NCBI RefSeq assembly: GCF_026571515.1
Contig: NW_026865396.1
Span: 310,001-374,000 of the forward strand
DNA from: Ruditapes philippinarum
Taxonomy: Eukaryota
DNA: 64,000 bases
Direction of reading: 5' to 3'
Position 1 is the first letter of the stretch; the number at the start of each line of letters is the position of its first letter. The notes beneath the pieces are model-generated. The model was not told the DNA's origin, ran no database searches, and saw only the letters and a program-made list of their open reading frames with translations. Both the position numbers and the translations under genes were made by a program. Below, one piece after another: positions 1 through 64,000 of the stretch.

Positions 1-3000
1 TTATGGTAATACGGTTTTTTATATATATTTATATTACATTTTATATGTATGGTTATAAAATTACCCTTTGAGTGCCTCGCCCCTCTGCTGTTTTCTTTGG
101 TTTCCTGCTTGGCTCGTTACTGAAGGCTTTGTGTTGATGGGTTTTGATTGGGGCTGCGTTCATTGAATGTCGCAATTTCTTGTTAATCTTTTTTCTCCAT
201 AAAATTATTTTGTTTATATAAACTTATTTAACCCAGACAAACTAGGCGGGATATCACTTTATGTACTCTGTATTGTGGTGAACCATTCACCGGTTTAGAT
301 TTCTTAGTACTGTAATGCTTTTGACCGTTCATTGGCGGTACATTCGGTCGGTGTCCTCCGGTGTTCATTCTTTATATATTGTTTAAATTTATGTGCTTTG
401 TAATGGCGTTTCAATTAATTTTTGCCTTTTCAGTTAATGGCATGGCTGCGAAACGCGAATGTTGCTTTCCTTTTAAAGGTTGCAATATTATTCGATATTT
501 TAACGTAATTAAACTTTGCTATACTTTCAGTTGAGTTTTTTCCCCAACAAATCAAAGTGCAGATGTCATTAAGTTTTAGTCATATTTTTTATATCTTTTG
601 AAAATATACCACTTTCAAAAAATGACATATATAAATTAAGGCAAACTATTAAAAAATAAATGAATGAAAATGTAAATAATTATTGATATAAATTGAAAGA
701 AGATAAGATAGCAATTTTATATGCACATTTACCGAAAAGCGTGTATAGTGATTTTATAGAACAAAATGATATCTGCGCACAAAATCTTTCAAAATTTTAT
801 AGCGGCGTCAGTTTTGACAGCATTCATGACGTCACAAAACCGTTTTTATTTTCTGACACGCAGTAAATATCTCTTCATATCTGAATACAAATGAAACAAG
901 TGAAAGAGTTCATAACTTTATGAATACATTATCAAAAAATGTTTTGCTAATCAAAATTCTTTGTTGGCTGTGAAGCACTTTTGCGAAATGAAAATGATTT
1001 AGTGACTCTCTTTCTGTGTATAGGTAATTGTAACAATGAATCAATGTCATTTTATAAATAGGGAGTATATCATTGGTGTGCTTGGCTTATCAGCTCTGTG
1101 TTAAGTTGTTATGTCACGAGTCCGGGGTATAACTTCACACAATAAATGAGAGTGATACAATCTACCACAATAGCACATCTATGTAATTTTGTCATTATCA
1201 TATCTATAACTGCAGTAGCTCTCTAAAATGAATATCAATATTTAATATTTGAAAAAATAAAATAAAAGGAACTGTTTTACTTAAAAAAAGGTTATGAATA
1301 TTACGTCAATGTACCTTCATGACGCCAAGACTCGATACTATGAAAGATATTAGGACAATCCATATACCTTTTTGTGAGTATTCAGTTATATATAAATAAC
1401 TGTATTTTCATCAGAAAACGTAAAAAGAAAAATATGTTAAAAGCAATATCTACAGTAATACAAAAAAACAAGTTATCCAAATAGATTTTTTAAGAAGAAT
1501 GTGTTTATTATAAGTATACCAAAATATCCGTCGGAAATAGCTTTTAATCAATACGCGATCATGTTTTTTAACACATGTCATATTTACGGCATCAGCATGA
1601 AAAAAAAATCTTTTCATTTCATAAAAAATACAACTAGAATAGTATGCAAGAAGGCTAAATGAACAGTTTTTCATGCAATTAATGATATTTTACAAACCAA
1701 CCAACAAGTGATTGGAAAATCACGTGATTAAATCAGGGAAGTGTTTTAAAATGTCATCTGTTTTAACAGATATTGAGTTTTGGCCCAATGTTACGCTAAA
1801 ACGTGCATCTGAAAGCAGTAACTATGCATTAAAAATAATAAAAACTGGTCCTTCGGTTATAAAACCTTTTCCTGAGATCAAGATCAATCTATCTCGGGAT
1901 TTTCATTGGTCGATTCACATTTTGTGCCTGTTTCTGACCAATCAAATACCCGAGATCTGAGTTTGAGATTAAAATATTTCTTTATAACCTTGACCATTTA
2001 TTTACCAGAAAAAAGGTTGTACCACTTGTTTACCGGGTATTCACTTATTTCCTACTGTCACAATCATTAAGGAGAATACTTTATATATCCGTGTGGTGTT
2101 CAGTGAATGAATTACTGGTTCACCTCTTATCAGCATGATAGTTTACAATTATTTTTTAACACAGATGATACTTCAATATGATACCCGCTGGATAAATCAG
2201 TATGTAACTGTTGTAACAGATCTAACTGCAAGTTCGATGAACTTAAACTTAGACAGTTGCTTGTTTAGAATTATGATATGGAAACATCTTCAGAGCAACA
2301 ACCTTTGAAATACAAAGCTGTTGGTTGTTCCTCTCTAGTTATAAATTTGTAAATATTGTTTGTTTAAAGACAGAAATTATACAGTAACCCAGTGTCTTTA
2401 TATTGAATTTGACTTCATTGGGTTTCAATAAAAATGTAAAAAAAGAAAGAAAAAAGTAAATAAATGTGAGAAAATTCGTGATAATATTGATACTATATTT
2501 GTATATATCTCAATATTTACAAGTGAGTCTTATAAAAATCTAAACCAGCCTTCATTCAAGACAAAATAAACAGTTTTGATTTGTAAAATAAAAAAAAAAT
2601 GAAAAAACACTGAAGAATACAAACTATATTTTATTGACACCGGGTGGACGGCAAGGCGGCAATCGGAACTTACATTAAGTTCAAACATTTAATATGTAAA
2701 ATAATTCATTCCCGATACATTTTGGCGAATAGTTTGATAATGGGAAAGAAGAGCTGTCTAAAAACTGATTAAACTATTCATGATTTGAATAAGAAACGTA
2801 AAGACCCGGTAATTGTTATGATACCTAAATGCACCATAAATCTTATTTTATGTTGTAAAGATTAAAATTGCTACAAAAATGGGTGTGTGCATTCGTGTTT
2901 TATAAAGAAATTAAAGTACACTGTAGTTTAGCTGTACACAATGAGTCAATTTATTTTAGTCAGATTTGTTTGTTACCCCTGAAATATCAGACCTTGACTG

Positions 3001-3104
3001 ATATGTACCGATTGACGAAGGAACAATGTTTTCATATTTTGGCTTTAGGCTATGTTCAGGTGTGCTTCAGTCGGTGCTGGTGTGGGCCGTAGACGAACCT
3101 TACG

Positions 3105-3383
3105 TTTGTTCGTTTGTTTGATTGGGTTTTACGTCACACCGACACAATATAGGTCATTTGGCGACATTCCAGCTTTACTGGTGGAGGAAGACCTCAGGTG
3201 CCCTTCCGTGCATTATTTCACGCACAAACGGGCACTTTAGAATAACCACCGACGTTCCGTCAGCTAGCTGGATAGCTTCCTCACATAAAAGAATCCAAAG
3301 TTCCTGTCGGGATTCGAACCCACAGCGGTGAGGGGCAAGTGGTTTGAAGTCAACGACCTTAACCACTCGGCCACGGACGCCCC
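3105..3383 (-). mobile_element. tRNA-derived SINE, full length (resembles bivalve V-domain SINEs)
   Basis: Head GGGGCGTCCGTGGCCGAGTGGTTAAGG (A box), GGTTCGAATCCC (B box), (CAAA)n tail; approximate target duplication acctt(a/t)cgttt. Confidence 0.9.
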
Positions 3384-3884
3384 TACCTTTCGTTTACTAA
3401 TAGCGTCTCTGAACAGGCTCAATCAAACGAAGCGTGTAATATCTTCAATTTTGCTGTCATTTTGGGCGTTATTTAATGTATACATTTTACCTATGTTATT
3501 TGGATTTAAAGGATCTTTTGACATGAATTAAAAATAAAAGTTTAAAAACATGAAGCAGTTTGGAAGGTTTATTGCTACTAGATATATTTACAACAAACAA
3601 ATTAAAATTACACAACAGACACAACAGTGAAATATCACAAAATTAAACATGAAATCTTAATAAAGAAATATAAAATATTTATTACATCTGTAATAGTTAT
3701 ATCTACATGTATTTCAGATATTGTACAGATTGCAAACTCTGAACAATAACAAAAAAAGTGACTTTCGGCTTTGTTTTTCAGTTCGTGTAATAAGTTATAA
3801 GATTATAATTTACACATCTAGAATCACCAATCAGTTACAGTTGATGATTGACGCTGTATGGCATATTTTCCAGTAAAACTTTCA

Positions 3885-4180
3885 CACGCATTCTTTTTCT
3901 TGGGGATCATACGCCGCTTTTCATGGAATGACACTTCAATGTCACATTGAAGGTTCCATGATAACCGCCGTATGAACATATCTGCGGATGTTTCTAAATT
4001 CAAAATTTCACCATTTAAGTGTTCAAATGTTGAATTCTGCTTAAGCCGGTGCTAGAGGGGGTAAACGGTAACTTGCACTTTCCAGTACCGTCCATGAACA
4101 GGCTCAATCAAACCGAGCCTGCAACATTTTACAATTTTGCCGTGTTTGGCTGTCTTTAGGGATTTTGTTTTTCACTATTT
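3885..4180 (+). repeat. Dispersed repeat family A, copy 1
   Basis: ccatacgccgcttttcatggaatg..gaaggttccatgataaccgcc..gccggtgctag..taccgtccatgaacaggctcaatc; shared with 30900 and 44935. Confidence 0.88.
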
Positions 4181-4810
4181 CAGTAATATATAAAACACTC
4201 AAGTTAGAAATAGACATCTACCATATTATATACTATTCAAAGTCAAACATGGCATTCTTTATTGCTATAAGTCACCTTAATTCAAAAACAAAGGGAACAT
4301 ATTTCAGCTTCTGATTGCATATATGTCACTGGAGTCAGAAATAGCTGCAAAAAGCCGAAAAAAATAGCAACAATGTTATCTATTAAAATACATTGCTTTA
4401 AAAATTAGTAAGAAACAATAAATTTATATGCAAATATACACACATATATACAATTTTTATACGTTAAGAGAGAAATATTTTTGGATGAACAATTACTTTT
4501 CACTCACGACTGAAAGGAAAAGTAACGCCATTCTTCTTAATTTAATGTCTTCTGCTCACATACAAGGTAGAGGGACGTCACTGTGTTGTGTATGTTGGGT
4601 TTTCATATATTATATGCACGAAATTCACGTGTAAATTTTACAGTAATACAGACCGGCGATTTTGAATGAGTTTCATGTTTCTGACTAGACGACTTCTAAA
4701 ATATATTAATTGTTGAAATGAAGATTATATTTTGTATGCAATAAGTAAAAAACCATCTTTAAAAAAGGGCTCTTCAATATGGTAATTATATGCACAATTG
4801 AACATGAAAG

Positions 4811-4923
4811 TTATTTTGGTTTCAACATATACACTTCTTCAACGAACGATTTAATTCCCCAAGATTCTTGCCATTTGGTAAAAGCATCATGAATGTCAAT
4901 TTTCTGAATCCCGCAATATTGAT
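4811..4923 (-). CDS. TPMT: TPMT last coding exon (DQYCGIQKIDIHDAFTKWQESWGIKSFVEEVYMLKPK*)
   Basis: 113 nt; ttttcag acceptor; TAA at 4811-4813. Confidence 0.93.
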
Positions 4924-7900
4924 CTGAAAAAGATAATTCATTGTTCCATTATGTGTGTCGGGACTTGATTCAGAAACACGAAATACTCGAACGAGATAAT
5001 TTAACCCCTATTCCAGGTTTGTCCTTAGCGACAGCAGTGCTACAGGCACTATTCCGTCTATATAGACCAGGCGTAGCAGATCCATTAGGTATTTATTACC
5101 CGAGAATACGCCCACATTTTAATTATATACACACGAGACTGTATATAAAGAATTAATTTCAGCTAAAATTAGTGACTTAAACGCTGAAACTGCTCGTAAG
5201 TTGTAACACGATTACTGGAGTAGCAAGAAATCTCGTTTTTTAACACTACATAATACACCGTCAGCATTCAGTACTTGTCAAACTTGACAGGTTTAATTAA
5301 ATGGATTTCAATAAATCACGTTTCCATCGCTGTGAGAAATCTTCTCATTTTAAATAAATCACAGCTTCAAACATTACATTGCATGTTTAAATTACAATGC
5401 ACTTTGCATAGTATTTTTGTCATTGCTTAAAAATATTTAAAAAAATTATTATGTAACTTTCTAGCTACACAAATAATTCAAGAACCCCTATGCCAAGAGT
5501 GGAGTTGAGCCACCGATCTAAATTAGCTGGAGAGCTGCCTCACATGGAATAATCTAAAGTTCTACTCGGGATCGAACCATAGCTGCTAGGCGCAAATATA
5601 AAGAAATATGGACGGAAAGAATTGAATTAAAACAACTACAAAAAAACCAACAAAACAACAACAAAAAACAACAACTTACCGAAGCATTTTGAAACGTCTT
5701 TTGTCGTGCAGTTGAAGGGTGGACCTAAAAACAGAAGACAATTGTGATAGCTCCAAATTTATATCTATCAATTTTATTCATTGTACCAATGTCTTTTACA
5801 GTATATCATAAATATGCAATATTTTAAACACTAATTCACAAATTGCTACCCATGCTCCAATGCAAGCAATAATGACAATATTTTAATCACCTCAGGCAAA
5901 GGCTTTGCTAGACTCATAACTCATGTACATATATTTTACATAACTGCCCGTTTGTATTACCATACATGTATTTGTACCATAAATAGTTTCGAAACTTAAA
6001 AAAATGGCATCGTTCCCGTTTCAACTACAAGTCACAAACAGTCAAAGATAAAACGTGATTCGGTGATTTCAGTTATTTGATTGAAGATTCAATCAAAACC
6101 GGCATATAAACACATATGCTGATATTTAGAAATTGTACATTAAACACTATTTTCTTATTTAAATATATGGCGATAATTAATCCGGTAGGTGCTAGGTGGC
6201 ATGACCGATAGCTTGTATTTTTATACTACTGCCGTCTATGAACATGCTCAGTTACAAATTCTGTTGAGTCATGATGGGTGATCTTTATTTATATAATTTT
6301 GAAATTTTATTTGTAAAACACAACCTCATGAAGTCAAGCGTTTAATGTCAATATCAATAAATATCAAAATAGCAATTTAATTTTCGCAAAATATATTTTA
6401 TAAAAGAACTATTTTTCCTCCTTTAAAAATATCTGTCTCTTATTATAATATATTTTGCAAAAATTGAATTTCTATTTTCATCCAGAGAATTCCTATTTTA
6501 TTATATAAATTTAGGCCAAAGCTTATTTCAGATAATGGACAAACATACCTATCTACAAGGATATGCGACGATAAAAGAATAAACTCATCTTCATGTACAA
6601 GTACATTTATTTAAGGATGTAAACCCGGACACATTCATTCAATACATGTGTGCTTTTATACAAATAACAACTACCCACAGGGCACCGCCGCAATGGAAAT
6701 AGATAATTATTTGAAAAAGGGAAACGAAAGTACGCACAGGTAAATTAAATGAATTAAACGCAATATGATAGTATGGTTCACTATACAAAAAATATCCTCA
6801 ATACAAACTACAAAAGACACGATACGGACAGTTAGATTAGGCAGTGGGGCACCGCATAAGGAACATACACTGTGCATTACTGAAGATTTAAAAGGTAATC
6901 ATTCATCTCCCGGAACCTAAGTTCCTAAAGCGGGACATAAATGAGATTTAAGATATCAATTGCCTGAATATGAAATAAGTTTTGATAAAGAAAAAAAAAT
7001 GTAAAGAAAGTGATATTTTGACTTTCATAATTGTAAAAGTCTTAATTGCCAAAATGTAATAGACACAAAAGATAACTAAGGTATGTGACCAATGAGTAAA
7101 GTAACGTTTTTGAAACTGTAAAAGGATACCAAAACTAAAAAAAAACTGTTTTTAAAAACCATCATGTTAGGCTTAATGGGATTTTAATTGACATGATACA
7201 CGTTACCTGCAAAAGCCTCGTTGTCTACCAGAAAGCAATCCAACATATAACGACAGTCTGGTTTCATCAGGCTCTTCATCACATTAGCGTACCTGTAGTA
7301 AAAACAAACTTTCAAATTTCATCTGAAGTGGTGAAAGAAAGATACTATAACACAAGATCATAATGAATAATTTGTCGATTCTAAGTCATTAGTAATAAAG
7401 CGATTTTCCTGCTTTACTAATAATTCCGGTGCTACTTCTCAGGCATAAAAGGGCATCTGAAAGAAATCATGTTCCATTCGAAAAAAAACCCAGATACTAC
7501 ACATGAAAAAATCAAACGCAAATGCCGAGGTTCAAAGCAATAGCGGTTATACAATTATTTGTTTTGTATTTGTTTTGTATTTTTCTCTATTCATTGTATT
7601 TTAATTCAATCAATATTACTTTACAAAATATGATAAACAAGATCAACAAGGAAAGGCGGCGTTCAATGAACGCAACCCCCACATGACCCAGCAACAAGAA
7701 CCAATGGCAAGGAGCCCAGGGGGACCAAAGTAACATTACATCATGAAGCGTTCAGTATATTTAGAATATGATAAACAAGATCAACAAGGAAAGGCGGCGT
7801 TCAATGAACGCAACCCCCATATGACCCAAATATAAAAACCAGTGGCAAGGAGCCCAGGCGGACCCCAATCAAAAACAGGACAGGGCAAAGACAGAGCACG

Positions 7901-10900
7901 GACAGGTTAATCATTAAATGATATATAATTTGTAACTGATTAGGAATTCAAAGAAAAGAATAATAGGCCCACAAAGGGGAAGGGGACAGGAGACCGGGGA
8001 AGGGGGGGGGGGGTAAATCAAAGAAATAAAAACTAGAGGGCAATGGGGAAGATACTTACCGTAGACGAGAAAACAACAAGGGAAGATACTTACCGTAGAA
8101 GAGAAAACAACAAGGGACCCATCTTTAATATGGCTATCTTTATTATATTGAAATATATTATTTATGGCACCTTACAGATTTTCTATTGTCATGTTTTCCA
8201 TTCCCTTTTATACAAAACAAATACATTTTTCATACCATAAGTTATTGTTACGTTAAATGAACCCATTATAAGGTGAACGTACCGTTTTCTGTCTTTGACT
8301 GGTAGTGCAACAAATCCACCGCGGTCCCAAATACAGTCGAACTTTCCACATAGTTTGCTGAAATTACATTTGAAACTAATTATAAATCTACAGCGTGATA
8401 TTTAAAACGTTAAAAAATCAAATCTTGTTGCAGTGTTGCACGCGGTGCATAATTATCAGATATCATGACACGAAATAAATTTTTAAAAAATCAGAATTAA
8501 TAAATCATATATGATATCTTTTGCCTTTTTTTAAAGATTGCATCGTCTGAATAAAAAATGATTAGTTTTAGTGAAAACTGATTTGAAAGATTTCATTTAT
8601 GTATGGCTGACACATTATAAATGTTGTTAAACTACAGGAAAATGAAGACCATGCATTAGTTTTGTGAATAAAAATAACTTTTTAAGATATCATTCATCAA
8701 CGAATATTCCATTTAATACATGTAAGACTGCTTCTGACGGTATTTGATAAGAAATAATAAAACTAGAACTTGGGGAATCTTACAAATTTTTTCTTAAATT
8801 ATAACATGTAAGAAGTAAAAAATATATCTACAGAGTCCGTATCAACGTTATATTTAAAGAAATATTTTATTGTAAGGTTCCGTCATTTCTCCTCATTCGT
8901 TGAAGTTTTGTTTGTTTGATTGGGGTTTACGTCACACCGACACAGTAAAGGTCATTTGGCGACGTTCCATGTTTTACTGGTGGAGGAAGACCTCAGGTGC
9001 CCTTCCGTGCATTATTTCAGGCACGAACGGGCACCTGAGTAGAACCACCGATGTTCCGTAAGCTAGCCAGATAGCTTCCTCACATGAAAGAATCCAAAGT
9101 CCCTGTCGGTGAGGGGCAACTTCCGCAAGTGGTTTGAAGTCAACGACCTTAACCACTCGACCACGGACGCCCCATTCGTTGACGTAATTAAGTTAAGGAT
9201 TTAGTGTAAAAGGAATAATGTTAAGCATTGAGTTTAGTTCTAAAATTTGAAAAATACATGTACATCTTACTACCTAGTCAGGTCAAAGCAATCGCATCTG
9301 TAGATTTTTATTGACTTTCCGTCTGTAGCCTGGAAAAAAAATTCAATGCTTGAATTAGTCGGCTTCTAAATAATGCATATATATTACAAAACCACCGTGC
9401 TTTATTGATGTAACGCCGGAAATTATATAATGAAATATAAATGGAATATTTATGTAACGGAATTATGCTTCGGTGCAAACAGTCAATATCAATAGCCTGT
9501 GAAGTTCTTTAGTATGTCTCAACACCTACTGCAGTAAGATCATTTTCAGCCGAATCATTGAAAAAAAATCAAATGATTTTCAAAATTGGTGACATGCAGC
9601 TACAAATTTATGAACCTTTTTTCAAACTTCTCAAGGAAAATAATTTTGCACTAATATAAATTTGTTATAAAATATGAAAGGACGGGAGGCATTTAAAGAA
9701 CGCATCAACAACACAGGACCACCGGCAAGGTGCCTAGCAGGACATCTTTGGACAGGTTTAAATACGACAGTATAGAAACGCTTGTTTGTAATATAATCTT
9801 TATGCGGTGGCTGAACTGTGCTCTGGTAAATTCAACGTGGCTTACTGCCGTGACCCGGAGTGAAAACTACACAACACCACCATAATCTTTATACGGCGGG
9901 TTAAGTTCACAATCGTTTGGTTTGGACCATGTCAAGTAGTAGTCCTTACATAGACTCGTACATGTTTGAAACGAAAATATAAAATCAATTAATTAATCTT
10001 AAACGGAATAAGTTATATTATTATGCGCTCTGACTGACATTTAACCTATCTCGCTTGCAGCAACTGAATCTACCCATACGATCATTGCAGATCAAGATTA
10101 GCCGGTGAAGATGTTCCGCAATGGTCGCTATTCAGTCAGTACTTATTTTGAAATGATCTCTAACAATAATGAATGGTTGTGTTCAAATTCTACGATGGAC
10201 AAGTCAATTTAAGTAATTTAGTCTGGCAAAGGTTAATATGATGTCATTGTTTATGTCAGTATATCAAAGTTTTTCACTGATTGCCAAAAATATAATATGC
10301 TGGTAAAATAAACAAGAATTGACAGGTATATTAAATGAGCCGCGTCACGACAAAACCAACATAATGGGTTTGCGACCAGCATGGACCCAGACCAGCTTGC
10401 GCTACCGCGCAGTCTGATCAGGATCTATGCTGTTCGCTATCAGTTTCTCTACTTGCTATAGGGTTTGTAAGCGAACAGCATGGATCCTGATCAGACTGCG
10501 CGGATGCGCAGGCTGGTCTGGATCCATGCTGGTCGCAAACCCATTATGTTGGTTTTGTCATGACGCGGCTCAATTAATGTTATAAGCTCACCTTGTATAA
10601 CACCCCATCCACATCGCCTAGCTTCTCTGTTGTATATGGAATCTTATTTTCTTCAAAGAACTGTTTACATGCTGAGTCTACACACTCGTTTCCGACAACT
10701 TCGTGTCCTTCTTCCAGCAACCTGTTTTTAAAAGAACGTTCATGAAAAGAATCAGTTCCTATCTGAAATTCATATAAAGTTATATTTTCAAATTTATTAT
10801 AAATTAATTATCATAGTTATATGTATGCAAAATTATAAATGGTCATGTCTGTGTTTTTATATAACTCTAGGAATATACTTTGCCTTTGTGACAACGCATT

Positions 10901-10959
10901 TGTAACAGTGACGAAAAAAAATTCCAAACACTAAATACACCCACCAACCCCCCCCCCCC

Positions 10960-10991
<32 letters not shown>

Positions 10992-13954
10992 AACACAAAA
11001 CACAACAACAAAGAAAACCATTCAGACTATACTGTATACATATTGTGTTGAGAAGTATTTAATGACGGCATGAAAAAGACAATTCCTGATGACTAATTAC
11101 TTAGTCTACCCTTAAACATGCCCTTTAAGTGAAAGCTCATGTAAAACTAAATCATAGGACCTTTTTATTGTTTTAAAAAAAATTGTACGTCGTTATTAGT
11201 AATTTTCCTGACGTCATTTTGTTCATTGATGTCATACATGACGTCATATGACGTTTAAGCATTCGTTTTTATGGTGCGCAAATCGTTTAATAATACACAT
11301 GATAACCCTATCTGTTTGATAAGGAAATGGTGTGAAGCGTGTTGGAAAAGTAATAATTAGGTAGCAAAAATTGTGCTTTGCGACGTGTGCACCCTTTTGT
11401 GCATCCGCAGTCTTGTTTATTGTGTTCTAATCATACAAGTAAGAAGTAAAACTGAATTGATAATACAGGTATTGATTCTATCTGAGCAAAATAATGGTTG
11501 TTTGTTAAGTTCTTGTTACTTAATATCACTATTATGATAATGTGGAAATTTGTAATAAAATTTTTATTACATGATACAACAAAATGCAGGTGTTTGGTTG
11601 TCTACTGTAGATTAAAAAAATATAAGTTAGGGTTTTATCATAGGGAGAACTATTCTATTTTATATTATTTATACCATTCAAAATAAAAATCGTGTGTGTG
11701 GTGTTTTGCTGTTGAATTTTAAGGGATGTTGTTATTGGCTCGAGGTAGTGACGAATTCGAACAAATGCATCGGCAAAATATTTATTCTAACCCTGTCGAA
11801 CTGAGTCCGTAAAAAACCCCAACAAAAACAGTTGACTGGTATTAAAATAGTGACAAAGCAGTACGTGCAATATGGAATTCTGTGATCACTTACCATACAA
11901 CTGTAGCTTTGATATAACAGTTAGATGGGGTGTTTTTAAAATGATGTTAATTTTATGAGAGGTTTCACGTCACTATGTATTCACTTTATTTCAAGTAATT
12001 GCAGTTTATTTTCTTCTAATTACTACTCTTATATCACATGTTATCTGGGTATCTATTCTATTAAGATCAGAGTCTATCTCTTCCCTATTCAGATCTTCAG
12101 ATTAAGCTGTTAGGCCATTAAATTCATGACGCGTTATAAATAAAAAAGAGGCTTTTCCGCCATGTCACAAAGCGCATAAACACAATGTGTTCATAGTCGT
12201 TGAAGTAATGATGTGAATTTAATGACACAAATGTTATTCTAAGTGAATAATAAGAGACGATTCTCCCCTGTCATCGTGACGATTAAATTCTTTTTTTCCA
12301 CAAATATCTCTGACAAAGTGTCTGAAGGTTTACCCGTCTGTGTATTGACTTATATCATTTTGGGCCAAGTACAGTTACCCCCCATAGGGCAGCTTCTGTT
12401 AAAAGAGTGCACGTTGATTATGGACTCTGATGGGTGAAAAATGAAGATACGTGATTAAAACATAAAATAGCTCTGTTCAAATATTTAAAGACCGAAATGA
12501 CTTTCTTAAATCTTTCCGCGTAATGTATGGATAGATTGACACTACCTTGTTTAGAAAATCACGAAAGTGCTAAATTATTTATTAAAGTATTTATTTCTAA
12601 TACCCTCAATAAATATACTTATTTACACGTTATAAAAAGATTAAATCTAAGCCCATCTCCGTCAGATAAAAGGGAAACAAACGTTCATAGGAAAATAAAT
12701 CTGCAATGTGAAAGAACTGAATAACTGAATGATATTTGCAGTTTTTCTCCATCGTACGACATGTGATGACGAAATAAAATTGTTCTAGCTCTTAAAAATA
12801 ACATTTTTTTTTAAAGACACACATTTTGACCGTAGTAAGAGAAGCGACACTTTGGCAAGAAAACCAGAACATATGTTTGGTTAAAACAATCAAACCAGGT
12901 TTGTTGTACACTTAAAATATCAAATAACACAATGAAACGTCGATTTACCGTACCACTTCATATCCAATGACTTTCCGCAAAGTGGCACAAACACTGTCTG
13001 TCTATTTCTTCCCAATGTTAACTTTTGTATATGTTTCTTCAGCATCCTGAAATTCGAATTATTAAAAGGAAATATTTTGCACTTCACATTAAGCATTGAC
13101 AATAATTGATGTTTTACTTGGGTTGTAAAATAAAAAAAAGAAAGAACAAGATGGTCGATGGCTTGCAATTACCACTACTGTCCATGAACAGGCCGCCAAA
13201 ATTTTCAATTTTGTCGTTTTTGGCGTTCTTTAGAAATTCTTTTTTTCACTATTTTGATATAAAGAGAAATTTATTAAGATAACTGTATCGAGTAACTATG
13301 AATATTATGTGTACTTAATACAGCACCATTGCCTTTGACAATATCTGCATCAGCGACTTTAACAGCGTTTAAATGCATGTATATATGTTAGTATGAAATG
13401 TTCATATAAAACGTTATCAACAAAGGTTGATAGCACATTTATGTGTAAACAAACAATAACTGGACGTAAATGTCGGTGGTTATTTAAGGTTGCTGACCGG
13501 CTGTGTTCATGTAGTTAATAATAAACCTGTGATAATCGTGATAAATCACAAACTATGAAAAACAAGATCAACAAAGAAGGGCGGCGTTCAATGAACGCAA
13601 CCCGCACACGACTTAACACATCTGCGGATGTTTCTAAATTCAAAATTTCACCATTAAAATGTTTAACACGGCAAAATTGACAGGTTCGCCTTGATTGAGC
13701 GGAAGGTCTTTCAAAAGCAACAATTTTAATGAAGCTGCAAAGAGGCAATATTTCCAAATATTCCAAAAATAAAATTAAATGTGAATATCATTAACTTGAT
13801 AATCAAATTAAAGTAGCAAATAAACTTACGGGTGAACTATCGGCATGTGAAACTTGGTTTGATCTAGTGACCACCGATAATCCCAATCATCAACTGTCAT
13901 GTTACTAACGTCAGTAAAGTCGCCAAACTGATTTAACTTCTGTTTTCCCTCCAT
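4811..13954 (-). CDS. TPMT: Thiopurine S-methyltransferase, complete, 8 coding exons, 240 aa
   Basis: Exons 13830-13954, 12954-13046, 10592-10721, 9274-9329, 8283-8357, 7207-7292, 5680-5724, 4811-4923. All introns GT-AG and phase-compatible; 723 nt total. Motifs WDYRW..QTKFH, VFVPLCGKSLDM (SAM binding), GHEVVGNE, FDCIWDRGGFVAL, GPPF, SWG..FVEEVY. Confidence 0.96.
5500..5595 (-). mobile_element. Degenerate fragment of the same SINE
   Basis: tagctggagagctgcctcacatgg...ctcgggatcgaacc matches the SINE body and B box. Confidence 0.6.
5680..5724 (-). CDS. TPMT: TPMT coding exon 7 (GPPFNCTTKDVSKCF)
   Basis: 45 nt; ttttag acceptor, GTAAGT donor; GPPF motif. Confidence 0.94.
7207..7292 (-). CDS. TPMT: TPMT coding exon 6 (YANVMKSLMKPDCRYMLDCFLVDNEAFA)
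   Basis: 86 nt; tacag acceptor, GTAACG donor. Confidence 0.94.
7629..7905 (+). repeat. Dispersed repeat family B, locally duplicated (~138-bp period)
   Basis: tatgataaacaagatcaacaaggaaaggcggcgttcaatgaacgcaaccccca occurs twice; related pieces at 60-190(-), 9710-9760, 13560-13607, 33780-33870. Confidence 0.75.
8283..8357 (-). CDS. TPMT: TPMT coding exon 5 (KLCGKFDCIWDRGGFVALPVKDRKR)
   Basis: 75 nt; WDRG motif; AG/GT boundaries. Confidence 0.95.
8905..9173 (-). mobile_element. Second copy of the same SINE, B-box region deleted
   Basis: Near-identical body to 3105-3383; target duplication attcgttga(a/c)gt at 8895-8906 and 9174-9185; lies in TPMT intron. Confidence 0.9.
9274..9329 (-). CDS. TPMT: TPMT coding exon 4 (ATDGKSIKIYRCDCFDLT)
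   Basis: 56 nt; ttttccag acceptor; donor GTAGTAAG, with an alternative GT 3 nt downstream. Confidence 0.9.
10040..10236. mobile_element. Degenerate MITE with TTAACC...GGTTAA ends
   Basis: ttaaccta... at 10041 and ...aaaggttaa at 10236; a related piece occurs at 16320-16472. Confidence 0.45.
10336..10572. mobile_element. Palindromic MITE (~105-bp arms) in TPMT intron 3
   Basis: TGAGCCGCGTCACGACAAAACCAACATAATGGG...CCCATTATGTTGGTTTTGTCATGACGCGGCTCA; ends 19 nt from the exon 3 boundary. Confidence 0.92.
10592..10721 (-). CDS. TPMT: TPMT coding exon 3 (LLEEGHEVVGNECVDSACKQFFEENKIPYTTEKLGDVDGVLYK)
   Basis: 130 nt; cag acceptor, GTGAG donor. Confidence 0.95.
12954..13046 (-). CDS. TPMT: TPMT coding exon 2 (MLKKHIQKLTLGRNRQTVFVPLCGKSLDMKW)
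   Basis: 93 nt; tttcag acceptor, GTACGG donor; SAM-binding motif I; lies inside ORF-track 12920..13168. Confidence 0.95.
13830..13954 (-). CDS. TPMT: TPMT coding exon 1 (MEGKQKLNQFGDFTDVSNMTVDDWDYRWSLDQTKFHMPIVHP)
   Basis: ATG at 13954, preceded by acceptor tttcag 5 nt upstream; donor GTAAGT. Confidence 0.92.
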
Positions 13955-14230
13955 AATAACTGAAATCAGAACAAAACATATTGTATGATTCTTGATAAGT
14001 TATGAAGTAAATATTTCAAGACAATTTTTTTCACTATTTCTTTTTTTTAACTTTATTGTATTTTGAAAATGGAAACCTCTTGGACATTTCTTTTTGAAAA
14101 CTAATAAAGTACAAGCGTATTGTGTATTTACTAACTGTGACCACGTGACTGCATATATTACAAAATCAGACAGAATTTATGTCTTAAGTGCAACAAAGCC
14201 ACACAAAAATTTACAAAAATAATTTCTTAC

Positions 14231-14620
14231 CTTCCCTTTGTTATTATGATAATTTAAACAGAAATTTTAATGCAGTCCAACGTGTTACAAACCTAAGATG
14301 ACTTTTCATTAAATTTTGAAGAAAGAAATTTAAAAGAAGTTTTAGTTCCACCAACTGCGCACATATTAACAACTGCTTGTCGAATGAGTATATTCTCAAC
14401 GTTCGTCTACGTGATTATGCATTTCATCTATGATAATATTAAATTATTTTGTTGCATATGATCAAAAACATTTACAGAATTAGCTGAATAAATTAAATAT
14501 CCTTTAAAGTAAAGCTATGATCCGGGTAAACACTGCACCGTTTGACCGTTACCTGTAGTTGACATGACGGAACTAATACACACACGGTCCTCAGTCTGAT
14601 TTAATCGCTCCGATATCCCG
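14231..14620 (-). promoter_or_regulatory. Candidate 5'UTR exon(s)/promoter region of TPMT
   Basis: The acceptor just upstream of the ATG requires an upstream exon. Consensus donors AAG|GTAAGA (exon end 14231) and CAG|GTAACG (exon end 14553); locally CpG-richer sequence at 14520-14625. Confidence 0.4.
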
Positions 14621-16496
14621 TTTCTTAAGGGATGTTTTATATATATAGTAGTCTAAGTAGGGAAAATGTTTATAACAAATATGAATTATTACAAAGTGTA
14701 TCATAAAACTTGTGTCGAGTCATTATGACAAGACGGAAATAGTTTTTTCACGTATGTTTATGAATATGTAGTAACAAAATGCAAAGTGGCCTCTAAAGTA
14801 GGAAATGTACTGGTTCGATTTTTAATTTTTAAAGACAAATGATTGAAACGTTTTGATGCATTTGGTATTCCATCATAGTTTGTATTACACCACACTTCCT
14901 CATAAGGCTAATTACACCTTTTACGGGTCCGATAAGTATAAATAATTGAGATTAATAATATAGGAAATAGAAAAGGACACAGATAAATCTCAAACAAAAG
15001 TTAAATCGAATATGTACATACAATAGTAATCAGAATGCTTTTTTGCAAACTTGTGAGAAATGAACATTTAAATGAAATATAAATTTAGCGCGTCCTTTAA
15101 ATCTTTTTTTATAAAGAAGAAAATAAAATAATTTCAGTAGTTGTACTTATGAAGTAGATATTGTAGATTAATTATACCAACGCCACATATGAGAGGAATG
15201 GTACAATAAACGAAATCTAGCACTTTCACTGACAAGTCCTACATTTTACCCAAGTATTCTTAGTGGCCCAAATAAACTTAATGGTGCATTTTCCCCCAAG
15301 TATATTTACTGGTATGACCGGTAAGTGTGTATACGTTTCAATTCAAGTTCGACTAGATTATCTGACTATTTAAAGCTAAATACAACCATTAAGTAAATTC
15401 GATCATTTACAACTTATCAGACTGTCCGAAACACAAAATTATATATATATTTCATTGATTTATATGTATTAACCATTGCTAAGATATATTGATTTCTAGC
15501 TATTGTTTCAAATGTAAACGTTAATTTTTATAAACAAAATTGCATAGACATATAAATAAAAAAACAACACAAAAAGTATTTAAGTTTGTACACATTTGAC
15601 ACACTCGAGGTTTATTTTTGATTATACATGTACAATTTTGTCGTCTGTATAGTATTAACATTATGTTGTCAATGACACACATTTAGAATGTTTAAATGTA
15701 TCACAGGTACCTATTATCTTCTTATATCTATACAACGAATGTTTATATCACAATTACCTATTATCTTCTAATATCTATACAACAGACAAATTATGATTTT
15801 TTTTCAAAAGTGCTGCGTCATGATGATATAGCAAATACTATTTGATTTCGCTATCCACTCCGCAATGGCCTAACACTTCACTAAATTATGAATGTCATAT
15901 TTTTGAAATATTGACAAGTGCCAATCGACAAAAATTGTACCCTGTCTTATTTTAACAAATATTAAAATTTGTCTTCTTATTTAAACAAATCTTAACACAT
16001 TTTGTTTGAGAGACAAAATATTTTATGTGACGCGAATAAAGGGATCGTCTGCTATCCAAACAACAATTCATACATCATTATCGTAACAACTCGGCTTTCT
16101 CCGGCAACTCCGTAAGAAAAACCGAAATCGCCCGAGCTGTTCCACTTGTTATCATATATCAAATTTAATTGTGTAACTTTCTGTAAATCTGCACGAGATT
16201 AATTTCTATTCTCGATACCAGCTATAACATTAGTTTCCTTACATAAAATGGTATCAAGAGCTGCTTTATATTTCATCACATTTCACGTGACCTGAATCTG
16301 TATATAATATTTAAAAAAATATAATTTCCATTCTTGTGAAACCAAAAGTATTGACACCAGTAGAGAATCAGACTTCCCAAATTTATATCCTGATATTCCA
16401 AAATATGAAAATGGACTTCCCTAAAAACGAAATCTGGGCAAGTTAGTTTAAGAAATTCAGGGAGGAAGGGTTTTTATTATATACTTATAAAGTAAA

Positions 16497-16812
16497 TAAT
16501 GAGAAATATTGATGAAATAAAATTGATATCTCCATTTTCCGTGTTTTCACTGCAAATATTTATTTTTCACTGCTGTGAAATATATTTTCAGTATTTTCAC
16601 TGGTATTTTTCCGGACTACTTTCTTTTTAATTCAGACATTACACAAACTTATAGGGCAAAATCTATTGAAATGTAAGGTCAAAAAAGTATACAATAAACA
16701 GAAGTCTATAAATACGGGATTTATTTTCATCTCACGGTATGAAAAGAAATATTTCACGAGTGGCGAAAATAAATCCCGTATTTATAGTTAAAACTTGAAT
16801 ATCCTCTATATA
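16497..16812 (+). repeat. Dispersed repeat family C, copy 1 (probable non-autonomous DNA element)
   Basis: Collinear with 49698-50050: ttttcactgg..ccggactactttc..aaaataaatcccgtatttata..aacttgaata. Confidence 0.75.
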
Positions 16813-17427
16813 CAATGTATCTTAATTTTTAGTCGACAGGTTAGTGATTAAATTATACGATTAGTGTAATATAACTTATAACTTAGGCGCTAAATTTGAA
16901 TTGCTCGATCTTAACATTTCCCTGACTACAAAATTGTCAACTGTTTTTATTCTTACCATCTTGTTATGTATCCCATTTTGTTTTCTATTATTCTATTATT
17001 CTAACGAACTTACAATTATTATTAGACAATCATTTCAAGAAAATCAGTATCATATATAGAATATGTAGAACCACTAAGCAGAATCCCAACAAAATACTCT
17101 AGATAACGAAACTGAAAATGTTACAAGCTCGGTTTGACTGGGCCAGTTTATGGACGGTACAGGAAAGAGCAAACTACCGTCCTCGCAGCTTTCAGATTCG
17201 GTTGGATTGAGTCGGTTCATAACAGAAAATGAAAGGTGCAATATCATTAATAAACACAAGGTCTTTCATTATCAACATCATTAATTAAAATGTTATATTT
17301 TTATAATTTGCAGTACAGTTTGTACAGTTTAAATAGATGTTGATAATAATATATAAAACCTTTAGTTATATGATAATCCTTTAGAAAAATTAGATATTAG
17401 ATCTACAATGTTTTCAGAAAAATTAAA

Positions 17428-18070
17428 ATGAAAAAGAAGAAAAAAGAGGAAGAAGATAAAAAAGAAGATAAACTAGAAAAAAGAACAAATGTTTTCAAGA
17501 ACGAAGAAGAAAAAAGAACATAACTTCACAGGAATATATATATAGAAGATAAAAAGAAAGAAGATGGTAAAGAGAAAGAACAATAAGAAGAGGAAAACGA
17601 AAGAAGAGGAAAATGGAAACACATTAGCAAAAAATAGCACAGAAGAAAATTAGAAAAATTGGAAGCAAAGAATTAAAGAAAAAAGGAAGCAAAGAACGAA
17701 CACACAGAGTATGAAGAAGTGACAGAAGAGAAAGAATTATTAAAATAGAAGGAGAAATGAAAAAAAAAGATAAAGAAAATATAGTAGATTGATATAAAGA
17801 AAGAAATATGAATGAAGAAGACGTAGAAGTGGAGGAACTCAAGAACTTGAAAAAGGAAGCAGACAAAGAAGAGAAAGGGGAAGAAAAAAGAGAAAAAGAG
17901 TTGAGAAAGGAGAAGGTAGAAGAAAATATGATTGAAATAGACGAGGACGATGAATAAAAGAATATGAAGGAAGGGAAGAAAGAAAAGGAGAAGAAGAAAA
18001 TAAAGAGCAAAAACAAAGAAACAATAAAATAAGCAAAAATGACAAACGGGGAAGAGAACAAGCAGGAAAG
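17428..18070 (+). repeat. Purine-rich low-complexity tract (decayed GAA/AAA triplet repeat)
   Basis: Almost entirely A/G with triplet periodicity; multiple plus-strand stops. Confidence 0.75.
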
Positions 18071-19661
18071 TGTCTTTACAAATTTATATTGCAGAATAAT
18101 TTTCAATGCTGGTGGAATAGAATCCTTATGTTAAACTGTAATGAATTTTTGGCCTGTTGGTTTTCATTTTCGAGTTTTTGAGGTGATCAATTCACTTTCA
18201 GCATCCAGTTCCTTCGACCTATTTTGTTTCTACTCATAAGTACATGACATTCTTTTAAGAAATATATATGTCGCTTCTTGTTCCATTTACGCTATGAAAT
18301 ACGGAGATTGACGAAATATGCCGAGTTTTCACGAACTTTCGCTGTATGTGATACAATAGGACTGCACTATGGATATATGCTCTACACCATTCATGATATA
18401 ACTTTACATTTCCGTATACATCAGGGTGAAATTAGTAGCATGACTTTGCTACATTTTTCTCTCTTTAAGTCACTCTTAGATTGAAATAATTATCGTTCAA
18501 GATCGAAGTCCTTAATTTGGTTACAATATATTGACCAATTATCCAACTTATGAGGCCAATTAGTAGTAACTTTTAACGCTATAACAACAACGGGGTCATA
18601 TAATGTAATGCTCAGTTATTTTCCCAACCATTTTAGCAAATTTAGCAATGACATTGCACATTTAAAAATATCAAGGGGAAAACTATTTTTATATAATTAC
18701 TATTGAGAAAACAGTTTTTTTTTATGAATTTGTACCCTAACATTAAATAATAATTATCTGCCGTCGAGACATTATATTGCAACATGTCGATATTCCTGTT
18801 TTCTTTTGACAGCCATGAATCGACACATTTTAAAGGACGTTCTAGTTAAGTTAAAAGAAAATACTTTAAGGTGATGCGTCCACCACTTGTACGTAAAAGG
18901 TTACAAGAAAACCCTGTTAATTTCCATGTCCATATGGGATTAGCACCAAAACCTCTTCTTATGTAAAGGATTTATTACATATTATTATAAACGAAATGGA
19001 TATAGGTGTTTGGTTATTGAACAAAGTGGCGATGATGGGTCACCGAAACTTCGGAATATTTAGTGAGATATCGTGGACAATAATAATTGTCCATGCACAC
19101 ACAGAATGCTTGGTTCTTGTTGGTCCTCCAAGAGTGACCGCCATTGTCTGATAATTAATGCACGAAGATTATTATCCATCAGAGAAAAAAAAACAAGAAG
19201 ATCGCCATATAATCAGATATCGAAGTAAATTAAAAAAAAAACTATAACAGAATCTATGAAGAAGGCCAAAAAACGGCATAATTGAAATGTTGTTGATTAA
19301 GCCTGTTCATGGACGATAATGGTAAAAGCTAGCAACCGTTCACGCCCGCTAGCACCGGCTTAACAAAACAAAATAATCTGAAACCTTGTCTGAAGTCTCT
19401 TCTTACATTATATGAAATACACCATACATATTGGTCAGTGTTGCATTGTAATTGCAATAAATGGGTAATTGCACTATGAAGACGATCAATGAGTTCAGTT
19501 ATTTGTGAGGTAATATATGCTGACGATGGAACCTTTTAGGGCGTACAAATATCTTTAGTTTTATGAAAGTAAATCATTGAATTTGTAATTACGTTACTTA
19601 AAATCTGGACAAAACTATACGAAAGAAGCGACTGCCTTTTATCTAGAGTATAAGAAAGATA

Positions 19662-19902
19662 CGAGGGTTGTCTAAAAAATTCGTGCACTGCAGTTATTGT
19701 CGTGAGAGTTATTGATAGACAAACATGAATTATATATCACTAGAAGGGGAGATCTCTCTCAAGTAAGAAAACAAAAGAGAAAATCGTGTAACCGGCATGT
19801 CGTGAAACAGATTGCCCCTTCAAATGATATATAATTCATTTGTTTTTATTTATAACTCTCACGACAATAACTGCAGTGCACGGAGTTTTTGGACAACCCT
19901 CG
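19662..19902. mobile_element. Tc1/mariner-type MITE, 241 bp, TA target duplication
   Basis: TA|CGAGGGTTGTC..GTGCACTGCAGTTATTGTCGTGAGAGTTAT ... ATAACTCTCACGACAATAACTGCAGTGCAC..GACAACCCTCG|TA; ~52-bp TIRs. Confidence 0.9.
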
Positions 19903-20230
19903 TAGTACTGTTCAAGTTCACTTGATTTGTAAGTGTGTTAACATATAGATTAGACCATCTTCAAAACGTGATGGTTATGACACTTGAAGAGTTTTAAAGA
20001 TTTGTTTACTGAATATTTAATAACGAAAATGTGACCAGATCATGATCAATAACTCAACCTATGAGCCATGACATAGCAAATTTAATCTTTCAGAAGAAGT
20101 GGACATGTTTGTATAGGTAGACATCACCATGCTGGCAGAAGATCAACGCACTTTAAACAGATCGAAAATATGGGTGTCAAGAAGAACAAATTTTTTTTAC
20201 CCAAGATCATACGTATTCATAAGAAATATT

Positions 20231-20430
20231 TGAGCCGTGTCACGACAAAACCAACATAATGGGTTTGCGACCAGCATGGATCCAGACCAGCCTGCGCATC
20301 CGCGCAGTCTGACCAGGATCCATGCTGTTCGCTATCAGTATCTCTACTTGTAAAAGGGTTGGTAAGCGAACAGCATGGATCCTGATCAGACTGCGCGGAT
20401 GCTATGTTGGTTTTGTCATGACACGGCTCA
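20231..20430. mobile_element. Second copy of the palindromic MITE, with a deletion in the right arm
   Basis: Same termini and spacer as 10336-10572. Confidence 0.92.
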
Positions 20431-20811
20431 TTTGAACTTTACAAGGTCACTACAAGGTCGGTCCTACATAAGAATTCATTGGCTGTAAAGGTCAAATTAT
20501 GTTGGTCATACTTCCACATTTGAAACTTTAGAAAATTACCTATTCATGTAGAATTAGTTATTCACCTAAATGCGTATGGCATGCATTTAAAGCTTATTTT
20601 TCAATGGTATAGAATCTATATAAATTACCTAAAACACGGATCATTAAATTGTCGCACGCCAGTGCACATTTGACTTTTAAAACTGGCAGATTAACATCGT
20701 ACATTTGTATACGAACAATTTCTATAAAGTATAAGGTCAATTAGAGGTTCAAACCGAGCTGCGGTGTTCTCGTTGAAGATCTAGAAGTTCAATTTCTAGC
20801 ATTTGATTTAA

Positions 20812-21603
20812 GGTATAAGCACCGTAATGCATTACCTCCGCTTTGAAGAGTATTCAAATAGGCTAGAACTACTGTTAACTACATTGAAAATGAGGGCCAT
20901 GGGTTCAATCCCCAGAAGGGTCAACTTTTTTTTTCTTTCTTTTTTTCTTTTAACATTATTTATGTATCTCTCATGTCCCATTTGGAAAGAAAAAAGTGTT
21001 TAATTTTGATTTTTTAATTTATATAGGTATTTATTGGCTAAATTATGCTAAATCTAGTAATAAATATGGTACCTGATATTTTCAAAGTGTAATATAATCA
21101 AAACTAGATGGTAAAAGTATTTCATATTTTACAAGATCAACCAATATACTTTTTTAAAATTTTGGGAAACTTTGAAAACAGGCACCCATTTGGGTAAATT
21201 TTAAGAATTTTTTAAATTAGGCTCCCTAAGTAGAAAAATGGTCAGACACGTGGTAAAAATGGGTGGGGTAGGGTAACATTTTTATACAGATTTCATAAAT
21301 TTTAAGTAGAACCATAATTTTGCTTATTTGGATTGTTAGCTGAATGGTACTTTTTGTTTCTTACCAAAAATTAATGGGAAAACATTTTTCATTAGAATGT
21401 TATTGCAGATTATTTAAAGGTTCCTACTTTCTAAAAAAGGGCCCTCATAACATCCTAGCTTGAGTTCAGAAAAGTGGCCATAACTTGATTTCCGTACGGT
21501 AAACTTTGTTTAAATTTTGCATACAGGTGTACTTTAAGGTATACATCTGACTTATGATGTCAATTTTTTAGTTCCTGATAGTGCCCATTAGGGTCCTAAT
21601 ACC
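20812..21603 (+). mobile_element. Non-autonomous DNA transposon with TTAA target site (Kolobok-like), 792 bp
   Basis: TTAA|GGTATAAGCACCGTAATG ... CATTAGGGTCCTAATACC|TTAA (15/18 TIR match); second copy at 38394. Confidence 0.82.
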
Positions 21604-23437
21604 TTAAGTCGAGGTTAACGACCTTTCCGGGTGCTAAATTTTAGCAATAATTGCGCCAAACTTCTCTGAAATCTGTTTATCTTTATTTTTTATTAAAGCT
21701 ATAGGCTCGAATAACCTTCATACAAACCGAACTTTCAAAGTACAAATAACTTCATTGCGAATTATCTTCATTATCACAAATCATAACCGACCATGACTCA
21801 GCAAAATTGAATCTGTAACGATTGTCCGATAACGTCATTTGTCACATGACATAAATCTCGTGTGAACGTGATACTTTCACGTTGTAAATAAAACGTATCA
21901 TTCGTATATACTAAATTATTAAAATATGACAAAACTCTCTATTCATGAACGCAGGAAATGGAAATGTTTAGATCTGTATGTTTTATGCCCACATTAATTA
22001 TACGAAACGGTGTACCGTGAGATTTTATATTCATTTGTTTACATGATTAATGTCTTTTTACTGTATTACAAATGTGAAAGTAATATTCTCATTCGATATA
22101 GCCTTTATTTGACAAAACTGCGTTATACGAACTTGACATGTGCATAAATATGCATTTTGTGATATTTTTTTTCTTCTTCACGTTTTGATAACTTTTAATA
22201 ATAAAGTTATACGTCTGCTTGAAATAGATACCGTTAGATTTTTAAAATGAACGCCAATGCTGCAATCTCACTGTAGTATAATTTTCTGTCATAATATAAT
22301 ATAAAAACAGAACAAGACATTAAAAGGCACATTATGCCTCACAAAACGACTTTTTTACCTTCTTTAGAAAGGGCAAAAACTAGTTTATAACATTAAAATA
22401 ACTGTTTTTAGATAATATAAAGTTATCATCACTTGAAGAATGTAGCGCTGAATGTGAAACTTTTTGTTACAAAAGTAGTAAAATGTAAACAAATTAGTAT
22501 TTTGATTTCCATACAAAAGCTTAATCACTACATGTTATTGCTAATTGCAAAAATAGCAACAGAAGAAGGCAGTTGCTTCAAGTTATTATGTAATTGGCCA
22601 GTGAGTTATTTTTTTGGAAACTGATTACGGGGCACTAAAATAAAAAGCATTTCTAAGGCAATACGTAAATGCATTTATACATGAACAAGTACATACAGTT
22701 CAAAACTATATAAGTGTAGAATGTTACATTGCATTTTATAGCAGTGTAAAATAGTGCATTACGGTATTATACAATACAGTAGAATACAGTTAGTTCACAG
22801 TTAGTTAAATACAATACAGTATCATTCAGATAAGAAAAAAACACAATGCTGAAAGGAAGACATTATTTTTAGATATTCAACAAATCAAAGTACGCTATAA
22901 CGCTTGAAAAGGAAAACGAGATTCGATGTACCATACGCACGCACGCACGCACACAAAGCAAAACAAGTCAAGTTACGCCGAAGTTTATCATTGCATTTAC
23001 CACATATCCAATAAAATCGGTATTGCACAGCCGTGCATATGTTTCGACGTAACGTCAAATGTTACAAATGTAACGCTATGAACGCTTTTCTTAATGTTTA
23101 GAGTTTTTATTTTGGGTAAGTGATAAAAAGAATATTATATTCGTGTAGCCTCATTACCATACCTATTAAATTCGTTGAAAAATGATGTTAGTCGTGCAAT
23201 TTTGTATATCCTTATATACGCTGGCACTGTGGGTTATCGATATAAAATAAAAGCTTGCTTGTACCATAAAATATCAGCAGAATACCGTATATCTGTAAAC
23301 TTTAATACATTAAGAAACACTATAATATCAGTAACTCTATCCAGTGTAGTAACATAAATTAAAAAGATCACTGAATGTAAGCAAAACCTTTATTCTATTA
23401 TCGTGCTAGTGTTAAGTGTCCATATGGAAAATAAGCT

Positions 23438-23773
23438 ATGAATATACACGCCGAATATATTCATTTGTGTATGATAATATTATTTGCGTATGAATAAATA
23501 ATTGGCGTATGGAATTATAATATGCGTATGGATATATCATTTGAATATGGATGCATTAATTGGTATGAATATATCATTTACGTTTGTATATTTTATTTGC
23601 TATGAATATACCATTTGCGTATGAATATATCATTTGCGTATGAATAAATCTTTTGTGTCTTATGGACAAATCATTTGCTTCATGTATATATCATTTTATA
23701 AATTTACATAATATTTTATGAACTTTATTATCTGCGTATGAACAAATATTAGCGTATGAATATATCATTTGCG
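23438..23773. repeat. Minisatellite, 19-bp unit TGCGTATGAATATATCATT, ~17 degenerate copies
   Basis: Periodicity visible directly, e.g. 23617-23650. Confidence 0.85.
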
Positions 23774-26700
23774 GAAAAGCTCTTGCTTTAATAGTTTAAC
23801 ATGATATCAGGTGTATTCTGAAATATTCAGTACACGGACGAACGAAACGTATTGGATCATGTTGAAAGCTATGCATGCTGTGTTTTCTTTTTTTTTTCCC
23901 TTCTTTTATTTTTTTGGTTTTGACATTGACGTTGTACATTGTCGCATTATCACGGTGTGAAAGCAAGGCGTAATGTTCACATTTAGATGGCAACATCAAG
24001 ATATCGCATATAATTAAGAATTCATGCACGAGTGATATATACAAATATAAACGTCTATACAAACACAAGATATACTATATCACTCATTCAACAATAAAAT
24101 GTGCAAAATTTATCAAAATGATCTAAACTATTTGGCTCTGTATATACCCCAATATAAAGAAATGTGTAGCGAGTGATTTTATTTTATTTCCTGTTGTTAA
24201 AGTGCATAAAAACACAATCAGTTTTCACGTCACATGAAAATGACTAAAAATGCAGACAAAACATTCGACGATATTTTGATACTCAATAGTTAATTATTAT
24301 ATAATATATTTATAAATTGTATGTGTTTTAAGGTTAAAAATCATAAATCTTATATTCTATTTATTCAATAATCACTTTTTTAGAGGAAAAAAATCATCTT
24401 GACGCGTACAGATTTATGATATTTTATCATAAACATTTCATGTTGTTAAAATTGTGATGTACAGTTTATAGATAGATACATTCTAAATTTCATCACGTCA
24501 AATCTTTTCATCGGATTTAATAACTTATGTAAATTTAACTGCGAATAAAATGCAGCAATATTGGGATATAATAGGAAAAGTGCATCGTCATGTCTGATGA
24601 ACATCTTTTTCAAAAAGACACGTGAACTTAAAATAAAATTAGATACTGTGTACATTTCGACTTGCAATATTGAAGATTAGTAAATAACATATAGTTTGCA
24701 ACAAACGTGAACGCGGCAAAATATATCCTATCGAAGAGAAAACAACACCAATTTGAGAAGAAATATTTAAAAAAAAAGAAGAAAATAGTTCAATATTAGG
24801 AGCTTCTAAATTGTTTTATCTTAAGTTAACAAAGAGATCTTACTAAACGTATATTAAAGATGGACTTCACTGAGTCGTTTAGATCTGGCAGGATTTGTTA
24901 TTAAAAAGATAATATTTCGAGATTACTGTTCCGTTTTATGTAGGTCTAGACCAATAACTAGTGTACAGCATTTCAGATCATTCGCTCACTTCTTTTTTCC
25001 TGAATAATTATTTTATTATTACTAGGAAAAATGACCAAAAATTAAAAGCGTTATAACGCTTTTCTCTCAAATCGGACTAAGAATAGCACAAATGTACGAT
25101 GTTGAATTTTTTTTTTAAATGTATTTATTTTAATTAACTTTAATTTTTATATTTAATTATCATATCTGTCTGTTTAAAGTGCCCAAGTTGATCTATGTAA
25201 GAAATTCAAATTTAGTTTTTTTTAAGCTTTTGGACCTCTGTAGACTAAATTAGAAATTATCTGTGACATTTTTTAGTTATATTCCATGAAAAATTAAATT
25301 ATTTCATTATAGTTTTAAAGGCCCCGTTACAATCACATGCTGCACTGTGTTTTTATCACTTTGAACAGACATTGTTAACGTGACATGCACGTGACAGTAT
25401 ACTTCAAAATCTACAACTGATGCATTATAAAATTGTTTTGAAAATTGTATTGAAAAAAATATATGATTAATGTTGAATAATATTGTAATGATGATTTACT
25501 TACTATGTACAAGTCACTAGTGTTATAATGTTATGTTCTGCTTTGTTCTAATTAATGATAAGCTGTTTTGAAGAGTATGATTTCACAACATTTTTTTAAA
25601 AACTACACAGCTTAACAATATAATTATTATTTTCAATATTTTTGAAATTTTGTGAAATATTGTAAGTAACATTTTATTGTATAATACAACTTAATAAACT
25701 TCATAGATGCTGGAAAAGAAAACTAAATAAACTTACTGGATCCCTTTGTTCCTTTAGACATTCTTCTTAACTCCCTTGCAAGTTGTTCACTTTAAATAAT
25801 GTTGATAAACTATCTACATAAATATAAACAAGATGATGTGACAAACTCAATTTATATATTCATTCATAAAATTATGTACGCATGCGCACTAAGCGCATTT
25901 AAAATTCAACACATCCTGATTGTACTATTTTACCCGATCATTGATAAAACCGTTTAAATAAAAGTGTTTTCCACATCGTGTTTATTTGTTATAACGTAAA
26001 AGTAATAAAATTGAAACAATTGTAGAGGCCAATAAGTGTTTGATTTTTGATAGGTTGATATTAAATATGTGTTATAAACTGATATGGGGCTTAAATTATG
26101 ATTTATATAGTTATATTATGAAGGCATTTTATGTTGCGTGATCTTTAATTTATTTATTTTCAAGAAATCAAAACTTTTTGAAAAACAAAATGTTCACAAT
26201 AGAATAAAATTCAATAAAATGTTATAGTTAAAAAAGTACCGCGGGACAGTAGGATAACTACCTTATAAAAGTGAGACTTTTAATTGCAGACAACATACAT
26301 TTCGTTAAGAGTTTTAGTACTGAAAATTATTAAAACTAGAGTGAAGTTGACAGTTTACATTAATATAACATTAATCAATGTAATAACAAGGTTATTAAAT
26401 GTAAGATAAACATTTTGTTTGAATGTTATGTTAGGTGAAGCTTACTGTCCATTCAAAAAGTGTGAGTGATTACATACTTTTCAGTCAAAAAGAAAATGAA
26501 GAGAAGAAATACGCATATTGTTAATTTTTCTTTAACTTATTAAGAGATGTTCCATTTGTTTAAAATCACATTGAACTAAATTTTCGACGAAGAAAGTGCC
26601 ATGTATATAAACTTATGAAGATCAACATAATTGTACTCGTTGATTTTGCCGTTCATATAAATCAAATGACTGCAAAATAAGAAATTTACATGTTTTCAAA

Positions 26701-28699
26701 TTTGAAATCAATCAAATCGCACGCCTTTTTAAAACCGAGTTACGTCCTGTAAAATTTTATTTATGTCTACCGCAAAAATTCTCACTCTTTCTTTTCTTGA
26801 GACTCACAAATCTTTATAATACAACGATTTATATACACATAGGTTACATTGTGGTCACTGATATTTTGTGGTTTAATGAAAATGACCACAATAAGGCAGG
26901 TATGCATTATAGCAAATAGCAAACAATTAAGAAAATAACAAAAACTATATACTATGTCTGTCTGTTTATCGTAAGAGGAGTGGCTAAAATCAGTCATTGA
27001 TAATATCAGTTTTTGGATTTTTTTTAAGTTTTAATACCGAACAACCCAAAGTGATTAGGTTAGTTGTTGAAGTATCGAGTATTTTAAAGGTCATGACCTA
27101 ACGTCTGGTTGGTTTTCCTAAGTGCATTATAACTGATATGCTATCTTGAAGAAAGCGCACATACTACATATTTCATACGATATTTATATGTAGAAACACA
27201 ATGTTACCGTAAGACTGAAGGAGTTCTTTCCCTTGGTAGTATTTTAGTCATCGCAATTATTATTAGGAATATTCTAAAGAAAGAATTAAAACATCACAAA
27301 CAATTTAATAATTATTTAGCTGTATGACCTTTTGATATCTGTGTGTAACTTTTTTTAAATGCGGAAATAATTTCCATATTTAAAAAAAAAAATTAAAAAA
27401 ATATTAAAATGAATTAATGATCAGGAAAACACACTATCATCTCGATCAAGCCTGAAAAAATATTGGATCGGGGTGGTTTTCGGGCATTTTGTCGCATATT
27501 TCTTGTTATTCAAGGTAATTATGTTAATTATGAAATCTCTCTGTCACGTTATAGATGATATTACTGTAAGCATTACGACACTTCCTTCTTGAACATAATC
27601 CTTACAATGTAACAATGTTTGACAATGATTCAGCAAATAACAAAATATGTACGTTCATCTTTTTTTTTACAATTTCATTTTCTTCACTTCCTGCTTCTTG
27701 TTTTTACATCATGAAATCTTGGAACAGATGCAAACCAGGCGGAATCTGTTAGATTCATGATAATCAATTATTAATATCAAAACCAACATGCTGCTAAAAG
27801 GTTAATATAATGTTTTTTTCCAGATGCTTAAAGAATAAGTCTGAAATCAAATATTAAAATACATTTTTTTGGGGTTGAAGGGGGTAGGAAATATCTAGTT
27901 CGTCTGAAATTATATTACTTTAAATAAAGACATGTAATAGTCTAAAAGATAACATTATAATATTCTAGTTGTTTGATAGTACAGATTTATTTACGTACTT
28001 AATATGTTCTACAAATCGTTATTTAGAATTTAATATTTATTAATTGGTTATTGCATGTTCATACATTGATGACATCAATACTTAAGAAAGTAATAAAACT
28101 GTTTCTATTTAAGTTTTCATGCAGCTAAGTCGACAACGAAGGTCAATTTATATGTCCCTTTAACTTGCAAACGTGACAAAAATGTAACAAGATATTTAAA
28201 CTATGTAGCGACAACCTAATTAGGTTAGTGCACTAGTTTATAAGTATAATTACAATTTTTTGTTAATCCTTGATAAAAGTACATCTTTTTTCTAAATAGC
28301 AAATCAGGTCGAAGTTATATTCACTGGGGATTTCATTTGTACTTTTATTGCTCTACTTGCAATATTATCTTACTCGTTTCTGTGGCTTTGTAAGTAATTG
28401 CCCCGTCCTTCATGAATTTCAGTGATCTCGTCATTTTCTAGTGTTAAAAAAACTTACTTAATAATTGAATATACTGCTTGAGCCAATGAAAGGAAAAAAA
28501 ATTGCACTTATCTTTATCTATGATACAAAGTCAACCAAACCGAGTCTGAAATTTTCACAACTATTTCCACTATTTTGTTACTAATAAGTAAATAAGTTGT
28601 GTAGTATCAGTTTGTGCAATATCATTTGATAAGTTCATCAATGCATCAATGCATAACATACATTCAAAATTGTAATACATTAATATGACATACATGAGA

Positions 28700-30520
28700 T
28701 ATTAAAGACAAATCTATCAATTAGTAAGATGGAATCGACACCAATAGAGCTTACATCTATGTGAAATTAAAACTTGAAGTGTAAGGTTTTAAAAATGTTT
28801 AGCAGATGCAGCTGATGAAGGTCGATCCAGAATAAAAAAGTCTTAGAATTATTCATTATTTGGTATGGGAATGAAATATTGAAAATCGGACGATAAACGC
28901 AAATTGCGAGTATGAACATCATGCCATAAAATGAAATTATTCAATAAATAGGAAGATGCCTGATTATTCATTATCTTAAACTTCATAATAGCTGTTAGAA
29001 GAACAACCCTCTGAAAAAGTCATCCAGTCAAAAAATAGTTTAACAGATTGAGTGTAATAATCTTTGTCATTAGTCTTGCAGCTCTCTTTTAAAACTTCAT
29101 GAGTTTATTTTCTAAAATCTAGATTTGGTACTATCGATAGTCAAATCACACCATTTGTTAGCATTTAAAAAGATCATGAGTAAGAGATTCAACTACTATA
29201 TTTAGGGATAAGTCCGAAGTTGAAAGGGTGGTGTCATCAGCAAAAATTTCAGTGTCTGTTTTTTGCCATTTTTCCATAGACAAAGGAAGGTCATTGATAT
29301 AAATAAAAAAACAGTTACAGTATAAGACCGAGCACTGAACCCTGAGTTACACCAGTAGGTACTGAGCGTACCTTTGAATATTAATCAGAAATGTAAGTTT
29401 GTAGAGGTAATCTACCTAAATAGTAGAATAACCAAGCAACCGGGGAAGGGTCAAGGTTATTCATTTTAAGCTTTTCAATCATTATGCAATGATACACATA
29501 GTTAAATGCTTCTTATTCTTTTTCTTCTTCCAATACTGTACATAACCCACTCTGGGGCATTAACGTACAGGGTACGCTTCAGAGAGACTGAGGAAAATTA
29601 AACTATTTTATTTTTGTAAATAATCCAGCCATCAACAATTCTAATAAGTGCAGTTTGACATGAACAATTTGACCTCAATCCAGACTGGCGTTGTTAGAGA
29701 AGTTGATTTTACTAACGGTATTGCTCTAAATGTGAACTTACATGACATTCAAGAACAATTGATATCAAGGGAAGCAAAAAAGGGGCTATATTTTCTCTAT
29801 CACTTTAAGCACCATTTTATGTATAGGAATGACTTTTTGAACGATTTAAGAAATGTATTGTTTAGAATGCTATTGTTGAATATATTGGTAAGTCCGGGAG
29901 CAAACATATGGGCTAATATCTTCAGAAACCTTGCACTGAGACCATATGACTTTCATGACTTTGTAATATCTAGCGATTTTTACTTGTTCAACATATAAGG
30001 TACTTTCGGTATTTTGAAAGAGGGTATATACTGAAGCTTAGATGCATTGAGTTCAGCAAGCTAAGCAGTCTTATAAATGGCATGATGAGATTCTTGGAGA
30101 TTCGCAAATTTTCTGTTGAATAAATTTTCAGTGATAAAGGGGTCAGTAACAGGGTTGCCATCATCATCATGATCATCAACTATAAGGTGTGTGTGAACAT
30201 TCGATTTGTAACCAGATAATTCATTTAGATCAGTCCACAATTTCTTGATTGTGTTTGTTTTTATTGATGTTTCATTATAATAGTGTCGCTTAGAATCATA
30301 TAAGAGAGACATAATGTGTTGTTTCCATATGTTGTAGTTATGTGTATCAGTAACTGTATGAAACTTATGTTTTATTTTAATAGCATTTAGAATGTTTTTA
30401 TTTATCAAGTTCTATTGGATAACCTTCTTAACTAGATTTTTTTTCTGGTTGGTGCATGTTTTGCAAGGACAGTCAGTATTGTGTCAGTGAACAAATCTAT
30501 AGAGTTTTCTTGATTTTCTA
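28700..30520 (-). mobile_element. Decayed non-LTR retrotransposon (LINE) ORF2/reverse transcriptase fragment
   Basis: Minus strand reads GVTQGSVLG..FFIYINDLPL (about 29283-29355) and EIFADDTTL (FADD at 29233-29244); upstream GLSARFLK..LTNIFNNSI; many stops and frameshifts. Boundaries approximate. Confidence 0.88.
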
Positions 30521-30894
30521 CTTATATTATTTTTAACGACGACGATCCCAAGGATTCTGATGCCTCAGCCATGATGTTGGTACAGACCATATCTCCTCCC
30601 TTAAAACCTCCCTTAAAAAGGACGCAATTGGAATTTGAACTCCGGTATCTTTGTTGAGAAACCATTGTACAGTTAGACTATGTTATGTCATGGAACTCTA
30701 GCAATCAAGATACAGCGCAATATGCCATGTGCAATTTTTTTTTAGATACTACAACATTTTCAAATTTACCGTATTAGGTGTTCTTTATGGATTCGTATTT
30801 TCTCTATTTTACAGTAAAACTGAGTTATCTTTTACATACTTTATAATTAGACTGCGGCAAATCATTTTAAAACGACAAAATTATCTTCTTGCCC

Positions 30895-31190
30895 AAGCGT
30901 GTTTTTATTATTTGGGGACCATACGCCGCTTTTCATGGAATGGCACTTCTGTGTCACACTGAAGGTTCCATGATAACCGCCGTATGAACACATCTGCGGA
31001 TGTTTCTAAATTCTAAATTTTACTATTTCATGTTTAAATGTTGAATTCTGCTTTAGCCGGTGCTAGGGGGCGTGGACGGTAACTTGCACTTTCCAGTACC
31101 GTCCATGAACAGGCTCAATCAAACCGAGCCTGCAACATTTTCAATTTTGCCGTGTTGGGCTTTCTTTAGGGATTCTGTATTTATCTATTC
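30895..31190 (+). repeat. Dispersed repeat family A, copy 2
   Basis: Near-identical to 3885-4180. Confidence 0.88.
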
Positions 31191-34100
31191 TGTGGTATAT
31201 TGGCAGTAACTCACTTTAAAAGTGGGCAACATTAAACAAAACCTCAAAAGCTTTTAAATATATAAAACCAATAATCTGCAAGGACAACTGATGTAATCGG
31301 TTTTGAATGTTTGAGTGCTTTTACTAAATAGCTCAATATTATATTATGGGGTCGACATGTCAAACACTTTTGACGCATTACGGACACTGGGGTAACCTGT
31401 GACTAAGACTCAAGTGCGAGAAAATAAATCACTTCTGTAAGTTTATGTAGAGTAGGTTATTCGCAAAAGAGAAAAAACGCAAGATGTTAAAATGTAATAA
31501 AGATAAGCCCTTTTGAAATTGTGAGTATTTAATCGGGATATAGTTAACCATTTTTTAAAATCCAAATGGGTATCAATAACTTAAAAATAATATACATTCA
31601 CCACCAATTCTAATGGAAAAAAAAACCATATCACCATGAATCAGCAATAAGAAATAGCGGTATAGGAGAGGATGACAATTACCTTTCAATACCACTTATA
31701 CCACCAGATTTGACAAATGTAATTACTTTGGTTATATTAAAGTCCAAGTCGTTTAAGAGCTGTAATTTAATGAGACATATATCCATTAAAACCTATACTC
31801 AACAATTAAAATAATGATATCTTATCAATTAAGAAAAGTTTTTAAAACTATTTATCTATTCGTTGTATTAGCTAGGAGATTTTCCAACGCGTGTAAGTTT
31901 CATATGATTGATGTTTAAATGAATAAGTGTTTAATTATAAAAAGTTGCACTCTGCAACACCGGATTTAGTTTTAAAAAAACATTTTGTTAATAGACATAT
32001 TCATCAATTTCTGATAAAGAACGATGCACCCCGTACCATAGGTTTCATTGAATTTGCAGTCTGTTAATATCCTTCGTTCAAGATAAAATACCGCTTAAAC
32101 CGGTGCGGACAGGCAATAAAATCTAGCAAATGAATTTCACATATAATTGTCAATATCTTTGCATTGTCTTTTTATCTACTTAAAAAAAATCGTTATCATG
32201 TGTAATATGTTAAATAATCGTAGCTACCGACGACACTCAGTGACACCATCGTAAACGGAATCCAGTAGGGCACCAATCAGAAAAGGGACAAACTGCTTTG
32301 TCATTGTCCAAAAAGTACGATACTTAAACATAATAGGATTACATTGGTAATGCTAAAATTTATAAATGATAGAAGGTCATTTTTCACGTTCTAGTGCTCT
32401 TATCACTGTATTAATAAGTGCCTTATCATATTAACTACATGATTTTAAGTACATAGTTGACATTGATTTTCACACTTTTGATTCAATTTCTGGATATATC
32501 CTAATAAAAGATAATTTATCAGTTTATCAAAGCTCTATAGCAGGCCGAATTATGTAAAAATGAAGTTGTCCGCGCTTCTCTCATATAATTGAATTATTCT
32601 GATTGGAAAAAACCTTTTCCAGACAAAAAGAGAAATAAAATAAAATAAATAAAAAAGCACACAAAAAACCTAACAATACAAAGATTCAATGATCTATGAA
32701 ACATGTGTTCCAATCGACAGTCACTTTTAATGTAATTTGACATGTATTTCAATATTTTATTTTTATTCTAAGAATTACAACATTTTTGTATTTTCTGATC
32801 GCAGATCAGATAATACATAGCTAACATCCACGGTCTATCACAAAATTTCCTAACAGTCCTAACAACGCAAATTAGTTCTCACTCAAAACTGCTTAAAAAC
32901 CAGCAATTTAAAAGAGAGAAAAGTTTTTTGTTACAAGTGTCCAACAAAATACTACACATTCAAACTTTCAAAGTAGCGTTGGCTTATAGAGTTGTCAATA
33001 AATGCACACTCACAAATTACGCGGATGAATATGATTTTAATCAATGAAAATGCTATTTTTAGCGATGTAGATTACCGAATACTACACAAATAAATCTGAC
33101 AGCCGAGTAGTTGAATATATAGTTTCTACATGTTGGATTGTTTGGGCGAGAAGATTTTGCTAAATTATTTACTTCAATTTTAAACAACAGGTTTACCCTG
33201 AACAAAATACCTCGAAATAACCCTAACCCGAAATGCAATGGAAATTCTAAATTTAGAATGACTTAATTTTATTCAGCTTTTTATTTTAAAACTTCTCCGT
33301 GGTGCAAGAGTAACGCGCTCGTTTGATGTGTGAGAGGTCTGGAGTTCAAATCCCAGTCGAGTCAACATTTTTTAAATTTTTTTTTAGTGTCTTTGTTAAG
33401 GAAATAGCCACGATATGCAAGGATAAAGTGTGGCTATCATAAAAAATGAACATAAATTATTTTTGATGCAACTCTAGTTATGCAAAATTCCGTATGTCTG
33501 GTGCCCTGCAAGATGACTTATAGTACATAAAAATAAACTTATACAGGAAAACACATATAAATATACAGTACGATATAGATTGCAGGGATCAGAAAATACC
33601 ACAGAGCTTGCAGCCCTTTGATTTAACATGTCACCAGTGTCTTCTTTGATTATCTATAACTAATTAAGTTGATTACTTAAAGCGTTTATGGGTATAGAAA
33701 ATAGTCCAATGAACTAACTGTTAGTCTGTCTGGCATCGTAAATAAAAACAATAAGGGTGGATATGAAAAAATACATTCCCGAACAAAACTCAAAACACAG
33801 AACAACCGGCAAGGAGCCCAGCAGGACACCACGCAGAACCAGGAGGCCACATGGACCAAACACGGACGGGTGCTATTATAAATAATTCAAAAAAGGAAAA
33901 TCATAGAGACCGGAACACAATTGATTTAAGGTCAACAAAAGTCAAGTGCGTTTCTATGTTGCCTATAATTATGAACATTTGCAAATACTATCACATACTG
34001 CATTTAAGGTGCATTAGTGACATGACATTAAATGTATCTATCCTGTTATAATTGTCGCCGTATAAAGGCAGACTTGTTTTTTCTGTGCTCCTAGATTTTT

Positions 34101-36538
34101 AGTTTTTATGGCGGATTGAAAGTGCTGAAAAGTGTGCAATTTTTGTACATACTTTTATTATCCAACTTTTATTGTACAACGCCATTGAATATTGTATATA
34201 AAATAGGTGTTTAATTAAATAAAGCAGTTTCAGTTCCATGCATTCATTTTAAAATTGTTGTTCGTTTGAAAATTATTACAAAAATAACTTAAATTAACAA
34301 ACTCCTTTCAATTATTTTTTTTTTAAAATTATGCTTTCGCTTATCAAATATATATTGATATGAATCTTTCGATTTCTTGATTTATAATGACATTAGATCA
34401 GGCAACAGTATTAACATTTCCCGTTCACTTTTTACCCATACGTATTAGCTGTTGTTTAAAGTAAACGAAAAACCGTATAATGTGAAAGAAAATAAAAAAC
34501 ACTTTGTACTCAAAAGAAATTATGATATTTTGTAATTAAAATAAGAGATAACAGTATTTACAATAGTTTTCTTAATTGATAAGTTGTCAGTCTTATTTGC
34601 ATTGTTTAAAGATATTCAGTTTACGGTGTATTATTTTTTCATCCCCTGACTTTATCTAATTGCGGTCTGCACAATCGTTTTGTGAATTTTAAACTTGAAA
34701 GATAATCTTCTTTTTCTTTTATTTATTTTTTGAAAACTTTTGCAAAATCATGAATTTTTGTAATTGATCAGAATGGAATTGAAATTTCAATTTAAAAAAA
34801 ATGATGTTTTAATTTTTGTTCGGCCCAAAATTGATTATAAAAGACTCACATTTTAAAATAGGAATATCCTTCCACGTTCAATAAATTTTATTCGTTGAAA
34901 CAACCCACTGAGCTATTGATATTTTTGAGCAGCAAGAGCTGGTGAAACACATCAAACAGAAAGTGTCAAGCGTAAAAGTAAAAACATTCTGTCGTATGAT
35001 TAAAATTCAGCTCTTAATTAACGCTTACCACATTAGAATCTGACGGGAACCAATAGCAGGTCACCTTCTCTTGACATTTCAAACAACCAATTTTATCGGG
35101 CGAGCTTTCGCAATTTTTTAAAAATCGAATACAGTTTTTAATTGTAATTACAAGAGTAGGCAATTTTTCACGATTTCAGAAAACAAACATGGCGTTGATC
35201 CATATAAGCGACAAAGGTTTAAACTGGCAAGACAATTTTGCCCATTAAAACAGTACGTTTGTAATTTTCCAGTTTTTTTTCTTTTTTCAAAATAATTCCC
35301 AAATTCTGTATGCCCCTATCTGTAAGGGACGGTTTAATTGCATGGCTTAAAATACTTTTTAAATTCCTGGAATTTTGAATCATAATTGAAGGACGGGAAA
35401 AAAAAACGCGGTGGCAATCAGATCTACAAGTCTAGAAATAACCCTTATGTTAGATCAGGACTTACGTCAGATGTTGGTCGTTTGACTTTAACTTTAAGTT
35501 TGATTTTTTTTATAAATTTCAATGGGGGTATATTTTGCAAACAAAAGCGAAGGCAACAATGTATCGATAGCCATACTTCTCTACTTAATTGTAAATACAG
35601 TCTCTTTTGTTATTTAATATGTATTTCTAAACAAAAGAAGGTATCTTATGTAACAGATACAAAATTGTAAAATGGGACCTTTAAGGACTTGCCCGGAACG
35701 GAAAAAGATGAAGTATCTATACGAAAGGTGATGTTGTTCATAGCCGTCGTACCAGCATTTTGCCTTTCCCTATGATTTTTCATGCATTGACGGCGTGCCA
35801 ATGGCGTTTATTTGTATCCACGAATATCGTGCAAACTGCGTTTTTTTCAAAGGACGAGTTCCGTTGTTCTTCCATTTACATACTCTTGCACCAACTGTCT
35901 AATAAGTCTTTTTCGCAGCGATGACACTAGCAGTATGCAACATATAAATATTGTTGCAACTGATACTGATTACTCTGAATCATTTGCTGATATGAATCTT
36001 TAAATATTTGTATAATTTACCTTATTAGAAATAAATGGAAACAATGCCTGTCGACGGACTCAATGCCAACAATAAGACAAATACACTTCGCTGACGCCTT
36101 GTATTCCAGTAATATGGACTAAAATGAGGCAATTAAAGATCATGTAGTGGGTTCCTTTGGTTAAGCAAGTGTTTGTTAATAACAATTAAGTAAAAAATGT
36201 CAATAGGTATAAATATTATTGTCGATTTCATTGCACTCTCAATAAACATTTCTTTTGAAATTTTTCACGGTTCTATTTTGATCCTTTTTTCTATTGCAGA
36301 TTTTACTTGTCATATTTGAAATATTTTCTAAGAGATATCACACTTTATGAAGAAAGCATGGTTACACATTTATTGAAGAATATGATTCTAATTGTCGTCT
36401 CGACTCTTAGTGCTTTACAGTTAATTTCAAATTTACAATTTATGTGACAAATACTTTACATTATTTAGTCAAATGTGATACAATTGATTTTCCTCTACGC
36501 ATTAATGAAAATTTGACCTTTTGTTCACAATATTTTGA

Positions 36539-36682
36539 AAAGATAACCCAAACAGATTTGTTATTCTGCCCATCCAATACCATGATAGCTGGAAAATATA
36601 CAAGAAAGCAGAAGCATCTTTCTGGACTGCTGAGGAGGTTGACTTATCAAAAGACCTGTCACATTGGGAGGTCCTTAACCCA
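36539..36682 (+). pseudogene. RRM2: Fragment of ribonucleotide reductase small subunit (R2)
   Basis: Translates [48 protein letters not shown], the R2 N-terminal signature. TGA immediately upstream in frame, TAA 4 codons after; no further R2 sequence seen. Confidence 0.88.
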
Positions 36683-37814
36683 GTTCCTTGTTATTAACAG
36701 ATACACGTACAAGCTGAAACTACGTTCCACATAATGTTTTCTCTACAAGCTGTATTTCTCATATATTTTTTTATAACAAGATTTTCTTAAAAAAGATATC
36801 TAATAATATTTAAAAGTTTGTGTTAGTTATTCAGTATCTGTACCAGTACTTGCAAAATGAGTTCAGTACTAGTGCCAATAATGCATGTCTGTCTTCTATT
36901 GGTAAAATGATGTTTAGTTATTATCCATTAATTCAGCTGTTACTAACTCTTCTAAGCAACATTTCTATCATTATTCTAAGGACAGTTAATTATGAAAAGG
37001 TGATTAAGTACTATATCTTTGTTGTGAATATGCCATTAGTAAGCGATTGAGTTCATAATTATCACGCCTTCGTCAAAATCTTCAAAATAATTTTCTGCCA
37101 TAAAACCACTGTCGTCTGCTTTTGATAATCGAATGACTTTTAGTTTTTGTATTATTTAGAAACATCAGATTTAATAATTAAAGGGATAATATTATGACAA
37201 TTTTGGTTCTGATGTGTAGATCGGAATGCATTCCCTTGTTGCGCTGTTCGATTGATTGCACAATAACGCAACAATTTGTAATAACGTGCAAAATCGGTGA
37301 CACACCATTAAAGCAGCATGCTACGAGATTTATGTCCGGATGTCATGGAATCTTAACGCGTGTATGCTATCAAGTGTACAAAATAAAGATACAAGCTGTA
37401 TTTCTAACATTTTTCCACAGCTGAGTGATATTTAGATTATTCATGTTCCTAATAGTATCCGAGATTAAACGAAGATTAAAAATTACGAATGCAAAATCAA
37501 AGTTATCAAATTAATAAACAATATATAGGTACAATTGAAAGTATCAAACAATTCAATCTCACAAATATGTCCTAATAAAAATGTGGAAAAAGACAATAAA
37601 CAACTACGCCTAATCATGCATATTATACATAATGTGGCAAACATTTATTGAAAATTATTTGATACTTGATATAGTCGTTCATGCATTTTCAAAAAATTAA
37701 GTACGTAAAGGTTTATATCTTAAACTTGGGATAATGTAAATATAACATAGGTCATTTGGATTAAAAACGTCTATTTATATCGATTATGTACCTGGCTAAA
37801 GTTACATTAAAACT

Positions 37815-37926
37815 TTCGCATTCCGGTCGCAATACCCGATATTACAGAGGACATAATGGCGGCGAAGGTTAAACTTGCAGTGAAAAATGTCTAGATTTAA
37901 AGATTGGAAAAGATAGGTTATCTAAG
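37815..37926 (+). promoter_or_regulatory. Putative TSS region / non-coding first exon of TRIM-like copy 1
   Basis: ETS-like TTCCGG (37821), YY1-like ATAATGGCGGC (37853-37863), donor AAG|GTTTGT at 37927; strongly conserved with 62821-62935. Confidence 0.6.
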
Positions 37927-38393
37927 GTTTGTTACTTATTCTTTTTACATTTTTCCTTTCATTTAACTAAACAATGATTATTATTTTTATTTAAATTAGA
38001 TTTTATTGACAAAGTAGGACTAGAAGTTAAACATACACATTCAATCAACAAATCAAAATCCAATCTTCTTAATGATTCGGTAATTAAACGTTGAGGAAAG
38101 TTCGATGACTATCTATTCTTTTTTTTAAATTCACTAGATAAAAACATAGCAATATATAGGTTTATTTATTATTAGTAACATTATTTAAAGTTTAATTTGG
38201 ATTGATAAGGACTGAGGGAGAAGAGGGAAACATGTTATAACCTGTTTGGTAATACAAGTTTGAAATAACTTCATGGTAGGTTAAATATCCACGTTTATCA
38301 TTATGTACAAATATATCAAATATTCATATCTTGGCATGATTTCAAAGCGCAGTGACATTTTATTGAAATAATATATAGATATCCTTACTTTAA

Positions 38394-39140
38394 GGTATGA
38401 CTATCCAAATGCATTACCTCCGCGTTGACGAGTACTCAAATATGCTAGAACTACTGTTAACTACATTGAAACTAAGAACCGTGGGTTCAAACCCCAGAAG
38501 GGTCAACTATTTTTTTCTTTCTTTTTCTTCTCTTAACATTATTTATATATCTCTCATAAGCCTTTTGGGAAGAAAAAAGTGTTTTATTTTAGAAATTTAA
38601 TTTATATACTTTTAGGTATTTATTAGCTAAATAATGCTAAATCTTATAACAAAATATGATACCTGATATTTTCAATGTGTATCAAAAAAAAAAAAATTTG
38701 ACGGTAAAAGTATTTAATATTTTACAAGATCAACCAATATAATTTTGGAAAATTTAGGGAAACTTTGAAAACAGGCACTCATTTTGGTAAATTAATGAAT
38801 TCTTTAAATTAGGCTCTCTAAGTAGGAAAATGGTCAAACACGTCTTAAAATGGGCGGGGTAGGGTAACATTTTTATACATATTTCATAAATTTTGAGTAG
38901 AAACAATCATTATGCATATATGGATAGTAAGCTGAATGGTACTATTTGTTTCTCACCAAAAAATAATTATTTTCCTAAGGATGATATTCTAGAATATTTA
39001 AAAGCTCCTTATTTCTGAAAAGGGCCATTATAATATCCCAGCTTCTGTTCAGAAATGTGGCCATTTCCGTACTCTAAGACTTGTTTACATTTTGCATGCA
39101 GTTGTCCTTTAAGGTATTATGTTGTCAATTTTCAAGTTCG
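38394..39140 (+). mobile_element. Second copy of the TTAA element, right TIR lost, in the TRIM copy 1 5'UTR intron
   Basis: Collinear with 20812-21575, flanked by TTAA on both sides; empty site in the paralogue near 63398. Confidence 0.85.
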
Positions 39141-39712
39141 TTAAAGCGGCATGCCTCTAGATTCATGGTTATTTTCATGAAAATTTGAAAAAAAAGTATT
39201 TAAAAGTAAAATATAGACAGGTGAGCATAGACAGTAATCTACATATTGCAACAACACTTACAATTCATGTTAATAAGCAAAAATCTAGCACATCAAAATA
39301 TGCAAATATAATTATAAATACTGCAAAAATCAATTGTTAATCGCACATGGCATGTACATTACTACGTGAATCTCGAACTGTTTAAATTTTCCTAAAATGT
39401 TAGTACAGTTTTCTAAAGTTTGATTTTTTCTTAAAATTCATTGACTCGTCTGGAATTATGCAGCTATAAAACAACATTATCTAAAACAAGCTCATTTTAA
39501 TGTAATTGATCGAATTAAATATTAACATCGAAAATGCTGTTTCCGTTTTTAATAATTATCTTGATTATGAAATTAATATACAGAGTAAATAAAATAGGTC
39601 TGCAGGTAACTTTGTAAGCTTCACTCTTTTGAATATTTGATTTGATGTAGTCAAATTATAATCACCAAAAATTTAAATGAAGTAATTAAAATTTTACATT
39701 CTAGAATTAATA

Positions 39713-41515
39713 ATGGAAGTTTCTGGCAAGCGACAAAATAAATTGACACATTCGATATCACATGGGTCTGCTGAAGATTTTGTATTATTCTGTATCCCAT
39801 GTGATAGAGATGGTGAACGGGTTCCAGCTAAGGGGTTTTGTACCACTTGCAATGAACATCTTTGTAAAACCTGTTACAAGCATCATAGGAAACCAGCACC
39901 TTTACGCAATCATGTTCTGCTTGATGAAAACTCCATGCCAACAACACCTACCGTTCCATTATCTCAAGACAACTTCGAAAGCTGTGATGATCATCAAGAC
40001 GAAAAACAGAAATATTACTGTAGAGATCACGACACCGTAGTTTGCAGTGTTTGTGTAACGTTAGATCATAGGACCTGTAAGGTGGAATACATACCTAAAC
40101 TTTCAAAGCATATTCTAGACAGTGAGGAACTCAATGAGTTAATGGCGGAAATGAAATCACTTGAGGAAGTTTGTAAATTAGGTATAAAGAGAGCAAAAGA
40201 TGAGATAAAAGCCATTTCTGAAAATCATGATAAGGTTATAAAGGCAATTCATCAATTCAGAAAGGAAATTAATACACGTCTCGACGATATGGAAAAGATT
40301 GTTGTTAAGGACGCGGAGAGAATCTCTAATAAAGAACAAATGATTCTGAAGAGTTTGTCAACAGATATAGAAGACATAAAAGACGAAACGGTAAAGAAAC
40401 AAGTATGCTTAGATAACCTGATACAAAAGAACTGTCTTGACAAACTGTATGTTGAAATGAAAGTAGCCACGAAACGACTTGTAGAAATGAAGATGAAGGC
40501 AAAACAACATAGTCAAATAAACAATGATGAAACAGTAAGCTTTGTCAAACATCAGGCAATTATTGATGTGTTAGAAAAATATAAGCAGTTAGGGGAAATT
40601 GTATCTGTTAAATCATCCGATAGTGAAAATGTTGCAATGATCAAAGATACATCAATACCGCCTGAGAATCAGACTCTAAATCTTAAAGTTGTCGAGGACA
40701 TAAATGTGAAATCTGCATCGGATGACGAAAACTGTGAAATAACTGGGATAGAGGTTATTCAGCCGGATAAGATCGTGGTCTGTGATTATGAAAACCGCAA
40801 AGTAAAATGGTATGATACAGAACAGAAGAAAACTGTTTCTGAGATAAAACTCAATTATTCACCGTATGATGTTGCAGCTATTACATATTATGATAGATTT
40901 GTCGTGACTATTCCTATTGATAGATGCGTCCATTTTATGTCACTAAAGAAACAACACATAGTTTCTGATCGTAAGGTGAATATCAATGAGATGTGCTATG
41001 GTATTGCTTTCAGCCAAGATAAGCTTGTTGTGTCTTGTTGCAATTTTGGTACAGGAAAAGTTTTAATTCTTGACGTACAAGGTAAAATATTGCAAAGTTT
41101 TAGTGGAGATAATAGTCTGTTCTGCTGGCCTCGTTATGTCACAGTGAATAAAGATGGAACATCTATATATGTTAGTGACTGTGGTTTTTCTGTGAAGGCT
41201 GTAAAAGAACTAGACTGGCGGGGGAACGTTATAAATACCTATCAACCAGCACAGGGAGGATCAGATCTACGAGGTATTTGTGAGTTAAATGATGGCACCT
41301 TTCTTGTTTGTTTGGATCAAGATAGTGACGACAATTTACGTAGAATATCAGACAGCTGTAAGCCGTGTAAAATAACGATAAATGAGAAACTTGGTAGATG
41401 GTATCCAAATGCTGTTGCATACTGTAAGAAAAATAGAAAACTTTATGTGTCTTATTCGGAAACAAATGATTTTTTCGCTTCATGTAGTTGCATAAAAGTA
41501 TTTAAGTTGGAATGA
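39713..41515 (+). CDS. RING-less TRIM-like protein: B-box1, B-box2, coiled coil, NHL-like beta-propeller (600 aa, CDS in one exon)
   Basis: CxxC..CxxC..CxxC..H..H (B-box1), CxxH..CxxH..CxxC..HxxC (B-box2), heptad-rich middle region, C-terminal repeats such as ITGIEV..IVVCD, PYDVA, CYGIA, PRYVTV..IYVSD. Acceptor ctag at 39701-39704; AATAAA at 41837. Confidence 0.93.
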   Translation: MEVSGKRQNKLTHSISHGSAEDFVLFCIPCDRDGERVPAKGFCTTCNEHLCKTCYKHHRKPAPLRNHVLLDENSMPTTPTVPLSQDNFESCDDHQDEKQKYYCRDHDTVVCSVCVTLDHRTCKVEYIPKLSKHILDSEELNELMAEMKSLEEVCKLGIKRAKDEIKAISENHDKVIKAIHQFRKEINTRLDDMEKIVVKDAERISNKEQMILKSLSTDIEDIKDETVKKQVCLDNLIQKNCLDKLYVEMKVATKRLVEMKMKAKQHSQINNDETVSFVKHQAIIDVLEKYKQLGEIVSVKSSDSENVAMIKDTSIPPENQTLNLKVVEDINVKSASDDENCEITGIEVIQPDKIVVCDYENRKVKWYDTEQKKTVSEIKLNYSPYDVAAITYYDRFVVTIPIDRCVHFMSLKKQHIVSDRKVNINEMCYGIAFSQDKLVVSCCNFGTGKVLILDVQGKILQSFSGDNSLFCWPRYVTVNKDGTSIYVSDCGFSVKAVKELDWRGNVINTYQPAQGGSDLRGICELNDGTFLVCLDQDSDDNLRRISDSCKPCKITINEKLGRWYPNAVAYCKKNRKLYVSYSETNDFFASCSCIKVFKLE

Positions 41516-44480
41516 TGATACTTAAAAAAAGAAGAAATGATGTGCTTAATGATCACAATTCAATTTAAAATGCACACAATATTTTCAATGAAAACTAACA
41601 TATGTGCTATCTTTATACAAAGAAAAGTCTATTCAGTGATGCACGTTATCGTTTGTATTGTATTAATTATTCTATCTTGAACCAATAATCATTCATATTT
41701 TTGATTATTCTTATTTTAGATTTTTTATATTTGTTTATGTACCTATATATTAATGTAGAATATCAATTTCTATTTCTCGCTGTGAAAATAATAGTCCTTA
41801 TATTTCCAGATTTAACTATTACTAGAAATGCAAGTAAATAAAAAAATAAGCATGTTAATCAGTTTAAGTTTTAGTTACTTATCAGTCAGCAACATTTTTG
41901 ACTTTAATCATATACAAGTGTATACAACTGATAGCAAATACAATTAATTACTTGAACGTAAACACATATACAGATAATACAGCACAACATACAAGAAAAC
42001 TACAAGTAAAATGGTTTCCTGCGGTGAACATTTTAATGATATAAAGATATTTCATTTAACAGTTTTCAACATTATTTGGGGGGGGGGATAAATAAACGTT
42101 TGTAACAGGAATATAATCGAACAATATAGAAGAAGGTCTTTGGAAACTGCATGTGACCGTTGAAGACCGGAGAAGGTCGAACATAAAACAATTATTTCTT
42201 TTTAAGAAAAGGATTAAATAGGCCTACCATTTTATGAATAATTCCGAGCAAAAAATAAATAAAGTAAACACAAGTTTACGCAGAAAATATCTTTATTTAT
42301 TATGGCAGATGCCACTACGAATTTTTTAATTTTGTAGATTTTCAGTATAAACAATTTATTGTTTGTAAAATTTGTGATAGATATTAAAGAAACATTGATA
42401 ATGTTCAAGTTTTTCCACCTTAAACGGTAAAATAATTATAGAAAATTAGAAATATCACGTAATAGATTTTTGTTCTCAATTAGGTGTAATTCGGACTAAT
42501 TCCCTTCAGGTTAATCCGTAACGTACCGGCAAACGGTATTTAGCTGGGTTTTCGAAAAGGTCAATTAACCAATCATATACGGTTTACAGATCACATGCTC
42601 CTCCATGTACCGAAAACAGGTCACGTGCTCCTCCATGCCTCAAAAGTTAAACGCGTACCAATACCCTGCGGTCTCCAGACCGCAGCGAATAAGATCAGAC
42701 TGCAAGCATATGAATTTTCCGTTATATATATATCACATTCAAACACTGTATTTGATTCATTAGGACTGTATTATTGTTTCTCATCGATCCGGGAAAATGT
42801 CGGAGGCAGATGATAATTTCAAATTGCTTTAATCGAACATTCTGTACAAGGAAGGGTATCTGGATTGACGACAGCTGAAAACAACGTTTTCGCTTTAGTG
42901 GTGTACAAGAAAAGCATTGATGCAAAGCATCAAAGGGCATCAAAGCAAGAAATGCAGAAAGTAAAGATGAACATGACAAGATATTCTTATAAACTTTCCA
43001 ATGGTTAATTTGTTTTTACCAGAATGAACGGACGAAAGACATTGTTCATTATGAACTTTGATTTGCATGCTAGAGATTAGAATATTACTTGTTATTTCTT
43101 TATGATCGTGATTATTAATAGCAACGGATATACATGTATACCATCATTTATAATCCATATGTGTAACGCATGATCAACACCACACTTGTGGAATTGTCTC
43201 GTATTATGTTATCGCTATTAGCAAAGACCCCTTCTTAATTAAGGTATCTGTTCACACTTAGTAAAATATGACACTGGTTATATTATCATGTTGATCATGT
43301 TGAGCATAATTGTTTATTATACAAAAATTGTAATATTTATTTTAATATAAGAAATACAGATTTTAATGAATATTGTTTTCTTCTCTTTTTGTGTGTTTTA
43401 TGTGCTATTTTAATACTTAGTTTTTACGTGTACTAATCTTTTTTATCAGAATTCAATTGTCATATTGACCGACGATTTTAAGTCAAAACTTAACTGGAAA
43501 AAATTAGTAAATTATGCTTAATCTTTCAATATATATTGTTTATTTTTACATTTGTATTTTTCTTTATCATTTTTTAAATGATCAATCAATTGAATAATTC
43601 ATAAAATCTGATTTGTAACTTTGAATAATTCCTCGGCATCTTTACTAAACACGAATAGCAAATTAAATAAAATGTTTCAAAGTTGATAGTGTCATATTAT
43701 TACCATAAAAATGTACCCTTTTCTCAATTATTGCACATATTTATTGTTTTTATCTCATATAGATAAAATGAAACATGCTATTGTTGTTGTTGTTGGTTTT
43801 TTTTTCGAATTGTATGTTTATCAATAAATTTGAGAGTTGATCTGTGTTTATTAATTATTGTAACCAAAGTAAGTGACAAACATTCATTTTGGAAAAAAAG
43901 CTTATTTATCTGTAAAATCTTTGTTCTGTTCTGTAACGATATCTGTAACGATATCAAACATCTACTCCAAAACCGGGAGAGACCGGACAATAAACGTGTG
44001 ATACTATTCGCCGGTCACTAGTAAATCCCGGTCAAAATAGACCGGGAGAGACCGGGAATTACCGATAGCAGTGCATCGGTTCGCAGTGCATCCTTCTATA
44101 AATAGATTTTTCATCAACTCATCATTCTATTTTAACATACCATAAAAACCCACTGTGTACTACAAAATGATAAAAAAACGGAAAAGATTATTTCATGCAT
44201 TGCGAAATTCTCCAGTTCTGCTATTCATTGTACATATCGAGACATTTTTTTTAATCAAGCACCCTCATACCGATCGGAATGATCGGCTTTTATCATGACC
44301 GACTAAAAGGCTCGAGAAGTTGATGTCGCCCATTCACAAAATCTGATTTCATTCCATAAGGGCGCCGCGCTTCGGCGCGGACGCCAATTATGGAGTAAAT
44401 CTCACTATGTGTGTTTATCACAGACTGTCGTATTTCCGTGGTAAACATCCGCTTATATAACAATTTTGTTTGATATTGAC

Positions 44481-45676
44481 TTAAGAAATAATATATCCCA
44501 AACAGTGATTTTATCGCTCAATAATATCTCTGTTTGGAGTTCGGATGCGAGGAATTATATCACAAGGGCGTAGCCCGAGTGATATAATGATGCGCATCCG
44601 AACGCCAAACAGTGATGTTATCAAGCGATAAATCATCGATTTGGGTATATTATTTCGATTCTAACATGACATCAACAAATAAATGCTGCGGTACCTATAA
44701 TTAAGCTTTATTGCACCTGATTTGTTTCCGTTCTTTATTGCATATTCTAACACGACCCGTATTTTTCACTATTGAATATAATAGAAGAACCGAAAGTGTG
44801 GTATTTTAGTTCTTTCTATTTGGCTTCTTTCTTGTCGGGTTGTTCCAGTATTCCTCACTTGAATACTGTTGAATCACCCTTAGGATATGAGGCCTGCTTT
44901 TTAAATTTGTCTTTTGATGTTATATCTGTGATATGTAAGCTTCATAACCTTTCAAAATCCTTTCAAGATCCCCTTTCAAAATTCCATTGTATTTAGTTCC
45001 GCCCATTGTTTTCTCGTTTAGGGCACACGCATTGTTTTACTTGGGGACCATATGCCGCTTTTCGTGGAATGGCACTAACGTGTCACATTGAAGGTTCCAT
45101 GATAACCGCCATATGAACACATCTGCGGATGTTTCAAAATTCTAAATTTTACCAGTTCATGTTAAATGTTGAATTCTGCTTAAGCCGGTGCTAGAGGGCG
45201 TGGACGGTAGTTTGCACTTAACAGTACCGCCAATGAACAGGCTCAATCAAACCGAGCCTGCAACATTTTCAATTTTGCCGTGCTGGGCTTTCTGTAGGGA
45301 TTCTTATTTCACTCTATTTTATTATGCAATAGAGCCATTGTTGACGTTCTATATTTAGATATGTAACGCAATCATTATATATGTGACGTAACCACTAAAA
45401 GAATCCGACGCGCTTAAAATAAGTACGGAAGCAAATCATGCGCAATTTTGCTAAATATCAGGTACGACAACTTTTATTATTGATGTCGTGTTAGATTCGA
45501 CATAAAATATCCAAATAGGTGATTTTATCGCTTGATAACATCACTGTTTGTCGTTCGGATGCACATCATTATATCAATCGGGCTACGCCCTCGTGATATA
45601 TTTCGTCGCATCCGAACTCCAAACAGTGATAATAATGAGCGATAAAATCACTGTTTCGGATATATTATTTCTTTAA
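44481..45676. mobile_element. ~1.2-kb element bounded by ~200-bp inverted repeats that are themselves palindromic
   Basis: 44481-44685 is the reverse complement of 45475-45676; each arm is a palindrome centred on GGGCGTAGCCC (44566-44576; 45580-45590). Confidence 0.75.
44935..45320 (+). repeat. Dispersed repeat family A, copy 3 (longest)
   Basis: As above. Partial copies at 3405-3470, 6180-6250, 13165-13255, 13612-13700, 17140-17185(-), 19290-19362(-), 60722-60930(-). Confidence 0.85.
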
Positions 45677-46589
45677 TAACTCACACTTTCGATTCTGCTA
45701 TATTTAATAGGGAAAACATGCGGGTCGTGTTAAATTTGCAATATTAGGCTAAAAGTAAACAAGACATGGAGACATCTTACCTATTTTTTTCTGAAATATA
45801 AGGTATGCACATGTCTTTTGTAAAAATCAGTTTCTGACTGATTCAAAGCCTTATACGTTTATCTCAACATTTCGTTATCTCGATATTTTTTGACAGTCCC
45901 GATGACTTCGAGATAACGAGAGTCGAGTGTATCTGAAACCACCATGAATAGAAGAAAAAACTTTTCTCATAAACAGTTGTAATTTTACATTGAAGATTTT
46001 GATAGGATACTATATTAAACGTGAATGACTTGTAGCATATTTGGATGACTTCTCTCATGGAATGGAGAGAACATCGGCCTTGTTATATATACGATGTTTG
46101 TGCAAGTCGACATTTTTCCGTGATAATTGATCTCGGATATTAAGCCTATCGGTCATTGAACCTCTCGGTTGATCAGTAATAGGTCACTTGCAGATTACTC
46201 GGTAATAAGGGATACTATTAAATTATCCATGAAAGCAGGTACGGGGGACTGGTAGCCGAGATATGACAAAATGTGTTCTTATACAAGCAAAAGATTTTTA
46301 CCGTTAAATTGATGAAAATTTGAACGAAAAACAATCTGATAAAAAAAAATTCATACTGACCTTTATCCTTTATCTTGAAATAAAAACATGACACTTTAAA
46401 AAGCACTTGAATAAAGCCTTTATTTCGGCGGATAATACGTTTGAACCCACCAAGCTTATCATCGTCATCATCGTCATCATCACATCATCAATATCATAAT
46501 CGTCGTCGACACCGAAGCACCGGCAATTCGAAAAATACCTCATCCTAAATGATATAGAAAAATGTAGTATTCAAGTGCTAGAAAGTGAT

Positions 46590-46795
46590 CGGGCTTTAGA
46601 GACCGAGTGGTTAATGTTATCAAATGCAAATAACTTTTGCCACTCACCAGTGTAAGTTCGAATCTCGTCAGAAACTTTTAGTTCTTTCAAGTGAGAAAGC
46701 TTTTCAGCTAGCTTAGTGTACGGAGGGTCGTTTGTACCTGATGCACGAATGGGCACTAGACGTCTTCTTTCATCCGTAAAGATGGAAACAAACCA
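46590..46795 (+). mobile_element. Degenerate SINE copy
   Basis: ccgagtggttaa..gttcgaatctcg..gtgagaaagcttttcagctagct..gggcac..tcttc, collinear with the 3105-3383 element. Confidence 0.7.
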
Positions 46796-47728
46796 AATTA
46801 TGTTTAGATCATACCAAATGATGATCTGAAAATCAAATTTTAATTTTTACATCGGCAACTTTTTAACTTACGATCTTCCGTAAATAAATTCGTTCGTGGA
46901 TAATGGGTCAGCCGGGGCGAATTATTTTCCTTTGACAAGTTCGTTCAATTTACCGCACAAGTATTTACGGATGTTTCATTAAGGCACGTTTTGGTTATCA
47001 TTCATTTTCATTCATTTTTTTTGGGTTTACAGAGATTTGTTTGCATTAGTTCAAACAGTTAAAAATAATGACATGAGTGAATCATATTTATTATTTGACC
47101 GTACTCATTGAATGCTTGTATTTTTATAAGAAAGATAAAATATTTTGTTTAAGTGCATATATTCTGTTAAATGTGTATCATGTAAGCCCGGTGTAATTGT
47201 CTCCCTTAGTTGTATTTTGCAGATGAGTGCCCAAAATGTATGTATTGGTAAGACTGACAGATTAATTTCCCTTCGTATTCAGCTTGATTATTTATTTATT
47301 TATTTTATTTATTTTAATGTCAGAAAATAGATATATTATTTTTTGGTAAAATAATAAAAAAAACAGGAGAAATAAAACAACAACACACACTTTATTTATA
47401 TAACATTTTCTTTCAGACATAAGTGATAACATATATATTTAATATATACACAAATAATATCTGTAGTTCATATTGCACATTCTAACCCACATTAAAATGT
47501 AGAAACTGTCAAAACATTTTATAGTGGCAGTCAATAAAATTGTATTAACAAACACGCCTTAAATATCAAGTAATGTTTTCATAGTTTTACCAATGAATAT
47601 ACATAAAAGCAACTTAGGTCCATATAGCAACTGAACGAGAAGATGTTTATTGACCAATGAGTTACATTTTGAGAAAAAAGGCATTTCTGAGGTAAAGGGC
47701 TTTTAAATATTTAGTTGATTAGATTAAT

Positions 47729-47756
47729 CAAGGATTTATATTAATATAAATCCGTG
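47729..47756. mobile_element. 28-bp palindrome with 7-bp target duplication (GATTAAT)
   Basis: GATTAAT|CAAGGATTTATATTAATATAAATCCGTG|GATTAAT. Confidence 0.75.
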
Positions 47757-48083
47757 GATTAATTCAATATATCAAAGAATTTGAAAATGGAACAATTTCC
47801 TGGGACAAAATATACAAAATTGTAATTCAAACCATGACAGATATATAAAATTTGACCCTTTTTTATAAATCCATACAATACACGTATTTTCCAAAATAAA
47901 AATGAAACATTTCGCTGCGTCACCCTGTAATATAAAATTAGTTACAGATGTATTTTATTCAGGGTGGCAAATCCCCAACACCAAATAGTCAAATGTTTTT
48001 GTTTTTTTCAACAAGACAAGGGCATGTGACAATTAACAGGCAAGATCGAGTTTCATCTTGGTGACGTATCACAATATGGGAAT

Positions 48084-48147
48084 TCACTTTGGTGGCGTGT
48101 GCAAATTATGATGATGCTGATTCCGAAGATCGCCGCCAGGTGGCACT
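48084..48147 (-). CDS. Possible terminal exon of the homeobox gene ([20 protein letters not shown])
   Basis: tttcttgcag acceptor; phase matches the donor at 48555; GC-richer than flanks. Confidence 0.5.
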
Positions 48148-51100
48148 CTGCAAGAAACATAAATTTTTAAGAATGAGTGTCTTACATGATTGAAATGAGC
48201 TATACCAGGTACAATTGATATGGAAAATATATTTCACTATGAATTATAGATTACCACAAATAGAAAATGAAAATAAAAATAAATTAAAATAAATTAAACA
48301 TCAACAAACAAATAATACATAATATAGAAATAATACAATGCAGAGCTTATATGTCGCGTTGATTGCTATATGATGGAGATCAAAGATTTTTTCTACCATG
48401 CGGTAATTCCATTGGTTTGCATTGTTCTATGAATTAAAACATAAATTGAATAGGCTGAATTTAATCATTAGCAAAACAATGATTGTCTATACATTAGAAC
48501 ACACAACAAAGTTCTTTTTCTAAAAATAGAACAATAAACAAAAACATCCACTAACCTATCAAAAAGTCCAGAGTATCTAAGAGCGTGAGAATACCAAAAA
48601 TCTTGCATGGAATTCTCGTGAAGCGCCATACAACCAAGAAATGGCGGCATTACCGGCGGCGCGCACGTGGCGTTCTAACGTAATCGCCTGTTCAAATCTG
48701 CCGCGACACTGTCATTTATCGGCATGTGATTGTAGTAACGTAAAGCAGCATTGATTCCGGTCTTACGTAACTCCTTTCGCCATTTTGCTCTTCTGTTTTG
48801 GAACCACACCTTTAACAATATTGAAAGAGAAATGCATTCATAAAAGCTATATTTTACTTTTCGGATCGGAATTGCAATAGGAGAGGTGAATCAATATCAA
48901 TATCGGAACTATTACAGCTACTGATTCTATGTTTCAGTTTAAACGTATTTTATTACCAATAAAGACGAGTTAGGTAAAATTATTCACCTTTGGTGTATTA
49001 TATATTGAAAGAAAGACCCCTAAACTTTCTTAAACCCCTTTTTATCAGTGTTTGACCCCTAGTGGATAGGACATTTCAATTTACTCTAATAAACTGCATG
49101 AAGCCAAAGTATAGTTAAAATTATTTTTGTCAGAATTACGTTACTTCATTTTTAAAACCTAAATTTCGTATAGAAATATCACTAATGTTTTTTTTTCCTC
49201 TGTACCCTGGCTTCACGAATGTTTTACTGTATTTGCTGCATTTAGCTTAAGAATTCTTTATATTTTGTATTTATTTTGTTTAGTACAATACCTTATTTTT
49301 AAGACAAATTTTGTAAAGAAATATCAATAATGTTTTTACCTGTACCCTTGGCCTCACAAATAGTGTACTGTATTAAGGTAAAATACTTTTATTACATTGT
49401 TTAGTACAATAATATATGTTTAAAGCTAAATTATCAAAGAAGTAAATTTACCTGTACCCTGGCCTCACACAGGTTAATTTTTGCTGCTAACTCCTCCCTC
49501 ACAAATATGTCAGGATAATATATCCGCGCAAATAATTCTTCTAGTGCTGAAAGCTGGCATGGTGTAAATGACGTCCTCTGACGTCGCTGAAATAAACAAA
49601 ATTATTTAGATATTATTTTGTTTCTATCAGCTTCAAAGAAAAGTAGATTTTTGTCAAACAGAAAACATGCTATTTTCTTATACACTTCGAAATGAAATAT
49701 TGAGAAATATGATGAAATTAAATGCGTATTTTTGTTTTCCGTATTTTTACTATAAAAAATTATTTTTCACTGAAGTGAAACATATTTTCCGTATTTTCAC
49801 TGGTGTCTTGCCGGACTACTTTCTTCTAAATTAAGTCAATATTCAAAATTTAAGTACAAGTCTTTCAAATTGTTGAATCAAAAACAGAGAAAAAATGTAT
49901 ATAATAAACAGAAAATTCAAGTTTTTTTTTCTTGTGGAATGAAAATTATCATATTTCACTCGTGGCTATTGCCACTCATGAAGTATTTATTTTCATATCA
50001 CTTGATGAAAATAAATCCCGTATTTATAAAAAATAAACTTGAATACCTTCCAAAACTAATTCAAGGAAATAATATGACAATGTAATAATGATAAAAAAGA
50101 AAAAGAAACTAACTCGTCATTTCAAAAGGATTTATTTTTGTTTTGTTTTATTTTGCAGTATATCTTTAAATGAAATTGGTTTTGTGATTTTCTTTCTAAT
50201 TTATATATTTGCAGCTGTTTGTTCTCCTTGTGAAACAAGCTTACAAATTTTTTTCTAGAATGTCAATAGTTGAACTTTTTCATGTCTTTTAACTAACACA
50301 GAATTATTGTACTTGCAATTTCTGTATGTTACGAAATACTGTACCGATATTCGGTACATGTCTGTGAAGTACGCGGGCTAACGGGCTAGCAGTCTAGCGG
50401 GCTAACAGTATGAACTGAGCGGGCTAGCAGTCTAGCGGGCTAACAGTGTGAACTGGGCGGGCTAGCAGTATAGCGGGCTAACAGTGTGAACTGGGCGGGC
50501 TGGCGGGCCAGCGGGCTAAAATCTAAAACTTTATTATTGAACATAAAAATGTTATGATACATTACCTGACAGTGTGAAGTGGGCGGCTAACAGTGTAGCG
50601 GGCTAGCAGTGTGAACTGGGCGGGGCTGGCGGGCCAGCGGGATAAAATCTAAAACTTATTGATTGAACATGAAAACGTTATGATACATTACCTGGCAGTG
50701 TGAAGTGGGCGGGCTAGCAGTGTAGCGGGCTAGCAGTGTGAACTTGGCGGGCTGGCGGGCCAGCGGGCTAAAATCTAAAACTTTATTGATTGAACATTAA
50801 AAGCTCACGATACATTTCCTAGCAGTGTGAATTGGACCGGCTGACAGTGTAGCGGGCTAGCAGTGTGAACTGGGCGGGCTGGCGGGCCAACGGGCTAAAA
50901 TCTAAAACTTTATTGATTGATCATAAAAACATTATGATACATTACCTGGTAGTGTGAAGTGAGCGGGCTAACAGTGTAGCGGGCTAGCACTGTGAACTGG
51001 GCGGGCTGGCGGGCCAGCGGCTAAAATTTAAAAACTTTATTGATTCAACATTAAACTCATGATACATTTCCTAGCAGTGTGAATTGGACGGGCTGACAGT

Positions 51101-54100
51101 GTAGCGGGATAGCAGTGTGAACTGGGCGGGCTGGCGGGCCAGCGGGCTAAAATCTTAAACTTTATTGATTCAACATGAAAACGTTATGATACATTACCTG
51201 GCAGTGTGAAGTGGCGGGCTAACTGTGTAGCGGGCTAGCAGTGTGAACTTGGCGGCTGGCGGCCAGCGGGCTAAAATCTAAAACTTTATTGATTGAACAT
51301 TAAAACCTCATGATACATTTCCTAGCAGTGTGAATTGGACGGGCTGACAGTGTAGCGGGCTAGCAGTGTGAACTGGGCGGCTGGCGGACCAACGGGCTAA
51401 AAAGTAAAACTTTATTGATTGAACATAAAAATGTTATGATACATTACCTGGCAGTGTGAAGTGGGCGGCTAACAGTGTACGGGATAGCAGTGTGAACTGG
51501 GCGGGCTGGCGGGCCAGCGGGCTAAAATCTAAAAACTTTATTGATTCACATAAAAATGTTATGATACATTACTGGCAGTGTGAAGTGGGCAGGTTAACAG
51601 TGTAGCGCGGCTAGCAGTGTGAACTGGGCGGGCTGGCGGGCCAGCGGGCTAAAATCTAAAACTTTATTGATTGAACATGAAAACGTTATGATACATTACC
51701 TGGCAGTGTGAAGTGGGCGGGCTAGCAGTGTGAACTTGGCGGCCAGCGGGATAAAATCTAAAACTTATTGATTGAACATTAAAACCTCATGATACATTTC
51801 CTAGCAGTATGAATTGGACGGGCTGACAGTGTAGCGGCTAGCAGTGTGAACTGGGCGGGCTGGCGACCAACGGGCTAAAATCTTAAAACTTTATTGATTG
51901 AACATAAAAAACATTATGATACATTACCCTGGCAGTGTGAAGTGAGCGGGCTACCAGTGTAGCGGGCTAGCAGTGTGAACTGGGCCGGCTGGCTGGCCAG
52001 CGGGCTAAAATCTAAAACTTTATTGATTCAACATTAAAACCTCATGATACATTTCCTAGCAGTGTGAATTGGACGGGATGACAGTGTAGCGTGCTAGCAG
52101 TGTGAACTGGGCGGGCTGGCGGGCCAGCGGGCTAAAATCTAAAACTTTATTTATTCAACATTAAAAACCTCATGATACATTTCCTACCAGTGTGAATTGG
52201 ACGGGCTGACAGTGTAGCGGGCTAGCAGTGTGAACTGGGCGGACTGGCGGGCCAGCGGGCTAAAATCTAAAACTTTATTGATTGAACATTAAAACCTCAT
52301 GATACATTTCCTAGCAGTGTGAATTGGACGGGCTGACAGTGTAGCGGGCTAGCAGTGTGAACATGACGGGCTAACAGTGTAGCGGGCTAGCAGTGTGAAC
52401 TGGCGGCTTTCGGCCAGCGGGCTAAAATCTAAAACTTTATTGATTCAACATAAAACCTCATGATACATTTCCTAGCATGTGAATTGGACGGGGCCTGACA
52501 AGTGTAGCGGGCTAACAGTGTGAACTGGGCGGGGCTGGCGGGCCAGCGGCTAAATCTAAACTTTATTGATTTAACATTAAAACCTCATGGTATATTACCT
52601 TGCAGTGTGAAGTGGGCGGGCTAACAGTGTAAAGGGCTAGCAGTGTGATCTGGGCGGCTGGCGGGCCAACGGGCTAAAATCAAAACTTTATTGATTGAAC
52701 ATACAAACGTTATGATACATTACCTGGCAGTTTGAAAGTGGGCGGGCTAACAGTGTAGCGGACTAGCAGTGTGAACTGGGCAAAGCTGGCGGGACAGCGG
52801 GCTTAACTTTAATACTTAATTGTATCAACATAAAAACCTCATGATATATATTTCTTAGAATGTGACACCAATAGACAGTGAAAGGGAGGCTGGCGTTTCA
52901 TGATCATTAACTGAAGTTTGCGTTTTTTCATCATGGCAAAGAAACAAGCACAAGTTATGACTTACAAAAGGACTCTAGTGCAGGGCAGAGATTGTTCTGC
53001 GGGTCATCCTGTCAAATATTCCGTATTTAAAATTTAAACCATGGCTCAACCAACACAGGGGATGGTATGGAACTGGCATCTTTTGTTTAATAGCAAATCT
53101 AGACATTTTAAAACTCCCTCCCGGCAGCTGAAACAAACTACAGAGCAGTAAAACTTAATTTAAGTGCTTGACCGAGTATACTCAGCCTTTTGCGAACATC
53201 GGTAGACATAAAACTTAATTAAGTGCTTTGACGAGTATACTCAGCCTTTGCGAACATCGTAGATCACAATCAGTCGGTGCGCATTCGCGCCGTCTGCCAA
53301 GAATCTACACTGTTACTGCCCAACCACTGAGTATGATTCTAGTGTCCAAGCACCGAACATGTGGAACCTGATCAACCGGCTCTTGTTGGCGCCTATTGAT
53401 ATAACTCGAGAACGGTGACCCAAATTCTTTTTGTTTAAAATGTTTCTGTTATCATATTTTAACAAAATGCCAAGTTTAAAGAAATTCTATTGAACAGTTT
53501 AATTTTGCCTATATGCCTATATGAAAATCCCGAAAACTCATTAAGGGTTAAAAATAAAATATCAACCATAAGAGTTTTTGTCGTCTTTTTAATTAAAAAG
53601 TTTCTGCGACGATAGCAACAGTTTTGCTTCTCTGTGATCAAAATTCTGATTTTCATTTTTTCAATACGGGCGTTGACAAGAAAATACAAGAAATGCGGGT
53701 TTGTTATCGTATTATATTTTCAATTTGATAGAATTATGCTGCGCTTCGCGTGGCTTGCAATAAGTTCCATAAAATTTAAAAAAATAAACAATAACCTATT
53801 ACTTATAACAATCTCAAATATTATGCAAAAGTTATTTTTCAAAAAAATTAAGAAATGTCAAGGAACAGTAATATATATATAAAGGTTAATAAACCTTTCG
53901 AAAATTTCGAAATTTTTTCACGAGCTTATGCATTCTTACTGACAACATGCAACATAAAAATATTTCTGAATACATACACAATGCCAAAAGTTTATGATAC
54001 AATACATTAGTTTCAAACGAATGAACAAACATGAAAATCAATACATGATAAAACGTTAGATGAAATTTTTCAAAAATATAGACCACAAAATGAATTATCA

Positions 54101-57100
54101 TAGTTTAATGCGACTATCTGTAGAAACATTGTGTTTATAAGTAATAAAACTATTAACTATAACAATTAGGTCATTATTAATTTTTTTTTCAATATATTAC
54201 TTATTACAATTATACGAACAACAAATAAGACAGACAGAAATCACTTTAAATTTTATAAATACGACCACGGATTTATATATATATAAAATCCGTGATACGA
54301 CATAATAATTATATGTTTGTTAAAATGTACATTACATAATGTACATGTATATATTTTAACTATGATGCATAGCTTTATACATACTTGAAAAAATTATGAT
54401 TTTTCATACATCATATTTGACTACATTTTAAAATTTAACCAATATATAACACATAGAAGAAAATTCATTAAGGTACTAAAAAAAAATTATATCAACAGAA
54501 ATTGAGAAATATATCAATTGAAATTTTTATAATAAATATTTATCATTTGTAATATTGTCATCTTGAAAAACATCTTATCAAGTATTTCTCGACCTCGCCT
54601 ATAATATCACCAACGGCAATTTGACACCTTCATTGTTTTCCCTTATTTATCTAACTGGTCAGCAGTTTTCGATTATCCTTGTCAGCAGTTTCCTATACAT
54701 TCTATATCGTCAGCTATTTCGTCAGCAGTTTAGTATCGCCCACGGTCTCCGGTGCCTAACATGCACTGGCAAAACACGTCGAGTGTGGATACACCCTTTG
54801 GTTTCCCTACCCACCACAGCTCACCTCCTGATATTGTTAATTAACAAATGTACTATATAAACCGAATAGTCATTGACTGGTGATATATATTCAATCTGTT
54901 TAAAAGTAATAACATAATCCAATTTTCTGCTTTGAACGGACAAAGAAATAGAGAGAACTCTAGATAACTTCTCGTTGTCATGGCAACACCACATATCAAA
55001 ATTTTGTTTTAGTTTTGTTCATGGACAGTAGTGAAATGATAGTTGTTGGTTCATCCGAACATAATTATGAAAAAAAATGTGACAAATATACCGACAATGA
55101 AATATCTCTATCAACATACTGCTGTCATTGATTCCCAGTTTTGCGGCATTTTCAGCAATTTCTGAATCTATATCACTAGGATATAATCTGCCGTAAATCA
55201 GTAGGCCTAATGTTGAGATAAGATCCTAAAATTGTGGGATTTTTTACGAAATGCAACTCATTCCAAAAATGCAAACATCATTTTTGATCATCTGGACGGA
55301 TTGTTAACCTCTCCTCCATTTTGTACGATTCAGACCCCAGGTGCCATTTCGGACAACTTTCAGGCTCGGGCGGACACCAGTTCTTGTATAACCACCCACA
55401 TTCCGCAAGCTAGTTGGTTAACGTCCTTACATGAAAATACATGTAATTACTATGGTAGCCTCGAACTCAGAGCTGCAATAAGACATAGTGAGGAAACTCT
55501 GATGGTACATCTGTCGGTATAAGTATGCCGTCGCTTTGTGGTTTTTCACAATTTGACATTCGTAATATAGTGCAGGAAGTACAAGAAGATGGCCCATTTC
55601 AGAAGCATACCTGGATCTTTTATGTGTCAGGTGTAATGCACCGATACACGGACCTCGCTTTAAAGTCCCATCCGAAAGACTGTTGGTAATGTTAGGGAGG
55701 AGCGGGGGGTCGAACTCAAACCCTTGATTATATATACAAATGTATGTATATTAACCACCAGACCACAGATCCGCTCCTTAATAAATCGCCAGATTCCTAG
55801 ATGTCCTATGTTTATGGACAAGCTTCTGTCATTGCACGAAGTAAACACCTATGTATGTACCTCTGGTGCATCTCTGCTTCACACCAAGAGGTTCTACATT
55901 TGACTGCCTACTACTAAAATCTTTATGTTGCCAAGTTGTTTTTTTTCATGTTTCATTAAATCGTTTTTCTGTATACCATGCATATTAATATCAAAATACG
56001 GATTTAAAACCCATTTTAGTGTACTCTCAAGGATCGTGGTATATATATGAAACAATCATTGTTGCCTCCGCCCGATTCACACTGCAAACAATCCATCAAA
56101 AACGCTTTGTGTTAAAATAATTAGGTATGGAATTTAGACCACTAGACTTGCTAGCACATTTACAAACTGTTAGCTCACCGAGCTTATACAGCTAGGAAAT
56201 GTATAGGTAAGGTTTTTATGTTGATTCAATTAAGTTTTAAAGTTTAGCCCGCTGGCCCGACAGCCCGCCCAGTTCACACTGCTAGCCCGCCACACTGTTA
56301 GCCCGTCCAATTCACACTGCGAGGAAATGTATCATGAGGTTTTAATATTGAATCAATAAAGTTTTAGATTTGAGCCCGTTGGCCCGCCAGCCCGCCCAGT
56401 TCACACTGCTAGCCTGCTACACTGTCAGCCCGTCCAATTCACACTGCTAGGAAATGTATCATGAGGTTTTAATATTGAATCAATAAAGTTTTAGATTTTA
56501 GCCCGCTGGCCCGCCAGCCCGCCCAGTTCACACTGCCAGGTAATGTATCATAACGTTTTTATGTTCAATCAATAAAGTTTTAGATTTTAGCCCGTTGGCC
56601 CGCCAGCCCGCCAAGTTCACTCTGCTAGCCCTTTACACTGTTAGCCCGCCCACTTCACACTGCCAGGTAATGTATCATGAGGTTTTAATGTTGAATCAAT
56701 AAAGTTTTAGATTTTAGCCCGCTGGGTCGCCAGCCCGCCCAGTTCACACTGCTAGCCCGCTACACTGTTAGCCCGCCCACTTCACACTGCCAGGTAATGT
56801 ATCATAACATTTTTATGTTCAATCAATAAAGTTTTAGATTTTAACCCGTTGGCCCGCCAGCCCGCCCAGTTCACACTGCTAGCCCGCTACACTGTCAGCC
56901 CGTCCAATTCACACTGCTAGGAAATGTATCATGAGGTTTTAATGTTCAATCAATAAAGTTTTAGATTTTAGCCCGCCAGCCCGCCCAGTTCACACTGCTA
57001 GCCCGCTACACTGTCAGCCCGTCCAATTCACACTGCTAGGAAAATGTATCATGAGGTTTTAATGTTCAATCAATAAAGTTTTAGATTTTAGCCCGCCAGC

Positions 57101-60100
57101 CCGCCCAGTTCACACTGCTAGCCCGCTACACTGTCAGCCCGTCCAATTCACACTGCTAGGAAATGTATCATGAGGTTTTAATGTTGAATCAATAAAGTTT
57201 TAGATTTTAGACCGCTGGCCCGCCAGGCGCCAAGTTAACACTGCTAGCCCGCTACACTGCTAGCCCGTCCACTTCACACTGCCAGGTAATGTATCATAAC
57301 GTTTTCATGTTCAATCAATAAAGTTTTAGATTTTTAGCCCGCTGGCCGCCAGCCCGCCCAGTTCACACTGCTAACCCGCTACACTGTCAGCCCGTCCAAT
57401 TCACACTGCTAAGAAATGTATCATGAGGTTTTAATGTTCAATCAATAAAGTTTTAGATTTTAGCCCGCTGGCCCGCCAGCCCGCCCAGTTCACACTGCTA
57501 GCCCGCTACACTGTTAGCCCGCTCACTTCACACTGCCAGGTAATGTATCATAACGTGTTTATGATCAATCAATAAAGTTTAAGATTTTAGCCCGTTGCCC
57601 CGCCAGCCCGCCCAGTTCACACTGCTAGCCCGCTACACTGTCAGCCCGTCCAATTCACACTGCTAGGAAATGTTTCATTAGGTTTTAATGTTCAATCAAT
57701 AAAGTTTTAGATTTTATCCCGCTGGCCCGCCAGCCCGCCCAGTTCACACTGCTATCCCGCTAAACTGTTAGCCCGCCCACTTAACACAGCTAGGAAATGT
57801 ATCATAAAGTATTCATGTTCATTCAGTAAAGTTTTAAAGTTTAGCCCGCTGGCCCACCAGCCCGCCCAGTTCACACTGATATCCCGCTACGCTGTTGGCT
57901 CGCCCACTTAACACTTCCAGGTAATGTATCATAACGTTTTCATGTTGAATCAAATAAAGTTTTAGATTTTAGCCTGCTGGCCGCCAGCCCGCCCAGTTCA
58001 CACTGCTAGCCCGCTACACTTTTAGCCCGCCCACTTCACACTGCCAGGTACTGTATCATAACATTTTTATGTTCAATAAATAAAGTTTTAGATTTTAGCC
58101 TGCTGGCCCGCCAGCCCGCCCAGTTCACACTGTTAGCCCGCTATACTGCTAGCCCGCCCAGTTCACACTGTTAGCCCGCTAGACTGCTTGCCCGCCCAGT
58201 TCACACTATTAGCCCGCTAGACTGCTAGCCCGCTCAGTTCATACTGTTAGCCCGCTAGACTGCTAGCCCGTTAGCCCGCGTACTTCACGGACATCCGATA
58301 TTGTACCTATTTTCTTCTTCTAAATAAAAATTATTGCAAAACTTAATTTATTATAAGATCAGGTTAAGCGAATTTGCAAAAATATTTTGTTGCAAAAAAA
58401 CCTAAACATTAAATGGTTAATTCATTGAAAAATAAGTAATATGGTATCCAGCTATTGTGAATGTTACATATTCACTCTCGAGTGAAACTAGGAGCCTGAA
58501 AATACACACAGTTGGTTACCAACGGTAGTATTAGGTTGCAAAAAATACATTTGTAAATTGATAAATAAATAAATAAATAAATAAAATTAAATTGTTAATT
58601 ANNNNNNNNNNNNNNNNNNNNNNNNNNNNNNNNNNNNNNNNNNNNNNNNNNNNNNNNNNNNNNNNNNNNNNNNNNNNNNNNNNNNNNNNNNNNNNNNNNN
58701 NNNNNNNNNNNNNNNNNNNNNNNNNNNNNNNNNNNNNNNNNNNNNNNNNNNNNNNNNNNNNNNNNNNNNNNNNNNNNNNNNNNNNNNNNNNNNNNNNNNN
58801 NNNNNNNNNNNNNNNNNNNNNNNNNNNNNNNNNNNNNNNNNNNNNNNNNTTTAATACTCTTAACGTTATGTTACATACACTTCAAGTGTTTAGTAGACAA
58901 AAAATTTTAGAAAAAAAATCTTACGTATAAATTACGAAAGTCAAATGAAATTTTTATTCTTCCGTGCGAAAATTAAAATCATGGATGTTTATTTTTTTGT
59001 TTCTTTATTTTTATACCAATATGTACTATCAGAGCTTAAAATCAGACAAAAATAAAAGAAGTCAACTACATTTTCAAAATCAGGTACTTTATTAAGTATA
59101 CCACCAAATGAAAAAGTCGTTTGTAAGTACATCAAAGTGAATTGGTCTACAAAAGGCACCTTTTCAACTTTCATAAGTTGGATATTCTTGTAAAATATTT
59201 TTGTCGAAACAAAACACAAGAACAACAGTTACAATGCAAATTATATATATTGAATCATTTTACAAATACAAAACAAATGTATACGTTAAAGATAATAATA
59301 CTTTTGTTATTTTCATTTTTAATAGATTTAATTTAACACAAACATTCTTCATCCAAAATATTAAACATTATACTTGAATAACAATTTGAAAGAGAGACAA
59401 TTTTACAAATATCGTTACAGAGCCGTTATTTTATTTGAAAAAAGCGACTAAGATTGACAAAAAAAATGGTCTAGTTTTTGTAAATAAATGAATAAAATGA
59501 ATTTATTTGTGTTCAAACATCTGATCAAATCGAACAGAAATCAGTCGTCTTACACCCCATGATCGCACTAAATGGAGGCATTAGGTAGAATGCGACACTT
59601 TGCGGACTATCGAGAAGCATCTTGAAAATTGGCATTGCGTGTAAAAGGTTGACCATATTTCAGATTAGATTTTTTTGTTATTTAGATATTGGCGCCTATT
59701 GATATCGATGCAACTTTGCAGGAAAGCAGATTCTTCTAGAATAAAATAAGTCATCTTATTTTCATCTTGTTCCAGTTATAGGGTCACGTCCATGTCGCCC
59801 GACCTCTAAACACGGCGGTCGGCATTGTTTTTGACACAGTCAGGAAACCGTCATATAATATAATAATAATATCTTTATTTAAAGATAACTATGGAGAAAA
59901 TATTGATATTTGAAAATATTGATAATTCTACACAGTCTCTTTATAAATATAAAATAAACATGTTTTGACTTCAAAGTAAATATATATGTTTTAAAATCTA
60001 CACATTATAGGTGGTCACACTATGAATATTATCGTCATTAAAAAAACTGGCTTTTTTAAAAGAAAAGATCAACTTTTCTTGACATGTAATAGGGAAAGCA

Positions 60101-60938
60101 GCCTCCCATACATAGTTTATATATTCTTTTATTCAAATAAGACATATTCAGGAAGTATTTCATATATATTTCAATAAATTTCTGTGATAAGAAATATTTT
60201 ACTAAAGGATGAGCATAGTATATCTTTAAAGAAAGTAACGCGGAACACCATAGTAAAAACATACAACATATTTAAATTTTAAATGTGTCTTTCTAAACAA
60301 TATAAAAATACACACCAAAAACAACATCATCTAACTATAACAACTGTTCTATTTGTCAGTTAAGATTTGGTCCTATAACACACATAATTTAATTGTTTTG
60401 ACAAACACTCCCTCTCTATACCAAAATAGCATTCATACAATTTTCTTTTACGCATATTTAACAAATAAACATTATATGAAAACTTTACAATAAGGAAACC
60501 ATCATATTTTATGAAAACTTCATATTCTTATTTCGAAAAATGGAATGCGCTTTGCAAACAGGAAATGTATACACGTGAAGAATAAGTAAAGATTTCTGTT
60601 GGTTTACTCAAAGCGTGAATTGTGTTTTAAATAATGTATAAGTCGTAATTAGAACAGACTTGTATTTCAAGAAGTAAAAGGCTATGCTAAGTTATTTTTT
60701 ATGACACATCATCGATTCGAACGTATTCATGGCGGTTGTTGTGAATGCAAATCTACCGTCCGCGCCGCCTAGCACCGCCTAAAGCAGAATTCATCATTTA
60801 AATATGGAATGGTGACAATCTGAATTAAGACACATCAGCAGATTTGTCTCACGTAAAATAATACGTGTGCCCTAAAAAAGAAACAAAGAGCGAGCAGAAA
60901 TAAACCGGAATTATTAAAAGGTTATGAAGTCAGCAAAA

Positions 60939-60969
<31 letters not shown>

Positions 60970-61903
60970 GCAGGCAAATAACAACAGCAACACATATTTT
61001 ATACCTGCCGCGAATGATTTGTTATAAATTGTAAGTCCAACTTGGCGACAGAGCTGTCTGATTCAAGTTTACCATGCTCTCTACTCTCGTGTTTCTGTCC
61101 TTTAGAATCTGTTGCTAATAGAAAAATAATACATGTTACAATTTAGCGTCAAACTTGACAATGTTTTTTTTATATATCTAACGTCTGATATATCTAACGT
61201 CTTTTGCGTTCATGACGTCATACCAGGATTATTCTATTTTTTCCAAACGTGTGATGTACTGCTATTACGTTTTTTTCTGTACGAAATCTGCTGTGGTCAT
61301 AGTATTATTTTTACAATAGCTTTGGTCTTAGACCAGGTTTACATTTTCTGATCATGGTCATGTAAATACATCATTAGATAAAGAAAGAGACGCTTGTTTT
61401 TGGTTGAGTCCATTATGTTTTGTTTAGGGGTGAAATGTGAAACCTAAATCTATTTAATTATACTCAGATTTGTCAAATATGTTTGTAATAAACTGTTTTG
61501 CAGGCGACAACACTTAGCCAAAAGTGTAAAAAATTAAAAAGGTAACACGCGGGGTGAATTTGTTGAAATTTACGTAACGTCAAATGTAGATATGTAGAGG
61601 TCCCCCCACCGTCCCTCCATCGCACCTACCCTTCTCCAAGACTCCCAGATCTCCGAGATTTTCGATAAAAGAATTCTTATACTAAACTCTTATTCAAGTA
61701 CATGTCATGAAGAATTATGTTTGACAGCAGGCATTATACTTTTATTTCAGTTTTGTTTCTGATTTATATAACTCAATTCATTCCCTTGTTTTGCTGATCG
61801 ATTGACTGCTTTTGTCATGCTAACATACACCTTAAAATAAAGTAACACAACAATTTGTAATAACCATAACATTCAGTATTTGTAACTTACTATTAAGCAG
61901 CAT
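48084..61903 (-). CDS. PRD-class (paired-like, Q50) homeobox gene, DRGX-like helix 2-3; in-frame TAG in exon 4
   Basis: Proposed exons 61891-61903 (tentative), 61005-61108, 49452-49586, 48556-48809, 48084-48147; phases compatible. Homeodomain [46 protein letters not shown]|[12 protein letters not shown], with the PRD-typical intron between residues 46 and 47. Confidence 0.8.
48556..48809 (-). CDS. Homeobox exon: recognition helix plus C-terminal region (TAG at 48675-48677)
   Basis: [83 protein letters not shown], then AG|GTTAGT. Confidence 0.85.
49452..49586 (-). CDS. Homeobox exon, homeodomain residues 2-46
   Basis: [45 protein letters not shown]; tttcag acceptor, CAG|GTAAAT donor; 135 nt. 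Confidence 0.93.
49698..50050 (+). repeat. Dispersed repeat family C, copy 2
   Basis: Matches 16497-16812. Confidence 0.75.
50358..52860 (+). repeat. Tandem array (left arm): 3 x 38 bp, then ~19 x ~127 bp
   Basis: AAAATCTAAAACTTTATTG recurs every ~126-127 nt; internal GCGGGCTA(G/A)CAGTGT subrepeats. Confidence 0.95.
54266..54294. mobile_element. 29-bp palindrome with 7-bp target duplication (ATACGAC)
   Basis: ATACGAC|CACGGATTTATATATATATAAAATCCGTG|ATACGAC. Confidence 0.78.
55325..55800 (-). mobile_element. Two degenerate SINE remnants inside the foldback loop
   Basis: 55325-55480 resembles the SINE body above. 55600-55795 carries ggatcttttatgtg..gcaccgatacacgg..catccgaaagac and an antisense B-box-like gggtcgaactc, suggesting a second SINE family. 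Confidence 0.5.
56190..58294 (-). repeat. Tandem array (right arm, inverted): ~16 x ~127 bp plus 4 x 38 bp
   Basis: CAATAAAGTTTTAGATTTT recurs every ~127 nt; reverse complement of the left array. Confidence 0.95.
58602..58849. other. Assembly gap (248 N)
   Basis: Run of N, preceded by a (TAAA)n tract. Confidence 1.
61005..61108 (-). CDS. Probable upstream exon of the homeobox gene ([34 protein letters not shown])
   Basis: Acceptor ttttctattagcaacag, donor CAG|GTATAA, phase 0. Splicing to 49586 rebuilds the N-terminal arm SRQ-RRQRT. Confidence 0.65.
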
Positions 61904-62820
61904 ATGTCTCGGGATTTGTGTCCGCTTTCATTAAAACTTAAAGCATGTATGTTATCACCTGAACAAAATAAAAACATTTTATAAAGTAACTACAAAACGT
62001 ATTTGTTTTGTATAGTCAAAGCAGAAAATTTTAATTTTGTAGACAGAATTTTCTTCAACTTTGCATGAATAAAGATAATCATAATTGAACAAAGACATGA
62101 TAGAAATTTGTGGTTCCTTTCCTATATTTTTCACCAGGTGAGTGTTATTTAAATTATTTATGTGCCTAAAAGTAATCAAGATTAAACGAATATTAAAAAT
62201 TACGAATGCAAAAACACAGTTATCAAATTAATAAACAACGTAGGTACAATTGAAAGTTTCAAACAATCCAATCTCACAAATACGTTCTAAACAAAACTAA
62301 ACGAAACAACTACATGTGCGACTTAACCATGCATATTATACATAATATGGCGAACATTTATGGACATTATTTGATACTTGATAACGTCGTTCATGCTCAT
62401 TCAAAAATTAAGGACGTTAAAATTTAGAATCTTTATTTTGTGAAAATGAATAGAAATATAAACAAAAAACATGAACAGATATTGCTTCTTTGCACCAATG
62501 TAAAAATAACATACAGTAGAACTTCGGTAAGTCGAAGTTCGAGGGCATTTCGTAAAAACTTCGACACATCGGGACTTCGACTAATGAATTGGTCTGAATT
62601 TCATGATAAAATTCCAACCCGTGACTAGCCCTTATTATAAGATCTATAACGTAACCTTTTTCATGTTTTTCTTTCATTCATTAATCTAATATTTTACATT
62701 ATACAATAATAAATATGACATGTTAAATAACTTTTCACGGCTAATGTTTTGGACTACCTATCAAAACACGTCTGTTTTACGTTTAATATTGATTTTGTTA
62801 CCTGCTTAAGTTACATTGAA

Positions 62821-62935
62821 ACTTCCGCATTCCGGCCGCTATACCCGATATTACAGAGGACATAATGGCGGCGAAGGTTTAACTTGCAGTGAAAAATTTC
62901 TAGATTTAAAGTTTGGAAAAAATAGGCTATCTAAG
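62821..62935 (+). promoter_or_regulatory. Putative TSS region / non-coding first exon of TRIM-like copy 2
   Basis: Same motifs as copy 1 (YY1-like at 62862-62872); donor AAG|GTTTGT at 62936. Confidence 0.6.
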
Positions 62936-63817
62936 GTTTGTTACTTATTCTTTTTACATTTTTCCTTTCATTTAACAAAACAATGATTATTATTTTTTAT
63001 TTAAATGAGATTATATTGATAAAGTAGATCTAGAAGTTAAACATACACATTCAATCAACAAATTAAAATACAACGATCTTCTTAATGATTCAGTAATTAA
63101 ACGTTGAGGAAAGTTCGATGACTATCTATTAATTTCTTTAAATTCATTTAGTAAAAATACAGAAATGTATAGGTATATTTGATATAAGTAATATTATTTA
63201 AAGTTTAATTTACATTGGTATTGAATGAGAGAGAAGAGGAAAACTTGTTTTAACCTGTTTGGTAATACAAGTTTGAAATTACTTTATGATATTAAATATC
63301 CACGTTTATCATTGTGTACAAATATATCAGATATCCATATCTTGGCATGATTTCAAAACTCAGTTACATTTTTGTTGAGAGAATGGATAGTCTTACTTTA
63401 AAGCGACATGCCTCCAAATTCATGCTTATTTTCATGAAAAGTTTGAAAAAAGTATTAAAAAGTAAAATATTGGCAAGTGAGCATAGAAAGTAATCAACAC
63501 ATTAAAAACGGCACTTTCAACCAAATTCGATAAGCAAAGAGAAGTAAATGTGGACAAAAAAACCTTATAGTATCGCAATATAAATATTATGATAAATACT
63601 GCAAAAATCAGTCGTTACTTATTATTTTTTACATTTTATAAAATCTTAGAACATTTTTTTTTAAAACTACTATAATTGATTTTAACTGACAAATCAATGT
63701 ACTGAGTAAAACGAAAAGGTTTCCTAGGAGTTTTTTATGTTGTAAATTACATTAGTAAAATAGTAATCACCAAGAATTAAAATGAAGTAATCCGAAATTT
63801 TTCATTGTAGAATAAAA

Positions 63818-64000
63818 ATGGAGGTTTCTGGCAAGCGAAGAACTAAATTGACATATTCGGTATCACATGGGTCTGCTGAAGACTTTGTATTATTCTGTAT
63901 CCCATGTGATAGAGATGGTAAACGGGTTCCAGCTAAAGGGTTCTGTACAACTTGCAATGAACATCTTTGTAAAACCTGTTACAAGCATCATAAGAAACCA
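63818..64000 (+). CDS. 5' part of a tandem paralogue of the B-box/NHL TRIM-like gene (runs off the window)
   Basis: MEVSGKRRTKLTYSVSHGSAEDFVLFCIPCDRDGKRVPAKGFCTTCNEHLCKTCYKHHKKP; 55 of 61 residues identical to the 39713 ORF; acceptor tag at 63808-63810. Confidence 0.9.
   Translation, partial: MEVSGKRRTKLTYSVSHGSAEDFVLFCIPCDRDGKRVPAKGFCTTCNEHLCKTCYKHHKKP

What the first reader, a model, noticed from the sequence alone, without database searches (positions are those of the whole stretch)
50344..58302. 7.9-kb foldback element with modular, satellite-built inverted arms inside a homeobox intron
Seen: two opposite-orientation arrays mirror each other at both ends. Each has a unique terminus (ATGTC[T/C]GTGAAGTACGC), 38-bp repeats sharing diagnostic variants in the same order (outermost gtatgaactga, innermost cagtata; 3 copies left, 4 right), 16-19 units of ~127 bp, and a shared diverged innermost unit (ACTTAATTG). 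CCGATATT flanks both sides; on the left it is offset by 6 nt (CGGTAC), so the exact target duplication is ambiguous. No transposase ORF in the 3.3-kb loop. Known: Drosophila FB, Galileo and Tetris and sea-urchin TU elements have tandem repeats inside long TIRs and can seed satellite DNA. Inference: a possibly undescribed non-autonomous foldback family acting as a satellite dispersal vehicle. If transcribed within this intron it would form ~2 kb of dsRNA.
Basis: partly seen in the sequence, partly recalled or inferred. Interest (0 to 1): 0.78.

Follow-up and report, generated by a model that had tools for sequence, protein, structure and literature searches.

The report
Foldback transposon with satellite-repeat arms
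This is a real 7.9-kb "foldback" jumping gene with no enzyme gene of its own, one of about 130 copies in this probably molluscan genome, sitting in the first intron of a homeobox gene; it is a new family of an already known kind of element.

Summary
The element runs from 50358 to 58294 (7,937 bp). Its two inverted arms of ~127-bp tandem units align over 2,062 columns at 92.7% identity. Both ends carry the same terminus and 38-bp subterminal repeats, and a 3.3-kb loop without a gene lies between the arms.

It is a transposon, not an artefact:
- The terminus occurs 257 times in the 1.41-Gb assembly, against 0 for a reversed control.
- 15 of 20 sampled termini have an inverted mate within 10 kb.
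- 8 of those 15 pairs carry perfect 9-bp target duplications.
- Two related loci (C2434, C6189) hold the uninterrupted site. This shows that the odd left junction is target CCGATATT plus a 6-nt filler, CGGTAC.

All 18 copies inspected lack a transposase, and no autonomous partner was found. The 9-bp duplication points to a Mutator-like (FB / Rehavkus / Tetris-type) transposase. That is an inference, at about 55%.

The 127-bp unit shows no sign of arrays outside foldback arms, so seeding of free satellites is not shown. The element lies in intron 1 of a paired-like homeobox paralogue, not in the intron that splits the homeobox. RNA data do not show specific transcription.

The scan had already found a different foldback family (71-bp satellite) in this genome. 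Verdict: a new member of a known kind, of moderate interest.

The parts
50344..50351 (+). Left copy of the target duplication (CCGATATT)
   Evidence: The empty sites in C2434 and C6189 carry this stretch once, between the two flanks.
50352..50357 (+). 6-nt filler CGGTAC between the duplication and the terminus. It is absent from the empty site and is the reverse complement of GTACCG at 50341-50346.
50358..50374 (+). Left terminus, 17 nt. It has a private C>T change at 50363 relative to the family terminus ATGTCCGTGAAGTACGC.
   Evidence: sharp boundary in 30 of 30 loci; reads from other copies show C at 50363.
50382..50519 (+). Left subterminal 38-bp repeats (3.6 copies), built of 16-nt and 22-nt modules that each start with CGGGCT
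50444..52846 (+). Left arm: array of ~127-bp units (19 unit matches). Each unit has a GC-rich half with CGGGCT cores and an AT-rich half.
   Evidence: CGGGCT occurs 55 times in the arm and 0 times in the loop and flanks.
52847..56189 (.). Loop, ~3.34 kb, non-coding. It is shared at 91-95% identity with 5 of 15 other sampled copies and holds a private 59-bp tandem duplication at 53149-53263.
56190..58170 (-). Right arm: the same ~127-bp units in reverse orientation (17 unit matches)
   Evidence: AGCCCG 56 times; 92.7% identity to the left arm over 2,062 aligned columns.
58095..58270 (-). Right subterminal 38-bp repeats (4.6 copies)
58278..58294 (-). Right terminus, identical to the family's 17-mer
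58295..58303 (+). Right copy of the target duplication (CCGATATTG; the first 8 nt match the left copy)
61005..61130 (-). Host gene: exon-1-like match (63% identity over 43 aa to P0013 residues 4-46, ending in ...FITNHSRQ)
   Evidence: tblastn E = 7e-11.
49452..49586 (-). Host gene: homeobox exon (RRQRTSF...ARVQ) with AG acceptor and GT donor. The foldback lies 772 bp upstream of its acceptor.
48555..48806 (-). Host gene: next exon ([10 protein letters not shown]...) with an in-frame TAG where the relative P0013 has Q

Best explanation
A non-autonomous class II (cut-and-paste) foldback transposon.

Shown:
- The family has about 130 copies.
- Its ends are sharply defined (ATGTCCGTGAAGTACGC and its complement).
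- Insertion duplicates 9 bp of target.
- This copy interrupted a site that is intact in two related loci.
- None of the 18 copies inspected encodes a protein.

Inferred:
- A transposase supplied in trans recognises the termini and the many CGGGCT-core motifs of the arms (about 55 per arm here). It excises the element and reinserts it at a 9-bp staggered cut.
- The 9-bp duplication makes a Mutator-like (MULE) enzyme the most likely source, as for Drosophila FB, Tetris, Tm1 and Rehavkus. I put this sub-claim at about 0.55.
- Arm length varies from 5 to 35 unit matches per arm among the copies inspected, probably through unequal exchange or slippage.
- The window's copy is old and probably immobile. 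Its units are 92% identical to the family consensus, the lowest but one of the 32 arms measured; the others range from 91.9% to 97.5%. It also has a mutated left terminus and a filler at the left junction.
- Its only visible effect is to lengthen intron 1 of a paired-like homeobox paralogue, which itself carries an in-frame stop.
For: Family and ends:
- The 25-nt terminus occurs 133 times forward and 124 times reverse, against a control of 0 and 0. The 17-nt terminus with up to 1 mismatch occurs 136 and 128 times, against 1 and 0.
- In 30 of 30 loci, similarity stops exactly at ATGTCC... and the sequence upstream is unrelated.

Pairing and duplications:
- 15 of 20 fetched stretches hold a forward and a reverse terminus.
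- 4 of the other 5 still show both arms, and the fifth is cut by its contig's end.
- 8 of 15 pairs have perfect 9-bp duplications. Chance is about 4e-6 each.

Empty site:
- The left flank ends and the right flank begins on the same 8 bp in C2434. C6189 is likewise uninterrupted.
- The alignment shows ...TGTACCGATATTGTACC... uninterrupted.

Non-autonomy:
- The longest open frame in 16 elements is 137 aa.
- The two longest listed elements (11.5 and 11.3 kb) have only longer arms and a known loop variant.
- 10 loop ORFs reach no Pfam cut-off.

MULE inference:
- The Tetris paper makes the same argument from 8-10-bp duplications (PMC4079207, passages).
- Tm1 combines foldback-like arms, a 9-bp duplication and a Phantom MULE transposase (PMC3169594, passages).
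- Rehavkus has a 9-bp duplication and minisatellites (PMC6446971, table). In Tribolium it is described as a foldback element with satellite repeats in its inverted termini (bioRxiv 10.1101/2024.12.02.626372, passages).
- MULE domains with open frames up to 1,164 aa exist in this genome.
Against: - No transposase was linked to the family. None of the contigs with the 38 PF10551 matches appears among the contigs of the 40 scored loop matches. None of the 15 MULE-bearing contigs numbered up to C9786 appears among the exact termini listed, which shows only the first 100 of 257.
- Only about 7 termini lack the usual arm continuation, so an autonomous copy with the same ends is rare or absent in this assembly.
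- 7 of 15 pairs, and the window's own copy, lack a clean 9-bp duplication.
- Rehavkus inverted repeats are given as 26-400 bp and its hosts as arthropods and annelids. The arms here are about 2 kb, and the host seems to be a mollusc.
- A 9-bp duplication is not unique to MULEs. From recall, Merlin makes 8-9 bp.
Confidence: 0.8

Rival explanations
1. The same foldback transposon, but moved by a transposase that is not Mutator-like. Candidates are a Merlin-type enzyme or a still unclassified one. Alternatively, the family's own enzyme has been lost from this genome.
For: No MULE gene is linked to the family. The foldback structure has arisen in several superfamilies (PMC4079207 and PMC3169594, passages). 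From recall, 8-9-bp duplications are also made by Merlin.
Against: 9 bp is the typical MULE value. According to the Tetris paper, most foldback elements with known enzymes are Mutator-like. Merlin is rare in bivalves: 3 curated elements against 39 MULE (PMC10294476, passages).
Confidence: 0.2
2. A Galileo-like member of the P superfamily, as the reader's comparison and neighbouring notes on P-type footprints might suggest.
For: Long inverted arms with internal tandem repeats resemble Galileo (PMC3573991 and PMC3688188, listing and passages). Another note of the scan reports P-related transposases in this genome (unchecked).
Against: Galileo is flanked by 7-bp duplications. Here all 8 perfect duplications are 9 bp. 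No THAP or P-type ORF lies in any loop.
Confidence: 0.03
3. Not a mobile element: a local inverted duplication of a satellite array, or an assembly artefact that joins two arrays head to head.
For: Short-read contigs break inside the arms. No listed piece spans the stretch, so this copy's contiguity was not confirmed by reads.
Against: The same architecture, with the same ends, is found in 19 of 20 sampled loci. There are 8 perfect target duplications. Empty sites exist at related loci. Forward and reverse unit counts are equal genome-wide.
Confidence: 0.01
4. A Helitron/Helentron-type carrier of tandem repeats, the kind known from bivalves (pearl/CvA, DTC84, Cg170 carriers).
For: These are the satellite-carrying elements so far described in bivalves (PMC7492417, PMC11136912 and PMC12628747, passages or abstracts).
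Against: In those elements the repeats lie in the centre, between conserved ends with subterminal hairpins. Here the repeats form 2-kb terminal inverted arms and insertion duplicates 9 bp. From recall, rolling-circle elements make no such duplication.
Confidence: 0.01

Closest known systems
Drosophila Foldback (FB) and Tetris elements
   Same: Long inverted arms built of tandem repeats behind a short unique terminus. Arm and loop length vary between copies. Most or all copies are non-coding. Duplications are 8-10 bp in Tetris and, from recall, 9 bp in FB. As with Tetris, no autonomous copy was found.
   Different: The sequence is unrelated as far as I can tell; no database comparison was possible. 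The unit is 127 bp, built from CGGGCT modules plus an AT-rich half. There are about 130 structurally complete copies against three for Tetris. There is no sign that the unit has expanded into free satellite arrays, whereas the Tetris repeats did. The host is probably a mollusc.
Rehavkus (MULE-related) elements of insects and annelids
   Same: A 9-bp duplication and subterminal minisatellites. In Tribolium they are described as foldback transposons with up to 50 satellite monomers in the inverted termini.
   Different: Rehavkus is defined by a transposase with a PHD finger, and none is linked here. The inverted repeats are tabulated as 26-400 bp. The hosts named are Arthropoda and Annelida only.
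Tm1 of root-knot nematodes
   Same: Foldback-like composite arms of tandem motifs. Mostly 9-bp duplications (45 of 53 have 8-10 bp). Most copies are non-coding.
   Different: Tm1 repeats are about 14 bp, its elements are 1-2.6 kb, and it has asymmetric 7-bp end motifs. One Tm1 copy encodes a Phantom-type MULE transposase; no such copy was found here.
Galileo (P superfamily)
   Same: Long arms with internal tandem repeats that hold extra transposase-binding sites. Chimeric copies lack matching duplications, which may explain the 7 of 15 pairs without duplications here.
   Different: Galileo has a 7-bp duplication and a THAP-bearing P-type transposase.

Membership tests
Foldback-type transposons (structural class) | Long terminal inverted repeats made of tandem repeats behind a short unique end | tested here: met
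Foldback-type transposons (structural class) | Mobility: many dispersed copies, target duplications, empty sites | tested here: met
   257 termini. 8 of 15 pairs have perfect 9-bp duplications. Empty sites in C2434 and C6189.
Foldback-type transposons (structural class) | Variable arm and loop length; most copies non-coding | tested here: met
   5-35 unit matches per arm and loops of 0-5.4 kb. No frame above 137 aa.
Mutator-like (MULE) superfamily, including FB-NOF, Phantom and Rehavkus | Target duplication of about 9 bp (8-11) | tested here: met
   Reference values.
Mutator-like (MULE) superfamily, including FB-NOF, Phantom and Rehavkus | An autonomous copy encodes a MULE DDE transposase between the same ends | tested here: inconclusive
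   None in the 18 copies inspected. PF10551 matches exist in the genome, but none shares a contig with the listed termini or loop matches. Only part of the copies could be listed or fetched.
Rehavkus | Transposase with a PHD finger | not tested
   No transposase is linked to the family.
Rehavkus | Minisatellite or tandem repeats in the subterminal regions | tested here: met
   Feature as described.
P superfamily (Galileo) | 7-bp target duplication | tested here: not met
   9 bp in 8 of 8 perfect cases.
Helitron/Helentron tandem-repeat carriers of bivalves | Central repeats between conserved ends; no terminal inverted repeats; no target duplication | tested here: not met
   Here the repeats are the terminal inverted arms, and a 9-bp duplication is present. 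Description; the absence of a duplication is recalled.

The most novel reading that the evidence does not exclude
This is the first Mutator/Rehavkus-type foldback family described in a mollusc. Its arms are arrays of about 55 binding motifs (CGGGCT core), selected because more sites raise transposition. It has spread to about 130 loci with no autonomous copy bearing the same ends left in the assembly, which would mean cross-mobilisation by a structurally different MULE (for example one of the PHD/FLYWCH elements that other notes report in this genome). Copies without matching duplications (7 of 15) would then mark ectopic recombination between elements, that is, foldback-driven rearrangements in a bivalve genome.
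Probability: 0.35. Interest if true: 0.5.

Novelty: new member of a known kind. Interest (0 to 1): 0.35.

Why it matters
In bivalves, the satellite-like repeats so far tied to mobile elements ride on Helitron/Helentron carriers. A cut-and-paste foldback family with 2-kb satellite arms adds a second route. It also gives about 130 dated, structurally complete copies. With these one can study how arm arrays grow and shrink, whether arms are homogenised, and whether such hairpin-prone inserts are tolerated in introns.

For annotation, it explains an 11.4-kb first intron in a paired-like homeobox paralogue and separates that paralogue from two related loci that lack the insert. It does not change what is known about how such elements work.

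Tried and rejected
- **Autonomous partner.** I inspected 16 paired elements and the centres of the two longest listed pairs. All are non-coding. A PF10551 search gave 38 matches, but their DNA could not be cut out. No match shares a contig with the listed termini or loop matches. The 17-mer count (264) barely exceeds the 25-mer count (257), so few ends have a different interior.
- **Coding remnants in the loops.** 10 frames of 85-137 aa reached no Pfam cut-off; the best E-value was 0.041.
- **Loop flip-flop.** The loop of L039 matches the window's loop in reverse. I rejected this as evidence of inversion. The arms are symmetric, so it only reflects the orientation in which the element was read.
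- **Reads.** No listed contig bridges the left junction and no empty-allele read was shown.
  - At 50363, all of X5's depth and all but 10.6 of 11,251.8 depth units in X8 carry the family's C. The 10.6 could be this copy in X8, but that is too weak to use.
  - RNA run X21 covers the arms at 57-105 in both orientations, against 0.06-0.38 on the unique flank, a ratio of about 290.
  - The DNA runs give about 1,500 for the same ratio, so DNA carry-over or background explains the RNA signal. X23 has 0 on the arms.
- **CpG decay.** CpG sites changed 1.7-1.9 times as often as other sites. The effect is modest and I did not pursue it.
- **Literature.** Searches found no foldback element of a mollusc. 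In the bivalve papers opened, 'foldback' either is absent or occurs only where Tetris is cited. Supplementary tables were closed, and Repbase and Dfam were not available, so the family may be catalogued there.
- **Earlier notes of the scan.** Another foldback family (71-bp unit) was reported in this genome. No note on this family was found by words.
- **Spliced gene model.** The exons were compared one by one. The joined step was left out.


Full report
**1. What is there**

Between 50358 and 58294 the window holds a 7,937-bp element with two inverted arms.
- The repeat finder returns 520 inverted pairs between the two ends. The longest are 419 nt at 89% and 405 nt at 92% complementarity.
- Tandem Repeats Finder gives a 127-bp array at 50444-52846 (18.9 copies) and its mirror at 56191-58170.
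- It also gives 38-bp subterminal repeats at 50382-50519 (3.6 copies) and 58095-58270 (4.6 copies).
- The arms are GC-rich (0.44-0.48) with GC skew of opposite sign. The flanks are AT-rich.
- Read directly, both ends start with the same 17 nt, with one difference at 50363. They are followed by the same order of 38-bp variants, and both innermost units carry ACTTAATTG.
- A global alignment of the left arm with the reverse complement of the right arm gives 92.7% identity over 2,062 columns.
- The motif CGGGCT occurs 55 times in the left arm, and its complement 56 times in the right arm. It does not occur in the loop or in 2.5 kb of either flank.
- The 3.34-kb loop has no frame of 110 aa or more.

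Only the outer coordinates include 14 and 8 nt of flank.

**2. It is a family of mobile elements**

*Copy number and ends*
- The window's contig belongs to a 1.41-Gb assembly of 15,874 contigs.
- The 25-nt terminus with up to 2 mismatches occurs 133 times forward and 124 times reverse. A reversed control gives 0 and 0.
- In 30 of 30 loci returned for the end (one of them the window itself), similarity starts exactly at ATGTCC. The sequence upstream is unrelated.

*Pairing*
- Of 20 stretches of up to 10 kb fetched inward from a terminus, 15 contain a forward and a reverse terminus.
- Of the other five, four still show unit blocks in both orientations. One is cut by the end of its contig.
- From the exact termini listed, I count 31 pairs on the same contig, spaced 2.2-11.5 kb. 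The window's 7.9 kb is typical.

*Target duplications*
- Eight of the 15 pairs are flanked by a perfect 9-bp direct repeat with no common sequence. Seven are not, with 3-9 mismatches in 9.
- My pairing took the first forward and the last reverse terminus of each stretch, and some stretches hold adjacent or nested copies (L037, L047, L048). The fraction is therefore a lower bound.
- Chimeric copies without matching duplications are known from Galileo (PMC3573991, passages).

**3. The odd junction of this copy, resolved**

This copy has CCGATATT on both sides, but on the left it is separated from the terminus by CGGTAC.
- Searching the genome with the unique flanks found two related loci.
- In C2434 the left flank ends at 52466 and the right flank begins at 52459, an 8-bp overlap. 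C6189 is likewise continuous.
- The fetched 201-base stretches align as ...TGTACCGATATTGTACC... without the element.
- So the element inserted at CCGATATT(G). The six letters CGGTAC are extra. They are the reverse complement of GTACCG a few bases upstream, so the left flank now reads as a small palindrome.

These loci belong to a tandem family of paired-like homeobox genes. Whether they are paralogues or very divergent haplotypes of this locus I cannot tell. The flank identities are 95-96% and 88-94%, with an 81% stretch. Either way they are empty sites.

**4. Anatomy of the family**

- Arms range from 5 to 35 unit matches and loops from 0 to 5.4 kb.
- The window's loop is shared over about 3 kb at 91-95% identity by 5 of 15 other copies.
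- Seven copies share only its first ~0.5-1.1 kb and then carry a second, longer variant. One shares 223 nt, and two have almost no loop.
- The two longest listed pairs (11.5 and 11.3 kb) simply have longer arms and the second loop variant.
- No element has an open frame above 137 aa. Ten loop frames reach no Pfam cut-off.
- From 458 full units, the window's units are 92% identical to the family consensus. This is the lowest but one of the 32 arms measured; the others range from 91.9% to 97.5%.
- Together with the C>T change in the terminus (a CpG site) and the filler, this marks an old copy that is probably no longer mobile.

**5. Is it a vehicle for a satellite?**

- A 28-nt probe from the unit matches 1,167 forward and 1,165 reverse places with up to 3 mismatches. 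The control gives 0.
- That is 9.1 matches per terminus. The 32 sampled arms hold 12.1 each.
- The units in the assembly are thus fully accounted for by foldback arms, and the equal strand counts fit paired arms.
- In two DNA runs, the depth of the arms relative to the unique flank is about 1,500. That does not call for hidden large arrays either, although word depth is a poor copy-number measure.

The element disperses its repeats, but I see no free satellite seeded by it. This differs from Tetris and from one Tribolium Rehavkus repeat.

**6. Which transposase**

- The 9-bp duplication excludes a Galileo-type P element, which makes 7 bp.
- From recall, it also excludes most other superfamilies.
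- It fits Mutator-like enzymes, the argument already made for Tetris and Tm1.
- Rehavkus elements share the 9-bp duplication and the subterminal repeats.

I could not close the link:
- PF10551 matches exist in the genome, in open frames of up to 1,164 aa.
- None lies on a contig that appears among the listed exact termini or among the 40 scored matches of the loop's conserved part.
- Other notes of the scan mention intact FLYWCH and PHD-FLYWCH MULEs in this genome. These are unchecked leads.

I rate the MULE assignment at about 0.55.

**7. Host gene and expression**

The homeobox gene is on the minus strand.
- One exon, with AG and GT splice signals, runs from 49586 to 49452 (RRQRTSF...ARVQ). 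The next starts near 48806 (VWFQNRR...).
- A 196-aa relative found with the first of these exons (P0013) also matches 61130-61005 with its first 46 residues and 48149-48087 with its last.
- The foldback therefore lies in intron 1, which is 11.4 kb long. The corresponding intron in C6189 is about 4.9 kb.
- The exon at 48806-48555 has an in-frame TAG where P0013 has Q, so this paralogue may be a pseudogene.
- I compared the exons one by one and did not join them.

The RNA reads do not show transcription of this copy. One run has family-wide coverage of the arms that is no more enriched than in DNA, and another has none.

**8. Taxon and novelty**

- The run labels are coded. Small shares of the stretch occur in RNA runs labelled 'mollusc metagenome', and another agent's note calls the genome a clam (unchecked).
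- In the paper library I found foldback elements with satellite arms in Drosophila, Tribolium, nematodes and plants. I found none in molluscs.
- A bivalve transposon survey does not use the word 'foldback', and it removed tandem-repeat-rich consensus sequences from its libraries (PMC10294476, passages).
- Supplements, Repbase and Dfam could not be checked.

**Verdict:** a well-supported new family of a known kind of element. The mechanism is inferred by analogy and the autonomous partner is unknown.

Noticed in passing
window 48087-49586 and 61005-61130 (minus strand); also G000 C13883:379640, C2434:3492-51455 and C6189:24057-45736: A tandem family of paired-like homeobox genes spreads over at least three contigs. 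The window's copy has an in-frame TAG, and several other copies carry stops. The best hits in the protein library include proteins with 4-8 homeodomains.
   Followed up: partly
window 49758-50100: Another very high-copy repeat lies in the same intron, just left of the foldback. Word depth reaches 803,010 and 222,900 in the two DNA runs. It is covered by RNA in both RNA runs and has many internal joints.
   Followed up: no
window 53149-53263: A 59-bp tandem duplication in the loop is private to this copy. In other copies the two query parts overlap by about 60 nt.
   Followed up: partly
window 53358-53557 and 54558-54757: Two short stretches of the loop have word depth 20-60 times that of the rest of the loop in the DNA runs. 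They are probably other small high-copy repeats nested in the loop.
   Followed up: no
L037 (right end), L047, L048: Foldback copies abut or nest in one another. The right terminus of L037 is followed directly by another unit array, and L048 holds the end of one copy 3 bp from the arm of the next.
   Followed up: no
window 50341-50357: The left flank reads GTACCG-ATATT-CGGTAC, a small palindrome created by the 6-nt filler. A common repair footprint is conceivable.
   Followed up: no
window 58602-58849: An N run of 248 bases lies 307 bp to the right of the element, in the same intron. It was left as it is.
   Followed up: no
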